From NCBI GenBank assembly GCA_025786725.1, contig JAHLTZ010000018.1:434001-498000 (forward strand): a stretch of DNA of 64,000 nucleotides, read 5' to 3'. The notes below the pieces were generated by a model. It had not been told where the DNA came from and did no database searches. It saw only the letters and a list, made by a program, of their open reading frames with translations. Position numbers and translations under genes: made by a program. Source of the DNA: Syncephalis fuscata S228. Lineage: Eukaryota; Fungi; Zoopagomycota. Shown here one piece after another: positions 1 to 64,000 of this stretch (the first letter of the stretch is position 1; each line of letters opens with the position of its first letter).

Positions 1-156
1 ACTGTTGAATAACGGAATGCTATCATCAATTTTTGCGTGGTAGTCCATTGTTTTATGGGGCAGATAATAATCATTGTACTTGTATCTTGTATCTGTGGTG
101 TAGCCTGTTGTCCATAATGGAGTTCTTCTTACTCTTGAGTTTTCCGGGCCGTCCAT
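1..156 (-). CDS. 5' part of a retrotransposon gag-like ORF (runs off the window start)
   Basis: ATG at 156, downstream of the PBS. Open frame MDGPENSRVRRTPLWTTGYTTDTRYKYNDYYLPHKTMDYHAKIDDSIPLFNS reaches the edge. IPLFN resembles the IPxFxG start of gag capsid domains. Confidence 0.6.
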   Translation of the reverse strand, partial: MDGPENSRVRRTPLWTTGYTTDTRYKYNDYYLPHKTMDYHAKIDDSIPLFNS

Positions 157-218
157 AGCATAATGCTTTATTTATTTGCACAGGAGATCTTTCGGGGCCG
201 GTGGACCTGTTTTACCAG

Positions 219-236
219 GTCCTGGTGTGCTCGCCA
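219..236 (-). other. Primer binding site (tRNA-Arg-like) of an LTR retrotransposon
   Basis: Minus strand reads TGGCGAGCACACCAGGAC, 2 nt after the LTR end ...TAACA. It is complementary to a tRNA 3' end (...GTCCTGGTGTGCTCG-CCA) and similar to the known tRNA-Arg PBS TGGCGAGCCAGCCAGGAG. Confidence 0.75.
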
Positions 237-238
237 AA

Positions 239-902
239 TGTTACTATTCCACTAAGAGTAGAATAATAAACAGATTACTAATATTATGCTTGGTCTTGAG
301 TGACCTATAATGTTAGTAATTAGTGTTATATAAGACTTACTTAATTGTTTTTATTAATAAAGATTATTAACCTTTAATTAATAATTTCCACAGAAGTAGA
401 ATAAATGACTAGAATATTGTTAACTCAGATAAAAAGATCAGTTCAGTCTAGCAATCACTGCAAGACTGAAATGATCAAAAGGTTCAAAATTCAAATAAAA
501 TAAAAAAGAATTTAAACCAAGATAAGATAATGTTTATTAAGATTAAGAAACATAGTTGCCATTTTATAGTAAATGGTCTTGAATACTGCGAAGGAAGAAC
601 TTGAACGGCTTGTCTGTTCAATTTCTTCTTCAAGCGATATGGGGCCAGTGTTACTTTAATAAGTAATATGGGGCCGTGGATCGCAAATATTTATAGGCGC
701 TGTGTTTCCTGCTACGAATTAGAAGCAATTATAATAGTATGATCGTCGTATCTTGGCTGAAAGCACGACTATCTTTGTAAGGACCCTGACGATTACCAGA
801 AATGGGAACAATCACGTGATGTAATTATTGCTAATTAAGTTATTTACCACATTTAGTAAATAGCGCAATTTACACCATAGTTATACAGGTAAATTAGTAA
901 CA
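239..902 (-). mobile_element. 5' LTR (664 bp) of an LTR retrotransposon
   Basis: TG...CA termini with an 8-bp terminal inverted repeat (TGTTACTA 239-246, TAGTAACA 895-902). Adjacent PBS. Minus-strand TATA (CTATAAAT) at 689-696. Confidence 0.75.
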
Positions 903-1506
903 ACATTCTATTTATTATATGTTTTAATATACTTTACTCATTCCCCTCATTGCATTATATGCACTATAACTTCAACATTGCTTTATGTGCTTTCTTACCG
1001 TACATTCATCATTTTATATACCATTCTATACTCGCATAGTTTTCCTCTACCCAAAACTACTTTTATTTTTGTTCTAGCATCATTATTAACAAATGTTGAC
1101 TAATTCCGTTCATTGATCATGCATATATACGCAATAACTTCAACGGGGCAATATTCATTTCACACAATATATTATTTATATTGTATATTGTTTTATTGTC
1201 TAGTAACTATGCGCTAGATATTACAGTTGCTCTTCTTGTTCTAGCTTTATTATTAACAAATGTTGACTAATTCCGTTCATTGATCATGTATATATGCTCA
1301 TTAGCTTGAACATTGCTAATCTCGTTCAATATTGCATATTTATTATAATGTTTATCATTTTATTATATACTGGCTATACGCTGTCTATAGCCGTTGTCGG
1401 TATGGTTCTAACTCTTTTATTAGCAAAATTGATATATCGCAGTTTGTTCACTGAGTTATATGATATAACAAACAATATGAATATGAACAAAGTTATGTTT
1501 TCTTAA
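903..1506 (+). repeat. Degenerate ~167-bp tandem repeat (~3.5 copies)
   Basis: Anchor GTTCTA at 1071, 1238 and 1405. TTATTAACAAATGTTGACTAATTCCGTTCATTGATCATG is identical in two copies. ATAACTTCAAC at 966 and 1134. Confidence 0.7.
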
Positions 1507-2223
1507 GAATATTTATAAATAAATCAAATCATGTCAATTAGTTATGATTTTAATGTTAATCAAGCAAAGTGACGGGTATACATAGTAATAACACATAATG
1601 TGATGATATATGCATACTGAATAATAAATCTATGATGATGAGTATTTGATGATTGATATCACTCACCACCCACTATTATGTTCAATAAATTAGATGTTAT
1701 TAATTGTAGCTATTTAACCACCGGATCACATTAAATGACTAATAAATTGTTTAATGTAAAATAGTTATCTTTATTTAATTAATAAATAATGTAATATATA
1801 CAATCTATAAATTGAATGGCATTGCATATAAAAAGACTATGAACAAATTGAAATACAGATGAGGAATTGTTCAAGTGGTGGAATAGAACAAAGAATAAAG
1901 ACTAATAGCATAAAAGCAAATATAATTATAAATTTATTATATAAGCAACAGTGTTTATTTTCAAAAAAAGCAGGAGACAGAGTAAAACAGCTCTTCATTC
2001 TTAAAAGTGCGCTATTTTCTATATAATATAATGTCCAATCAATGAATGGCAATTAATATGGGGTAGAAAGCGGGTACGAAAGTGCCGAATAAATCATGTG
2101 ATTTGTTGTAAATAAAGAATAGATCGTCGTATTTGGTGTAGATGTGTGTGCGGGGTCATCGACTTATTCTGCTACTACTATTACCATCGCTGTTACAACA
2201 AGTGCTATTACTATTACAGCGCA

Positions 2224-5221
2224 ATGTTTCATAAGATACTTGTAGCTAATCGAGGCGAGATTGCTTGCCGTGTGTTAAGAACGTGTCGTCGTCTTGGTAT
2301 TGCTACAGTAGCCGTTTATTCTGATAGGTAGAGTGGAATAAAACGGTAAAAAGCTATGACTGCCCAAACTAACACTACGACGCGACTATATTTTATTATT
2401 TATTATGACTAAAGTGATAAAGAAGCACCGCATACAAAATTAGCTGATGAAGCAGTTTATATTGGCCCATCACCGGCAACTGAATCCTACTTGCGAGGCG
2501 ATCTTATTATTGCTGTAGCCAAACAAACTGGCGCCGATGCTTTACATCCTGGTAAGCGGGAATTAAAAGTGTATACTAATTAATAATATTGATGGCATTA
2601 TATTTGTGTAATATATATATATGATATATGATATATAGGCTATGGATTTTTATCTGAAAATGCCGAATTCGCTCAAGCATGTATGGATGCCAATATTAAA
2701 TTTATTGGGCCAAAGCCCAGTTCAATTAATGCTATTGGCGATAAGGTAAATAAATGAATAAACAACGACTATTATTAACTATTGACTGTTAATTATAGAT
2801 CAGTGCTAAACAATTACTGAAAGCAAAAGCACCCAAAGTACCATTAATACCTGGTTATAATGGAGATGATCAATCAAATGAACGGCTGGTTACTGAAGCT
2901 GTTAATATGGGTAATTATTATTATTATTGCTATTATTATTAGAATGTTAAGTATTAAGTAACAATTTAATAGGATTCCCTGTTTTATTAAAGGCATCGGC
3001 AGGCGGTGGTGGTAAAGGTATGCGCATTGTACGAGAAAAGGAACAGTAAGTCATCAATACATGAATAGTATACTGTATTAATACTAATAATGCCTAGCCT
3101 AATGGAAGAAATTGAATTGGCCAAAAGTGAAGCACGGCGCTCATTTGGATCAGATGCATTGCTTGTTGAGCGTTATTTTGATCGTGGCCGTCACATTGAA
3201 GTAAGGAAATTAGTATGGATGTTTATCTCAATATAAGTTACTCATAATTAGTATTCTATTAATATTGCTAGATCCAAATTATTGGTGATCAGCAAGGCAA
3301 TGTACATCATATCTATGAGCGAGAGTGTACTATTCAACGACGACATCAAAAGATTATTGAGGTAAGTTGGCTATAATATTTGTCGTAAATATAACTAAAA
3401 TATATAGTTAGGAATCACCCTCGCCTATTATGACTGACTCGCTACGTTCGCGTATGACTGATGCAGCCATTTGCATTGGACAGCTGATCGATTATGAAGG
3501 TGTTGGCACGGTTGAGTTTATTGTCGATGATGCAACACATGACTTTTTCTTTCTTGAAGTAAATACACGCTTGCAGGTTGAGCATCCAGTGACTGAATCG
3601 GTGACAGGGTTGGATTTGGTTGAATTACAAATTCATGTAGCAGCGGGTAATTAGATAATAGGAATACATTATTGTAGCAGTAATGACAAGTATAATAATT
3701 ATATAGGTGGCTCGCTTAAGGACACATCAGTGCCTACATTGCCGATCAAGGTTGGTGGTCGATAGGGCGATTCATTAGTGTTTATTAAATAGTGTATGGA
3801 TAGGGATATGCTATGGAATGTCGTTTATATGCGGAGGATCCATCCCAGAACTATATGCCATGTGTGTAGTAAATAGATTGTAGGATATTGGTTTACTTAT
3901 ATGGTTTATTTTAAACTAGGTTCGGGTCCAGTATTACTATGGCAGCCATCGTCATTGCCATTTATTCGTTATGATACGGGTGTGGAGACCGGCAAGTATA
4001 CACATTATTGAGTAATATGCTTACTTATTAAGCATATAGGCTCAATGGTCACTATTTACTACGACCCGATGATTGCCAAAGTGACCGTATGGGCGGAGAC
4101 ACGCGATTTGGTGATTAAACGCATGGAGCGTGCTTTACACGAAACGTTATGTCTAGGGCTGGTGACCAATCAAGACTTTTTACTTGCTGTATTGCGACAT
4201 TCTAAATTCAGACAGGGCCAATTTACAACACAATTTGTTGAACAGGAACAGCAGCAGCTATTGGCACTAGAGCCGATCACTGATCAGTATGTGACAAATA
4301 AGAATACACTTCACCCACTGGCCCAAGCTACTTTGGCTGCTCATTTATGGCGCTGGTATCAACGAAAACAAGCTAAGGCACCACTAAGTTTTATTTCTTC
4401 GGGCTATCGCAATGTTCGATGGCGTCCACAATATGATCGCTATACGACGGCCACTATTGGTGATATACAAGCAGCACGTCAATGGGAGATCGCTTATACT
4501 CACTTTGGACAAAGGGGTGCGCTAAAGTGTTGGTTACCGCGTCTTGTTCCCAAAGAAGAAACGGCGCCTCTTGGGCGGGTGGCTTCAATGCAACATCAAG
4601 AAACGCAACCAGCAATTACGGCGGAAATCATTAATGTGACTCCATTAGGTGGTAAGTAACAAGGCTGCTTTAGATATACATTTATTAATCATTTATTAAT
4701 TACTAGATAATCAGAGTTTATTAAGATGTTGTATTGGTATGGCTCTAAATGATTTTATGGCAATTGTATAACTGATTTTATTTTATAGATGGCGTTCAAC
4801 GCAACTTTTATATTGTTGAAGACACGAGTTTGAAGGCCAATGTTAAAGAAGAACGTCGTACGCTATGGTTAAACTGTGCCTCACTAGGCCTAGTTAGCGT
4901 AAGAGTTGGTGAGCATAATCGACTTGAATCGCATACATCGGCCGCTGAAGATTCTGGTAAGCAGTATTGATAATTAGTTAATAAAATAGAGCTTAATTGA
5001 CTTGATCATTAGTGTTGGCATATACAACTCAGATGCCGTGCCGTATTCTACGCTTAATTGCTGCCAATGGCCAAACAGTCAAGCCGGGTGATACTATCCT
5101 AACTATGGAGTCAATGAAGATGGAAACAAAGCTGTTGGCTAAACATGCTGGCACAGTTCATCTACTTGTTAAATCAGATCAACTTGTCGCTGCCGGTGTT
5201 CTATTATGTGAGATCAAATAG
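2224..5221 (+). CDS. Biotin-dependent acyl-CoA carboxylase alpha subunit (biotin carboxylase + BCCP; methylcrotonyl-CoA carboxylase alpha-like), multi-exon
   Basis: [58 protein letters not shown] and the biotin-lysine motif ESMKM. More than 10 short introns. Confidence 0.92.
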
Positions 5222-5489
5222 TGGTAATAAATTGTTTATATTCGATTACAGCGACTTTATGCATTTGAAATACTTTTTAAATATAATTTGTAATGCCTAT
5301 CTATTAATTAAATATTAAAGTTTTATAGTGCTTTGTCAACAAGAACGTGCTGTGCTGCAGTGAGACAATGCGCTTTACATAGCATGAAATTCATAAAGCG
5401 ACAAATTGCATCACAACGATTTTGTAGATTATGGCTATTGATGATTGACAAATCAATTTATTAAAGTGTAAAGCAAGCATTAAATAAGC

Positions 5490-5966
5490 TTAGTTTTTAT
5501 CACTATTCCAGTTGTCTTCAGTCAATGGACATTTCTTGAAATCAGTATTGAGAACTACCCCTGAAAAGTCTTGAACGATAAGACCAAATGGCTTGCGGTT
5601 GGAATCACGAGCCTCTTCAATGGATCCTTTGACTGCAACGTAAATTGCAGTTGTATCAGCTAACTCTGCTTTATCAATACTGCAGCTCTTAAGATATTTT
5701 CCCTTCTCAAGACTGTCTTTAACAGTGGCGATGACAGTGTTTGTCGCATCGTTTATATCAAAAGTGGGTTTATAAAACTCATCTTTCTTTGGAAGGCTCT
5801 CGATATTATCAAACATCAACGATGCCAATGTTAAGGCATGCATTTCAGTTAATTTCGCCGACTGGCTTGTTGGCGGTTGGGTTTGAGGATTTGGTAGACC
5901 AAATACTGTAGCGAGACTTGATAAACCAACAAGGCAAACACCCAACAAAATAGTAGTGAACTTCAT
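5490..5966 (-). CDS. Small secreted protein, 158 aa, unknown function
   Basis: Intronless ORF with hydrophobic signal peptide MKFTTILLGVCLVGLSSLATVFG-LP and two Cys in the mature part. Confidence 0.8.
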   Translation of the reverse strand: MKFTTILLGVCLVGLSSLATVFGLPNPQTQPPTSQSAKLTEMHALTLASLMFDNIESLPKKDEFYKPTFDINDATNTVIATVKDSLEKGKYLKSCSIDKAELADTTAIYVAVKGSIEEARDSNRKPFGLIVQDFSGVVLNTDFKKCPLTEDNWNSDKN

Positions 5967-6685
5967 GGTTTCTAATGGTATTTAGATAAATAGAATAGGT
6001 AGGTTTTCTTGTATGACTCAATGGTGTAAATAATGGAAATGTAACAAAGCACTTTTAAGATTAAGAAATGGAAAGAGTATGACATCCTTCTTCAGCTGGC
6101 CGCCTTAAGCTAGCATTTATGTGCTGTAATATCTAACGCTTCCACAGAAACGTTATAAATACGTCAGCAGTAGACTATTTAGTACAGCGTTCATATAGAT
6201 AAAAATATGTTTACAATGATGCAGGTGTGCACCAATGAAAATGGGTTCATGTGTACAAGGTAAAACTAATAGTCACTTCAAAGGTTTGGCTTTTTTATGA
6301 TGGAAATTCTTAGTATCATAAATAAAAAGAATTTGGAAAATTAAATGTATTCGATAAACGTTTAGAGATGGAATTGAATAAGTTAAAGTCATATAATAGC
6401 GTTTGTTTAAATACTAACCGTGAGTATTTATACCAATAGTAGCACATATATATAAAAGTCATTAATAATGATAACGCAGCAATGCAGATGATATATACAC
6501 GATTCACTAATCAAGCAATATTTAATAGATATAAGCGCGTAAATTTAATTTATATCAGGTTTAAATATAGTAACATGCATTTTTTATAAAAACATTGTAA
6601 CATAATTTATAAATTATACCAAAAAACTATATTTCTGCATTAACACCAACCAATTAAAGTCATTATACTTTGCCATATATTTTTG

Positions 6686-7115
6686 TTAAAATAAATAAAC
6701 ATCTAGTGTTCATTAGTAATGTTAAGTGTGTACTTGTATAGATTCTATCTTAAACTAGCATAGACTGCTTTGGTTATTGTTTTAAGATTGCATCGTTGTC
6801 AATGTATTTGTTTTTTTAAAAATCCATGCGTAGCATATAGCTATCTGTTTAATTATATATAATATTACGATGGTACATACTGCTTAGTTTAATATTTGAT
6901 GAACGCAAATTATTAGCCAACAATCGTTGAATTCTAGCTAATATAATTACTATTATAGCAAATAATATATTGCATTTGTATAGTAATCAATAGCTATAGA
7001 AGCACATATTATGCATGATAAAAAACAAAATTGGTTATTTAAACTTTTATTCAATGATTTCTTTTCAATGAATCGATAGCAGTTTACACTGTACTTGTTC
7101 AATTACATTATAGAT
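6686..7115. repeat. Duplicated 3' flank, copy 1 (matches 10572-11000)
   Basis: About 430 bp with about six differences, counted by eye, from 10572-11000. Confidence 0.95.
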
Positions 7116-7162
7116 AATCATCTACTCCTCATTTCCGCTGTTCAGTAAAAAGTTTTCCTTTT

Positions 7163-7924
7163 CTAAATAACTTCCTCATCCATATCATCCATATCATCAG
7201 CAATGGCATCATTCTGATCAACGATATCATTATTATGGCCTGGAATATCTTCATCGTTACCACGACGATTCAATGATCGACGTTTGGCACTAGCTACACA
7301 GGTACCATAGTATTGGAGATCTGGGACGGAGCAGCTAGATCCTGAAACACAAATAGTGTTTTCGTTGTTACATTTGCCACCAACTGCAACGCTCAGTAAA
7401 CAAGTGGTGGGTTTCCCAGCTGATATGGAGGCACATACCAATCCCATATGGGGCGTGCATGTAAAAAGACCACCATTGACATTACCACATGCTTGACTGT
7501 GGCCAACTTGGGTGCCTCCCGATACCGGGCTAGCAGTAGATGCAGGTACAGGATCAGATGGAGGGCTAGGGCGATGGCCGGTTGTTGGGCCAAAACCAGC
7601 TATACAGATACCAGTTGGGTGACCGGGCTTAATGTCGCAGGTAAATCCGTCGGCACATTTAGCGTTCTCGTGATTGCATTCGCCATTGAGAGTTGAAACA
7701 AGGAGGCAAATTTTTACATTAGCTCCTAGCATGGTGTCGCACTTGCTTCCTGCTGGACAAGGAAATTCAGTGCTATCGCCTTTATCGCATTCGTCACCAC
7801 GCTTGGAAGGTGGACGCCGTTGGATACTTGGGGTTTGTGGGCCACTTGGACGTGCATCAACACTGACGGCTAGAACGGCCAACACAGTGGCAAATTTGGC
7901 GATGCTGGATAGAGTGAGCTTCAT
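7163..7924 (-). CDS. Secreted Cys-rich protein, architecture A-A plus acidic tail (253 aa)
   Basis: True start MKLTLSSIAKF...VDARP at 7924, homologous to paralog starts. Two 8-Cys modules, a Pro/Ser/Thr linker, dibasic sites (KRR, RR) and an acidic C-terminal tail. Confidence 0.9.
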   Translation of the reverse strand: MKLTLSSIAKFATVLAVLAVSVDARPSGPQTPSIQRRPPSKRGDECDKGDSTEFPCPAGSKCDTMLGANVKICLLVSTLNGECNHENAKCADGFTCDIKPGHPTGICIAGFGPTTGHRPSPPSDPVPASTASPVSGGTQVGHSQACGNVNGGLFTCTPHMGLVCASISAGKPTTCLLSVAVGGKCNNENTICVSGSSCSVPDLQYYGTCVASAKRRSLNRRGNDEDIPGHNNDIVDQNDAIADDMDDMDEEVI

Positions 7925-8822
7925 GTTGATATTGACAATTTTAAGTCTTAATTGAGCTATGGAAATGTGAATGTAAATGTAAATACAATAATGCTTGTGA
8001 TGCTTATGATGCACAGAATGGCTTAAACAAGAATGCTGATGCTGGTGTAGAACTATTGTCGACTATTAAATTCATGCGTTCTTTTATAGTTTAGTTCATG
8101 AGACGTACTCATAGTAACTATAATTAGTTGATCATTAATGTCTATGAATAGTCGTACAGCAAAGGAATCAGTGACGTGTATAGGAATAAACTGCCATTCA
8201 ACAATGTATACAAACATTCTTTGTTTTAAAAAACAATATAATCTCATTGGGTAATGGTGGTGCTGTTGGTTACACAAATATTATGATTAGACTGATCATA
8301 GCTCATTGTTTCTCGAAGTGTAATTGTTATTTCATAAACTTCAAAGGCCTACGTCAGACGACAATCAATTATTAACTTCATTGTTATGCGGATAGCTACG
8401 ATAGTTTTACTGCTGTTGTTATGTCTATGAGGAACAATAAACGTGTGTATGTCTTGAGGAACATCTGTTTAATGAGTTCTTTGTTTTTATCCAACATTGA
8501 GGCATGGAACATTCTCAGGTTTATTTCTCAACTTTGTAATCTAAAAATAGCATAATTATACATGGAAATATACACTTGATTCAAGAGCCAGAGCAGTATT
8601 ATGGCTGTACTTTCAAATTGCAATCGCAAAATGCTATTCAAAGACAATAAACATATTTATTCTATTTTAAACGCTGTCAGTATAACAGTGAATGCGGTCA
8701 TTTTAGGTATAATAATGATTTATTATTATATTGTTACAAGTATGATGATTTCCTAATCTATTACAGTTTAAACTTTATTAATTAAACGCTTTACCAAGTT
8801 GTTGCAGATACATTAGCATAAT
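7925..8822 (-). promoter_or_regulatory. Family promoter/5' cassette, copy 1
   Basis: Homologous to 9725-10571, 11709-12550 and 28722-29470. TATA (plus strand CTTTTATAG 8081-8089), GTCGTACAGCAAAGGAATCA at 8151-8170, TTCAAAGGCCTAC near 8340. Confidence 0.75.
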
Positions 8823-9139
8823 ATAAATTCTTATTAGAGCTCTGCCGTTATTATACATGGTTATAATCTACTAAATCACATAAAAATACTGATTTAAGCC
8901 AGATTTGAAAGTTTAAGTTATTTAATATTGATAATCATTATTTTATTAAAATAATATTAAAGCATCTAAGCTGCTTTTATATTTCTTATCTTTATTTGGC
9001 TGCTTGGTCAATGTTAAATTATCGCGCTACTAGTGTTGTAACACTATCTTAAAAGCTAAAATAATCGTTTTAATTTTTTATTACTAAAGCCAGGTGTATA
9101 ATAAAGAGCAGCTGCATTTTTAATGTCAAACTGCTATAT

Positions 9140-9724
9140 TCAATATAGTATTTTAATGCCTCATTGCGTTTATAGCCTTCATCGTCTCTGTCGCAGCCAT
9201 ATTTAATAACGTTGTCTTTTTGTTTTCTTATGAATTGGAATTGCGTCGCCATTATTGCACTTGTGATTATTAAAGCAGTATTGGCCGTTTCTCCTTTCTA
9301 AACTAAAACCCATCCGTGCCATAAATCTGTTTGCTGTAAGGTCTACGTGTGACAAACTCCTTGCTATCTGCATCATAGCCCGATGCAGGGTCAGAATCAG
9401 GTGCCGTATTGGAACTGGATATACAAGTGCCAGTAGATTGGTAGGGCTCAATGCTGCAAGTAAGTCCACTAGCACATTTAGAATGATCGATATTGCATGC
9501 ACCATCAATATTTGAAACATTTATGCATGTTTTTGGGAACGACCTGGCATGGTATCACACTTTAAACCTGAAGTACATTCGTAGTTAATGCCGTCGATCA
9601 AATCACAATCGCCACCAAGTCTTGTAGATATACTCCTTTGACTGCTTGGGCGTGCATCGGCACTGGCAGCCAGAACAACTAGCACAGCGATAAATTTGGC
9701 GACTTTGGTTACCGCAAACTTCAT
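9140..9724 (-). pseudogene. Disrupted A-B member of the secreted family
   Basis: Signal peptide ...ADARP. Module A is completed across a frameshift at ~9532 (KTCINVSNIDGACNIDHSKCASGLTCSIEPYQSTGTC). Module B follows as IYGTDGF*F/ERRNGQYCF.../KYGCDRDDEGYKRNEAL, with an in-frame stop and further frameshifts. Confidence 0.85.
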
Positions 9725-10571
9725 GCTGACATTGATAATGTTAAGTAAAAATGTAAATACAACAATGCTAAATGCTCGTAATGCTACAAATGGTTTAAAA
9801 CAAAATGCTAATTTTTGAAATAAAACTATTGTCGACTATTAATCTTATGCGCTCTTTATAGCTTAGCTTCACAAAACGTATTCACGACAACTACAATTGG
9901 CTGATTACTCGCATCCGTGAATAGTCGTACAGCAAAGGAATCAATAGCGAGTATAAGAATAAACAATCACTTCCACCAGTATACACACATGCTTTGTGCT
10001 AAGAACAACACAATCCCAATGGATGATGGTAATGGCAGTTACACGAGCACTGAATAGACCAATCATACATTGTTAACAATCTGTTTTTCGAACTGGAATC
10101 GTCAACTTCAAAGGCCTACAACAGGCGACAATTACTTGTCTATTCTATTGCTATACTGATAGATGCAAGGGATCTAACGATACTGTTATGCCCGTGAGAA
10201 ATGATAAACGTTAAATCGTGAGTTCTTTATCTCTTATTCAATTGTTAAGGCATGGCACAATTATTGGTTTATTTCTCAGCTTTATAAGCTAAAAATAGCA
10301 TGATTAATATAAAATGTACATTTAATTAAAGAATCAGAACGGTGTTTTAGCTATGATTTTAAAAACAATTGCAAAAATGCTATTCAAAGACAATTGAAAG
10401 TATTTATTTTATTTTAAACATTGCTAGAGTAAAAATAACAAGACATTTCAGGTATAACAATAAGTTATTTGTTATAGTGTTACATTTATGATAATTGCAT
10501 AATTTGTTGAAATCTTGATTGACTAATTAAACGCTTTGTCAAGTTATCGCAGCTAAATTAGCATAATTTTA
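9725..10571 (-). promoter_or_regulatory. Family promoter/5' cassette, copy 2
   Basis: CTTTATAG at 9854-9861, GTCGTACAGCAAAGGAATCA at 9924-9943, TTCAAAGGCCTAC near 10107. Collinear with copy 1. Confidence 0.75.
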
Positions 10572-11000
10572 TTAAAATAAATAAACATCTAGTGTTCATT
10601 AGTAATGTTAAATGTGTACTTGTATAAATTCTATCTTAAACTAGCATAGACTGCTTTGGTTATTGTTTTAAGATTGCATCGTTGTCAATGTATTTGCTTT
10701 TTTAAAAATTCATGCGTAGCATATAGCTATCTGTTTAATTATATATAATATTACGATGGTACATACTGCTTAGTTTAATATTTGATGAACGCAAATTATT
10801 AGCCAACAATCGTTGAATTCTAGCTAATATAATTACTATTATAGCAAATAATATATTGCATTTGTATAGTAATCAATAGCTATAAAAGCACATATTATGC
10901 ATATAAAAAACAAAATTGGTTATTTAAACTTTTATTCAATGATTTCTTTTCAATGAATCGATAGCAGTTTACACTGTACTTGTTCAATTACATTATAGAT
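10572..11000. repeat. Duplicated 3' flank, copy 2
   Basis: Near-identical to 6686-7115. Confidence 0.95.
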
Positions 11001-11102
11001 GATAGTTTACTCGCCATCTTCATTGCCCGACAAAAAACTACTCATCCATAAAACCACCGTTGTCATTATTGCGAGGATTCAATAATAAATGTTTGGCACT
11101 GA

Positions 11103-11708
11103 TTACACACATGTACCATAATACTGTGGGTATGCAGCGTTGCATCTGGATCCTTTAGTACAGATAGTACCTTCATTGTTGCATTGGCCACCCTTTGGGA
11201 CCTCTATTAAGCAGATGGGTTGTCCTCCACTTGGTAAAGCAGCGCATACCAAACTGCGGCCGACTGTGCATGTATAGAGGGTGCCACCTATATTGCCACA
11301 TGAATTTTTGTGACCAACCTGAACGCCACCAGGAGCCGGGCTTGGAGTTGGAGTTGGAGCTGGACCTGGACCTGGGGCTGGGCCTGGAGCCGGACCGGAT
11401 CCAGATTTACAAGTGCCTTGCCATTGATCAGTCTTAATGTCGCAGTAGAGTCCACCGGCACATTTACCGGTTCCTTTATTGCATGTGCCACCAAGCTGAA
11501 TAATATCTAAGCATATTGGGCTGGAAGAGCCTGGCATGGTATCACACGTTAAACCTGCATTGCATTTAAAAAGAACACCGGCTAAATCACACGAGTTGCC
11601 ACGGCCTACAGGTGTTGGCGGTTGGTTTTGTGGGCGTGCATCGACATTGGCAGTCAAAGCGACTAGCAAAGCGGCGAATTTGGAGATGTTGGATAGAGTG
11701 AACTGCAT
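11103..11708 (-). CDS. Secreted Cys-rich protein, architecture A-A (201 aa)
   Basis: Signal peptide ...VDARP. Two 8-Cys modules joined by a GPAP/PT-repeat linker. Paralog of 7163-7924. Confidence 0.9.
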   Translation of the reverse strand: MQFTLSNISKFAALLVALTANVDARPQNQPPTPVGRGNSCDLAGVLFKCNAGLTCDTMPGSSSPICLDIIQLGGTCNKGTGKCAGGLYCDIKTDQWQGTCKSGSGPAPGPAPGPGPAPTPTPSPAPGGVQVGHKNSCGNIGGTLYTCTVGRSLVCAALPSGGQPICLIEVPKGGQCNNEGTICTKGSRCNAAYPQYYGTCV

Positions 11709-12550
11709 GTTGGTATTGACAATGTTGAGTCTTGATTGTGTTTTGAAAGTGCGAGTGCAAATGTAAATACAGTGCTGTTAGATGCTTGTGATGCTACAAG
11801 ATAGTCTGAAATGAGAATGCTGATGTTGATGTAGAACTATTGCGACTATTAATTTTGTGCGCTCTTTTATAGTTCATCTTCGTGAGACATACCCACGGCA
11901 ACTACAGTTGTTTGATTAGTAGCATCTATGAATAGACGTATAGCAAAGGAATCAGTAGCATGTGTAGAAATAAATTACCATTGAAATGGTGCGTAAAAAC
12001 ACGTTTGTGCTAAAAAAAGCACGATCCCAATGGATGATGATTTTATTGGTTACACGAACATCGATTCGGCCAATCATATAGTATTAGCAATTTGCCCACG
12101 AATTGAAATTGTAAATTGTAAATTTCAAAGGCTAGCAACAGGCGGCAACCGACTGTCGACTGCATCCCTATGTTGACAGATACAATGGCACTACAGGCGT
12201 TGCTATGACTGTGAGAAATAATGGTACATGTTAAGTTGTAAATTCTTTGTCTTTTTATTTGTTGACAGATACAATGGCATTACAGGCGTTGCTATGGCTG
12301 TGAGCAATAATGGTACATGTTAAGTTGCGAACTCTGTCTTTTCATTTAATCTTTCAATTGTTAAGGCATAACACAGCTGTCAGATTTATTGTCCAGCTTA
12401 TAATCTAAAAATAACTTGTCTATATAGACATTACACATTCAATTTAAGAGTTGGAACAGCACTATAGCTGTGAATTCAAGTAGAACTTTAGAAGCTACTA
12501 TTCAAAGGCTAGTGGAGATATTTATTTTAAGCATTGCTAGTGTAACGGTA
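11709..12550 (-). promoter_or_regulatory. Family promoter/5' cassette, copy 3
   Basis: CTTTTATAG at 11864-11872, GACGTATAGCAAAGGAATCA at 11935-11954, TTCAAAGGCTAG near 12124. Confidence 0.75.
12171..12342. repeat. 89-bp tandem duplication inside promoter copy 3
   Basis: TGTTGACAGATACAATGGCA...ATGGTACATGTTAAGTTG starts at 12171 and at 12260. Confidence 0.9.
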
Positions 12551-12728
12551 GACGACCCATTTGGATGCAATATACTTTACCCGTTACATGGCCGAAATAA
12601 ATTTCCATCAATTAACAAAGGCTCGGCGTTATATTTATAATTAGCTAAAGTCGCAAACGTACATGGCCTTTTGCTAATAATAGTTTTTTTAAAAATCACT
12701 TTTATTTACAGTTATATATTGTACTGCA

Positions 12729-12911
12729 TTATTGTTGTTGTTGGTCATGCGTAGAAAGATCGATCAAATATCAATAGAAGCCATATGATTGCAATTCCAT
12801 TTCATTCCGCAGTCGTTGTTATTGCGTCTAAATGGTATTTTCTATTTTTTAATGTTCTACTATTGCATTTTGGGCATATTTGTGATGTAATATTATACAT
12901 TCTATAGTGAT
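12729..12911 (-). mobile_element. Decayed Fanzor/TnpB-like nuclease 3' fragment, copy 1
   Basis: Minus strand: TSQICPKCNSRTLKNRKYHLD / NNNDCGMKWNCNHMASIDI*SIFLRMTNNNNN. Nucleotide homology to 30198-30403. Confidence 0.75.
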
Positions 12912-13509
12912 GTATGGGTGTTTAGTTGTATCTAAAAGTGATAAGAAAAAGAAAGTAAAATAAATAAATAAAAGATATGAAAGAAAATAGAATAGCTCCA
13001 ATTTAATAATTAATAAATAGACTTATGTGATTCTGTGTCAAAAAACCAAAATTAACATTCTTTACTTGATCAAACTACACATTTGCTGTTCTACTAAACA
13101 TAAAGCTGGATGATGAGTGACATTAAATATCAAACTATAATGCTTTGAATACTTTACAGTAACAATAGTATGGATTAACATTTATTTATTATACTTTGTT
13201 TTAAGTAACATAAAAATACTATTTAACATTTATTAACACTAATATCAAATATTGAAAATAGCGCAGACTGGTTCATCTTTACTTGCATTAATCAGAATTG
13301 ATATGGCGCCGCTTCAACAAATAACAATTTTTAGTATTAAAAACAGATCGACGGTTTAATATTTGAGTTATAAATCTTTCTTGTACTTCAGTTTAAGGAT
13401 AGGGGCATAAAGTGAAATGGCTCTGTATTAATAGAATGTGATGGTGATTCAATTTCACCTTTTTTATTTACGCGCTGGTTAATCGTTTTTTACTTGTTTT
13501 TTAATCGTA

Positions 13510-15738
13510 ATGAGCGATAAAACTCATGAATTCCAACTGGGATCACGTCCTTTAAAAGCAAGTGCCTAGCGTGTTGCACATTTCAGGTTTCTTATCATTC
13601 TCCATATATTAGAAAAAACCTATAGTAGGTTTTACCAAGTTAACGGATTTAGAGCCCAAAGAGCGCACCAATGTATGTGGCGTTGTGGTCTTTCGCGGAC
13701 CCATTAAACCAACAAAAACCAATGGCAAGTTCTTTAGCTGTTGAGTACTAGCACTTCACTGATAAATAATGATAGCTTTCCACGTGTTTTTCCGCCTAAT
13801 CGATCCGAGCCATCCGCTGATAAACAATGCTATTAGATGCAATATGTTTTTTTCGGTTAGTAAGCACGAGCAAATAGAGGCAATTAAGCCGCATCGTACC
13901 ATTATTGTGGCGCGTAATGTCAAGGTATTGTTACGCCACAACAATACTACCTGGTTTAATAACTAAAGCTAGATCCAAGAATTTAATCAAGACATCCAAA
14001 TTGTACTGCATGATGACAATGGAACGTTGCTATTTGACGCAAACCAACCGACACCTCTTATGCCACAGTTTGGGATGGAGGCTTTAGAGGATGAACTGAT
14101 ACTAGTGAACTACATACAAGAGTGGTGGCGTGAATTGGCCAATGAGACACAATTGAATGGCGAGTGCGGATCTACGAACCAAGTTGCCACGTCCTCCCGG
14201 TCCACTAGTTATGGTGCTCGACCGACTGTGACCTACGACAAAGCACATCGTCATATGCCATACATCAATTTTACAGGACAGGTAAACAAAAATGACATAA
14301 CACTGATAGATTATTATTAATTGTCAATTAGTAGTTACTTAATTACAACGCTATTCATTCGGGTCTCATAGTTTTATATTTAACCGACTATACAGAACAG
14401 CTTGACATTAAGTAGGTGCTTTTATTACTTAATTGCAATTTATTTATTTATTGCTACTACTATTAGACCCACGCCAAATATATCGACTGATAAGGATATT
14501 CGACCTGTTGAACTACGCCACGAGGGTTGTATTATTCAACGAGAGGCTATAATTGAATGTTGCATTTGGGATGAGCATGCCGCCACTTTTGTCCAGTCAG
14601 ATCCGCGTTTATTTGATTATGTTCGCCTGGAAAATGTTAGTTTGAAAATTGACAATATACATGGTCGGTTAGTTGGCAATGTTCGTGGTGGTAGCTATGG
14701 TCGTGTTACAGTTCCATTGGAGTTGAGTGATATACGTGTAGAAACAATTAGAAAGTAAGTAATTAGCCGTCAGATACTGAATGGAAGTTTGAATAAACAT
14801 GCATTATTTCTATACCAGACGTAAACAGTCCTATTTAAATCTAAAGGATGAGTCACTGGAGTCAGTTGTCGGCAAGAACAGCACTAGACAATCATCACAG
14901 ACAGTGGATGCATCCTTAAATAAACCTAGTGTATTAGCTACAGGCAGGTTATTTAAATGAATATACGTTATAATAATACTAATCAAAATATTTAGATTTA
15001 GTATTACCACGTCGTTTGGATCTGTCATCCATTCCAAAAGTACTCGATTCACATCAAGTAGGTTGATTTATTGTGTTTATTGGCTAATCATCTTATACAA
15101 TAACACAATTCTGTTTTATAATAGGTACCGTGGCAATTTAAGATTCAAGCTCGGCTAGTATCATATTTTCCAAAAGATTTAAGGGATTTCTGTATAGCTG
15201 TTTGTTCTAAATGTGGAGCAAAGTACGTAATGATTATTAGGATATATACATGTATATAGATTAAATTGCTTTAACAACTATTGTTTTTTGTCAATAGAGA
15301 ATCTTTTGATGAGATCAAAAGTTGCGACTGCGATGAACACAATAGCATGTACATGTATAGATTTGCTATTTTGTTGTCAGATGCACCTGAAAAGCAAGTT
15401 GATGATTCAAATCACTCATTACAAGTCATTGTGCGTGGTGAAGAGGCGGTAAGTTATATAGCAACATCTGTATAGTTATATACCTATTTGATGATTAGAT
15501 AAACTTTCTTAACATGCCACCGTCGAATTTAAGACAAGATACACTTACGTTAGCACAACTAGAAAAACAAATGAATTGGCTGATGGAACAAAAGGCGTTT
15601 TCCGAATGGTGTATAGTATCATTCGTTAAGAAGGCTTCCAGTATAGTATACGATAATACACCCACCAATCAAATAAAGTCAACCTATCAGCTGTTTAATA
15701 CAAAAACAACTTCGTTAACGGCTGTTCATTCTAATTAG
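13510..15738 (+). CDS. POT1: Telomere end-binding protein POT1, multi-exon
   Basis: OB1: NVCGVVV...LIDPS...RNVKIQEFN. OB2: LYLTDYT...IWDEHA...YVRLENV...GNVRG. C-terminal: VPWQFKIQARLVSYFP, CSKC, YRFAILLSD, YQLFNT. Confidence 0.85.
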
Positions 15739-15782
15739 TCATATAATATGAGGTAGTAGAATTTATACTAAAAAGTACAGTT

Positions 15783-17270
15783 TTATTTGACTTTTTTAGT
15801 TTTGCGTTTAGTAGAGGTTGCTTTGGCGGTGGGTTCCGTCGCTGGTGTTGCCGATGCTATCGCAGTGGTGGGTGGATTTGGAAGTAGTACTGATGGATCA
15901 GTCGTTGCCTCTGGTATGGGTGCATCGATGGTGGCCTTTAATAAACGAATGTAGAGCAACAACATAATAGCGTGTACGCCCATAGTTAGCCAAAAAGCAC
16001 CGTCGCTACCACGACAAGAACCTGATACTTCTAGAAACACTTCATCAGCAATAATTCCTTGCTTTCTAGCCTCTTCTTCTAGATTGACCATTCCATTATC
16101 CTCTGCTGGCCCGCCATAACGATATGCCAAGATTGGATCTGACTGACTCATTTGTTGTGCTATCAAGTAGTAAATACCTAATAAAAGTGTCATGGTGTAC
16201 TGGGCTGTTTGACCAAGAGTAATAAACCACTAAAGAAATACAGTTAACGTATTAATTAATAGGCACAATCAATATGGTTACTACTATATAATCTGTACAC
16301 TTACTTTAACCTTTACTGGCTGTCCCATAACAGCTTGTGAGTAGAAATAATAGGCGGCTACCAATGATATTGAATCAAACAATATAATCCAACTAAAACA
16401 ATAAAAAACCACTTGCTATAGTGCTACCCGTTGATATTATGCGTAATAGCTTACATGGCAAATGTACTGCGATCCTCTAGCCAAGCCCATGCTAATGGCA
16501 GTGCCGTCAAATGATGAAACACGAAAATAGGGCGAAGAGGGCGCTTATATACAACGTTGGTCAGACCATTAATGCTGCTAATCCCTTCCTAGCTACTTAC
16601 CTTAGCCAGTAATAGCCATAGTGTATCGAAAAGCTGGTACATTTTTGACAAATAGTAGATGTAGATAAGAAACGCGAACCGTCCCGTTGTAGATAGTTCT
16701 GGTTCGGGGCTGCAAAACGCACCAATGGCTCCATTATGCTATTATAGAATATGGTTATTATGATAGCTATCATTTAAAAATACCGTTCACTTGCCTGAAT
16801 GCGTGTATAAATCTCTTCGTAGGCGGCCATAATCAACACACCCGAGCAAATACTGTAGAAAATACCATAGAAAGCACTAGGTATAGTCACGTCATAGGCT
16901 GGCCTGCCTTGCATCCACCACTGGCATTATTGTGGGTCAGTTGCTTATAGGCTTCCGATTGTTTACTTACGCGCACTAGTCCGATGGTGACCAAGTAGGT
17001 TGCAGACAGCAATTACCAGCTATATATAGATAGATAGATTTGGTTATTTATCTGTTTAAGCTATATCATACTACTTGCCTGCCAGTCAGACCAGGGTGTT
17101 ATGCCTTGCTGCCAGGCAAAATCCTTGACAGGAAATACCGAACCAATACGCCAGTTCTCAGAATCCCAGCTGGTATGCAGCCCAATACCTTGCTTTAAAT
17201 TAGTCCAGACACCATCGGGCATACGCGCGATAACGCGTTCTACCGTCTCGGCTACTGCAATGTCAGCCAT
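15783..17270 (-). CDS. ELO/GNS1-SUR4 fatty-acid elongase-like membrane protein with degenerate motifs, multi-exon
   Basis: FAWQQGITPWS, YIYYLSKMYQLFDT, IFVFHH, TLGQTAQ, GSCRGS and a C-terminal di-lysine KKVK. Confidence 0.85.
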
Positions 17271-17448
17271 AATAATGAATGATGAAAGTGGCGTATAAGT
17301 AATAGTAGTAGTAAGCGGGAATGAAGATTAATTTGACTATCCGCATGGCTTGTTAGAGAACAAGGATATATGCGTGTGAGCAAGTGTATTTAAATTTGTA
17401 CCATCCATCCAATCAGTGGACTGTGAACAAATAGACGTCATAAATTGC

Positions 17449-17467
17449 CCACACACACACACACACA
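17449..17467. repeat. (CA)n microsatellite
   Basis: CACACACACACACACACA run. Confidence 0.85.
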
Positions 17468-17998
17468 ATTCACCAACCAACTACAATAGTATGCTCACTG
17501 CCGATGTTAAGGAATGAGTGTAATAGTAATAAATGTCATTTATTTACTATATAAACAGTATAACTGTATAAAGTTAATGGTAGTAGTGATAGAAGCAATA
17601 ATATATTAATATATTGAATACAGCATCTTAGATGTAGTAGCAGTCAAGCACTATTTATTTCTTTTGCTTTCATCATCACAGTAAACTAATTGAATAAAAT
17701 TGGTAAAATTTTTGTAAATACACGGAACAACTGTACAAGCATCAAGCAATTATATTGATCACCGACAAGTAAACTGGACCGGAAATTGCATTGCGTGTTC
17801 AGCGTGGATACGCAATATCACGCGTAAATATATCACGTGCTATTACGCCAACTAATTAATTACAATTACCTTATTTGGTAATAAAACCAAAAAAGGTCAC
17901 ATGACCTAATGACAAGCATTGTAGCTATAGCATTGTGCTTGCATCTCTTTTTCTTTTTTGCAATTACTTTGTTTTCAGTAAAAGTTTATTTTAAAGGG

Positions 17999-19002
17999 AT
18001 GGTCTATCATGAAAAGCAAACGGGACTGCTGTGTGCCATGGTAAGCAATATAGCCATTAGTAGTAGTTGGCTAATAAAATAACTATGTTATAATAGCACG
18101 TTGTAAATAATTTAGCAAGTATTTAAAAGTGGTTGATTGTAGATTAACTAATGGTTCAACCACGTGTATCCAGCTACAGAAAGCAGTATTTAGCAAAAAA
18201 GATCTAGATGCGATAGCTGATGAATTGGGTGCTGTTTCTGCTTCATCGGCTCCGTCACAACTATCACTATTACCATTAACGTGGCGACATCCACATCGCG
18301 GTATTTTGTAAGTAGCCAATGTCAATAATAAATATAATTAGTTTATATGATGTAAATATTAACAACTAGCCAATATTTGCCTATTTAGTGGTGGCAACTA
18401 TGATATTAATGTCTTAACGACAGCTTTAAATCGCCACCAGCTATCACTAAGCTGGTTCGATCAAAGAAAACGCAAGTATTTTAATAAGCACATCACTTAA
18501 TGGGATAATTTATATATTAATATGTATAAACTATATATTACAGCATTGTCTTCTATTGATTTGACTTTTGTTAAAAGCGGTGATGACTGGACAGTCGATC
18601 AAACGGCTAGCACTAATATAACATTGCCGGCTACTTCTACCGCCTCTAATACGTCAGTACCACTGGCTGGATTTATTATCAACTTACCACCTACTTATCT
18701 ATGGTCTGCACGGCATTGGTTTGCCATTCGACGTGTCTATGATCCAACACTTGACATAAATGGTTGGTGGAATCTTGATTCTCGTCTTGATACGCCCCTC
18801 TACATCGGTACAAATGATGATGTAAGTACAATAAGGCTAGTATTAATGAGAGCTCTAGCTTATTAATTAATATTTTATTATTGCATAGTTACTTAATTAC
18901 TTGGACACTTTATTAAATAGTCAAGACCACCAGTCTAGCTTTCGAATACCTATACTCAGTACCGAGAGCAATATACAACTGTTCTTGGTGCATGATTTGT
19001 AA
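17999..19002 (+). CDS. Josephin-domain deubiquitinase (JOSD-like), multi-exon
   Basis: Spliced MVYHEKQTGLLCAMHVVNNLLQ, GNYDINVL, RHWFAIR, WNLDSRL. The catalytic Cys, His and Asp are present. Confidence 0.9.
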
Positions 19003-20001
19003 ATCAGCCTGGCAAATGCTATGATAGCCAATCGTTTATTGCCCCGATGGCCGATCCTGAATTTATAACCCAATCATTCATCTGATCATATTGATAATAC
19101 CATTGAATAAGATTATACGTCCATCCACATAAAATATTACTATGATCCACTCATTCACTCACTCACACTGATACTCTGGCACTCACACTCATAGCAACTT
19201 ATCCCCACCACACACACAAAATGGCTACCTCGTTCTCGTACTCTTTCCTTCTCTCTCTCTCTCTCTTTCTCTCGTACTCAATCGCCGGCATCTCTTCATT
19301 CAGCTCGTTTCTATCGTTATTCCCACTGATTAGTCGGCAATCTTTATTACTCTGTCCACTAAATCTCAACAATACACCTGCTTTTGTTGGTACATCTTGA
19401 CGCTATTCCTCAATAGCCACTTTCTGTCTACGCAGTGATCGTGTAGCGGTCGGTACCGGTGATTCTAACTAATTAGCTGCAGCGATCTTACTGTATATGC
19501 ACTACTGCTTTGCCATACATCGCTTATATACTTGTAGGAATCGTCCCTTTGTATACATTTGCGGATCTATCGTCCCTGTTGCTGTTGAACTGAACTGATA
19601 TATGTATAGTAATACATATAAATATATGTTTGCATGTACGCGATCAACCAATCTACCAGGCATTCCTATATTGACGTTCTCATCTTTTTACCAACTCGGC
19701 CTACTAGAAGCCACGCAAACACGATTCACAGCATAAGTTACGACCTGTCATCTACTTGAGTCTACTTCAGCGGTTGATCTGCGTGTTTGAAACACTCTAC
19801 TTATCAGCCATTAGACATTTGTAGATAGAGCATAAGCGAAACTTGCATACAAAGGCGCCAACAATACTGACAACAACGAATAACGTGGCCAGTATACCGC
19901 TGACGGCATTTGGTTCCAACCTATCCCCAGCGTAAGCTGAACGCGCTATACGCATTCGTATACACCCATACATATACCATACCTCTTGGTGTTTACCCGC
20001 C

Positions 20002-23000
20002 ATGTCTACCAAGGTAAGACGGCGGGGACAAGCCAGTCACCAGACATCAGACAACGAGGATGATCCCGCCAACTGGCCAGAGATGTCAAGGGGAGACGAT
20101 CTTGCCATGGCTACTGGCCGTTTAAAACCAAACGACAGCGATAGCAACAATACAGAAAGCCGGCGTGCCCGTCCAGCAGAAATTGTACATCGAATTTTAT
20201 TGACGATGGCGCCGACTCTCACAGTGCCGAAGATGAAGGAGTCATTCGCTGTATTTGTGGCTATGACTTTGATGACGGATTTACTATCCAATGCGACGAT
20301 TGTTTAGTATGGCAACACGGCATTTGTGTTGGTATAAGTGAAGATAATGTACCAAAAGAATATCTATGCGAGCGATGTTCGCCACGATGGCTAGACGTTA
20401 AGGTAGGCATAAACAAATAATGACAGTAAAAAGATAGCTGGTGCAGCCTGTATATGTATAGATAGTAATATATTATAATATACACTGTATGCTAATTGCC
20501 ACGCTATAAAGCATCGAATTACAATGAAAGATTATGTTAACAATGCTAATATACGTTTTTTATTATGATTATGATTACTGTTTTGCATTAGGCTGCAAAA
20601 GAAAGACAGCGAAAAAGATATGAAAACTATCAACGGCGTCTACGCGAGCCACGTAAACGGAAAGAGCATTCTCGATCAAGTACTGCTTCAAATATTGCCA
20701 CTGGTGGATCGACGACGGCAACAGCAGCAACAACAGTAGCTCGAACACGCATTGATGCCACGGTCAATGATCAGTTACAATCGCGTGAAACAAGGCCTGG
20801 CATCCGTCGTCGTACATCATCGGCGGGTGTTCGCAGCACAAGTAACGGTCGATCGCGTATAGCAGCTAGTACAAATCTATCCGACTCCGACCATGGCAAT
20901 ACGGCCGACATTACTCCAATATCACCAAGTGTACGTGAGCACGAACTTGAATTCACCCCACTTGAAACAAGCATTTATTCAGCCTGTGACGATATATGTC
21001 GCAAATTACTAAATGCTTGCAGTGAGTCGCCAGACTTTGATCCATCTGAGCCGTTATCGACCCAATTTGAATTGAGCCAAACGGCACTCACCACACCACA
21101 GCATCCAGTATCTACGCGTCGTGGCATTTTTACCCGCACACGGGTCCATACAATAGTCCGGCGGATTAAATCTAGTCGTGGCAATGCAGCTACGTCACGA
21201 TATGCACTGTATGCGCGACAAGATCAGCCAAAAGGTCGACATGTATGCGAACTGGTCGGTGAAGTATTTCCATCGAAAATATACATCGACGACCGTATGA
21301 ATCAATATCAGCTACTTGGTACGGTAAAACAGCATGTACGACTTCATCCTGCTTCATTACTATGTGTTGATGCACGCCATGTTGGCAACGATGCACGTTT
21401 TTTCCGACGTAGTTGCCGGCCAAACTGCGTAGTACGTACAGTAGTCTTGGCAGATGTAGCCGACGGTGAAGATCCTACACTTGCTGTTCGTCTATGTGCA
21501 TTTGCATCGCGTGACATTGCACGGGGCGAAGAATTAACACTAGGCTGGGAGTTTTCTCCAGGGCATATTTGCGGTGGCAAAGTACCAGATCCATCGGATG
21601 CCGAACGTGGCGAACCTGAAGCAAAACGAGAGGCCCGTGCCGCTGCATACGCCGCTTTACTTGCGCTAGCTGACTGTGCATGTGATAAACGGACTATATG
21701 CCGGTTTGAAAAAATGCGTCGATGGCTAGACGCATATCGTCGCGGTGCCAATGCAGCTGCCGCTGTAGCTGATCGAAAACAAGCAAAACTACGCCGAGAG
21801 GCCAAGAATAATAATAATTACACTAATGCAAGTAAAACGTCCCGTATGGCCATTGGTCTAATGGACGATGGTAAGTTTATTGATTATTAATTAAATTCAA
21901 GCTAATTTATTACTATTTAGAAGCGGCAACAGTACGCATACAGCCAAGTCCTGCCGCTAATGGTAGCAATGCTAATGGTGCAGCGATTGGATTAGCCAAT
22001 GATTTGTTATCACGCAACAATGTATCTGATGGTAAGCAATTAAAACTATTATTATTAAATAACTAACGATTATGGAATAGCGTTTACTGATGATAAAAGT
22101 GAACGGTATCAAATTCGATCAAATTATGAGCCGTCCCAATCGGATGCACCAGCAACCAAGAGTAAATCCTTGGCAACATCTAGTGGTTCAGAGTTTTTTA
22201 GTTTGAAAAAACTATGGCTTAGTGATTATAAATCACAGGCAGCGGCGGCTGCAGCAGCGGCAACTACTGTCAGTATAGCAGCAGCAACAACGACCGACAC
22301 TTCCATTTCCTCTGCTACACCATTGAGCAACTCAGTGGAAATGGCAACAGCAGTACTGCCAGAACCAGCCTCACCCGCAAATACCGAGTCATCAAAAGAA
22401 GAGCCATTGGATGTTAAACCAATTGATACTATGCCAACGTCACCAATCGATACATCAAAACAAGATATGACAGACTCATTACTTCCAGATTCAACAATGA
22501 AAACTATTGATAGAATTGTAGAAGAGGAAGGGGAGGAAGAAGAAGAGGAGGAAAAGGACGACGATGAAGAGAAAGAAAATACAGTTACTGGTGTTAAACG
22601 AGAGGCTGACAGTCAAACAGTTTCTAATGATACTGAATCGACAATGGTGCCAGATGCTAAACGAGTAAAGAAAGAAGACACGTCAGAACTTACACCACCA
22701 GTTAGTGATACGACAGCAGCTACATCTGATACTGAATTGCCAGCTTCTCCGGTTAAGGTACGACTTTCACTGCAAGATTACCGCCGTCTACATGGTATTA
22801 AATCGGCCACTGCACCATCAACAACACCTGCCATGACAGCTATTTCATCTGATCCATCGGTTACATTGACTGAATCAACATCAATGCCCATTGAACCATC
22901 AGCAGATGTTTATACGGCAGATACAGCATCAAATGAAAATCGTATATTAGAAGATTCATCCAATAAGTCATACAATGAATCCAATAATATTACTAATGTG

Positions 23001-24933
23001 ACGACAACTATGCCCATTGAACAAGCTGTCAAAGAAGTACCAACACCATTGCCAGTGACAACTACCACTGAAGAGATGATACAAAACATTCCTACTGTGG
23101 CATCCACTGTAACATCTACAATAACACCTACAGTAGATGAATCAGGTCCTATTCAGCAATCTACGGTACATACAATGACCACTACAACATTATATGATAG
23201 TGATGGCAGTGCAATGGATATAGATGACTCACCCGATAGTGATAATGAAACTATATTACAAAGTACATTTCCTATTGAAGAAGCCAAAGTGTCACCTATA
23301 TCTATGGATATAGTAGAAGACGTATCATCCAACTCTACTCCACCACCCACTCAGTCTACCCAGAGTGAACCACCTGCATCCAAATCACCAGCAAAAATTA
23401 AATTATCGTTACAAGAATACGCACGATTACGACAACAACAGAAGCAGCAACAAGAACAGCTTAAAGAAGGCAAGGAAGAGAATAAACACGAAGAGACCAC
23501 ATCACAGGTTGATCAATCTATGGCAGATACTGAATCAAGTAGTGCACCACACGCCATATCAACAGAATCTACATCTCCATCGGTAATTGATACATTAAAA
23601 GAGTCTAATTCAACTGCGACATATAATCATTCAAAAACAACAACGGAAATGACACCATTTGCATCTGAATCATCTATTAGCAACAACAACAACAACAACA
23701 ACAACAACACTTTAATAGAAGATGAAAAGAATGCATCGTCGTTTGATATGTCACCCTTGAAGCCACAAAAGATGACATCATCGACCTTTATAGAATCACA
23801 TAATGAATGGTTACCGCCTTCATCAAATCTAGATAAAGCACTTCCAGATACTAATGATGATTATACTGAATCGTTTATTAAGCCGCCTAACCACCCATCC
23901 TCTGCCTTCTCTCCCACATCATCACCCTTCTCTCCTCCTCGCTCTTCTAATAACAATAACAGTAACAATGACAGTAGTACAATCAGCAATACTGGCACTT
24001 ATCATCGAGACGCTCATCGATCTACGTGGCCACAGTCTTCACCAGCAACAACAACAACAACCACAGGCAATGCTACGCATACTGATCATAATACGATGTA
24101 TAGATTATCCCCACCTCCACATCCTCTCACGACTATTTATCAGAAGCCAATGGCTACAATTCCTCTGTAGATTATCAAGAACCTACATCGCGTTCAACAC
24201 ATCATAATGAACACGCGTCTTCAATGTCATCCTCTACAACAACGGGAACTGCAACGTCTAATCGTTATTGGCCATCACATCGAGGATCTTATCGAGGACA
24301 TGGCAATAATAACAACAATAACAATAATGGTGGTGGCGGTGGATATCATGATCGATATCGAATGGAACGTACTCATTCTACAAATCGTGGTGGTGGTAAT
24401 AATGGATCCTCATCTAATTACAATCCACGATGGTCTAATAATCAGCCACCACATCATCATTATAGTAATAATAATAATAATAGTAACAACCATCATTATG
24501 GTGGTGGTGGTGGTTATAGACCCTATTCACGAGACCGATATCATGGACGAGGTGGAGAAAATGGTGACAACTTTTGCCACGCCATAATTACAGCAATAGC
24601 AGCAATAATCACCATCCTAACCATAATGGTAATAATGACCGATATCATCACGCCTCCTCTACTTCTCCACCTCATTATGGATTATCATCGGGACCGAGTA
24701 ATAATGGTAACAATGGAAATAGTGGAGGTGGATATCCACATCATTTAAATTCATCGTCATCTTATCGATATCATCAGAATTATCATCATCATCAACAACA
24801 ACAGCATCACCATAATCATAACCACCATCCTAACGACTATGGTAACGATATGCGTGGCTCATTAGGCTCATCATCATCAGCATCGGCCTATCGACGGTCT
24901 CGTTCCAATTCACCGTCATCTTCAAGACGTTAA
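20002..24933 (+). CDS. Set3/KMT2E-like PHD-finger + SET-domain protein with long low-complexity tail (apparent frameshifts)
   Basis: PHD IRCICGYDFDDGFTIQCDDCLVWQHGICV...YLCERC. SET VDARHVGNDARFFRRSCRPNC...IARGEELTLGWE (the RRSCxPN variant typical of Set3/4). Frameshifts near 20170, 24170 and 24575. Start codon approximate. Confidence 0.85.
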
Positions 24934-25247
24934 TGTTTACTATTGATTGTTGTTGTTGTGCTTATTGTTACGATTACTTCACTTGCTCGTTCTATTTCGC
25001 TTTCATCTTTCCTAAAATATACATGCTTGTATTAGTAGTTTTTAAAACCAGCCTATCTATATATATACTTGTTCAATAAATCATTAACAATTAGTATATA
25101 TGTATCGTTTATTAGTTTTACTCTATTTGTACGTTAATAGTATTTTAATTGTCAGGTATCTTATCATTTTTATACATGAAATATTTGGTGTTGATTAATA
25201 CACCTTAGCATTGCTACTATTTTTCATAATAAAATCTAAACTTTTAT

Positions 25248-26290
25248 TTAAGGACGATAAGGTGGTGGTGGTGAAGTTTGAGCATGGCTAGATGAGCTAT
25301 GGGTATCATGGGCATCTTCAATACCCAAATATTGTCTAACTTGCAGTAGATTTTGTGAAAACACCTTTAAATCATTGGCATAATCTTGATTAGATTGCGG
25401 CTTACGAGGGCCTCCAAAGTATTTATGGGTTGGTTTTACATTATGAAATAAGATGGAAAGTACAACTTGTGTTTTATCGTTGATGCAAATATCTAATACA
25501 GAGTTATAGAGTTAATTTAATAGCAAGATTTGGTTAATGACATACCAGTAGGATTTGGATAATAAAACCATCTAATATTGAATAAATATTGCATTCCTAA
25601 TTATAATGGCATAAGACTATTTGAGTTATAGATATTGTATAAACGTACCATCTTTGATTTTTGCATAGATTTCATTTGCTCTTTCTTGTGCATCTTCGTT
25701 TGATAAAAGGTTAATTTGTGAACGAAACATAAAAAGGGTCTCGGCACACTTTGAAGTTGTAACAAAGCATTGCTTATTATTTTTCAACAAAATAACATCC
25801 TTGATTTCGGGGAGATAACGTTTGCCGTAAAATGCCATAGAGCTTTCTCCTATAGGGAATTGTCTAATGCGCTGATGTATATTTAATAGTAAGCACAAAT
25901 ACAAATGGCGTAACACTATACTTATACCTCATAGATTTTAAGATTATTATTGGCTGTATTGTCATCCTCAATGCTACCACAAGCGATATCTACTTTTAAT
26001 TTGCTGATAGTCCCTGTTGCATAGTACACACCATCGATTTCTTTAAATACACTAGTAATAGTAAGACTATCTCGACCTAGTGCTTTATAAGTAACTGGTT
26101 TGATCTTTAAAAGATCTATCGAATATAAAATTGATTTAATGGTTTAGTATACGTGCGTGTAGTCATAAGTGTTCATGATAACTACTATACCTTTTATGCC
26201 ATACTTTGGCCCATCTCCAGCAGTGACCAGTGCCGGTAGCAAGCTACATATAGCGAGAACAACAAGTATATAATGGCTATTGCTGATCAT
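25248..26290 (-). CDS. Secreted protein-kinase-like (pseudokinase) protein, 4-5 exons
   Basis: Signal peptide MISNSHYILVVLAICSLLPALVTA. Kinase-like layout VDIAC, QCFVTTSKCAETLFMF, KIKDG-MQYLFNIRWFY, DICINDKTQVVL, without HRD or DFG. Confidence 0.6.
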
Positions 26291-26660
26291 ATTGATGGTG
26301 TATTCGTTAAAAGTGCGGAGATAGTAAAATAGTGTTAAAAGTAAAAAAATGTTATCAGTTATAAACTGTTTTTTCCCACCTTGCTGTTGCCATTTTAAGA
26401 AGTAAATAGATTATATTGATATTACACACGTGGAATGAACTATTATGGCAAATTCTATAAGTATTTCCTTATTAGTATTCTTTTTAACTTTTTTCAAAAA
26501 TATCTTTTTAATCTAAAACATAAACACGTTTTAGCAAACTAATTTAGTATTTATTTGTTAGCTTCAATCATGCAAATAAATAGTAAAAAATGTATTGGTA
26601 TAGTGTTTGTTACATTAATATAATTGCTATAAGCACCAAGCGTGTCTAGAGCTACCTAGT

Positions 26661-27639
26661 CTATTTGGCTGTATCAATATGAGAAATATGAAGATAATAC
26701 TCGGTCTTTGGTCTATGTGATAACTTAACCATGCGACGCATATTCCGACAATGATTTACAATAATGGTCGAGGTTATTATCCTAGAATGGTATTAGCTAG
26801 TTGAATTACGTACCATTATTAATAACATACCAGTTTAGAACAAAATACAGCTGAGAATATACACCGCCTATTTCAAGCAATATTATTATAATACATAATA
26901 TGTTGCAAAGCACCGCTAAAACCATGGTTTGGATTCCATCACGAGCTAATTGTTTCCATGCTTCGGAACCAAACATACAATACTGCTTGTAAGCAACATG
27001 GCTGAAAATAATGGAAAAAAAGAAATTGACCGGCATTTCTGTGCCAAACCAGTAATAAGGCAGGAAAGACGAATAATTGAATACACAGCCAAGTTTCGGG
27101 TCAATTGTGATGATTGATGTCGATAGTGCGCTATATATATAACCTAACTGGGGGGACATAAATCCTATACCAACTACCAATACCCATCGTTTACGGCATA
27201 AAACAAAATAGGCTTTCTGGAGTACTATGAGATTGGTACAAGTAGCTGAAATCCAAAAACAGAAATTTGCATACCAAAGAACCATACGACAATTTACACC
27301 AACAGAAGAAAACAGTAGTATTAAAACAAGCATAAATCCTACTCCCATTAAAGATGGGAGCATACAAACCCAACTGGATACAGAGCGAGGATTATCTGCG
27401 ATGAGCTTAATGGCCCGGATCCAAGTCGTTATAAACAAAGAGCACATAAATATGTCAAGAACAAGCTGGCTATAGAATCCGATAAGCCGTGTGCGAACCT
27501 GGTTAATATCGGTTGTATCTTCCATAACATAGTTCATTATATCTAGTTCACCGAGTCGATGAAGTGGAATGCTTCCAAAATAGGTAGCATTACTCTTCCA
27601 TCCAGATATAATATTAGGATTACTTTGTATAGCTGGCAT
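26661..27639 (-). CDS. Multi-pass (7TM, GPCR-like) membrane protein, 2 exons
   Basis: About seven hydrophobic segments and an extracellular Cys pair (VNCR, LGCV). Intron 26782-26830 joins ...VLNW to IITSTIIVNHC...AK*. Confidence 0.75.
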
Positions 27640-28274
27640 TGTAATAATAGTTCTAGACTATGTAAATATACTAAACTGGACAAGGGAATAAATAGTATAA
27701 CGAATGATGCGCAGCCGCAGTAGATTCACAAGAATTGGTGCTATTATAACTGTAAACCTGTTTCTTGCACAAGGCTAGTTCTTTGCCTACATTCAAAAGC
27801 CAGACTCATGTGAACGAACACTAACCGGTTTTTACTAGACTCTAAACGATTTGTCGGTATTATACTATAAAAAATTAAATACTAATATTTTAAAGTATTT
27901 ATATACTAAACTTTGCATAGTAAAATAGCAATATGATTATATAGAAATGTAGGCGTGTCTGTAATGCTTTGCTATGGACTAAGCTATTCCAAAAATAGTA
28001 TAGCCACATTAAATAATGTATTTATTAAATTTATAAATTTTTATATTGAAATTATAATGCCTGTAAAGTTTGCCATTTCAATAAAACAGTTAGATTATCG
28101 TAAACCAAAGATATGCTGTACATAAACATAATATATATGTATATTATTACTACAACTCTGTAAATGCGCGCTATTTTATTAAATTAAACATTTATAAAGA
28201 TAGCTTTTGGTTGAGCTATTACTATCACGTATAAATGATTATGGCTTTAAATTGAAATCATTCACATTTATTTA

Positions 28275-28721
28275 TTAGTATGCCTTTCCAGCCGAGCTGA
28301 TATCTAGTGGTTTATCAGTTGTGTACTTTTTGTCATTTCTGTCACAGCTATAGTACTCGACGCCATTTTCCTTTTCGCAACTGTAAGCTGGAGCTGCGTC
28401 ATCGTCAATGTATTTGCAGGTCTTGAAATAGTACTGATCACCCTTCTTTTCAAAATAGGAACCATCCGTACCATAGTAGTTTCCTTTGTAAAGGTTATAG
28501 GTAATAGGAGGAAGCTCTTCATTTTCGGTAGAGGCAGGCTCTTGGTAAGAGTTGGAAGGTGTATATGAGGTAGAACTGGGCTTTTGGTAAGAGCTGGCAG
28601 GTGTATTTGTTTGATAATTGTTGTTGTTGTCGTTGTAATTGTACGGAGCAGCTTCGATGCTAATGGCACAGACAACTAGGACGATGGCGGCTTTGACGGC
28701 GCTGGATAGAGTGAACTTCAT
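28275..28721 (-). CDS. Secreted protein, architecture low-complexity spacer + module B (148 aa)
   Basis: Start MKFTLSSAVK...IEAAP, homologous to the family signal peptides. SYQKP/SYQEP repeats. YYGTDGSYF...YYFKTCKY...SCDRNDKKYTTDKPL. Confidence 0.9.
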   Translation of the reverse strand: MKFTLSSAVKAAIVLVVCAISIEAAPYNYNDNNNNYQTNTPASSYQKPSSTSYTPSNSYQEPASTENEELPPITYNLYKGNYYGTDGSYFEKKGDQYYFKTCKYIDDDAAPAYSCEKENGVEYYSCDRNDKKYTTDKPLDISSAGKAY

Positions 28722-29470
28722 TTTGATATTGACAATGCTATAGCTTTGGCTGTGCCTTAAAAATATAATTGCAGATGCAAATACAGTGCTGATGAATGCT
28801 TGGGATGCTACAAGATGATTTGAAACAAGAATGCTGGTGCTTGGTGTAGAATTATTGTCAACCATTAGTTTATTGCGCCTTTTATAGCTCAATTTCATGA
28901 AATACATTTATGACAATTACAGCCAGCTAATTGCTAACACCTATAGATGGTCGTACAGCAAAGGAATGAATAGGGATACCAAACGTGAAATACCATTGAC
29001 AATACTGTGTAAGTGCAGTTCCAGCACTAAGAAGCTAACGCAATTGCTAGCGATAGTATCATTATTTGCATGTTGATTGATTGACCATAGATAAAATCAA
29101 CAGTCGCTTCCAAATTGGACCTTCTACTTCATATTTTGCAAAGGCTTGCATCGTGTAAAAACCGACTATTTACGTCATATCCAATTCTACGGGACACTAA
29201 TCCTCTATTATTGGCACTCTTTAGTTTCACGAAATAATAAACGGGGAGATCTGGGGTGCATATCAATCGCATTACATAGTAAGGTGATGCTTACTGCCAT
29301 GACAGCCACTAATAAGGCCTTTCATATATCGGTAAATCATTTTTGCGCCAATTACTATTCTCTAGATTTGTTTGATCCTTACTTGTACCACTTGGGATAA
29401 ATTTGGTTGTCAAGCCTTTGGAGATTTGTGTATCGTTATTTTTTAAAGTGAAAATCGCAAAAATGATACC
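28722..29470 (-). promoter_or_regulatory. Family promoter/5' cassette, copy 4 (more diverged distally)
   Basis: 5' region aligns with 11709-11960. CTTTTATAG at 28879-28887, GTCGTACAGCAAAGGAATGA at 28950-28969. Confidence 0.7.
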
Positions 29471-29658
29471 ATCAACAAACAGTTTATGAATTACCACTGC
29501 TGCCTGTCTTTAGTTTTCTTACTGCTTTATTTTCTTTTATTCGTTTTATTCGAAATTAACGATTATGCGATAATGCCGACTACAGCAATATAAATATTAC
29601 ATACATCTTGCAAAAACATATACACGCATAGCAATGATAGTGACACCAATAAAAAGAC

Positions 29659-29721
29659 TTTTAGGCGTTCTAGACGTTTTAAACATTCTAGACATTCTAG
29701 ACGTTCTAGACGTTCTAGACA
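29659..29721. repeat. 9-bp minisatellite TTCTAGAC(G/A), 7 units
   Basis: ttttaggcg ttctagacg ttttaaaca ttctagaca ttctagacg ttctagacg ttctagaca. Confidence 0.9.
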
Positions 29722-30041
29722 TTTCTGTTTTCAGCTAATGCCACGGGTAGCCGATTTAATAAAATTAATTTATAAAAATAGATTTTGATACATTTGGTTA
29801 GTTATTTTAAATCAATAAAAGTACGGTTGTGGTTTACTATCTTTTATTTCAATCAATTGTATATTATGTGTGTGTGTCTGCATACCACATATAAAGATGC
29901 TAGAAGAAGCAAAAGTGCTTTTTTAGTACATCGTATATACAACATTGCATTATGCAATGCATCATTTATAATCATTTGCTTTTGATGCATGCTGTAACAA
30001 TCTATTTATTGACGTAATATTACGCTCTTGTGGTTTTATTG

Positions 30042-30167
30042 TACTTTGACTTCCACATTTTGAGTTTCAAAGTAAAATTCGTTTCAATTCAAGTCAATTG
30101 TAACAAAATGGCCGTAGGATGGCCACTGTTACTACTGTTATGCATGACAAAACACAAGTAGTGTTTT
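30042..30167 (-). ncRNA. Candidate omegaRNA scaffold (structured region just 3' of the Fanzor-like stop codon)
   Basis: Three consecutive stems in plus-strand coordinates: AAAACAC/GTGTTTT 30149-30167; GTAACA-aa-ATGGCC/GGCCAC-TGTTAC 30100-30132; TACTTTGA/TCAAAGTA 30042-30074. The position matches where Fanzor omegaRNAs are encoded. Confidence 0.45.
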
Positions 30168-30409
30168 TATTTGATTACTTGAAATTCACGAGGCCGGTTA
30201 TTGTTGTTGTTGACCATGTGTAGAAAGATTGATAGAATATTAATAAAAGCCATTGATCGCGATTCCATGCCAGTTCGCAGTTGTTATTGTTGTTACTACG
30301 TACAGTGTGGTTTCCTTGCGTCCGAATGGTCTCTTCTATTTTCCAATATTCTACTGTTGCATTTTGGACATATCTGCGATGTAAAATACTCGTCTATGGT
30401 GACAAAAAG
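30167..30409 (-). mobile_element. Decayed Fanzor/TnpB-like nuclease 3' fragment, copy 2
   Basis: Minus strand: LFVTIDEYFTSQICPKCNSRILENRRDHSDARKPHCT** / NNNNCELAWNRD / MAFINILSIFLHMVNNNNNRPREFQVIK*. This is the RuvC-II Glu, zinc finger, RuvC-III NRD and terminal RPxxF. Confidence 0.85.
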
Positions 30410-30698
30410 GTAGAACAGCTAGCATTTCTGATATCAACTTGATAGGCACAGTTGCTTTGCCGATTATTAATAAAGCAAATGACTTTATAACAATACACTA
30501 CAATTGTGCTTGTTGGTTGTTACAATATATATATTTATTAAATGTTATAAAATATAAAACTAATCACTGTTGAATTAGATGCCATACATCAAATACAGCA
30601 ATAATTAGCTATCGTATTAAACGAATGATGAGTTAAGATGATATACGCATAAATTGTTAGACTGAAATTCCACTCGTACCGATGCTAACATTGTTACA

Positions 30699-32694
30699 CT
30701 AGCCTTGCTCTACTTCTACCAGCATGGCACGTCTCCACCAACGACGACGACGTGTATAAGCACGTAGCCAAGGAGCAGATCTCCATCCCGACCACGTATT
30801 ATCTGCATAGCTCCAGCCATCCATATCTATCAAATGCGGCGACGTATCTTGATCCACTTGCCATTGTGTATCCACCCATTTCCATCCGAGGGTCTGCTGT
30901 GTAGCTGTGTTGGCACTATTGCCATTGCCTTCGTCTTTATCATCTACAGCCGCTAGATCTGGACTGCCTAATTGACCACTGACCATGCCCAATTGTCGTT
31001 TGGGCAATAGATCAACGGTAGTGGGCGCTGGCAGCGTAAATAATTCACGGGACGGTGCTTCATGCCCTTCCTCGTCCGTCCTATCAATAATCGTTCGTTA
31101 GTCAGTAAATAATAGCTATTATTGTGTACATTTAATGCACTTACCATGGATATGGATCAAATGGAAGAAATCGAGTTAACCAACCAAGTCCTACCCACCA
31201 GCGTTGATGCTCAAGTAGAATAATACGATGGGTAAGACCTGTATGCATTGCTAGCATTGCCGCTTCATCTTCCTCATCGCTATCTTTAATGTAATCATGT
31301 GTGCTGTAGTTAGAATATTGATCAGAGTCATTGCCACTAGCTGATCCAAAATCTCTTTTCTTTTCTAATGAAATAGAATTAAACAATGGATCATCTATAT
31401 CTGAACTAGAGCTTGAAGCAGGTAGTTCTTCACTAAAACCAGCTGAGCCGTTGATAGAACGTGGATGGGATTGTAGCTTTGCTTGAGCATCAGGACAAGT
31501 GGTATCCTGTGGCTCATCGCGCGATTCTTCTGGAATAGGCAGCATTGAATCAGTGGCCGTTGACTGGCCCACTGACGAGAAAGTAGAAGAGGTCGTTTGG
31601 CTGGAGGGACGTGATCGGCGGCGTTGTCGTAATGACGAATTACGGCGCTTTGTCTTGCTTCCAATTTGAGCTGCCAATGAGGCTGCTTGAATAAGCGGTG
31701 CATACAAAGGATTATCCTGGTGTGCATTTAATCGCCGTTGGAATCGCGAAATAACTCGTGGAAGCCAGCTAGTAGCAAAACGATACATAAACTGCATCCA
31801 CGGACTACGCCAGCTAATTAATAGACCACCTAGTGCTGCTACGGACCAGCGTGCGCCCAATTGGTAGTTGAATAAACACCAGGGCGGATAAGAATAAAGC
31901 CACCAGCGTAGAATATCACCAGCTGCCAAATCAGCCCGTGCAGCCAATCGTTTCGACTTTAATCGTAGTCGTCCAAGACGTACATTAAGCGCATCTAATG
32001 TACGAGAGACGGCGCGTAAATCGTCAGCATCATCCCGTATTGGTGATGATGATACAATGGGCGCACCATTAGCATCTACGGCAGTATGTGGTGCAGTTGG
32101 TTTTATTTGGCGACGTTGCCAATACCACCATAGAAATGCGCCTGCCACTATCCAATGAAGCATATAAATGTATAGCCATTCAGATGCTGCACAAGCAATC
32201 CACCAAAATGCTAACACTAACAGCGAACGAGATGGTTGTTTCCATTCAAGAATATCGAGTAGCCAATCCACTGCACGGAAAACCGGTGCTAATTCAAGTA
32301 GAAGACGTGTGAGAGCAAATGGAGTGCCAGCCAACGTTGCAGGCAATCGTGTATGAGAAGAGGACACTGAGGATGTACTGGTTGTACTGGCAATAGTTAA
32401 TGTTGTTGTGGCAGGAGTAAGTGTAGTTGCAGTATTGACATCCTCAGAAGATGCCATTGTTGTTGCTACTGTTGCGGCGGCTGCTGCTGCTGCTGCCATA
32501 TTACGTAGTTGACTATGCACACTACTGCTACTACTGCTACTACTGCTACTACTAGCACTGCTACTACGATTACTGTTAGTGTCGTTTATTTGATGGCTAG
32601 AATCGCTCTTATTCACGGTCTTTGGTTCTGCCGTAACGTGAATATCTGAAAGTTGTTGAGTCGTAGAACGTAATAAGTAAAGGTCAAATGGCAT
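30699..32694 (-). CDS. Pex23/Pex30-family peroxisomal membrane protein with C-terminal dysferlin domain, 2 exons
   Basis: Reticulon-like TM region (ILEWKQPSRSLL, LLISWRSPW). DysF: EHQRWWVGLGW, WKWVDTQWQVD, DGWSYADNTW, YTRRRRWWRRA. Confidence 0.88.
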
Positions 32695-33501
32695 ACCAGG
32701 ATGCCGTTCTGTCGAAGACTCCAGTTTGTTGGTCTTTGTTTACAATAAAGAGGTGAATGAGTGACACGACGCCAAGACAGCAATAATTCTATTAAAACTA
32801 TAGAAAATAAAGCTATTTAGGCAAAGAGAGAAAAGAAGACAACAAGCGCGATAAATTATCGACAAATTACGTAGTAACTGTGTTCTACGACCAGTATTAC
32901 TTGGTCAATTAACATAGCCTCTGCTTGTAAATAAAGAGTTTTAGAATCTGAATAGATAGCAAACTATCCATATAGCATGTAATAGACGTGATTAACCCAA
33001 TTCAGTAATACCTTTAAAGTATCAAAATAAAAGATATAACAATAGCAACAGCTACAATAACAATAGTAACAATTACAACGACGCCAAAAGCAATAATAAG
33101 GCAAAAAGCGGCACTTTTACCGTTCATTAGTAGACTTTTGATATCATTTACTAATGTTCCATCATCACATGTGAGACACGTTGTTAAAACTGCTATTTAC
33201 TAGAACTGTCATTGCTGTTATTACTGATTAACGACTTCCTTACATCGCTCGTTTGACTAATAATCTCTAATCTGCAACATAGCCATTCTCTTATCGCGTC
33301 ACTATTGCTGCTACTTCTACTGACGATATTACGCGTACATAGTAGATCGGCTTTGAGGGAAAGGGATCTTTGTTTATTTGTTAGGCGAGACTGTACATTC
33401 AAGCATCTGGATAACATTGTTGCTTTGACTTATACGCAACCGCAACGTTAGATTGTTTGTGGTTCTAGCCGTGTCATTGGACGGCTATTGATAGCGTCAA
33501 T

Positions 33502-36500
33502 ATGGCTGAACAATTTGCTAAACAGTCGCAGTATCAGTATGCGGCCAATTCCAATCTGGTACTCGATCAGGATCGAAGTCGCATTCCACGACGCGACAAT
33601 GAGCCGACCGGTGAGCCAGAAACGCTAGCGGGCCGTATTAATCCCAGGGAAATGGGTAATCGGGCGCAGCGAGAGAAATTGCCGGTAACAGAGGAAAAGA
33701 AACGTCGTGCACAAGAGAAGCGTGAAATTGAACAGGCCAAAAGACGTAATCGTAAAGAGGAAACGTAAGTGAATAATAATAATTAACTGACTAATTAATT
33801 AATATTTGATATAGTGGACGTGTGGGCAGTAATTTTAGTTCAGTTGTGGCGGCTACCGATGATTTAGAAGGACTTTTATACACGCCACGTACTAAAGATA
33901 CTCGTGATGCGTATGAATTAATTTTATCATTTGTACACGACTTTTTACCTGATCAGTCACACGACACAATTCGTAGTGCGGCCGATGCAGTTCTAGAAAC
34001 ACTAAAAACTGACAGTATGAAGGACTTTGACAAGAAGACAGCGATCGACGATTTATTTTCGCAAAAAACAACATCAGAACGATTTGCCCAACTAATTAGC
34101 TTAGGCAAGAAAATTACCGATTATGGTCAACAAACAAGCACGGATGGTACTGGAGATCGTGCTGATGCCGTCGACGATGAACTCGGTATGGCTGTGTGTT
34201 TGAAGATGAAGATGAAGAAGATGAGATTGGTGTTGGTTTTGACGATGATGGCGACGTTGATTATGAGGTACATGAAAGCGACGGAGATGAAGCAGAGTAT
34301 GAAGACGAAGATGAGGCTGCCGACAGAGAAGAAAGTGCTACGGTTAATGCAGCTACTTTGCTCGGTACGGGCAAAGGTCCCAGATCCACAGCTGAAGAGG
34401 CTGAAGGCACAGAACAAGCGGATGTTGAAGATGAGGATGGTTTCCGTACAGTACTTCGTCCAGATATGGTCTCAAAGACCAAACGTACACGTCGATTGGG
34501 CGCAGCTGCTGGTGCAAGACAGCGAAATCAAGCCATCGAGTCTGATTCCGTTGTTGGTATTCGATCTGCAGCACGGCATGAAGGCGACTTTCCAGCTCAT
34601 GAAATTGATGCTTTCTGGCTTCAACGATTAGTTACCAGTCACTATTCTGATCCGCTAATTGCCCAAGAAAAGACTACCAGTGCTATGCAATTCCTTTCTG
34701 ACGACGACCTTACAACACGCGATCGAGAAAACGAATTAATGCAACTGTTCGACTATGACAAATTTGAATTGGTTCAAGTATTAACACGTAATCGTGATTT
34801 AATTGTTTGGTGTACACGATTGGCCCGTGCCGGTACTGATGGTCCAGAACGCCAAGCTATTGAAGTAGAAATGCGCCAACGTCAACTTGACTGGATTCTA
34901 CGTGAATTACGTGGTGATCGTCCAACTGGCGCTGATGGTAAAGACGGCACCAGCAACGATATGGATGTAGATAAAACAATGGCGGTTGATGCTGCTGCTG
35001 CCGCTCCAGCCGAAGCACCTAGAGCAGAAGGCACCGCACCACGACGTCAACTCGATTTAGAAGCACTTACTTTTCAACAAGGCGGCCATCTTATGTCGAA
35101 TAAGCGCTGTAAACTACCTGAAGGCAGTTTTAAACGACTAAAGAAAGGCTATGAAGAAATCCACGTTCCAGCACTTAAGGCAAAACCAATGGGCGCCAAC
35201 GAACGGCTAATACCGATTAAAGAACTTCCTGAATGGGCGCAAATTGCTTTTAAAAATGCCGAAAAGCTTAATCGTATTCAAAGTCGAGTATTTCCTATTG
35301 CTTTCGGTGCCGATGATAACATGTTACTATGTGCACCCACCGGTGCAGGTAAAGTAAGTATCAATAGTAATAATATTTATCTATGTATTTATTTATTTAT
35401 GTATTTATGTATTTATTAGACAAATTGTGCCATGTTAACGATGTTACGAGAAATTAGTCATCATCGTGATCCTAATACCGGTACTATTGACTTGAATGCC
35501 TTCAAGATTGTCTATGTTGCACCAATGAAAGCTCTTGTACAAGAAATGGTTGGCAATTTTGGCTCTCGTCTTGCTCCATTCGGTGTTCAAGTAGCAGAAT
35601 TAACTGGTGATCGCCAATTAACTAAGCAACAAATTGCTGAAACACAAGTCATTATTACAACGCCGGAGAAATGGGATATTATTACACGCAAGGCTAATGA
35701 TCGTAGCTATACTAATCTAGTTCGATTAGTCATTATTGATGAAATCCATTTATTACACGATGATCGCGGTCCAGTACTTGAAAGTTTAGTAGCACGCAGT
35801 ATTCGTAGTGTTGAACAGACCCGGCGACCTGTACGTTTGGTCGGTCTAAGTGCTACTCTGCCCAATTATACAGATGTAGCAGCCTTTCTACGCGTTGATC
35901 CTGACCGTGGCCTTTTTCACTTTGATAGCAGCTATCGTCCATGTCCACTCAAACAAGAATATGTGGCAATTACTGAACGTAAAGCAATTAAGCGCTACCA
36001 AGCAATGAATGAAGTTACTTACGAAAAGGTTATGGAATACGCCGGCAAGCATCAAGTACTTATTTTCACTCATTCGCGTAAAGAAACAGCACGCACAGCA
36101 AAATGGATCCGTGATGCGGCCATTGAACGCGATACCATTGGCCAATTTTTACGTCAAGACTCGGCTGTTCGAGAGATTCTTCAGTCAGAAGCAGCTACAG
36201 CTAAAGACGCCAATCTACAGGATCTATTGCCATATGGCTTTGCTATTCACCATGCTGGTATGACACGTGCAGATCGTACGTTGGTTGAAGATCTATTTGG
36301 TGATGGACACGTACAAGTGCTTATTTCAACAGCCACACTTGCTTGGGGAGTTAATTTGCCAGCCCACACTGTTATTATTAAGGGTACACAGATCTATTCG
36401 CCAGAAAAGGGCCGTTGGGTTGAACTAAGTCCACAGGATGTGTTGCAAATGCTGGGACGTGCTGGTCGACCACAGCACGATACATTTGGCGAAGGTATTA

Positions 36501-39500
36501 TTATTACATCACAGCAAGAAGTACAATTTTATTTGAGTTTGCTTAATCAACAATTACCGATTGAAAGCCAACTTGTGTCGCGTTTGGCCGATTCATTAAA
36601 CGCAGAAATTGTTCTTGGTACCATAAGAAATAGAGACGAGGCTGTCCAATGGCTAAGTTACAGCTATTTATACATTCGCATGTTGCGTAACGGACCATTA
36701 TACGGTATATCGCCCGAAGAAGCCATCGATGATCCGTATCTCGAACAGCGTCGTGCTGATCTTATCCATGCAGCTTCTACACAGCTTGATCGATCGCAGC
36801 TTGTTCGTTATGATAGAAAGACGGGCAAGCTACAAACGACTGAACTAGGCCGTATTGCCGCTCACTATTACATTTCACATGGATCGATGGCCAACTATAA
36901 CCAACATTTACGACCACAAATATCGCAAATGGAACTATTCCGTGTATTTGCTCTTTCAGAAGAGTTCCGCTACATTCCAGTACGTGAAGAAGAGAAGCTA
37001 GAGCTGTCAAAGCTATTGGAACGTGTACCCGTGCCAGTTAAAGAAGGTCTTGAAGAGCCAACGGCCAAGATTAACGTATTACTACAAGCTTATATATCAC
37101 AATTAAAACTGGAAGGATTTGCCCTAGTAGCCGATATGGTGTATGTAACACAGAGTGCCGGTCGACTTTTACGTGCACTATTTGAAATATGTTTACGACG
37201 TGGCTGGTCTCAATTAGCACGCCGTGCTTTAGATTTGTGTAAAATGGTTGAAAAACGCCAATGGCTTTCCATGTCGCCATTACGCCAATTCCGACAAGTG
37301 CCAGCCGAACTTATACGTAAACTTGAACGTAAAGAATTTCCCTGGGAGCGTATGCACGATCTTAGTATTGAAGAACTTGAACAGCTGGTCAATGTACCAC
37401 GAGCTGGTCGTATTTTACATCGTGCGATACATCAACTGCCACGTCTTGAATTACAAGCACACGTCCAGCCAGTTACTCGATCATTATTGCGCGTCGAACT
37501 TACTATCACGCCCGATTTCCAATGGGATGAAAAGGTTCATGGTGCAGCTGAAGCCTTTTGGATATTGGCTGAAGACGCAGATGGTGAAATCATTCTCTAT
37601 CAAGATATCTTTTTATTAAAACAGCGCTACGCTGAAGAAGAACACACTGTTACGTTTACTGTACCACTCTTTGAGCCAATGCCGCCCAACTATTTCATTT
37701 CGCTAGTATCTGATCGTTGGCTACGTTCGGAGACTCGACTACCCGTTTCATTTAAACGACTTATTTTACCAGAAAAGTATGCGCCACATACTGAACTATT
37801 AGACTTGCAGCCATTGCCTGTCTCAGCACTGCGTGATCCAATCTATGAAGCAATCTACGCTGGTTGGGCCAACCAATTTAATCCAGTGCAAACGCAAACA
37901 TTTAATGCACTTTACGGCACCGATGCCAATACACTTATTGGTGCAGCGGCAGGTAGTGGCAAAACAATTGCTGTTGAATTTGCACTATTACGCTTGTGGA
38001 AGCAAAACAATGGTGCCCGTTGTGTCTATGTTGCACCTGTCCAAGAATTGTCGATGCACGTGTACGTGAATGGCGTCGTCGATTTGTTTCGCTCGACAAA
38101 CGTATTGTGGCATTGACTGGTGAGACAACGGCTGATTTGAAACTACTTGAACAAGGCGATATTATCGGCTGTACACCCGAACAATGGGATGTTATATCTC
38201 GTCGATGGCGCCAACGTAAACTTGTTCAATCAGTTCGATTGTTCATCGCCGACGAAATCCATTTAATGGGTGGCGATCGTGGCGGTCCTACTTATGAAGT
38301 TGTTGTATCACGTATGCGCTATATTGCTGCGCAAACTGGCCAGGCCATTCGTATTGTAGCATTAGGTGCATCCATTGCCAATGCACGCGATATTGCTGAA
38401 TGGATTGGTGCATCTGCGCAACATACATTTAATTTCCATCCTATGGTGCGTCCAGTACCGCTTGAAGTCCATCTACAAAGCTATGCTGTACCGCATTTCG
38501 CTTCATTGATGCTTGCTATGACCCGTCCAGCTTATCAAGCGATTCTACAATCATCGTCGGCGAATCGACCAGCTCTTATCTTTGTGCCATCACGTAAACA
38601 ATGTCGATTAACAGCAGCCGATCTATTAATGTACGCTGCAGCTGATAATGAACCAGATCGTTTCCTTGGCTGCCAGTCAGAAGAGCTTAAAGCACATTTG
38701 ACGCAATTAACCGATGCTACGCTAGCCGCAACACTTGAGCATGGTATTGGCTACTATCACGAAGCGTTATCAACAACCGATAAACGTATTATCGAGCGAC
38801 TTTATACAGCTGGTGCTCTACAAGTACTTGTGGCAAGTAAAGATACATGTTGGGGCATGTCACTGGCCGCCCATCTAGTTATTGTCATGGGTACACAGTC
38901 GTATGAAGGTCGTGGACATCGCTACATCGATTATCCAATGGCCGATGTACTGCAAATGATGGGACGTGCCTGTCGTACTGGCCAATCAACTGGCCGGTGT
39001 ATTCTTATGTGCCAGACATCAAAGAAGGAATTTTATAAGAAATTCTTACATGAAGCATTACCAATTGAATCACATCTTGATCATTTCTTACACGATCATT
39101 TCAATGCGGAAATCGTTACACGCACCATTGAAAGCAAACAGGATGCAGTCGACTGGCTTACTTGGACGTTTTTGTATCGCCGTATGACCCGCAATCCAAA
39201 TTACTACGGTTTGCAAGGTGTAACGCATCGTCATTTGTCCGATCATCTATCGGAACTTGTTGAATCAACACTTAACGATCTAGTGACGGCACGCTGTATT
39301 AGCATTGGCGATGAAGAAGATGAGGACGATGCCGAGGCAGTGGAGGAAGTGACTCCATTGAATCTGGGTATGATTGCTGCTTATTACAACATTCATTATG
39401 CAACAGTTGAAATGTTTGGCGCTTCATTAAAGGCCACAAGTAAACTACGTGGTTTATTAGAAATTATATCGGCTGCATCCGAATTTGAATCACTGCCATT

Positions 39501-40421
39501 GCGTCATCATGAAATTACGGTATTACAACGATTACAAGATCGACTACCGGTCAAATTAACTGCGAAACGACTTGATACACCTGCGGCTAAGGTGAATCTA
39601 CTATTGCAAGCACATTTCTCGCGACTTGAATTACCGGCTGATCTGGCTGGCGATCAACGTATGGTGCTAGAACGTGTGACACCTTTACTACAAGCATGTG
39701 TAGATGTTATTTCAAGTCAAGGCTGGTTATCGCCGGCATTAGCAGCAATGGAACTATCACAGATGTGTGTACAAGCTCAGTGGGACACTGATTCACCATT
39801 AAGACAATTGCCGCACTTTACAATGGATCGTATTAAACGATGTGAATCTGCCGGCGTCGAATTGATCTTTGATGTTGCCGATTTAGACGACGAAAAGCGC
39901 AATCGACTACTGCAACTAAGCGATGATCAAATGCGATCAGTAGCTCGATTTGTTAATCGTTATCCAAGTATTGAAATGGATTACGAATTAGCTGTAGGTG
40001 GCGACGATGAGATGATAAGCCACGGGCTGGTCAACCATGCTATTGTAATATTCAACTTAATCGCGACTATGATGGTGATGAAAACGAGTCGATCGGTCCA
40101 GTCATTGCGCCATTCTTCCCGCGATCCAAGGATGAAGGCTGGTGGCTAGTTATGGGCGATCCAGCCGACCAGACACTTGTGGCGATTAAGCGAGTTACAT
40201 TACAGCGTTCGTTAAAGCTACGTCTTGAATTTACACCCCACCGATCGGGTCCGCTAGCCTACAAGTTGTACTTTATTTGCGATGCTTACCTAGGCTGCGA
40301 TCAAGAATACGACATACAATTGGAGGCGGGCGAAGCACTTGAAGCGTCATCAAGTGAAGAGGAAGATGACGAGGACGAAGAAGATAACAATGAAGACGCA
40401 GCGATGGATACAACAGAATAA
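33502..40421 (+). CDS. BRR2: U5 snRNP 200-kDa helicase Brr2 (three apparent single-base frameshifts)
   Basis: N-terminus [15 protein letters not shown] region, tandem helicase cassettes ([30 protein letters not shown]) and Sec63 domains. Introns 33765-33814 and 35354-35419. Frameshifts near 34195, 38050 and 40010. Confidence 0.97.
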
Positions 40422-41266
40422 CTTGTAACGCGATGATTGAATAAAATTGTGACTACTTATAGCATATTCGTAAATGAATATAATCGATTAACCTATCAAC
40501 ATGTATAACTACATAGTTACCTATTAAACTGTTGTTTAAATTGCAATATTATTAAAAACGTATATAAATAAGTCGGTGGCTAATACAGCGAATTTGTACA
40601 AATGGATAATGATACATTTACTTGGTTAATATTTGTTAGTTACTGGATGCAGATCAAGTATTATTATAAATATAGTAGACTAATTAAATACAATTAAAAG
40701 AAGATTATATGTTTATTGGTGCTAGTTTGCATAGCTGAATAAGTACAGCCAAATGCAAACATGTTGGCAATACAGCAACATGATTAAAAGTCGAATAAAC
40801 CAGACATTAGCAGAGACTTAACATATGAATGAACTAGGCGACAATTGTCAAATGGTTTTGATTTTCATCGAATATATACCTAAAATGTATGGAACTCGTA
40901 GTTTAATTATACCGCCAGTACTAATGTTTTGGAAATGTTGGTTATTCTATGTTTGTAAATAGGTACAATGTATACAATATAATTAATGTACAAATTAATA
41001 ATATTTAATAACATTTACGGTCTATTAGCATAAATTATTTTATTGAGCACGCAGATCAAAATCAAACCCAAATATTAATACTGATTTAGTATTGTTGGTC
41101 CTCTACACTTTTGTTCTCATACTTGTCTTTTAGCCTTCTATTTGTATTAGCACTTGTATGAATGTAACATTGTAAAAAAGCTTGAACATTCTATTATAAT
41201 TTCTAGTATGATATTCTAACACTGCGTTAATTAATTTAATAGCCATACTAAAACATATTATCTAAC

Positions 41267-42008
41267 ATGTCCAACAAAAGACATACACAAGTTGGTAAAT
41301 ACGGCAGCTCTATGAGCAACAAAAAAGACACACCATCTCACCCGGTCAACGTAAACTCGAATGGCAATACTAACAACATTCCGTCGTCTTCATTAACCTC
41401 ATCCGCAACCGCCTTTATGTCTGTTGTTGCTACTTCTGGAACTCAGCATTCGCTCAATGTAACGTTTCCAAATACTCACAGTCCTACTACTGTTCAAGAA
41501 TTGCAAGAAACAGCTATACCAAAAACTCAATACCGTTTCGAGGAACTGCCAATTCCAAAATATAAAAAAAGAGCTCTATAATTGACTGGTTTGACCAATT
41601 CGAGCTAGTAGCCAATCTAAATCGTTGGGACGAGGACGTTCGATGCCGCTGGCTACTTATAGGTTTGAAAGACGAATATTTATACTGGGTAATAAACAAG
41701 CTAGAAGCTTTTGACCAAGATCCGAACAAATTTACTTGCGGGAATTATTCGCACAGTTTTTCCAAGATAGATTTGGCGAAGATATATACGAGAGACGAGA
41801 TCTTGATTTTCGTGAAGTCACTCGGAACAAAGGAGAAACATTCAGTGAATTTCTTTCGCGCGTATCCGACTTGGGTGTTCGGGCTTATGCGAGTGACGAG
41901 GAAATATTGTGTCAATTCCGTTGCTCGATTTCACCAGAACTTAGTATGGTATTGAGTTCCTATAAAGTTAACACTCTCGAAGATCTCAGGCCAGAGGAAG
42001 CGCAGTAG
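41267..42008 (+). mobile_element. Stand-alone Ty3/gypsy-like gag (capsid) frame, two -1 shifts, no pol
   Basis: Joined frame IPKYKK/SIIDWFDQFELVANLNRWDEDVRCRWLLIGLKDEYLYW.../LRELFAQFFQDRF...KGETFSEFLSRV...DEEILCQFRCSISPEL...NTLEDL. Confidence 0.7.
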
Positions 42009-42443
42009 AAACGGTTTATCTTTATTCGTTTAAAGGTAGATAAGAAATAACACGAATGGGAGTATAAATAAATAAATGAATTTGCAGTAATTATATGAGT
42101 GCATAGCTCATAAGCACAATAAGCAAAATAAGTTAAAATTGATAGCAAATACAACTAACAATAAACATAACAGCACTTATTAATAAAACACAAATAGTAT
42201 AGGATAGTATGATATACATTAGAATGGATATAACGTGAATTTATAAATAAAATAAAACATTATATTTATAAAAATATCATGAATATACCAATTATTACCA
42301 CGTAAATGTCTATTAAATTTATTTACACTAATGATCATTAACAAGTCAAATTTGTAAAAAGTGTAAAAATAGAACATGTAAATATAACGACAACCGAATC
42401 AAGACGTAAAATACATACCGCATTTAAATTTTAAACTTGCACT

Positions 42444-43438
42444 ATGAATCATATACACGCTGCTATTAATTCTTCCCTTCATAAACTCCCTTTGTTGCAA
42501 GGTATCGACTATATTCCAGTAATAGATAGTTATGAAGAGACATTTGCTCTTTACACAAGTACAGAAACTGCAGACTGGGTCCATAATCGTAATGTTGACC
42601 AAAAAGCTCCAGCACTAATACTAGATATCAATGGTAAGCGCCAATTGTTTCTGTATAAACACTGCTACGTGTATTAAGTAACGCTTAACTATTTGGTAAA
42701 TTAGTTGGGTCACAACAACATACGCTTGTGTTTCAGCAGGATCGCGGCGTACTTGGTCATAAAGGCACCACCGGTTCAGTTGTTTGGGACTCGAGTGTGA
42801 TACTTGCTCGTTTTTTAGCCAAACACGCTGAACACGGTCTACCTTTACGCAATAAATCATGCATCGAGCTGGGTAGCGGCTGTGGCGTTGTTGGCATTAC
42901 CTGTGCGCGATTAGGCGCAAATGTTTGCCTAACAGATCAGGCATCGATGCTACCATTATTATGGCGCAATGCAAAACAAAATCTACTAACTAATGATAAC
43001 GATAGTAAAGAAGCGTCTCAACAAAAAACAACGACGAAATTAGGCCGTCGAACTCAACAAAAGCAACGTAATACTACTAATAATACAATAACATCTTATG
43101 GATCAATCCAAGTGGCAGAGCTTACTTGGGAGGATCATGGTAGTTCATTGTCTATGGACGAACATACAACATGGCAGTATTTATTTGCTAGCGATTGTGT
43201 CTACAACGAACATATTGTATCGATACTTGTTGGTACAATGAAACAATTAGCACACAAAGATACACTGGTATTGATTGCCCAAGAACTTCGATCAGATACG
43301 GTTCATTTGCGCTTTATTGATGAACTTTTTGCTTATTTTAATATTTGGCGCGTAGTACCAACTAATGAAAGTAGCAGCGAGTCTTTTGCCACTGCCGAAT
43401 CGTGTGTTATTATTTACGTTGCTACATTAAAGATTTAG
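42444..43438 (+). CDS. Protein lysine methyltransferase, METTL21/Methyltransf_16 family (Rkm5-like), 2 exons
   Basis: GTTGSVVWDSS, CIELGSGCG, LTDQ, ELTW, ASDCVYNE. Confidence 0.9.
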
Positions 43439-44749
43439 TATATATTTAATGATGGTCTACAAAAGGCTTTTTGAAATGTACGTTATAAATACGTGTAATT
43501 TGTATGATCACTTCTGTGCTTGTTTACAACATGCTTTATTAAATAAAATATAGCAATACTCGTTTAATAAATGAAATAGCCAACACAACCATCGTGCTGG
43601 CAACCGTGCATATACAACAGTGGCTGTGCATGATGAATGTAGTAGCTGTACGTTGCCAAAATCATTTTATACTTTGGTTTGCCATAGATCACTACTGCAG
43701 ATCGTGCTAACAACAGCTTTTTACAGGCTTGACAGTAGCAGATTGCACTGTCACTGATGAAATTGCAGTACTGTTGCCAAATGACTGGCAATTGCGATCC
43801 GTAGTAAAACAGAGCATACAGCGAGATTTTCGCAGCGTATATTCAATATAACATAAAAACAAGCTAGAAATGCACTTATCATGTTAAAAAAATTGATGAT
43901 ATCAATTATCAGAGTAATAAAGTGATTTATAAAAGATAAGATTAAATAAGAGTAATACAAGTAAATAATGTAAATAGTGTATGTACTTGACTAGTAAGCA
44001 GTCAACTACTAACACTATCTACGTAGCATATATGAAGTGTACAAGTATATGCAATGGATATATGCTGTCAAGTGTAAAGAAAGAGAAAGGGAAATGTGAT
44101 GACGTAGATTGTGAGATGTGAGCCTGTCAGTCAATATTTATAAGACGCGAGTTTAATTGATTAATAAATGCAATGTGCAATAATAAAAGTCAATCTACCC
44201 AGCCATTGATAAATCATAGAACAGATTAATAGTAAATGAATAAATGCAAAATTATTTGACCCACAAAACTACACATTATCATAGAACATGTTGTCAGTAT
44301 AATAACGAGTATAATAAAAGAATAAAAGTTATTTAACGCCAGCAATTATTATCACAAAACTGTTATCAGTAAAACAATGAGTTTAGTAAAATGAAAAGCA
44401 ATGAATAAAGGTCAATTGATTCTAATGACAGTATAATCATAGAACATATTACTAATAAAGACAATAATGCAACGTCATTTATTTTAGTAGGTGAAACGAT
44501 GACATACTAGCTTAAATAAATAAATATGCTATACATAAAATAGTCGAATAAACATGCATGTAATAGATTGTGCTTCACTATAAGCATAATATTTACTAGG
44601 TGTCACCATTGATTGGACACGAGCGCTGTTTTATTCACTGGACAGCGAATACTCGCTGTGTTATTTTCGTTCTCATTCTTATTCATTACTTGCTAGCCCA
44701 TATTTTAATTACCACTATTTTATTATTGCAGCTCGCAGCCATACTAACT

Positions 44750-45803
44750 ATGGAAAATAGTGCTTCTCCATTAACCGTATGGGTCGTAAGACACGGGGAA
44801 CGGTCCGACCATGCGGACCCACACTGGACGCTATCAACAGAAGGGCAGCGTGTGCCTTACGACCCTCCACTGACTGAGCTAGGTATCCAACAAGCACATA
44901 CTACGGGGCTCATTTACGCTTATTGCCAGACGAGTATTCCACATACCGGCCAGTATTGGGAAACACGGCAACAAAGAAGCCGAACTCTTTTAATGCAAAA
45001 GTATCAATCCCGCACGAATCAAATCCATCGAGCGTCGAATCATCTGAATGGATTAAGCCATTTGTAGAAACATCAGCAGGCTATGCCGCTAAACCATCGC
45101 GCTATCTTATTCTATGCTCACCATTTGAACGATGTATTCAAACAGCTGAAGCAATTGCTAAAGGTCTACGGGCAACAACCAACGCAACATACGATCAGCA
45201 TCAAAATGTTGGTGTGGCTGTTGAGCCGGCCTTAGCTGAATGGCACACAGAAATGTACTATGCCCAGGCTGTGCCAGACACAATTATTGATGAAGCTGCT
45301 CAACGTCATCCACATCTATTCGCCGGCCGCGAATACCAATTAACTGATCGATTGCCCAAATACTCGAGACACTAGGCGAACTATACAATCGTGTGCGATT
45401 TACACTTGAGCAATTAAAGTCTAGAGCCACTGATGGTCGTTTACTCGACTGGTATAAATGTTCGATAAACGACAAGTATAGATCGCTACCACCATATCCA
45501 CAAGGACCACGCCGTATTGATCTAGGCCTTGTTAAAACATCCAGTAGTAGTAGTAGTATTAGTAATAATAGTAATGATACTGATAATGATGATAATGAGC
45601 TACCCATCGTTATTTTTGTTACGCACGGACGATGGTTGTTAACTGCCATGGAAATCGGGTGCAATAAAGCACTCATAGGCTACGGTGTGTCTTACTGTGC
45701 CATCTGTCGGCTCAGTCGATCGCTGGCGTTGCCTGAAAGTGAGTTTGGATGGGAACTTGAGCAAATGGGATCAAATCGACATCTTCGAGATCATATGATC
45801 TAG
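44750..45803 (+). CDS. Histidine phosphatase / phosphoglycerate-mutase-like protein (two apparent frameshifts)
   Basis: VWVVRHGERSD, YDPPLTELGIQQA, SPFERCIQTA, VEPALAEW, IFVTHG, SYCAI. Confidence 0.88.
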
Positions 45804-47542
45804 TAAACAAGCAAATAATAGCGATAATAATAATTATCATCAAAGTATTTACTTTAACACCACTTTTTATATAATAAATATATTTAATGCACTTTTGATT
45901 TAGTACCGTTATATGTTTACTAGGCACTTTACTGAGTCATTATCTTTACTCTATATCATTCTATCATCTAATGGCTAGAAACTATCAATAAAAGGCTGCG
46001 TGTTTATTGCTAACTTATTTATTATAGATTCTGACTCACTCTGCTTATTTGGTCATATACACTATTCCACTATTATCTATAAATTATCCTAATAATGACC
46101 ATTATTTATACCATTATAAAATAAATACTATTGAAAATGTTATATTTAGCAAGTTTCCACTGAACTGCGTAAATCGTAGTACTTGATAAATCATAAATGC
46201 AGCAATGTTCGTAGCAATCATATAGCATTGCTTCAATGTCCAGGTAACCAATCTAATTCGTTCTTAAACTGCCTCGTATCCGGCAGAATAGCCAAGTACA
46301 TAATGGGAATCCAGCTGCCAACACTAGCCTTGTTATAGCTTGTATAGAACAAGGTTGCCTTAGGCACTACGGCGATTTACTGTTTTGTTAAAAAAGCAAA
46401 TAAATTGTCATTGTCGTCATCGCTTGATTGGTTCACAATTTACCTTGGATTAGCCTAACTGTCGTCAGCACAATTTGTCACCTTGGCAAAGGCCTACAAT
46501 CTTTCTATCGATAATACGTCATTTATGCTATGCCTTGTGCCTTGAAAATGTTTACCAATGATAATCGAAATTAATTGATATTGAGTATTGTTGTTAATAA
46601 TAGTAATAAATTAACGATGGCAATAATAACAATTTGATAATAATAATATTAACAATATAGCAATGATAGCAATGATAGTAACAATAGTAATAATAGCAAT
46701 AATAATAGCAGTAAAAGTAAAGGCAGTATCTTACTCTGATATCACCTTAATATTTATTAAACTGCAGTTCAAATGAATGGTACTACACATTACGGTATTT
46801 GTGCTATCGAGTAAGCATGTAAATACGCAATGTTTTTGTTCTAGTGGTTGAACTCATTCTCTATCGGCTCTAGAATAGCTCTCAAGGACGCCTTTGCTTT
46901 CATACAAGGCAGATAATTCTGAACAGTTGCGTTTGTGTCACGACTCTGGCCAATCATTGGTGCTGCAGCACGCTTGACTGCATGGTGCAAGGCACATCCT
47001 GTTCATTTATCCACTTGCCGTTGTGTGTACATATTGCATGATGGGGCCACGTTCATTGTCACGGCCATGAGATCGAATGTCGTCGAATAAGACGCCAGAT
47101 TAGGAAAAAAATAACCATCATTGTGTTGATATTCTTTTTGGTGCGGCTAGTAGATCTACATCCAATCGACGACAATGCCGCTCCCCGCGTCTATTAGCAC
47201 GAGGCCTTGGTATATGAAATAAATAAGAGCGACTCTTGAATGTTTGTCCGCTCGGTATCGTCATCAGCAGTTGCTCAGTTTTGTTGCCTTTGTTTTGTTT
47301 CGTTTAGTATTTGTACCCTTGTTTTCTTCGACGACACCTTATTATTATAATCAACTTATTAATTATTGATAATACGTCTATTTAGTATCATCATTAGATA
47401 TTGATCCAATTTTCTACCGAGTAGATCAAAGCACTAAGCATCAATACCTGGGCTATTGCTGCTATTTTGTTTTATTATTATTTCTGTTGTCATTTTGACT
47501 ATAGAACCACGTTAACCTAGTTTTTAATTCATTAATTTGGTT

Positions 47543-49465
47543 ATGAGTCAGTCGGCTAGCTGCAGCGGTGAATTTGATATTAGTGGATATAATAGTTATT
47601 CAGACTACATATTCCGTCCGGGTCGTCTCTGCCTATCCTACCTATCCGTCACTGGCCACTAAAAAGAATATGCACTGTAAAGCTGATCAAATGGGCACCA
47701 AAGAAGGCTGGCCATATCTAAACATGTCGTTGGATGATACCGGCCTACTTTATTGCAAAAGCTTTAATATCGATGTTCTAACATCGATTGATCCAAATAC
47801 ACGTAGTGACATATTGCCTCTACCAAGCCATGAGTCTGGTAAGTATCAATTAACTAATACCAGTTACGGCGGCTGACATGGCCGATAGCAATTGATGCTA
47901 TTGCCTCATCGGTGGTTCAAGAAAGACAGCTGAGATTTGGTGGCCGCCTTAATCACGTAGAAACAAGCGAGGCGGAATTTGTGGCTCAGCTAGAGCACCT
48001 GCGCGACTTTTACATGCAGCCATTACTTGGACAGAAGCCATTGAGACGCTCTATCCGTGCACGTGTATTCAGTTTTGACCAATTAGCGGCACTGTTCCAA
48101 AAGGGCGGCTCTTTGTCAACTTCGTGCAATATTCGACGCACCCATAGCAATGGAACCGATAGCACTGCGGATTCAGACAGCGAGCGTGAACATGTCAAGC
48201 CAGCAGGCATTTGTAGTATCCTGAAAGGATTACATCGCCAGTCAAATGCTTGTTCCGAACACAAACTGGATAGCAAGGCAATCTATCACCCAACAGCACA
48301 GAACGAACGTATTGTGTCGGCATCATTTGATCACTTATTTAAAATGATTGAGCTACATAGCAGTTTTCTAAGTGCGCTAAAGGAAGCGTAAGTAGAATAA
48401 TCTATACAGATGTCGGCCAAGCTAACTCTTATTTCTTTAGACATCCGGTAGATCTACAGCCAAGTCGACTAGCTGCATTATTTATGGAACACGTAAGTAG
48501 ATAATAATATATATAAACTTTAACAACTTACCATTAGTTTACTAATAGATTCCACATCTCCATTTGCACTTTGCTCATGCCAATATACTTGCCGCAACAT
48601 TAAACAGCTTTGAAACATTGGCTTTTAACGACGAGAAACTTGCACGTACTATTAAGGTAAATGACGCACTTGCTACCACGTCGATAGTAGTATTAATTTG
48701 TTTATTTGTTTATTCTAGATGCGAGACCAGGCCTCGTTGTCCGAGAATCTACGTTCACTGTTAATCAGTATTCCCGCAGCACGTATTTGGTATTATGGCT
48801 CTGTGTTGCAAACAATGTACTCCCGCTTGTCCCAATCTGTCAATGACCCAATTCTAGAACAGCTTGAATGGTGCCTCGACAACCTCGAATCAATTGCACG
48901 TCGCATGTGGCCAGTGTGAGTAAACTTTTAAAAATAAATAGACCATCACTAACGCTTAATATAATGCTTAGACTAATGAAAATTGGCAATGTACAACGCG
49001 TGGCCCTGCTACAACGAAATATTGTTGGCATTAAAGAGTCGATCCTATCATCGTCCAATCAACGCATTATTTATATGGACACTATAGATAATCGAACATT
49101 TAATCAGTCTGAAGAATGGCAAACATCATTTGCCGTTCTACTAAGCGATCGGCTTTTATTGCTTAAAGAAACAGGCCGTCGTAAGAATCGCATTGTTCTT
49201 AAGGTATGCAATGACGCTTTATCTAGCTTTAACGTCATCTAATCCAACTTTACTGCTATAGTCCTCCATATGTCTAAAAGACGCATCACTTTTCCCAGCT
49301 CAAAAAATACTGGGCAAATCGGTCAATGGATTCTTTGTACGCCTTTCTAATTCGAACTGCATCCAGCTTCGAGTATCTAATGAACATGCCTTTAACAAAT
49401 GGTACCAGATGTTCAAAATCACCGGTAGTCTTCGAAACTTTTCATCGGAACTCAATAACATTTAA
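47543..49465 (+). CDS. Dbl-homology (RhoGEF-like) DH-PH protein, multi-exon; start uncertain
   Basis: VETSEAEFVAQLEHLRDFYMQPL, MIELHSSFLSALKE, LRSLLISIPAARIWYY. PH-like AVLLSDRLLLLKE...AFNKWYQMF. Confidence 0.75.
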
Positions 49466-49956
49466 AACGAACGAACCTACAACTGTATAACATAATAATA
49501 TCCGCGTGTAAGCTGGAGCCCTTCAAGCATAGCCAGCTGCTGTTTAAGTACCTTTCATTGCATCCACCACCTAAATTATAGAAGAAATTTCGACTGCTTC
49601 AGGGTCGATAAAAATTTTGTATTGATTAGAAGATCATAGACACGTTGATTCAATTATATTTACAATTCAACATCAAGAATTACCACATTTTCAAATAGAA
49701 TAAAGTGCACATTTAGAATTTGTATATTTTGTTGTATCATTACATTTTAGTAGCCATTTACGCAATTAAATATGCTGATCAATGGTATTCTAATTAAAAC
49801 CACACAATGGCCTTATTAGCTATTATAGATGGCCACTATCAAATGAGTTGATTCGTTATAATCTAGATGTTAATAAAAACAATAAGCACTAAAATTTATT
49901 TCTAATACAGCTGATAATACTATAGCAGATGTCTATTTGAATCTGTTTTCAGTTTA

Positions 49957-51781
49957 CTATCTTTCTTTTGCCTCTTGTATAGCCGTGCAGTTTTCATTTA
50001 ATACAACTTGGCGCCTTTCCAACAGCTCCGTCTCTATACACAAGCGGAAATCGGCAAAGACACGCTCAAAGTCCATAATGGTCGGTGGTGGACTTCGCTT
50101 CATCCAAAACTCATTAAACGAATGGAACAAATAGCCTATAGACGACTAATTAGCTTTGTATTATTATATTGTGAATTAGTAGCCTACTGTAGTATTCATG
50201 ATATACGGCGCGTGTAGTGCCATATCGGTAGAGATAATGCTGCAATCGACGGGTTCGCAATGTTTGCACAGCGAAACTGGTAATATTAATACCAACAATA
50301 GCAAAACTATACCTAGATAATAGTATTAGTTTTGTTCAAAGCAATGAAATATATTAAGCGCTATAAATCATTATAAAATAGATTAACCATTGATAACAAT
50401 AGCTACTTACCAGCGATCCGAGTCTTGAGAACACTTTAATACATGGAGTGCCGATGCTGTATGATTCTTTGCATAGTAATGTAAATCATCCAGTGCAAGC
50501 ATGCCCATACTACGAAAATCTGTAGCTGGATCTTTGCCTTGAAATCCAATCTTTTGCCATTGCAACGATTGGCGGGCGTCCAGCTTTTCATTAGGCATTA
50601 AAATATCCCATAGCTATAACAAATAATCAGCTTCTAAACTACAACTATTAACCATCTAGTTACCTTAAGTAATTTTCTCTCATGAGATCCAACTGTAGAA
50701 TCGTATTTTGTTTGAGCCCGTGTATTAAGTTCATTCATCAAACTGTAAGAGGCAGCAATGCTTTTTAAACAATGACGAAGAACAAGTGCCGGTGGACTAT
50801 TATTATATTGATGTTAATCATCAATCAAATATAACTAATGTAATACTTGCCTGGTCAATTCACCATGACCGGGGAAATGCTTGCATCGTAGTATTGAACG
50901 CCAAGCTTCGTCGATATTACCATCGGCTCTTTCAAGTTGGCGTCGTTCCGCCTAATAGAATCAAATTAAGTAAAAGTGTAAATATAACAATTTTTTATAA
51001 CTTACCGTTAATTTGGAAGAATATAAAATGGCTCTATCTATTTAATAGCAATTAAAAATGTTTACAATGACAATCCATTAGTATTTAATACTACTGTTAT
51101 AATTATAATTAAATGTAACTCACCTACACGGTAAACAGTACCAACCGATATCTCTATTACTGCAATAGGCACTGAGCGGCTATTTAACAAAGGCACTTTG
51201 CTAGAATCTGTACTGTGGCTTGTTCTGGCTGCCGGCAAGAATACGCGTCGATGATGCTGATGCCCATTACTGCCAGTTCGCATCAACGGCAATGAGGGTG
51301 GGACTTCATCTTCACCATTGTTACTAGTATCGCTGTCGTGGCCATTTAATGGATCAACATCGGTAACTAAGGGATCTTTGGCCAATTTGCCCGTGGATGT
51401 GATGCAAATAAACTGCAAGGTAGGTCGTGGTGTACATATACGCTGTAATTCCGATGTACCAGAAAATACACCATAGACCGCTTTAAACCACTTGTAAATA
51501 CGATGAAATACAGAGGACGTGTAGATTCGCAACAGTAGCGTGCTCAACACCCAACTTGGCACGAATGACGTGGACGAACCAGATGCGGCCGAATCAGTCA
51601 CCTCCTGGCTACTAGGAGCCAGAAGAAATGCACTAGACGACGCACTACTGGCCAGCGATGCCTCACTCGATGCTTCTGACGCTGCTGAGCCGCGTCTAGG
51701 ATGTCCACGTAGCTGTGGCCCGTCTCCACTATGGCCACGACTCACGGCTTCGACTTCTGAAATCGCGCTGGTAGTAGCCAT
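49957..51781 (-). CDS. ELMO-domain protein (ELMOD-like), multi-exon
   Basis: QWQKIGFQGKDPATDFRSMGMLAL, FAIVGINIT, FNEFW...TIMDF. Confidence 0.9.
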
Positions 51782-53388
51782 TCAAGACTGGTGCGTGCTG
51801 CTTGTCTCAACTTACTAGATAAGTTACTCGTTTGCTTGTTCGTTGTATGGTTTATTCAACTGATCAAGGGGTGCGATGTTGCTCAATAATAACAATCAAA
51901 CTAGAATAGAAAACACTAAGCTTAAGGCTAAAAACCGAGTCAAAAAGGAGTTGTCGCTGTGTTTTATGGTCAGGTGAGCAATAAAAATAACCTCATGGTA
52001 TTTGTTCACTTGAGGCACTGTGGGGTTCTTAAACCATCAATGATGCCATAATAGTCATTGAATCCAATCGATGCAGGTTTCAAGAGTCAAACCGGCAACT
52101 AAAACCATTCCACTAATGGATAAACAGCGTATAACATTCAGTTCCGACTATTTAGCAATCTATATGTGTGTATAAATATATAATATTTAGTTGAACCATT
52201 AGATTGATTGATTGATAGTGGATTTATTTAATGATACACGTTAAATGAAACAATGGCCGTTGCTAATAGCAGCCAATTGGCTACTAAATATTATCTGGCG
52301 CGTAAATTCATTATAAAAGCTAATTTACAACTTGCATTAATAAGCATTGTACAATTAGTACTAGAATAGCTAAGCTGTAATATTATTAGCGTGTATTAAT
52401 CATAACTGTATTAGACTATAGTAAATAGCAATATAGAATAGTAGTCGTTTACAATCATCTATCTACGGTCATCTATCTACAGTTATATATATAGTACACA
52501 TGAATGTAAACAAACTATTAGCATGCTCATTCATGTTTATATACTATTCTAGTTAACGCTTAATCGATACAATCTATCGACTCATGTTGTATTGATTGGG
52601 GCAGTTGATAAAATTCCGAAAAAGACTCAATTCAGTCGATTTTCCTTTTTTTATAAAAAAACCAGCCGTCTCATTGGCCCACCAGTCACAATAGCACGAC
52701 TATCACACAACATCATCATTAATATTCGTATATTACACACACACACACACACTAATCATTTAATTAAAGAAAGAAAGTTTGGGCGTCACCTTTTCCTTCT
52801 TTGCTTTTCCTACTTTTCCCCAGTGCTTTTCACTTTTCTTGGTATGCGCGCGTGTGTTATTTCCTCGTTATACACTTGATTAGTTTATTGGTTTTTGTTT
52901 TCTGCGTGGAATTGCAAGACTACTCGTAGACAATACATTGTCTTTGCAGTTTTTCTTTTTCTTTTTTATTACTGCAGTGCGTTTTATTTGGTAGGTGGCG
53001 ATGAAGACCCGGCTAAGCATTTGGTTGAGGCGCAGTATTACGCGGGTGTCCTAGGCATTCAACGTGTGTATTGGCATAAATAGACACTTTAGTCGTTTAT
53101 TGATGCCAGCTATACATACTAGCTAGCTATATGCTCACTATAATGTGACTGTGCGCGTATAACAGACTCCGTGGTGTAGGCAGTGAATCTTGTAGTCATT
53201 TCGTTTTCTCTTTTTTAAAAACTGGCTCTACAGTGCCACATGTGATTTTTTACGTTAAACTAACTAGAAATGCTAACACAAAGTCTGTTTAATCGCGCTA
53301 CTACTAGATTTTTATTGCATTCGTGCGTTAAGCATTGATTGTGCGCACACCATATATAAGTGTGAAGTACAAGCAAAAGTAAAAGGGA

Positions 53389-56300
53389 ATGTCGCCCTCC
53401 AATGCTCAATTAAGCCAAGCTAGTAAACGAAAACCGGCAGGAAAATGGCTACAGCGTCCGCGATCTATGCACGATGATACTACAGATGCCTTCTCGCAAG
53501 AGCTTTTATCCAGCTCTTTATCATCGGCTGGATCGTGGTTTGAATCGGACGACGATAACAATGGGAGTAGTAAAAATAGAACAACAAGACACAAAATAAA
53601 CATTGGCCATTCAATATCGGCTGATGATTCGCAAGATGAACTTCGACAGCAGCGACCAGCATCGGCACAATTAGCTGGGAAAAGATCTACTGGTAAAACT
53701 TTATTGGCTGCACCACGATCCGGTAAATCATTGGCGACAGTGGCGGCCATTGCCGGTGTAGCCGCAAAAGGTCGTCCGGCCGGCAAGAAAGGCGGCAAAA
53801 ACAGTAAAGGATTTATACCCTCTATAGCACAGTCTATTTGTGGCGTATGCAGCCAATCTACTGGTCAATCCAGCTGGATTGTTGAATGTGAAGCCTGTCA
53901 AGGTACAGTATTCATGTTGTAGCCTATATTGATACTAGTAATTAACCATATTAAGCATAGGTATATTTCATGGTACCTGTCTACCAGATGATGTAGACGA
54001 TTCAGTTTACGCCAATTACCAGTGTTCACTCTGTTCACGTCCTAGCAGTAGTGGCAAATCAATGGCGGCCATTATGGTAGCAGCAACATCAAAAACATCA
54101 CATTCACTTAGTAATGTCAGTAGTGCTACAAATCAACGTAAAAAGGCCACAACAACAGTATCATCATCTGCCACCACCAATAGCCGAAAAAAATCTAACA
54201 CACCCAAATCTAACACTAAAGGTAATTACTATAAATTAAATATAGACTAGTAATCTAATATCTGTTTAATTAATACTAGCCAAAAGAAAGCCCAATCGTA
54301 AAACAAAATCTACCGCTTTAGTCAATCTTACACCCATGCCACCACCAGTTGTATTATCAAAAACATCAACAGGCCTATCAGATGGTATGGAAGATGAAGA
54401 TGAAGATATTTGCCCAGTCTGTGATACAGTATGCACTTGTAACAACACTGTAGCCTCACCATTGACCGAACAGTCCACAGTAATTGACACCGTATCGCCT
54501 ATATCAATTGGATCAAGACCGGCAGGAAAAGCTATCCCATGGTCGGTTAAAACTACTCTAGCAAAGACATTGGCCCAATCAAATGGTGACCATATTTAGA
54601 TGAAGAAGATATCGACTATAATATCCAAGATAATCAACATGATGAAGAAGATGAAGAAATTGTTTATCAACGATTAATAGACCGTCTACGTATTCTAGGA
54701 AAAGATTATACCATTCCTCAAAAAGATGGCAAATTCAACGATAAACGGGATATTGAAGAGGAAAATTCTATAGCCAATTCACTTTCATCACGCTACAGTT
54801 CAAGTCTATTAAGCTTTCATGGAGATGAAGATGAAGATATTAAACTATCAGATACCGATACAAGTAGTCAAGATGATATTGAAGACTCTGACGATGAAGA
54901 TGCTGATAGCAGTAGCGATGATGGCGAAGATGAAGAGGATGACATTGAAGATATATCTAATATTACACTTGAAATGGATGGTTTAGATGATCTTATTAAT
55001 AATGCAGTCAATGGTATTGAAGAGACGGTGTGGTCACCATCAACTGAACAGGACATTAATGCATTTCTTGGACTATGTACAAATGATATTTATAATAGCC
55101 AGACCAACAATAGCAGTTCAGTATCTACACCAACACCCTTTACAGATCTAGAAGAAGACGAAGTCAATGATAGTGATATGGCCATAGAAGAAGAACGATA
55201 CCTGGTGGCTATGGAACAGATGTCAGACAGTGAAGAAAAAGAACAGGTCAGCGAACAACTACTGCCCAATAATACCTGGAATGATAGCAGTGAAGATGAA
55301 GAAGATGAAGATGAAGAGGAACTTGAAGTGTATTTTGATCGATTATTGAATAGACCGCGTATGTTAATGGAAGATACACCACCACCACCATCTACTACCA
55401 CTACAGCATCTACATCATCACACATTAGTTCAATTACTACAAGTCGATATGGATCTTGGTGTAGACCACCACCACCACCACCTACACCCACGTTATCATT
55501 AATGTCACCCAATCTATCAATGACTAGTAGTGCTACAAATACGGCTACACTGATTACTAGTATGTTGGCAGAAGCATCAGCTCATGGCACTACAGCTGCT
55601 GATGTATTGGCCACAGCAGTAGCAGCGGCTATGGCGGCGTCTATTGTACCATCCGATCAGAATGAATTGGATGTCAATATGGATAAAGAAGACACGCCAT
55701 TTAATACTGAATCAGATGAGCCAGCATCTATAACATCTGCTCATAATGCATTATTGGCTTCATTGGCAGATCTAATAGATGATAATACAGCTATGTCGGA
55801 TGCATTAACGCAACCATCTGAAGAAGAAGTGGAAGTAGAAGAAGTGGAAGATGATGAAGATGAAGAACAGAATACTAGTACTAGTACTAGTAAACTAATT
55901 ACAGAAAAGACCAGTGTTATTAGTAAATATCAAGATGATAAAAAGATTATTCATAGAAAGTTGGCACCTACACCTGCATCTACTATTACTCGACCAGATT
56001 TAATTCATCGTCTAGTCCAACCACGTCTTACTGGTTCAATTCTCTCTTCATTGCCAAATAGTCCTTCATTTAGACCACTTTCATCAATTACTGTTAAATC
56101 TAAACAGCAATCTTTTAATTCACAGCTTCATGGAAATACTCAGCAATCCTCCTCATCCTCCTCCTCTTCTTCTTCTCCTTCTTTCTCTTTAACGTCTTCA
56201 GCATCAATTCATTCAACGGGTCTATTCTCAAGCGCTGATGAATTACGTAAACGTCGTACAGCAGAAGTGAATGGAGCATTTGCTAAACAGGTAACAAATA

Positions 56301-57553
56301 TTACATATAATATGCTATTGATAAATACTAATGAAATAATAGGCTATGGAAATTAAACGGCCTAGACTATTCAAGGCAAAACCGCCTGTACTGGTGCCTG
56401 TTGTACCACGGAATATTACAACAGCTCGTAATTTTCTAACTTCTACGAGAAAGAATGTGCCCATAATGAGTCGATCAGTTACACTGCCACTGTCAAAAGA
56501 ACAAAGTGACAACGACACCAATATTGATAGTAGTGGTAGTGAAGATGATGGTACATCAACTATTGATGTACTCGATGACTCATCTATTGCCACTAAAGGA
56601 TGGAGAACACCTGCATCTGTTTGTACAGAAACATCTTTATCGAGCAAGACTGAATCAATAGTATCAAGCGATTCTAATGCGGATAAAGAGATAATAGTTG
56701 ACACAAACATGTCAAATACTAGCAATATAGATCTACTATCTATTGATGAGCTATTAGACACCTCTCGTCTATATGGTCGTCATACTTCACTGGATTTGAA
56801 TGATGGAGAAATTGATGAAGCATGTACTTCTCTATTTGATACCAGTGAGGGCGGTGATACAACAGATAAACAGCATTTGAATGCACTGGCCCGTTGGAAA
56901 CGTGTACCTATTGGTGTATTTAGACGTACACGGCGTCGTCGTAATAGTTTACCTGAAATGATGTGTGCATCAGCAGTTAAATGGCATCATGCAGCTAATT
57001 ACACACTGACTACTGGTCAAATGGGATCTACTATGGAACAACAACAACAACAACAACAACAACATGGTCACCAGCATAATACTATATCGGCAAATAATTC
57101 AGCATCATTGTGGAATACTTCATTTCTGTTGGCTGAACCATCAAGTCAGTCGATGAGTGGTCATGATCCATTAACGCCATGACATCGACAACGATGACAA
57201 CAAATACAGCAGAAATATCGTTTAATGAAACAAGAGAAAGGGCAAAAACACATGGATTACGTCTATCTATCCCATACCATACAACAGAACAAGGCGATAC
57301 TAATCATAGTGATGACCATAGTAATATTCATTATGCATTTTATAATAGTCATCATACCAACAGTGGAGATGATAATTATGAAATGAATGGAAAAAGACTA
57401 GAAACAAAGCATCAGTTAAATCATTCTAGATCACCCACAGCAACATCTACACCATGGTCAACTAACGATTTGCCTAGTGCTAATCTTACTGGTACATTTG
57501 ATACCAATGATTTATTATTGCTGGGCTTACATCCTATGAAGCATTTTCCTTGA
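53389..57553 (+). CDS. Large acidic nuclear protein with PHD finger and CPVC-x3-CTC motif (possibly Ifh1/Crf1-like); apparent frameshifts
   Basis: CGVC...IVECEACQG-IFHGTC...YQCSLC, EDICPVCDTVCTC, D/E tracts, LARWKRVPIGVFRR. Frameshifts near 54595 and 57180. Family assignment tentative. Confidence 0.7.
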
Positions 57554-57702
57554 TTGATTTCAATAGTAACGATCATCTATAGAAATGTTTGGTTTTGGTT
57601 TTTTGTATTAAAATTTTACTTTTAACTGACTATACTATTACATGTATCTAATAATCGCTTATTATTATTATTAAGTAAATTAATATTATTTATTAATGTT
57701 AA

Positions 57703-58047
57703 TTATATTTTGTATTCTACTCCGTTGATCGTCAATGGAGCATTGGTACGATACTTTTTGCTAGCGTCATCACAGTTAAAGTAGTAGCCAACGTTGTCTT
57801 TACCAGCAAATCGCTTAGGGAAGGTGTTATCGTGTTCATATTGGTATTTGCACACGAAGAAGTAGAATAGACCGTTTTCACGACGTTCGAAATAAGAGCC
57901 ATCGGAACCGTATAATACACTGGGATTAATGGTAAAGTAGTAGACCTCGCCATCTGGGCGTTGAGTTGGTCGTTTAGCCTCGACATGAGTGGCAAGAGCA
58001 CCGAACAAAGTGATGGCTTGAATGGCTGTAAATAAATTGAACTTCAT
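57703..58047 (-). CDS. Secreted protein, module B only (114 aa)
   Basis: Signal peptide ...VEAKRP. LYGSDGSYF...FYFFVCKY...NCDDASKKYRTNAPL. TATA CTTTTATAG at 58177-58185. Confidence 0.9.
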   Translation of the reverse strand: MKFNLFTAIQAITLFGALATHVEAKRPTQRPDGEVYYFTINPSVLYGSDGSYFERRENGLFYFFVCKYQYEHDNTFPKRFAGKDNVGYYFNCDDASKKYRTNAPLTINGVEYKI

Positions 58048-58870
58048 AATAATAGTAATAATAGTGCCTATAGCAATTAACTGAAGTGAATTGTGTGTGT
58101 GTGCGTAAGAAAGTAGGCTAACTAGCTAGTTAATGTTTTTGTTAAATAAAATGATATAGACGACTATAATTAAAGCCTTTTATAGTTGCTAGCTAGTATA
58201 ATATGGTTCTGGTAATATTAATTACCCGATAATGGTAAGGCCTTACTTAACCTGGTTCTATAGCAACTACAAGTTATTATTTCTATTCTTACTACCACTA
58301 TAGCTATTAGCCATTGGATGAATGGATGGTTAGACATAGATTCAGATATTAAAATAAGGCAAGTACTACCGATGGTTTTTTTAAAAAGCCAAATTTATAA
58401 ATCTAAAACACTAGGCAACCATCCGAAATTAGAAAGAATACAGAAATACATAGATGTAATAAAATGATGTATACTATAGGCGAGTAAGTTTTGTTAAACC
58501 TTGTCGATACAACTATTAATAAACTATAGTTATACGTCATAGGTGTGTTATATATGTTTATACTGGTTGTAATTGAGCTTTACCATAACAAACGATGTTT
58601 CTTAACAAGGCCTGCTTGTACACTTGTTTTCACGTTATAAATTGTAAATGAATATTTTAATAAGGCTTTACTTTTGGTGTAAATACCAAAATGATACAAT
58701 CTAATTCTATATATAGATATTTATTAAACAATAATAAAACACTGTTGGTTATTCATTCAGTAGTAATATAAGCTGATTAAACAAATACTTTGACCAATTG
58801 ACTGTTTATTCATATAGCCTTTACATAAGATAAATCATAATGCAGCTAATATAGTTGGTTGGTTAATTAA

Positions 58871-60563
58871 TTACTGTTGGTGTAGTTTTGGCGTGTCAAT
58901 TGAAGCTGGGAAGAACACGTGATAGAGATTAGACCACCAACTTCCTCGGTCATAAATATTCCGAAGTGAATTCACATCAGTTACTTGGAATCTATTGACA
59001 TCAGCCTGTCGAACACCACGTACATAACGGAAGGCCGGATAAGTCTTATGCACTTCAATATCCCCATCATTCCATAGTGTTGACTCGCCTTCATCTGCCT
59101 CGTCTGCTTGTTCCTGCCCTTCTTGGTGCTGATTAGCTGATGGATCGGGTGACTGTTGCAGTGCATCTATCAACAGTTCTAATTGACCGGCCTGTATCAT
59201 ACCCTCAACATCATCCCATTTCATTATTTCATTGGTAGTACGGCCACTTGCTACTTGCCACAATTGCAGTAGAGTAAAGCCAGCTATTACTAATGATACC
59301 ATGGCAGCAAGCATACCCAATCCACTTATTATAGGTTCTACCTGCGACACAGCCTGGATAGCACCATATATTACAATAAATACTAGTTTACTGATCCATC
59401 GACATCCTATAATCTTACCATAATTGAATTCCAAAGAGTCATTTTTACAAGTTGACCCGTATTTACGTCCTCATAATAGAATGATTCCCAACCATGACGT
59501 TGTCGTTCACCCAGAAAAATACGCCATATCAACCATGTGCCATAAAGCATGCATATTTGATTGGCAAATAGAAAGTAGAAGAAATACCGGTGATTGTTAT
59601 GACCAATACAGTTATTAAGCCATATACCTATCCATTAATATTATATATATATATATATTAGTATATAATGTAGCAATAGATATGCGTAATAATGACGTAC
59701 AATGATGATCTAGTTTGGCAATACAACGACCACACATAGAACAATGCTTGGAACGAGCCGATCTGTAGATTGTATATTAATTAGCTGCTGTCGCGTTTTA
59801 ACTATTACTTACTTTAACACTTTACAAGTACGGCATTGTTTCGGTTGGTATAATAAAAAGTCATAAGGATACAATTTACTCTGAGCTATTTCATTCGTTT
59901 TCGTTATATAGCCAGGATCACTGAAACTGGCCACTATAAACGATAAATAGGTGGAAAATATTACTGGCGGAATGATATATCTATTCAATTATTAGTCCCC
60001 TACTAATGATCAATCAAAGATAGTATTTGAATACCTGTGAATTTCACTTATAAACGGACCAGGAATACGATTCCACGCTGTTAAAAAGAACAGCCATAAT
60101 GATCCAGTTAAAATTACAAGATAGAGGATCTACCATATCATCGATATATTACCATTTCTATTTAAAATAAAATGCTTTGTTTACCTGCACCGTAGGATGT
60201 GCTGTTTGTGTGATACAAAAAAAGGCACGTCCACATATACGAGTGCACCGACGACCCAGCACACAGGTCAGTCCCCGTTGTATTAGTCCAGGTAGCTGAT
60301 CTAACAGAAATGTATGGGCATCCTCCATCAATGTATCTCTAGATGAGTCGGTCGAGTTAATGGTGCAAGCTTGAGACAGCTTGCCAGTAATACTTACTTG
60401 AATTTAGGCGAAGGTCCTAGTAGTAGGATAATGACCACCACAACAAAGAGCATAAGCCCAACGGCTAGTAAAGCTGTACCCGCTCCCTATCACAATACAG
60501 CATTAATAAACATAAAACAAACAACTATATCTATATATATATCTATATATGTGTGCACACCAT
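58871..60563 (-). CDS. SWF1: DHHC palmitoyltransferase, Swf1/ZDHHC4-like, multi-exon
   Basis: [68 protein letters not shown]. Confidence 0.85.
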
Positions 60564-60767
60564 AGTATCAAGTAGCTGAATAACCAGAATAAACAAAAGT
60601 AGAACAAAATAAGCGAATAGTTTAACCATATGACCGGTATGTAGTTTATTTTTTCTTGTTTAAATAGGTATTGTCGATTGACTTTCTTGTTGAGTTTTGC
60701 ATTCTCTTTGCCTATCAGTTCGTTACTCTACTTGTCGTTGTGGTGGTTACTGTCGTGAATTGGGACT

Positions 60768-61966
60768 ATGGTTACTACAAATGCAAGCAGTAGTACCAGT
60801 GACAATCACAGTATGGCCAGTACACCTACAATGAGTCCATGTGCTCAATTATCGAGAATGGCAATAAGTACACCAGTCATCGCAACCACTACGTCTTCCA
60901 CCGCTGTAGATAGTAGAGCTATTGAAGAGAGCGTACAAGACAAAGAGAACGAGCCTTGTAGCCATGAAACGTTCACGTTTATGGCACCTATTGAACTGAC
61001 GTCGCGCGTCACTATTCGCCTTGTATCTGCATTGATCAAGACACTATTACATCTACGAGGTCAAATGCCATGGTAACGGCTATCTCTTGTTAAGCTCATC
61101 GATTAATGTATGTTTTATTGTTCTATAGTATATGGACCTATATTCTAGATGAACTACGCCGCAATTCAGTAAGTAATTATTATTAGATACTATTAATGTT
61201 TAATCAAATTAAAAGACAGATCCATTCGAGGAAATGAATCGATCAAACTACCGCCACAATACCGTAAAGCCGAACAGGTAAATAAAATGTCATGTATTAT
61301 ATTAATTAAATTAAGCTGTATTAATAAATATAGTTTGTACAAGGTGCAGAAACATGGTTTGCAGCCATTCAACAATATGTAACAGCAACAAGCTATTATT
61401 CACCTCAACAGACTTCAGTAATCAAATCATCACAAGATCCAATTGAGCTATGTATCGTATTGGGCTTTCTTAGTTCACCGAAAGAAGTTTATCATATACG
61501 TATTTTAGGTAGCGAGCAGCAATCCAACAAGAATGACGAAGAACCAACAGAACGCCAGTTAATACAATGTGAACGTAGACTGATCGGTGCATTAATGATA
61601 CATTGACGCAATCTATTTCACCAGGTATGTATATTTATATGTATATGTATAATTAGATTAGTAACTCAATGTGATATAGGATTGGGAAAGCTTTACTTAT
61701 TAATGAAATCAAGATCTGATGATGATCAATTGCCTCCAAGTGCACTGCTACGTAGAACATTCCAACCAGAACTAATCCGAAATCGTCCTCGTATTATGTA
61801 TAAATCAATTATATTAGATGGCCAGAATGGTTATGAAGAAGAAGAAGAAAAGGTTGAACAAGCTGAAGACGCTACTCCGTCAGTATCCAAAGGCATTTGG
61901 TTCCAACTTTCACCTGTATTAACTGGCCTACCTCCATGGTCTACTTCGAACCTACTTTTATTATAA
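60768..61966 (+). CDS. p31comet / MAD2L1-binding protein-like HORMA protein, multi-exon
   Basis: LIKTLLHLRGQMPW, IVLGFLSSPKEVYHI and IWFQLSPVLTGL parallel the p31comet motifs LLKHIMYQRQQLP, LLGGNALSPKEFY and IWFQAPVTFKG. Confidence 0.65.
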
Positions 61967-62113
61967 ATATAAAATATAATTATTGTTTATTAAATAAATA
62001 CTGCCAGCATTAATGATAATCCCTATAGCAATTAGTATAGACGCATAGTTTATTTTGATAACAAATTAGAATGATACTGAAAGGACAACAAAATGAAATA
62101 GTTAGAAAAGCGC

Positions 62114-62896
62114 TTATTTAGCCATTGCGTATTTTTTGGTCCATTCTTTGGCCGTTTTGTTAAACTTGCTAATATCAGATCGATACTGTTCGGCAATCTC
62201 TGCTTCTAATGGATCATCTGGATTTGGATGCTCCAATAAAGTGGCCACTGCCGCCAATACTAAAAGATATGAAGAAAATAACCATGAGTAAATACATGTA
62301 CAGTCAATGGATATGTGTTTAATTACCATCAAGTATAGGAGTAGCAGGTTTCCAGCTATCAGGCTTCAATAAATCCATACAGATTGCGCCTTCTTCATCG
62401 ATGTTAGGATGATAGACCCGTGTAGCAAATTTAATCTATAATAGCATCGATAATTAGACATCACGGGACTTACAAGCATGCAATCGACTTACAGCTGGAG
62501 GCTTAAAAGGAAAGTCCTCTGGGAATCGAATATCTAGCTTAAAGTTGCCGTTCTTATAGGGACCATCAGACTAGAATGACTTGTTAATCTACTATACAGT
62601 ATAGTGGGACCAAATATACTAACCGAGCCTCGAAGAACGCCTAACGGATAAGGAGAACAAACACAATGTATTAGTACAATGAGTGGAGACGCGTAAGTGC
62701 AGCATTCGTATCGCTTCAGTAACGCTTACCTCGCCAGTGGAATAAAGTCTCATCGCTCACAGGATCTACTGCAAGACCAGGAACTGGATTGGCATGACAA
62801 TTGGCCAGCTCCTATCGTCATAGCTATAGCATATAACAGATGCAGGGAAACTAAACAGCTTACCTTGGTGATGCGTCGTAATGCTTTGTTGGCCAT
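62114..62896 (-). CDS. Ubiquitin-conjugating enzyme E2 (Ubc4/UBE2L3-like), multi-exon
   Basis: MANKALRRITKEL, PYKNGNFKLDIRFPEDFPFKPP, YHPNIDEEGAICMDLLK, WKPA, PNPDDPL, AKEWTKKYA. Confidence 0.93.
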
Positions 62897-63326
62897 AGTG
62901 TAGATTGATACTATAAACGATACGTGCGAAAGAAAGAAGCCTAAAGAAAAAAGATTGACTGTTGTTGCTTCGTAATGTTAAGTAGAAATAGAAAGGACAG
63001 GATACGCAAGATACACAATTTGAAGATCATGTGTGTAATGGTGATGGTATTTAATTGTTTAAATACATTCGTACACGCACACGCACACAAGCATGCATAA
63101 GAACAAGTCAGCCATACAATTACACTTACACTCAGACCTACACATAGTGACGCATGGATCTATAAAAGAATAGCTACTAGGGGCATATACCGCAAAGGGC
63201 AGTCACTTGTAACAATGACGAACAAAGGGTTGAATCATTATTGTTCATCTCGATAAGCGTTGGTAGCCATCTTGATGGTATAGTATATATTTTTACCACG
63301 TTTATTTAAAAAGCAATGATATTAAA

Positions 63327-64000
63327 CTAACATGAAAACCAATTGCACACAAGAGAGCGTACCCAAGTTTTAGCAGAGCGAGCCTTTGCAGCAGCAGTAG
63401 CGATGAGTGAGGTTTCATAATCTTTCTTTGGTAGTGGTTGATCTTGACGGTATTTCTTTAGGCCACCGTTGCATGAAACATAAATGATACTACGGTCGTT
63501 GGGGTCTTTGTCTGCTGTATAAGGCGGCGCCAAGCTGTCTTGATAGAGATATTTGCAATCGGAAAAGTAGAATTTGCCGTTTTTTAGTACAAAATACGAT
63601 CCATCACTGCCATACAGTTCATTTTTGTATCTTTTGTAATAGATGGCTTCATTGGATGTCGCAACATCGGCACGACGTGTCAAGGCGCTGCGCTGTGGAT
63701 CAACACACTGGCCCAGTCTACTACCAGGTACTTTGGCGCAAGAAAGTCCTTTGTCACACACAATATGGTTGTTATCGCAAGGATCTGCGACCGGAGCAAC
63801 ATAGACGCATTTTGATTGTTGGTGGTTCGGCACTCTCATACATTTCAAATTCTGTTGAGGTATACATGAATAGCTAACGTCATTGACTACACCACAGTCA
63901 AGGCCAGGACCAACCAACTGGTTAATATTTTGGTTAATTACTTTTGTACCAAACGTAAGGCCTGTTTGAGTAAGTGCTCCTAAGGCTATATAGGAGAAAT
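63327..64000 (-). CDS. Secreted protein, architecture A-B (5' end outside the window)
   Basis: Frame open to the edge with signal-like FSYIALGALTQTGLTFG. 8-Cys module A, ALTRR linker, module B LYGSDGSYF...FYFSDCKY...SCNGGLKKYRQDQPL. Confidence 0.88.
   Translation of the reverse strand, partial: FSYIALGALTQTGLTFGTKVINQNINQLVGPGLDCGVVNDVSYSCIPQQNLKCMRVPNHQQSKCVYVAPVADPCDNNHIVCDKGLSCAKVPGSRLGQCVDPQRSALTRRADVATSNEAIYYKRYKNELYGSDGSYFVLKNGKFYFSDCKYLYQDSLAPPYTADKDPNDRSIIYVSCNGGLKKYRQDQPLPKKDYETSLIATAAAKARSAKTWVRSLVCNWFSC

Follow-up and report, generated by a model that had tools for sequence, protein, structure and literature searches.

A truncated mini-transposon copy with a decayed Fanzor C-terminal remnant in the fungus Syncephalis fuscata

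The window, by which we mean the whole stretch of 64,000 nucleotides analysed from Syncephalis fuscata S228, contains on its minus strand, at positions 30031-30481, a truncated copy of a mini-transposon, an ordinary repeat relic. A host gene (30699-32694, minus strand) lies directly upstream. A preliminary description, made from the letters alone, had placed a Fanzor nuclease relic followed by three stems at 30042-30409; this was the right place, with a span slightly too narrow at both ends. In a DNA search of the genome, 30432-30031 was homologous to 40 scored copies at 79-89% identity, with sharp edges. A further block of 50 bp, 30481-30432, matches farther upstream in other copies, and beyond approximately 30481 the homology is gone. 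Other copies extend about 330 bp farther upstream than the 30432 edge, and this left part of the full unit, left inverted repeat included, is missing from the window copy. The features of the locus are as follows.

30031-30481, minus strand: 5'-truncated mini-element copy of subfamily A1, delimited by sharp-edged homology to sister copies
30170-30479, minus strand: Fanzor1 C-terminal coding remnant, read across three frames
30431/30432, minus strand: 26-bp deletion relative to sister copies, in which the two matched blocks are separated by about 26 additional bases
30311-30316, minus strand: +1 frameshift relative to open-frame subfamily copies such as L016, common to a subset of A1 copies
30253-30254, minus strand: -1 frameshift between the NRD motif and MA(S/F)INI, found in 15 of 18 aligned sequences
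30167-30169, minus strand: stop codon TAA ending the remnant frame
30149-30167, minus strand: stem S1, 7 bp, 94% paired across copies, which is no better than column shuffles
30095-30137, minus strand: stem S2, 16 bp (4+6+6) with a 2-nt bulge, a lineage-specific hairpin insertion of about 37-42 nt
30042-30074, minus strand: stem S3, terminal hairpin, 8+3 bp, whose 3' arm is the inner part and core of the right inverted repeat and whose 5' arm is a subterminal complement
30031-30060, minus strand: right terminal inverted repeat, a 20-nt core (30041-30060) and 10 terminal nt ending ...AACCA, with homology stopping at about 30031

The coding remnant retains the segment ahead of the TNB domain, the rearranged RuvC-II Glu, the first CxxC, a degenerate second half of the zinc finger and the RuvC-III NRD motif. 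The frame of 30479 yields the stretch before the zinc finger, FALLIIGKATVPIKLI, and continues past the deletion as SEMLAVLPF; the frame of 30418 reads VTIDEYFTSQICPKCNSRILENRRDHSDARK, that of 30393 reads HTVRSNNNNNCELAWNRDQ, and that of 30283 reads MAFINILSIFLHMVNNNNNRPREFQVIK up to the stop codon. The peptide had been described as interrupted by two frameshifts and two stops. The frameshifts are genuine, whereas the stops, TAG TAA at 30298-30293, are a wrong-frame artefact, the homologous frame reading R-S-N-N. Across the site of the -1 shift, the intact-frame copies L010, L011 and L016 read ...RDHMASINI. Approximately 100 C-terminal residues are left in the window copy and approximately 140 in the family, and neither the window nor any of the family copies examined has the RuvC-I (DPG motif), WED and REC domains. 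The encoded protein is dead, as had been proposed.

The spacing of the catalytic motifs is preserved. In the window, IDEYFTSQICPKC sets the Glu six residues ahead of the first CxxC (E-x6-CxxC), and C-ELAWNR-D, in the frame of 30393, sets the RuvC-III Asp six residues past the last Cys (C-x6-D), inside the expected range of 4-8. Together these match the pattern by which Fanzors and TnpBs with the rearranged RuvC-II Glu are defined (Yoon 2023, PMC10711439), and the earlier reading of DExxTSxxCxxC as a RuvC-II signature is correct for Fanzors, matching the rearranged-Glu position of that study. In subfamily A1, the second CxxC is down to a single Cys and an Asn run replaces the third zinc-finger Cys; L009 and L018 have kept the second half of the finger, as CNNC and CNDC, respectively.

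Profile searches agree with this identification. The piece 30299-30418 matches Pfam PF07282 (Cas12f1-like TNB) with E=4.4e-5 and 24.0 bits, which for the window piece alone is just below the cut-off of 26.3 bits. Open-frame sister copies, at 80-88% DNA identity, exceed that cut-off (best E=7.5e-10), all 11 aligned relic reading frames match the family, and the genome holds at least 87 matches, the window site included, with homologous copies reaching 42 bits. The eleven frames, drawn from three subfamilies (alignment A1), served as the basis of a family profile. Its best PDB matches are the C-termini of the G. theta Fanzor1 (E=1e-3) and the P. parasitica Fanzor1 (E=5e-3), followed by TnpB, SpuFz1 and Cas12 proteins. 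Against a library of 1.8 billion representative proteins, the same profile obtained 763 matches, the best (E=2e-22) being TNB-domain proteins of Mucorales; the closest named protein matches come from Thamnidium elegans, Rhizomucor pusillus and Cunninghamella blakesleeanus, all members of that order. The proposed identity as a Fanzor/TnpB C-terminal relic is thus borne out by both the PF07282 match and the Fanzor1 structures found with the family profile. Since GtFz1, PpFz1 and SpuFz1 are the top PDB matches and the carrier has terminal inverted repeats and is not of the IS607 type, the relic can be assigned to Fanzor1 rather than Fanzor2. The chance that a zinc-finger-like match in AT-rich DNA explains the resemblance is negligible, and this reading was rejected: the window piece by itself falls under the Pfam cut-off, but the scores of homologous copies, the profile E values and the conserved motif spacing speak against it.

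The preliminary description held that the genome carries or carried a Fanzor-derived family, which is the case, the family being large and numbering hundreds of copies. It missed that the relic is a truncated piece of a gene-less mini-element bounded by inverted repeats and not a decayed full-length gene. In the assembly searched (29.4 Mb in 371 contigs, about 37% G+C), a first look gave 581 DNA candidates for the relic, 40 of which were scored. Alignment of 18 sequences yields a full unit of about 760-790 bp with inverted repeats at both ends. Its left end reads ...CTACTGTACTTTGACTCCCACATTT, and its right end is the complement of this followed by about 10 nt ending AACCA in this subfamily. 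The 20-nt repeat core has 390 genome matches with at most 3 mismatches (193 forward and 197 reverse) versus 1 for the reversed control, and many opposed pairs of cores lie 470-800 bp apart. Sister copies are 12-20% diverged from one another.

Within the unit, homology to Fanzor coding sequence sets in some 225-270 bp from the left repeat, at a point corresponding to residue 428 of 568 in the homolog P0002, 734 of 863 in the Rhizomucor protein and 899 of 1037 in the Cunninghamella protein; the matches to P0002 in the fungus's own genome span residues 428-568 only. No upstream (N-terminal) Fanzor homology was found for 23 full-length homologs in the loci examined, which included eight 10-kb stretches. 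Of the Fanzor gene, every copy examined has no more than the last ~140 codons, together with the right end. A short unit, terminal inverted repeats, a high copy number and no working coding capacity together characterise the family as a non-autonomous, MITE-like mini-element. In subfamily B the tail measures 280 nt and the protein sequence differs, but the terminal motif, TCAAAGTACAGTAGCTCC, is the same, so that several Fanzor lineages rode one kind of carrier transposon. Because the -1 frameshift is common to 15 of the 18 sequences and the frame is open in A2, A1 multiplied once its frame was already broken; it was thus the ends of the element, and not the protein, that allowed it to spread.

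A scan for target-site duplications across 14 complete units revealed no register that stands out, and imperfect 7-bp direct repeats were seen by eye at single copies (6/7 in L038 and 5/7 in L024). Beyond the ...GTAGCTCC terminus, many independent ends show seven variable bases and then a conserved TAA (L003, L008, L009, L012, L014, L016, L038, L040 and window positions 12999-13008). This pattern may reflect a preference for certain target sites, a motif adjacent to the transposon or a so far unrecognised outer part of the repeat. The window also harbours a second relic at 13195-13425 (plus strand), a degenerate subfamily-B tail with 73% identity to the L003 tail and a mutated terminal motif; nearby, at 12950-12998, an inverted-repeat end, ...AATAGCTCC, is present in decayed form. 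Neither place showed a detectable coding remnant.

A search of the genome for full-length copies uncovered no intact gene and one fuller, decayed locus. Residues 1-430 of P0002 had no match in the genome, and residues 1-780 of P0011 and 1-950 of P0015 gave only marginal matches, of about 45 residues just ahead of the TNB domain. PF01385 likewise matched nothing in the genome, a null that carries no weight because this family also misses full-length Mucorales Fanzors. A profile of the RuvC-I region, built from 15 full-length homologs (alignment A3), matched exactly one genome locus, on contig C317, with E=4e-11.

G000:C317:731000-737000, about 2050-4400 of that stretch, minus strand: L051, the only match to the RuvC-I profile

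L051 has an open 212-residue frame containing the RuvC-I (DPG) motif, ...AVDPGISQVFTAAYG, and its pre-TNB segment ends ...IDEYLSFR. Its zinc-finger/RuvC-III region is broken by four in-frame stops with no canonical intron signals. L051 is a more complete, though decayed, Fanzor gene, and its subfamily is not that of the window relic. A family-A-like relic is also present at 5695-5919 of the same stretch. Thus, an intact Fanzor was not found in the 371-contig assembly with these queries, which does not prove its absence.

Downstream of the stop codon, the three stems that had been described are present as S1, S2 and S3, as is the minus-strand peptide before them. The 137-nt tail folds on the gene strand with an MFE of -32.9 kcal/mol (z=-3.39), an energy that none of 200 shuffles reached. 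For the opposite strand z is -1.32, and for the tails of nine other copies it ranges from -0.3 to -3.3. With the pieces in place and a fold of this quality, the original observation is real and beyond chance. Conservation of the stems across copies, which was examined in about 18 A1 tails and 9 B tails, holds in part. The pairing of S1 persists, and A1, A2 and B all have a hairpin close to the right terminus, on its inner side, whose inner arms differ (GACTCC/GGAGTC in A1 versus TCCCCA/TGGGGA in B), whereas S2 is absent from L014, L038, L039, L044b, the A2 copy L010 and several split genome matches. Given its absence from sister lineages, S2 can be regarded as a lineage-specific palindromic insertion; the insertion is precise, one sub-lineage having it and others being without it.

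Covariation was null for the window's three stems: 89.1% of cells pair versus 89.5% in column shuffles, with a score of 0.106 against a shuffled mean of 0.116. The RNAalifold consensus is weak as well (-7.4 kcal/mol, with a covariation term of -0.35). The power of this test is low, since neutral decay of transposon copies gives the same null either way. The stems have simply been inherited among the copies. No counterpart hairpin was found beside the left repeat, and a hairpin confined to the right end is easier to reconcile with an RNA, or with a DNA feature specific to one strand, than with a transposase site, which would be symmetric. A search of 29800-30700 against Rfam at a permissive threshold returned only a chance match to CrcZ (E=0.54), and neither sequence similarity nor a common inverted-repeat motif links the tail to the 3' flanks of the closest full-length or partial homologs, Rhizomucor pusillus L049 and Thamnidium elegans L050.

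One public run, X1, covers the region. Its label is 'RNA?', and it is available in the form of contigs, from which strand, ends and small RNAs cannot be read. The run is RNA at least in part, as a mismatch-free 1.8-kb contig skips the 64-nt intron at 31080-31143. The upstream host gene is expressed and is spliced exactly at this predicted intron. Its transcript contig ends at 30686, about 13 nt past the stop codon, so that, on this contig, the relic is apparently not in the 3' UTR of the host gene. No contig of at least 99% identity lies on the window relic in this one RNA-like run. Positions 30170-30437 are covered by contigs of 90-95% identity from other copies, which continue A2-like where they leave the window sequence near 30200. 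Their summed depth is high, at 1000-3000 versus 276 for the neighbouring host gene, and some members of the family, apparently A2-like, are therefore well represented in the run. The tail is almost uncovered. For the window locus, the run provides weak evidence against RNA and none in favour of it.

The tail should be viewed in light of what is known of active Fanzor elements. The SpuFz1 gene of Spizellomyces lies between inverted repeats of 30 nt, and its omegaRNA consists of a 75-nt scaffold, reaching from the stop codon through the right repeat, and a guide of 14-15 nt from the flank (Saito 2023, PMC10432273). The same genome contains 134 ORF-less 'ghost' loci that retain the repeats and the omegaRNA region (PMC10432273), and Fanzor1 scaffolds go down to two stem-loops in size (PMC11423790). 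The tail coincides with the stop-to-right-end region where Fanzor omegaRNA scaffolds are encoded, and its placement 3' of the ORF in the preliminary description agrees with PMC10432273. From this position and the Spizellomyces analogy, the ancestral element likely used the tail as its omegaRNA scaffold.

We consider it highly probable that the relic belongs to an old, non-autonomous, 'ghost'-like family that originated by internal deletion of a Fanzor1-carrying transposon and was amplified in trans after loss of the frame, with the window copy immobile and 5'-truncated. The founding deletion would have occurred within a transposon with terminal inverted repeats, and the founder would have retained the left inverted repeat with about 250 bp of left-end sequence, the last ~140 Fanzor codons and the right inverted repeat. 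A putative transposase recognising the inverted repeats may then have amplified the family in trans to about 200 or more copies, at a time when the Fanzor frame would already have been broken. The three stems would correspond to the right-end region of that transposon, by position the omegaRNA scaffold region of active Fanzor1 elements, where the guide would come from the flank past ...AACCA. The window copy today does nothing specific: its left end is gone, its protein does not work, no transcript of it was detected, and the assembly yielded no intact nuclease that could partner it.

It is possible, although we lean against it, that the tail never encoded RNA and that S1-S3 are DNA-level features of the right end, namely the repeat, a transposase-binding partial copy of it and a palindromic insertion, the Fanzor fragment having been kept only through the position of the founding deletion. 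Several observations favour such an origin: the 3' arm of S3 is the inverted repeat, while the 5' arm looks like the repeat end copied in inverted, degenerate form, S2 is an insertion, covariation is null, the RNA contigs barely cover the tail, and the family was amplified without a working nuclease. However, the hairpin occurs only at the gene-proximal end, although symmetry would be expected of a feature that does no more than bind the transposase; folding is better on the gene strand than on the complement; and the same region encodes the omegaRNA in every characterised Fanzor1.

The opposite extreme is that the block from the 3' coding segment of Fanzor through the tail to the right repeat was kept because it is a self-contained omegaRNA gene with a promoter inside the remnant, hundreds of orphan guides having been selected, or still being transcribed, after loss of the nuclease. 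We regard this as quite unlikely. If it were true, these would be fossil guide-only OMEGA elements that outlived their effector, or guides for a horizontally arriving Fanzor. It is still less probable, and indeed very doubtful, that the window locus itself works, producing an omegaRNA, with a guide from the flank (30030 downward), for loading onto an intact Fanzor from another locus. In favour of this, the copy still has its stop codon, tail and right repeat, the fold is better than that of every shuffle, and RNA contigs of related copies run across the coding remnant. Against this, no intact Fanzor was found and the sole RuvC-I locus, with its four in-frame stops, belongs to another subfamily; no contig of at least 99% identity represents the copy and its tail is nearly uncovered; and the copies are mutually diverged by the 12-20% given above. 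The earlier proposal that this copy retains a functional scaffold, able to serve an intact copy as a guide, is not supported by these results, nor by the null covariation, the absence of S2 from sister lineages and the nature of S3, in which the right inverted repeat pairs with a subterminal complement.

Composite elements of about 7 kb each, several copies of one layout, occur at L041, L046 and L047 (G000 contigs C157, C318 and C57, respectively) and are not accounted for by the simple mini-element picture. Each has a 3'-truncated unit of about 660 bp on the left and a complete unit in direct orientation, 88-94% identical to each other. The interior of about 5.7 kb has no long reading frame and includes an array of about 2 kb of 81-83-bp tandem repeats. 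Such direct repeats around a long interior would suit a retrotransposon whose long terminal repeat is the unit, an exceedingly improbable reading: inverted repeats delimit the unit on its own, and the majority of copies stand alone as repeat pairs spaced 470-800 bp; in the long elements, the left copy has lost its 3' end; and the interior has a tandem array and no frame the size of a reverse transcriptase. It was rejected on the inverted-repeat structure and the missing reading frames.

As a non-autonomous family derived from a Fanzor1-carrying transposon, the elements resemble the ghost Spu-1 of Spizellomyces punctatus (PMC10432273) in several respects. Both are short (about 550 nt there and about 765 nt here) with inverted repeats of about 30 nt, both outnumber gene-bearing copies (134 loci there and about 195 here, taken as half of the 390 core matches), and both have kept the region from the stop codon to the right repeat. 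Unlike ghost Spu-1, the family described here carries about 140 codons of a dead Fanzor, no active parent gene was found in its genome, its omegaRNA is putative, and its repeat and tail sequences are unrelated. It shares with PpFz1 (9cf0, P. parasitica, Mucorales), GtFz1 (9cer, G. theta) and SpuFz1 (8gkh, S. punctatus) the C-terminal TNB zinc ribbon between the rearranged RuvC-II Glu and the RuvC-III Asp, but lacks their WED, REC and RuvC-I parts. Fanzor1 has been known in Mucorales since Bao and Jurka 2013, who described the MCi, ROr and PBl families of Mucor, Rhizopus and Phycomyces (PMC3627910). As in those families, Fanzor1 sequence lies here inside DNA transposons with terminal inverted repeats moved by an unrelated transposase. 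Those families encode full Fanzor proteins, whereas none was found here, and some of them are MuDR-like with 9-bp target-site duplications.

ORF-less ghosts that keep the right end were already known (Saito 2023); what sets this family apart are the dead coding segment that is carried along, the apparent loss of all intact parents, and the order of events, with gene death preceding amplification. The family provides a second, independent case in which ORF-less elements with a Fanzor right end far outnumber gene-bearing copies. Because amplification followed gene death, the inverted repeats are what such elements spread by, and the nuclease is not required. For genome editing, the window locus offers no new nuclease or guide RNA. 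For annotation, the hundreds of short 'Cas12f1-like TNB domain' matches in this genome should be read as mini-transposon relics, not genes. Many of the 763 profile matches in the protein library are likewise proteins of 80-300 residues with little beyond the TNB domain, including several from Thamnidium elegans (P0001 and P0159-P0163 among the entries), and such short TNB-only database proteins may be gene calls on similar C-terminal relics in Mucorales.
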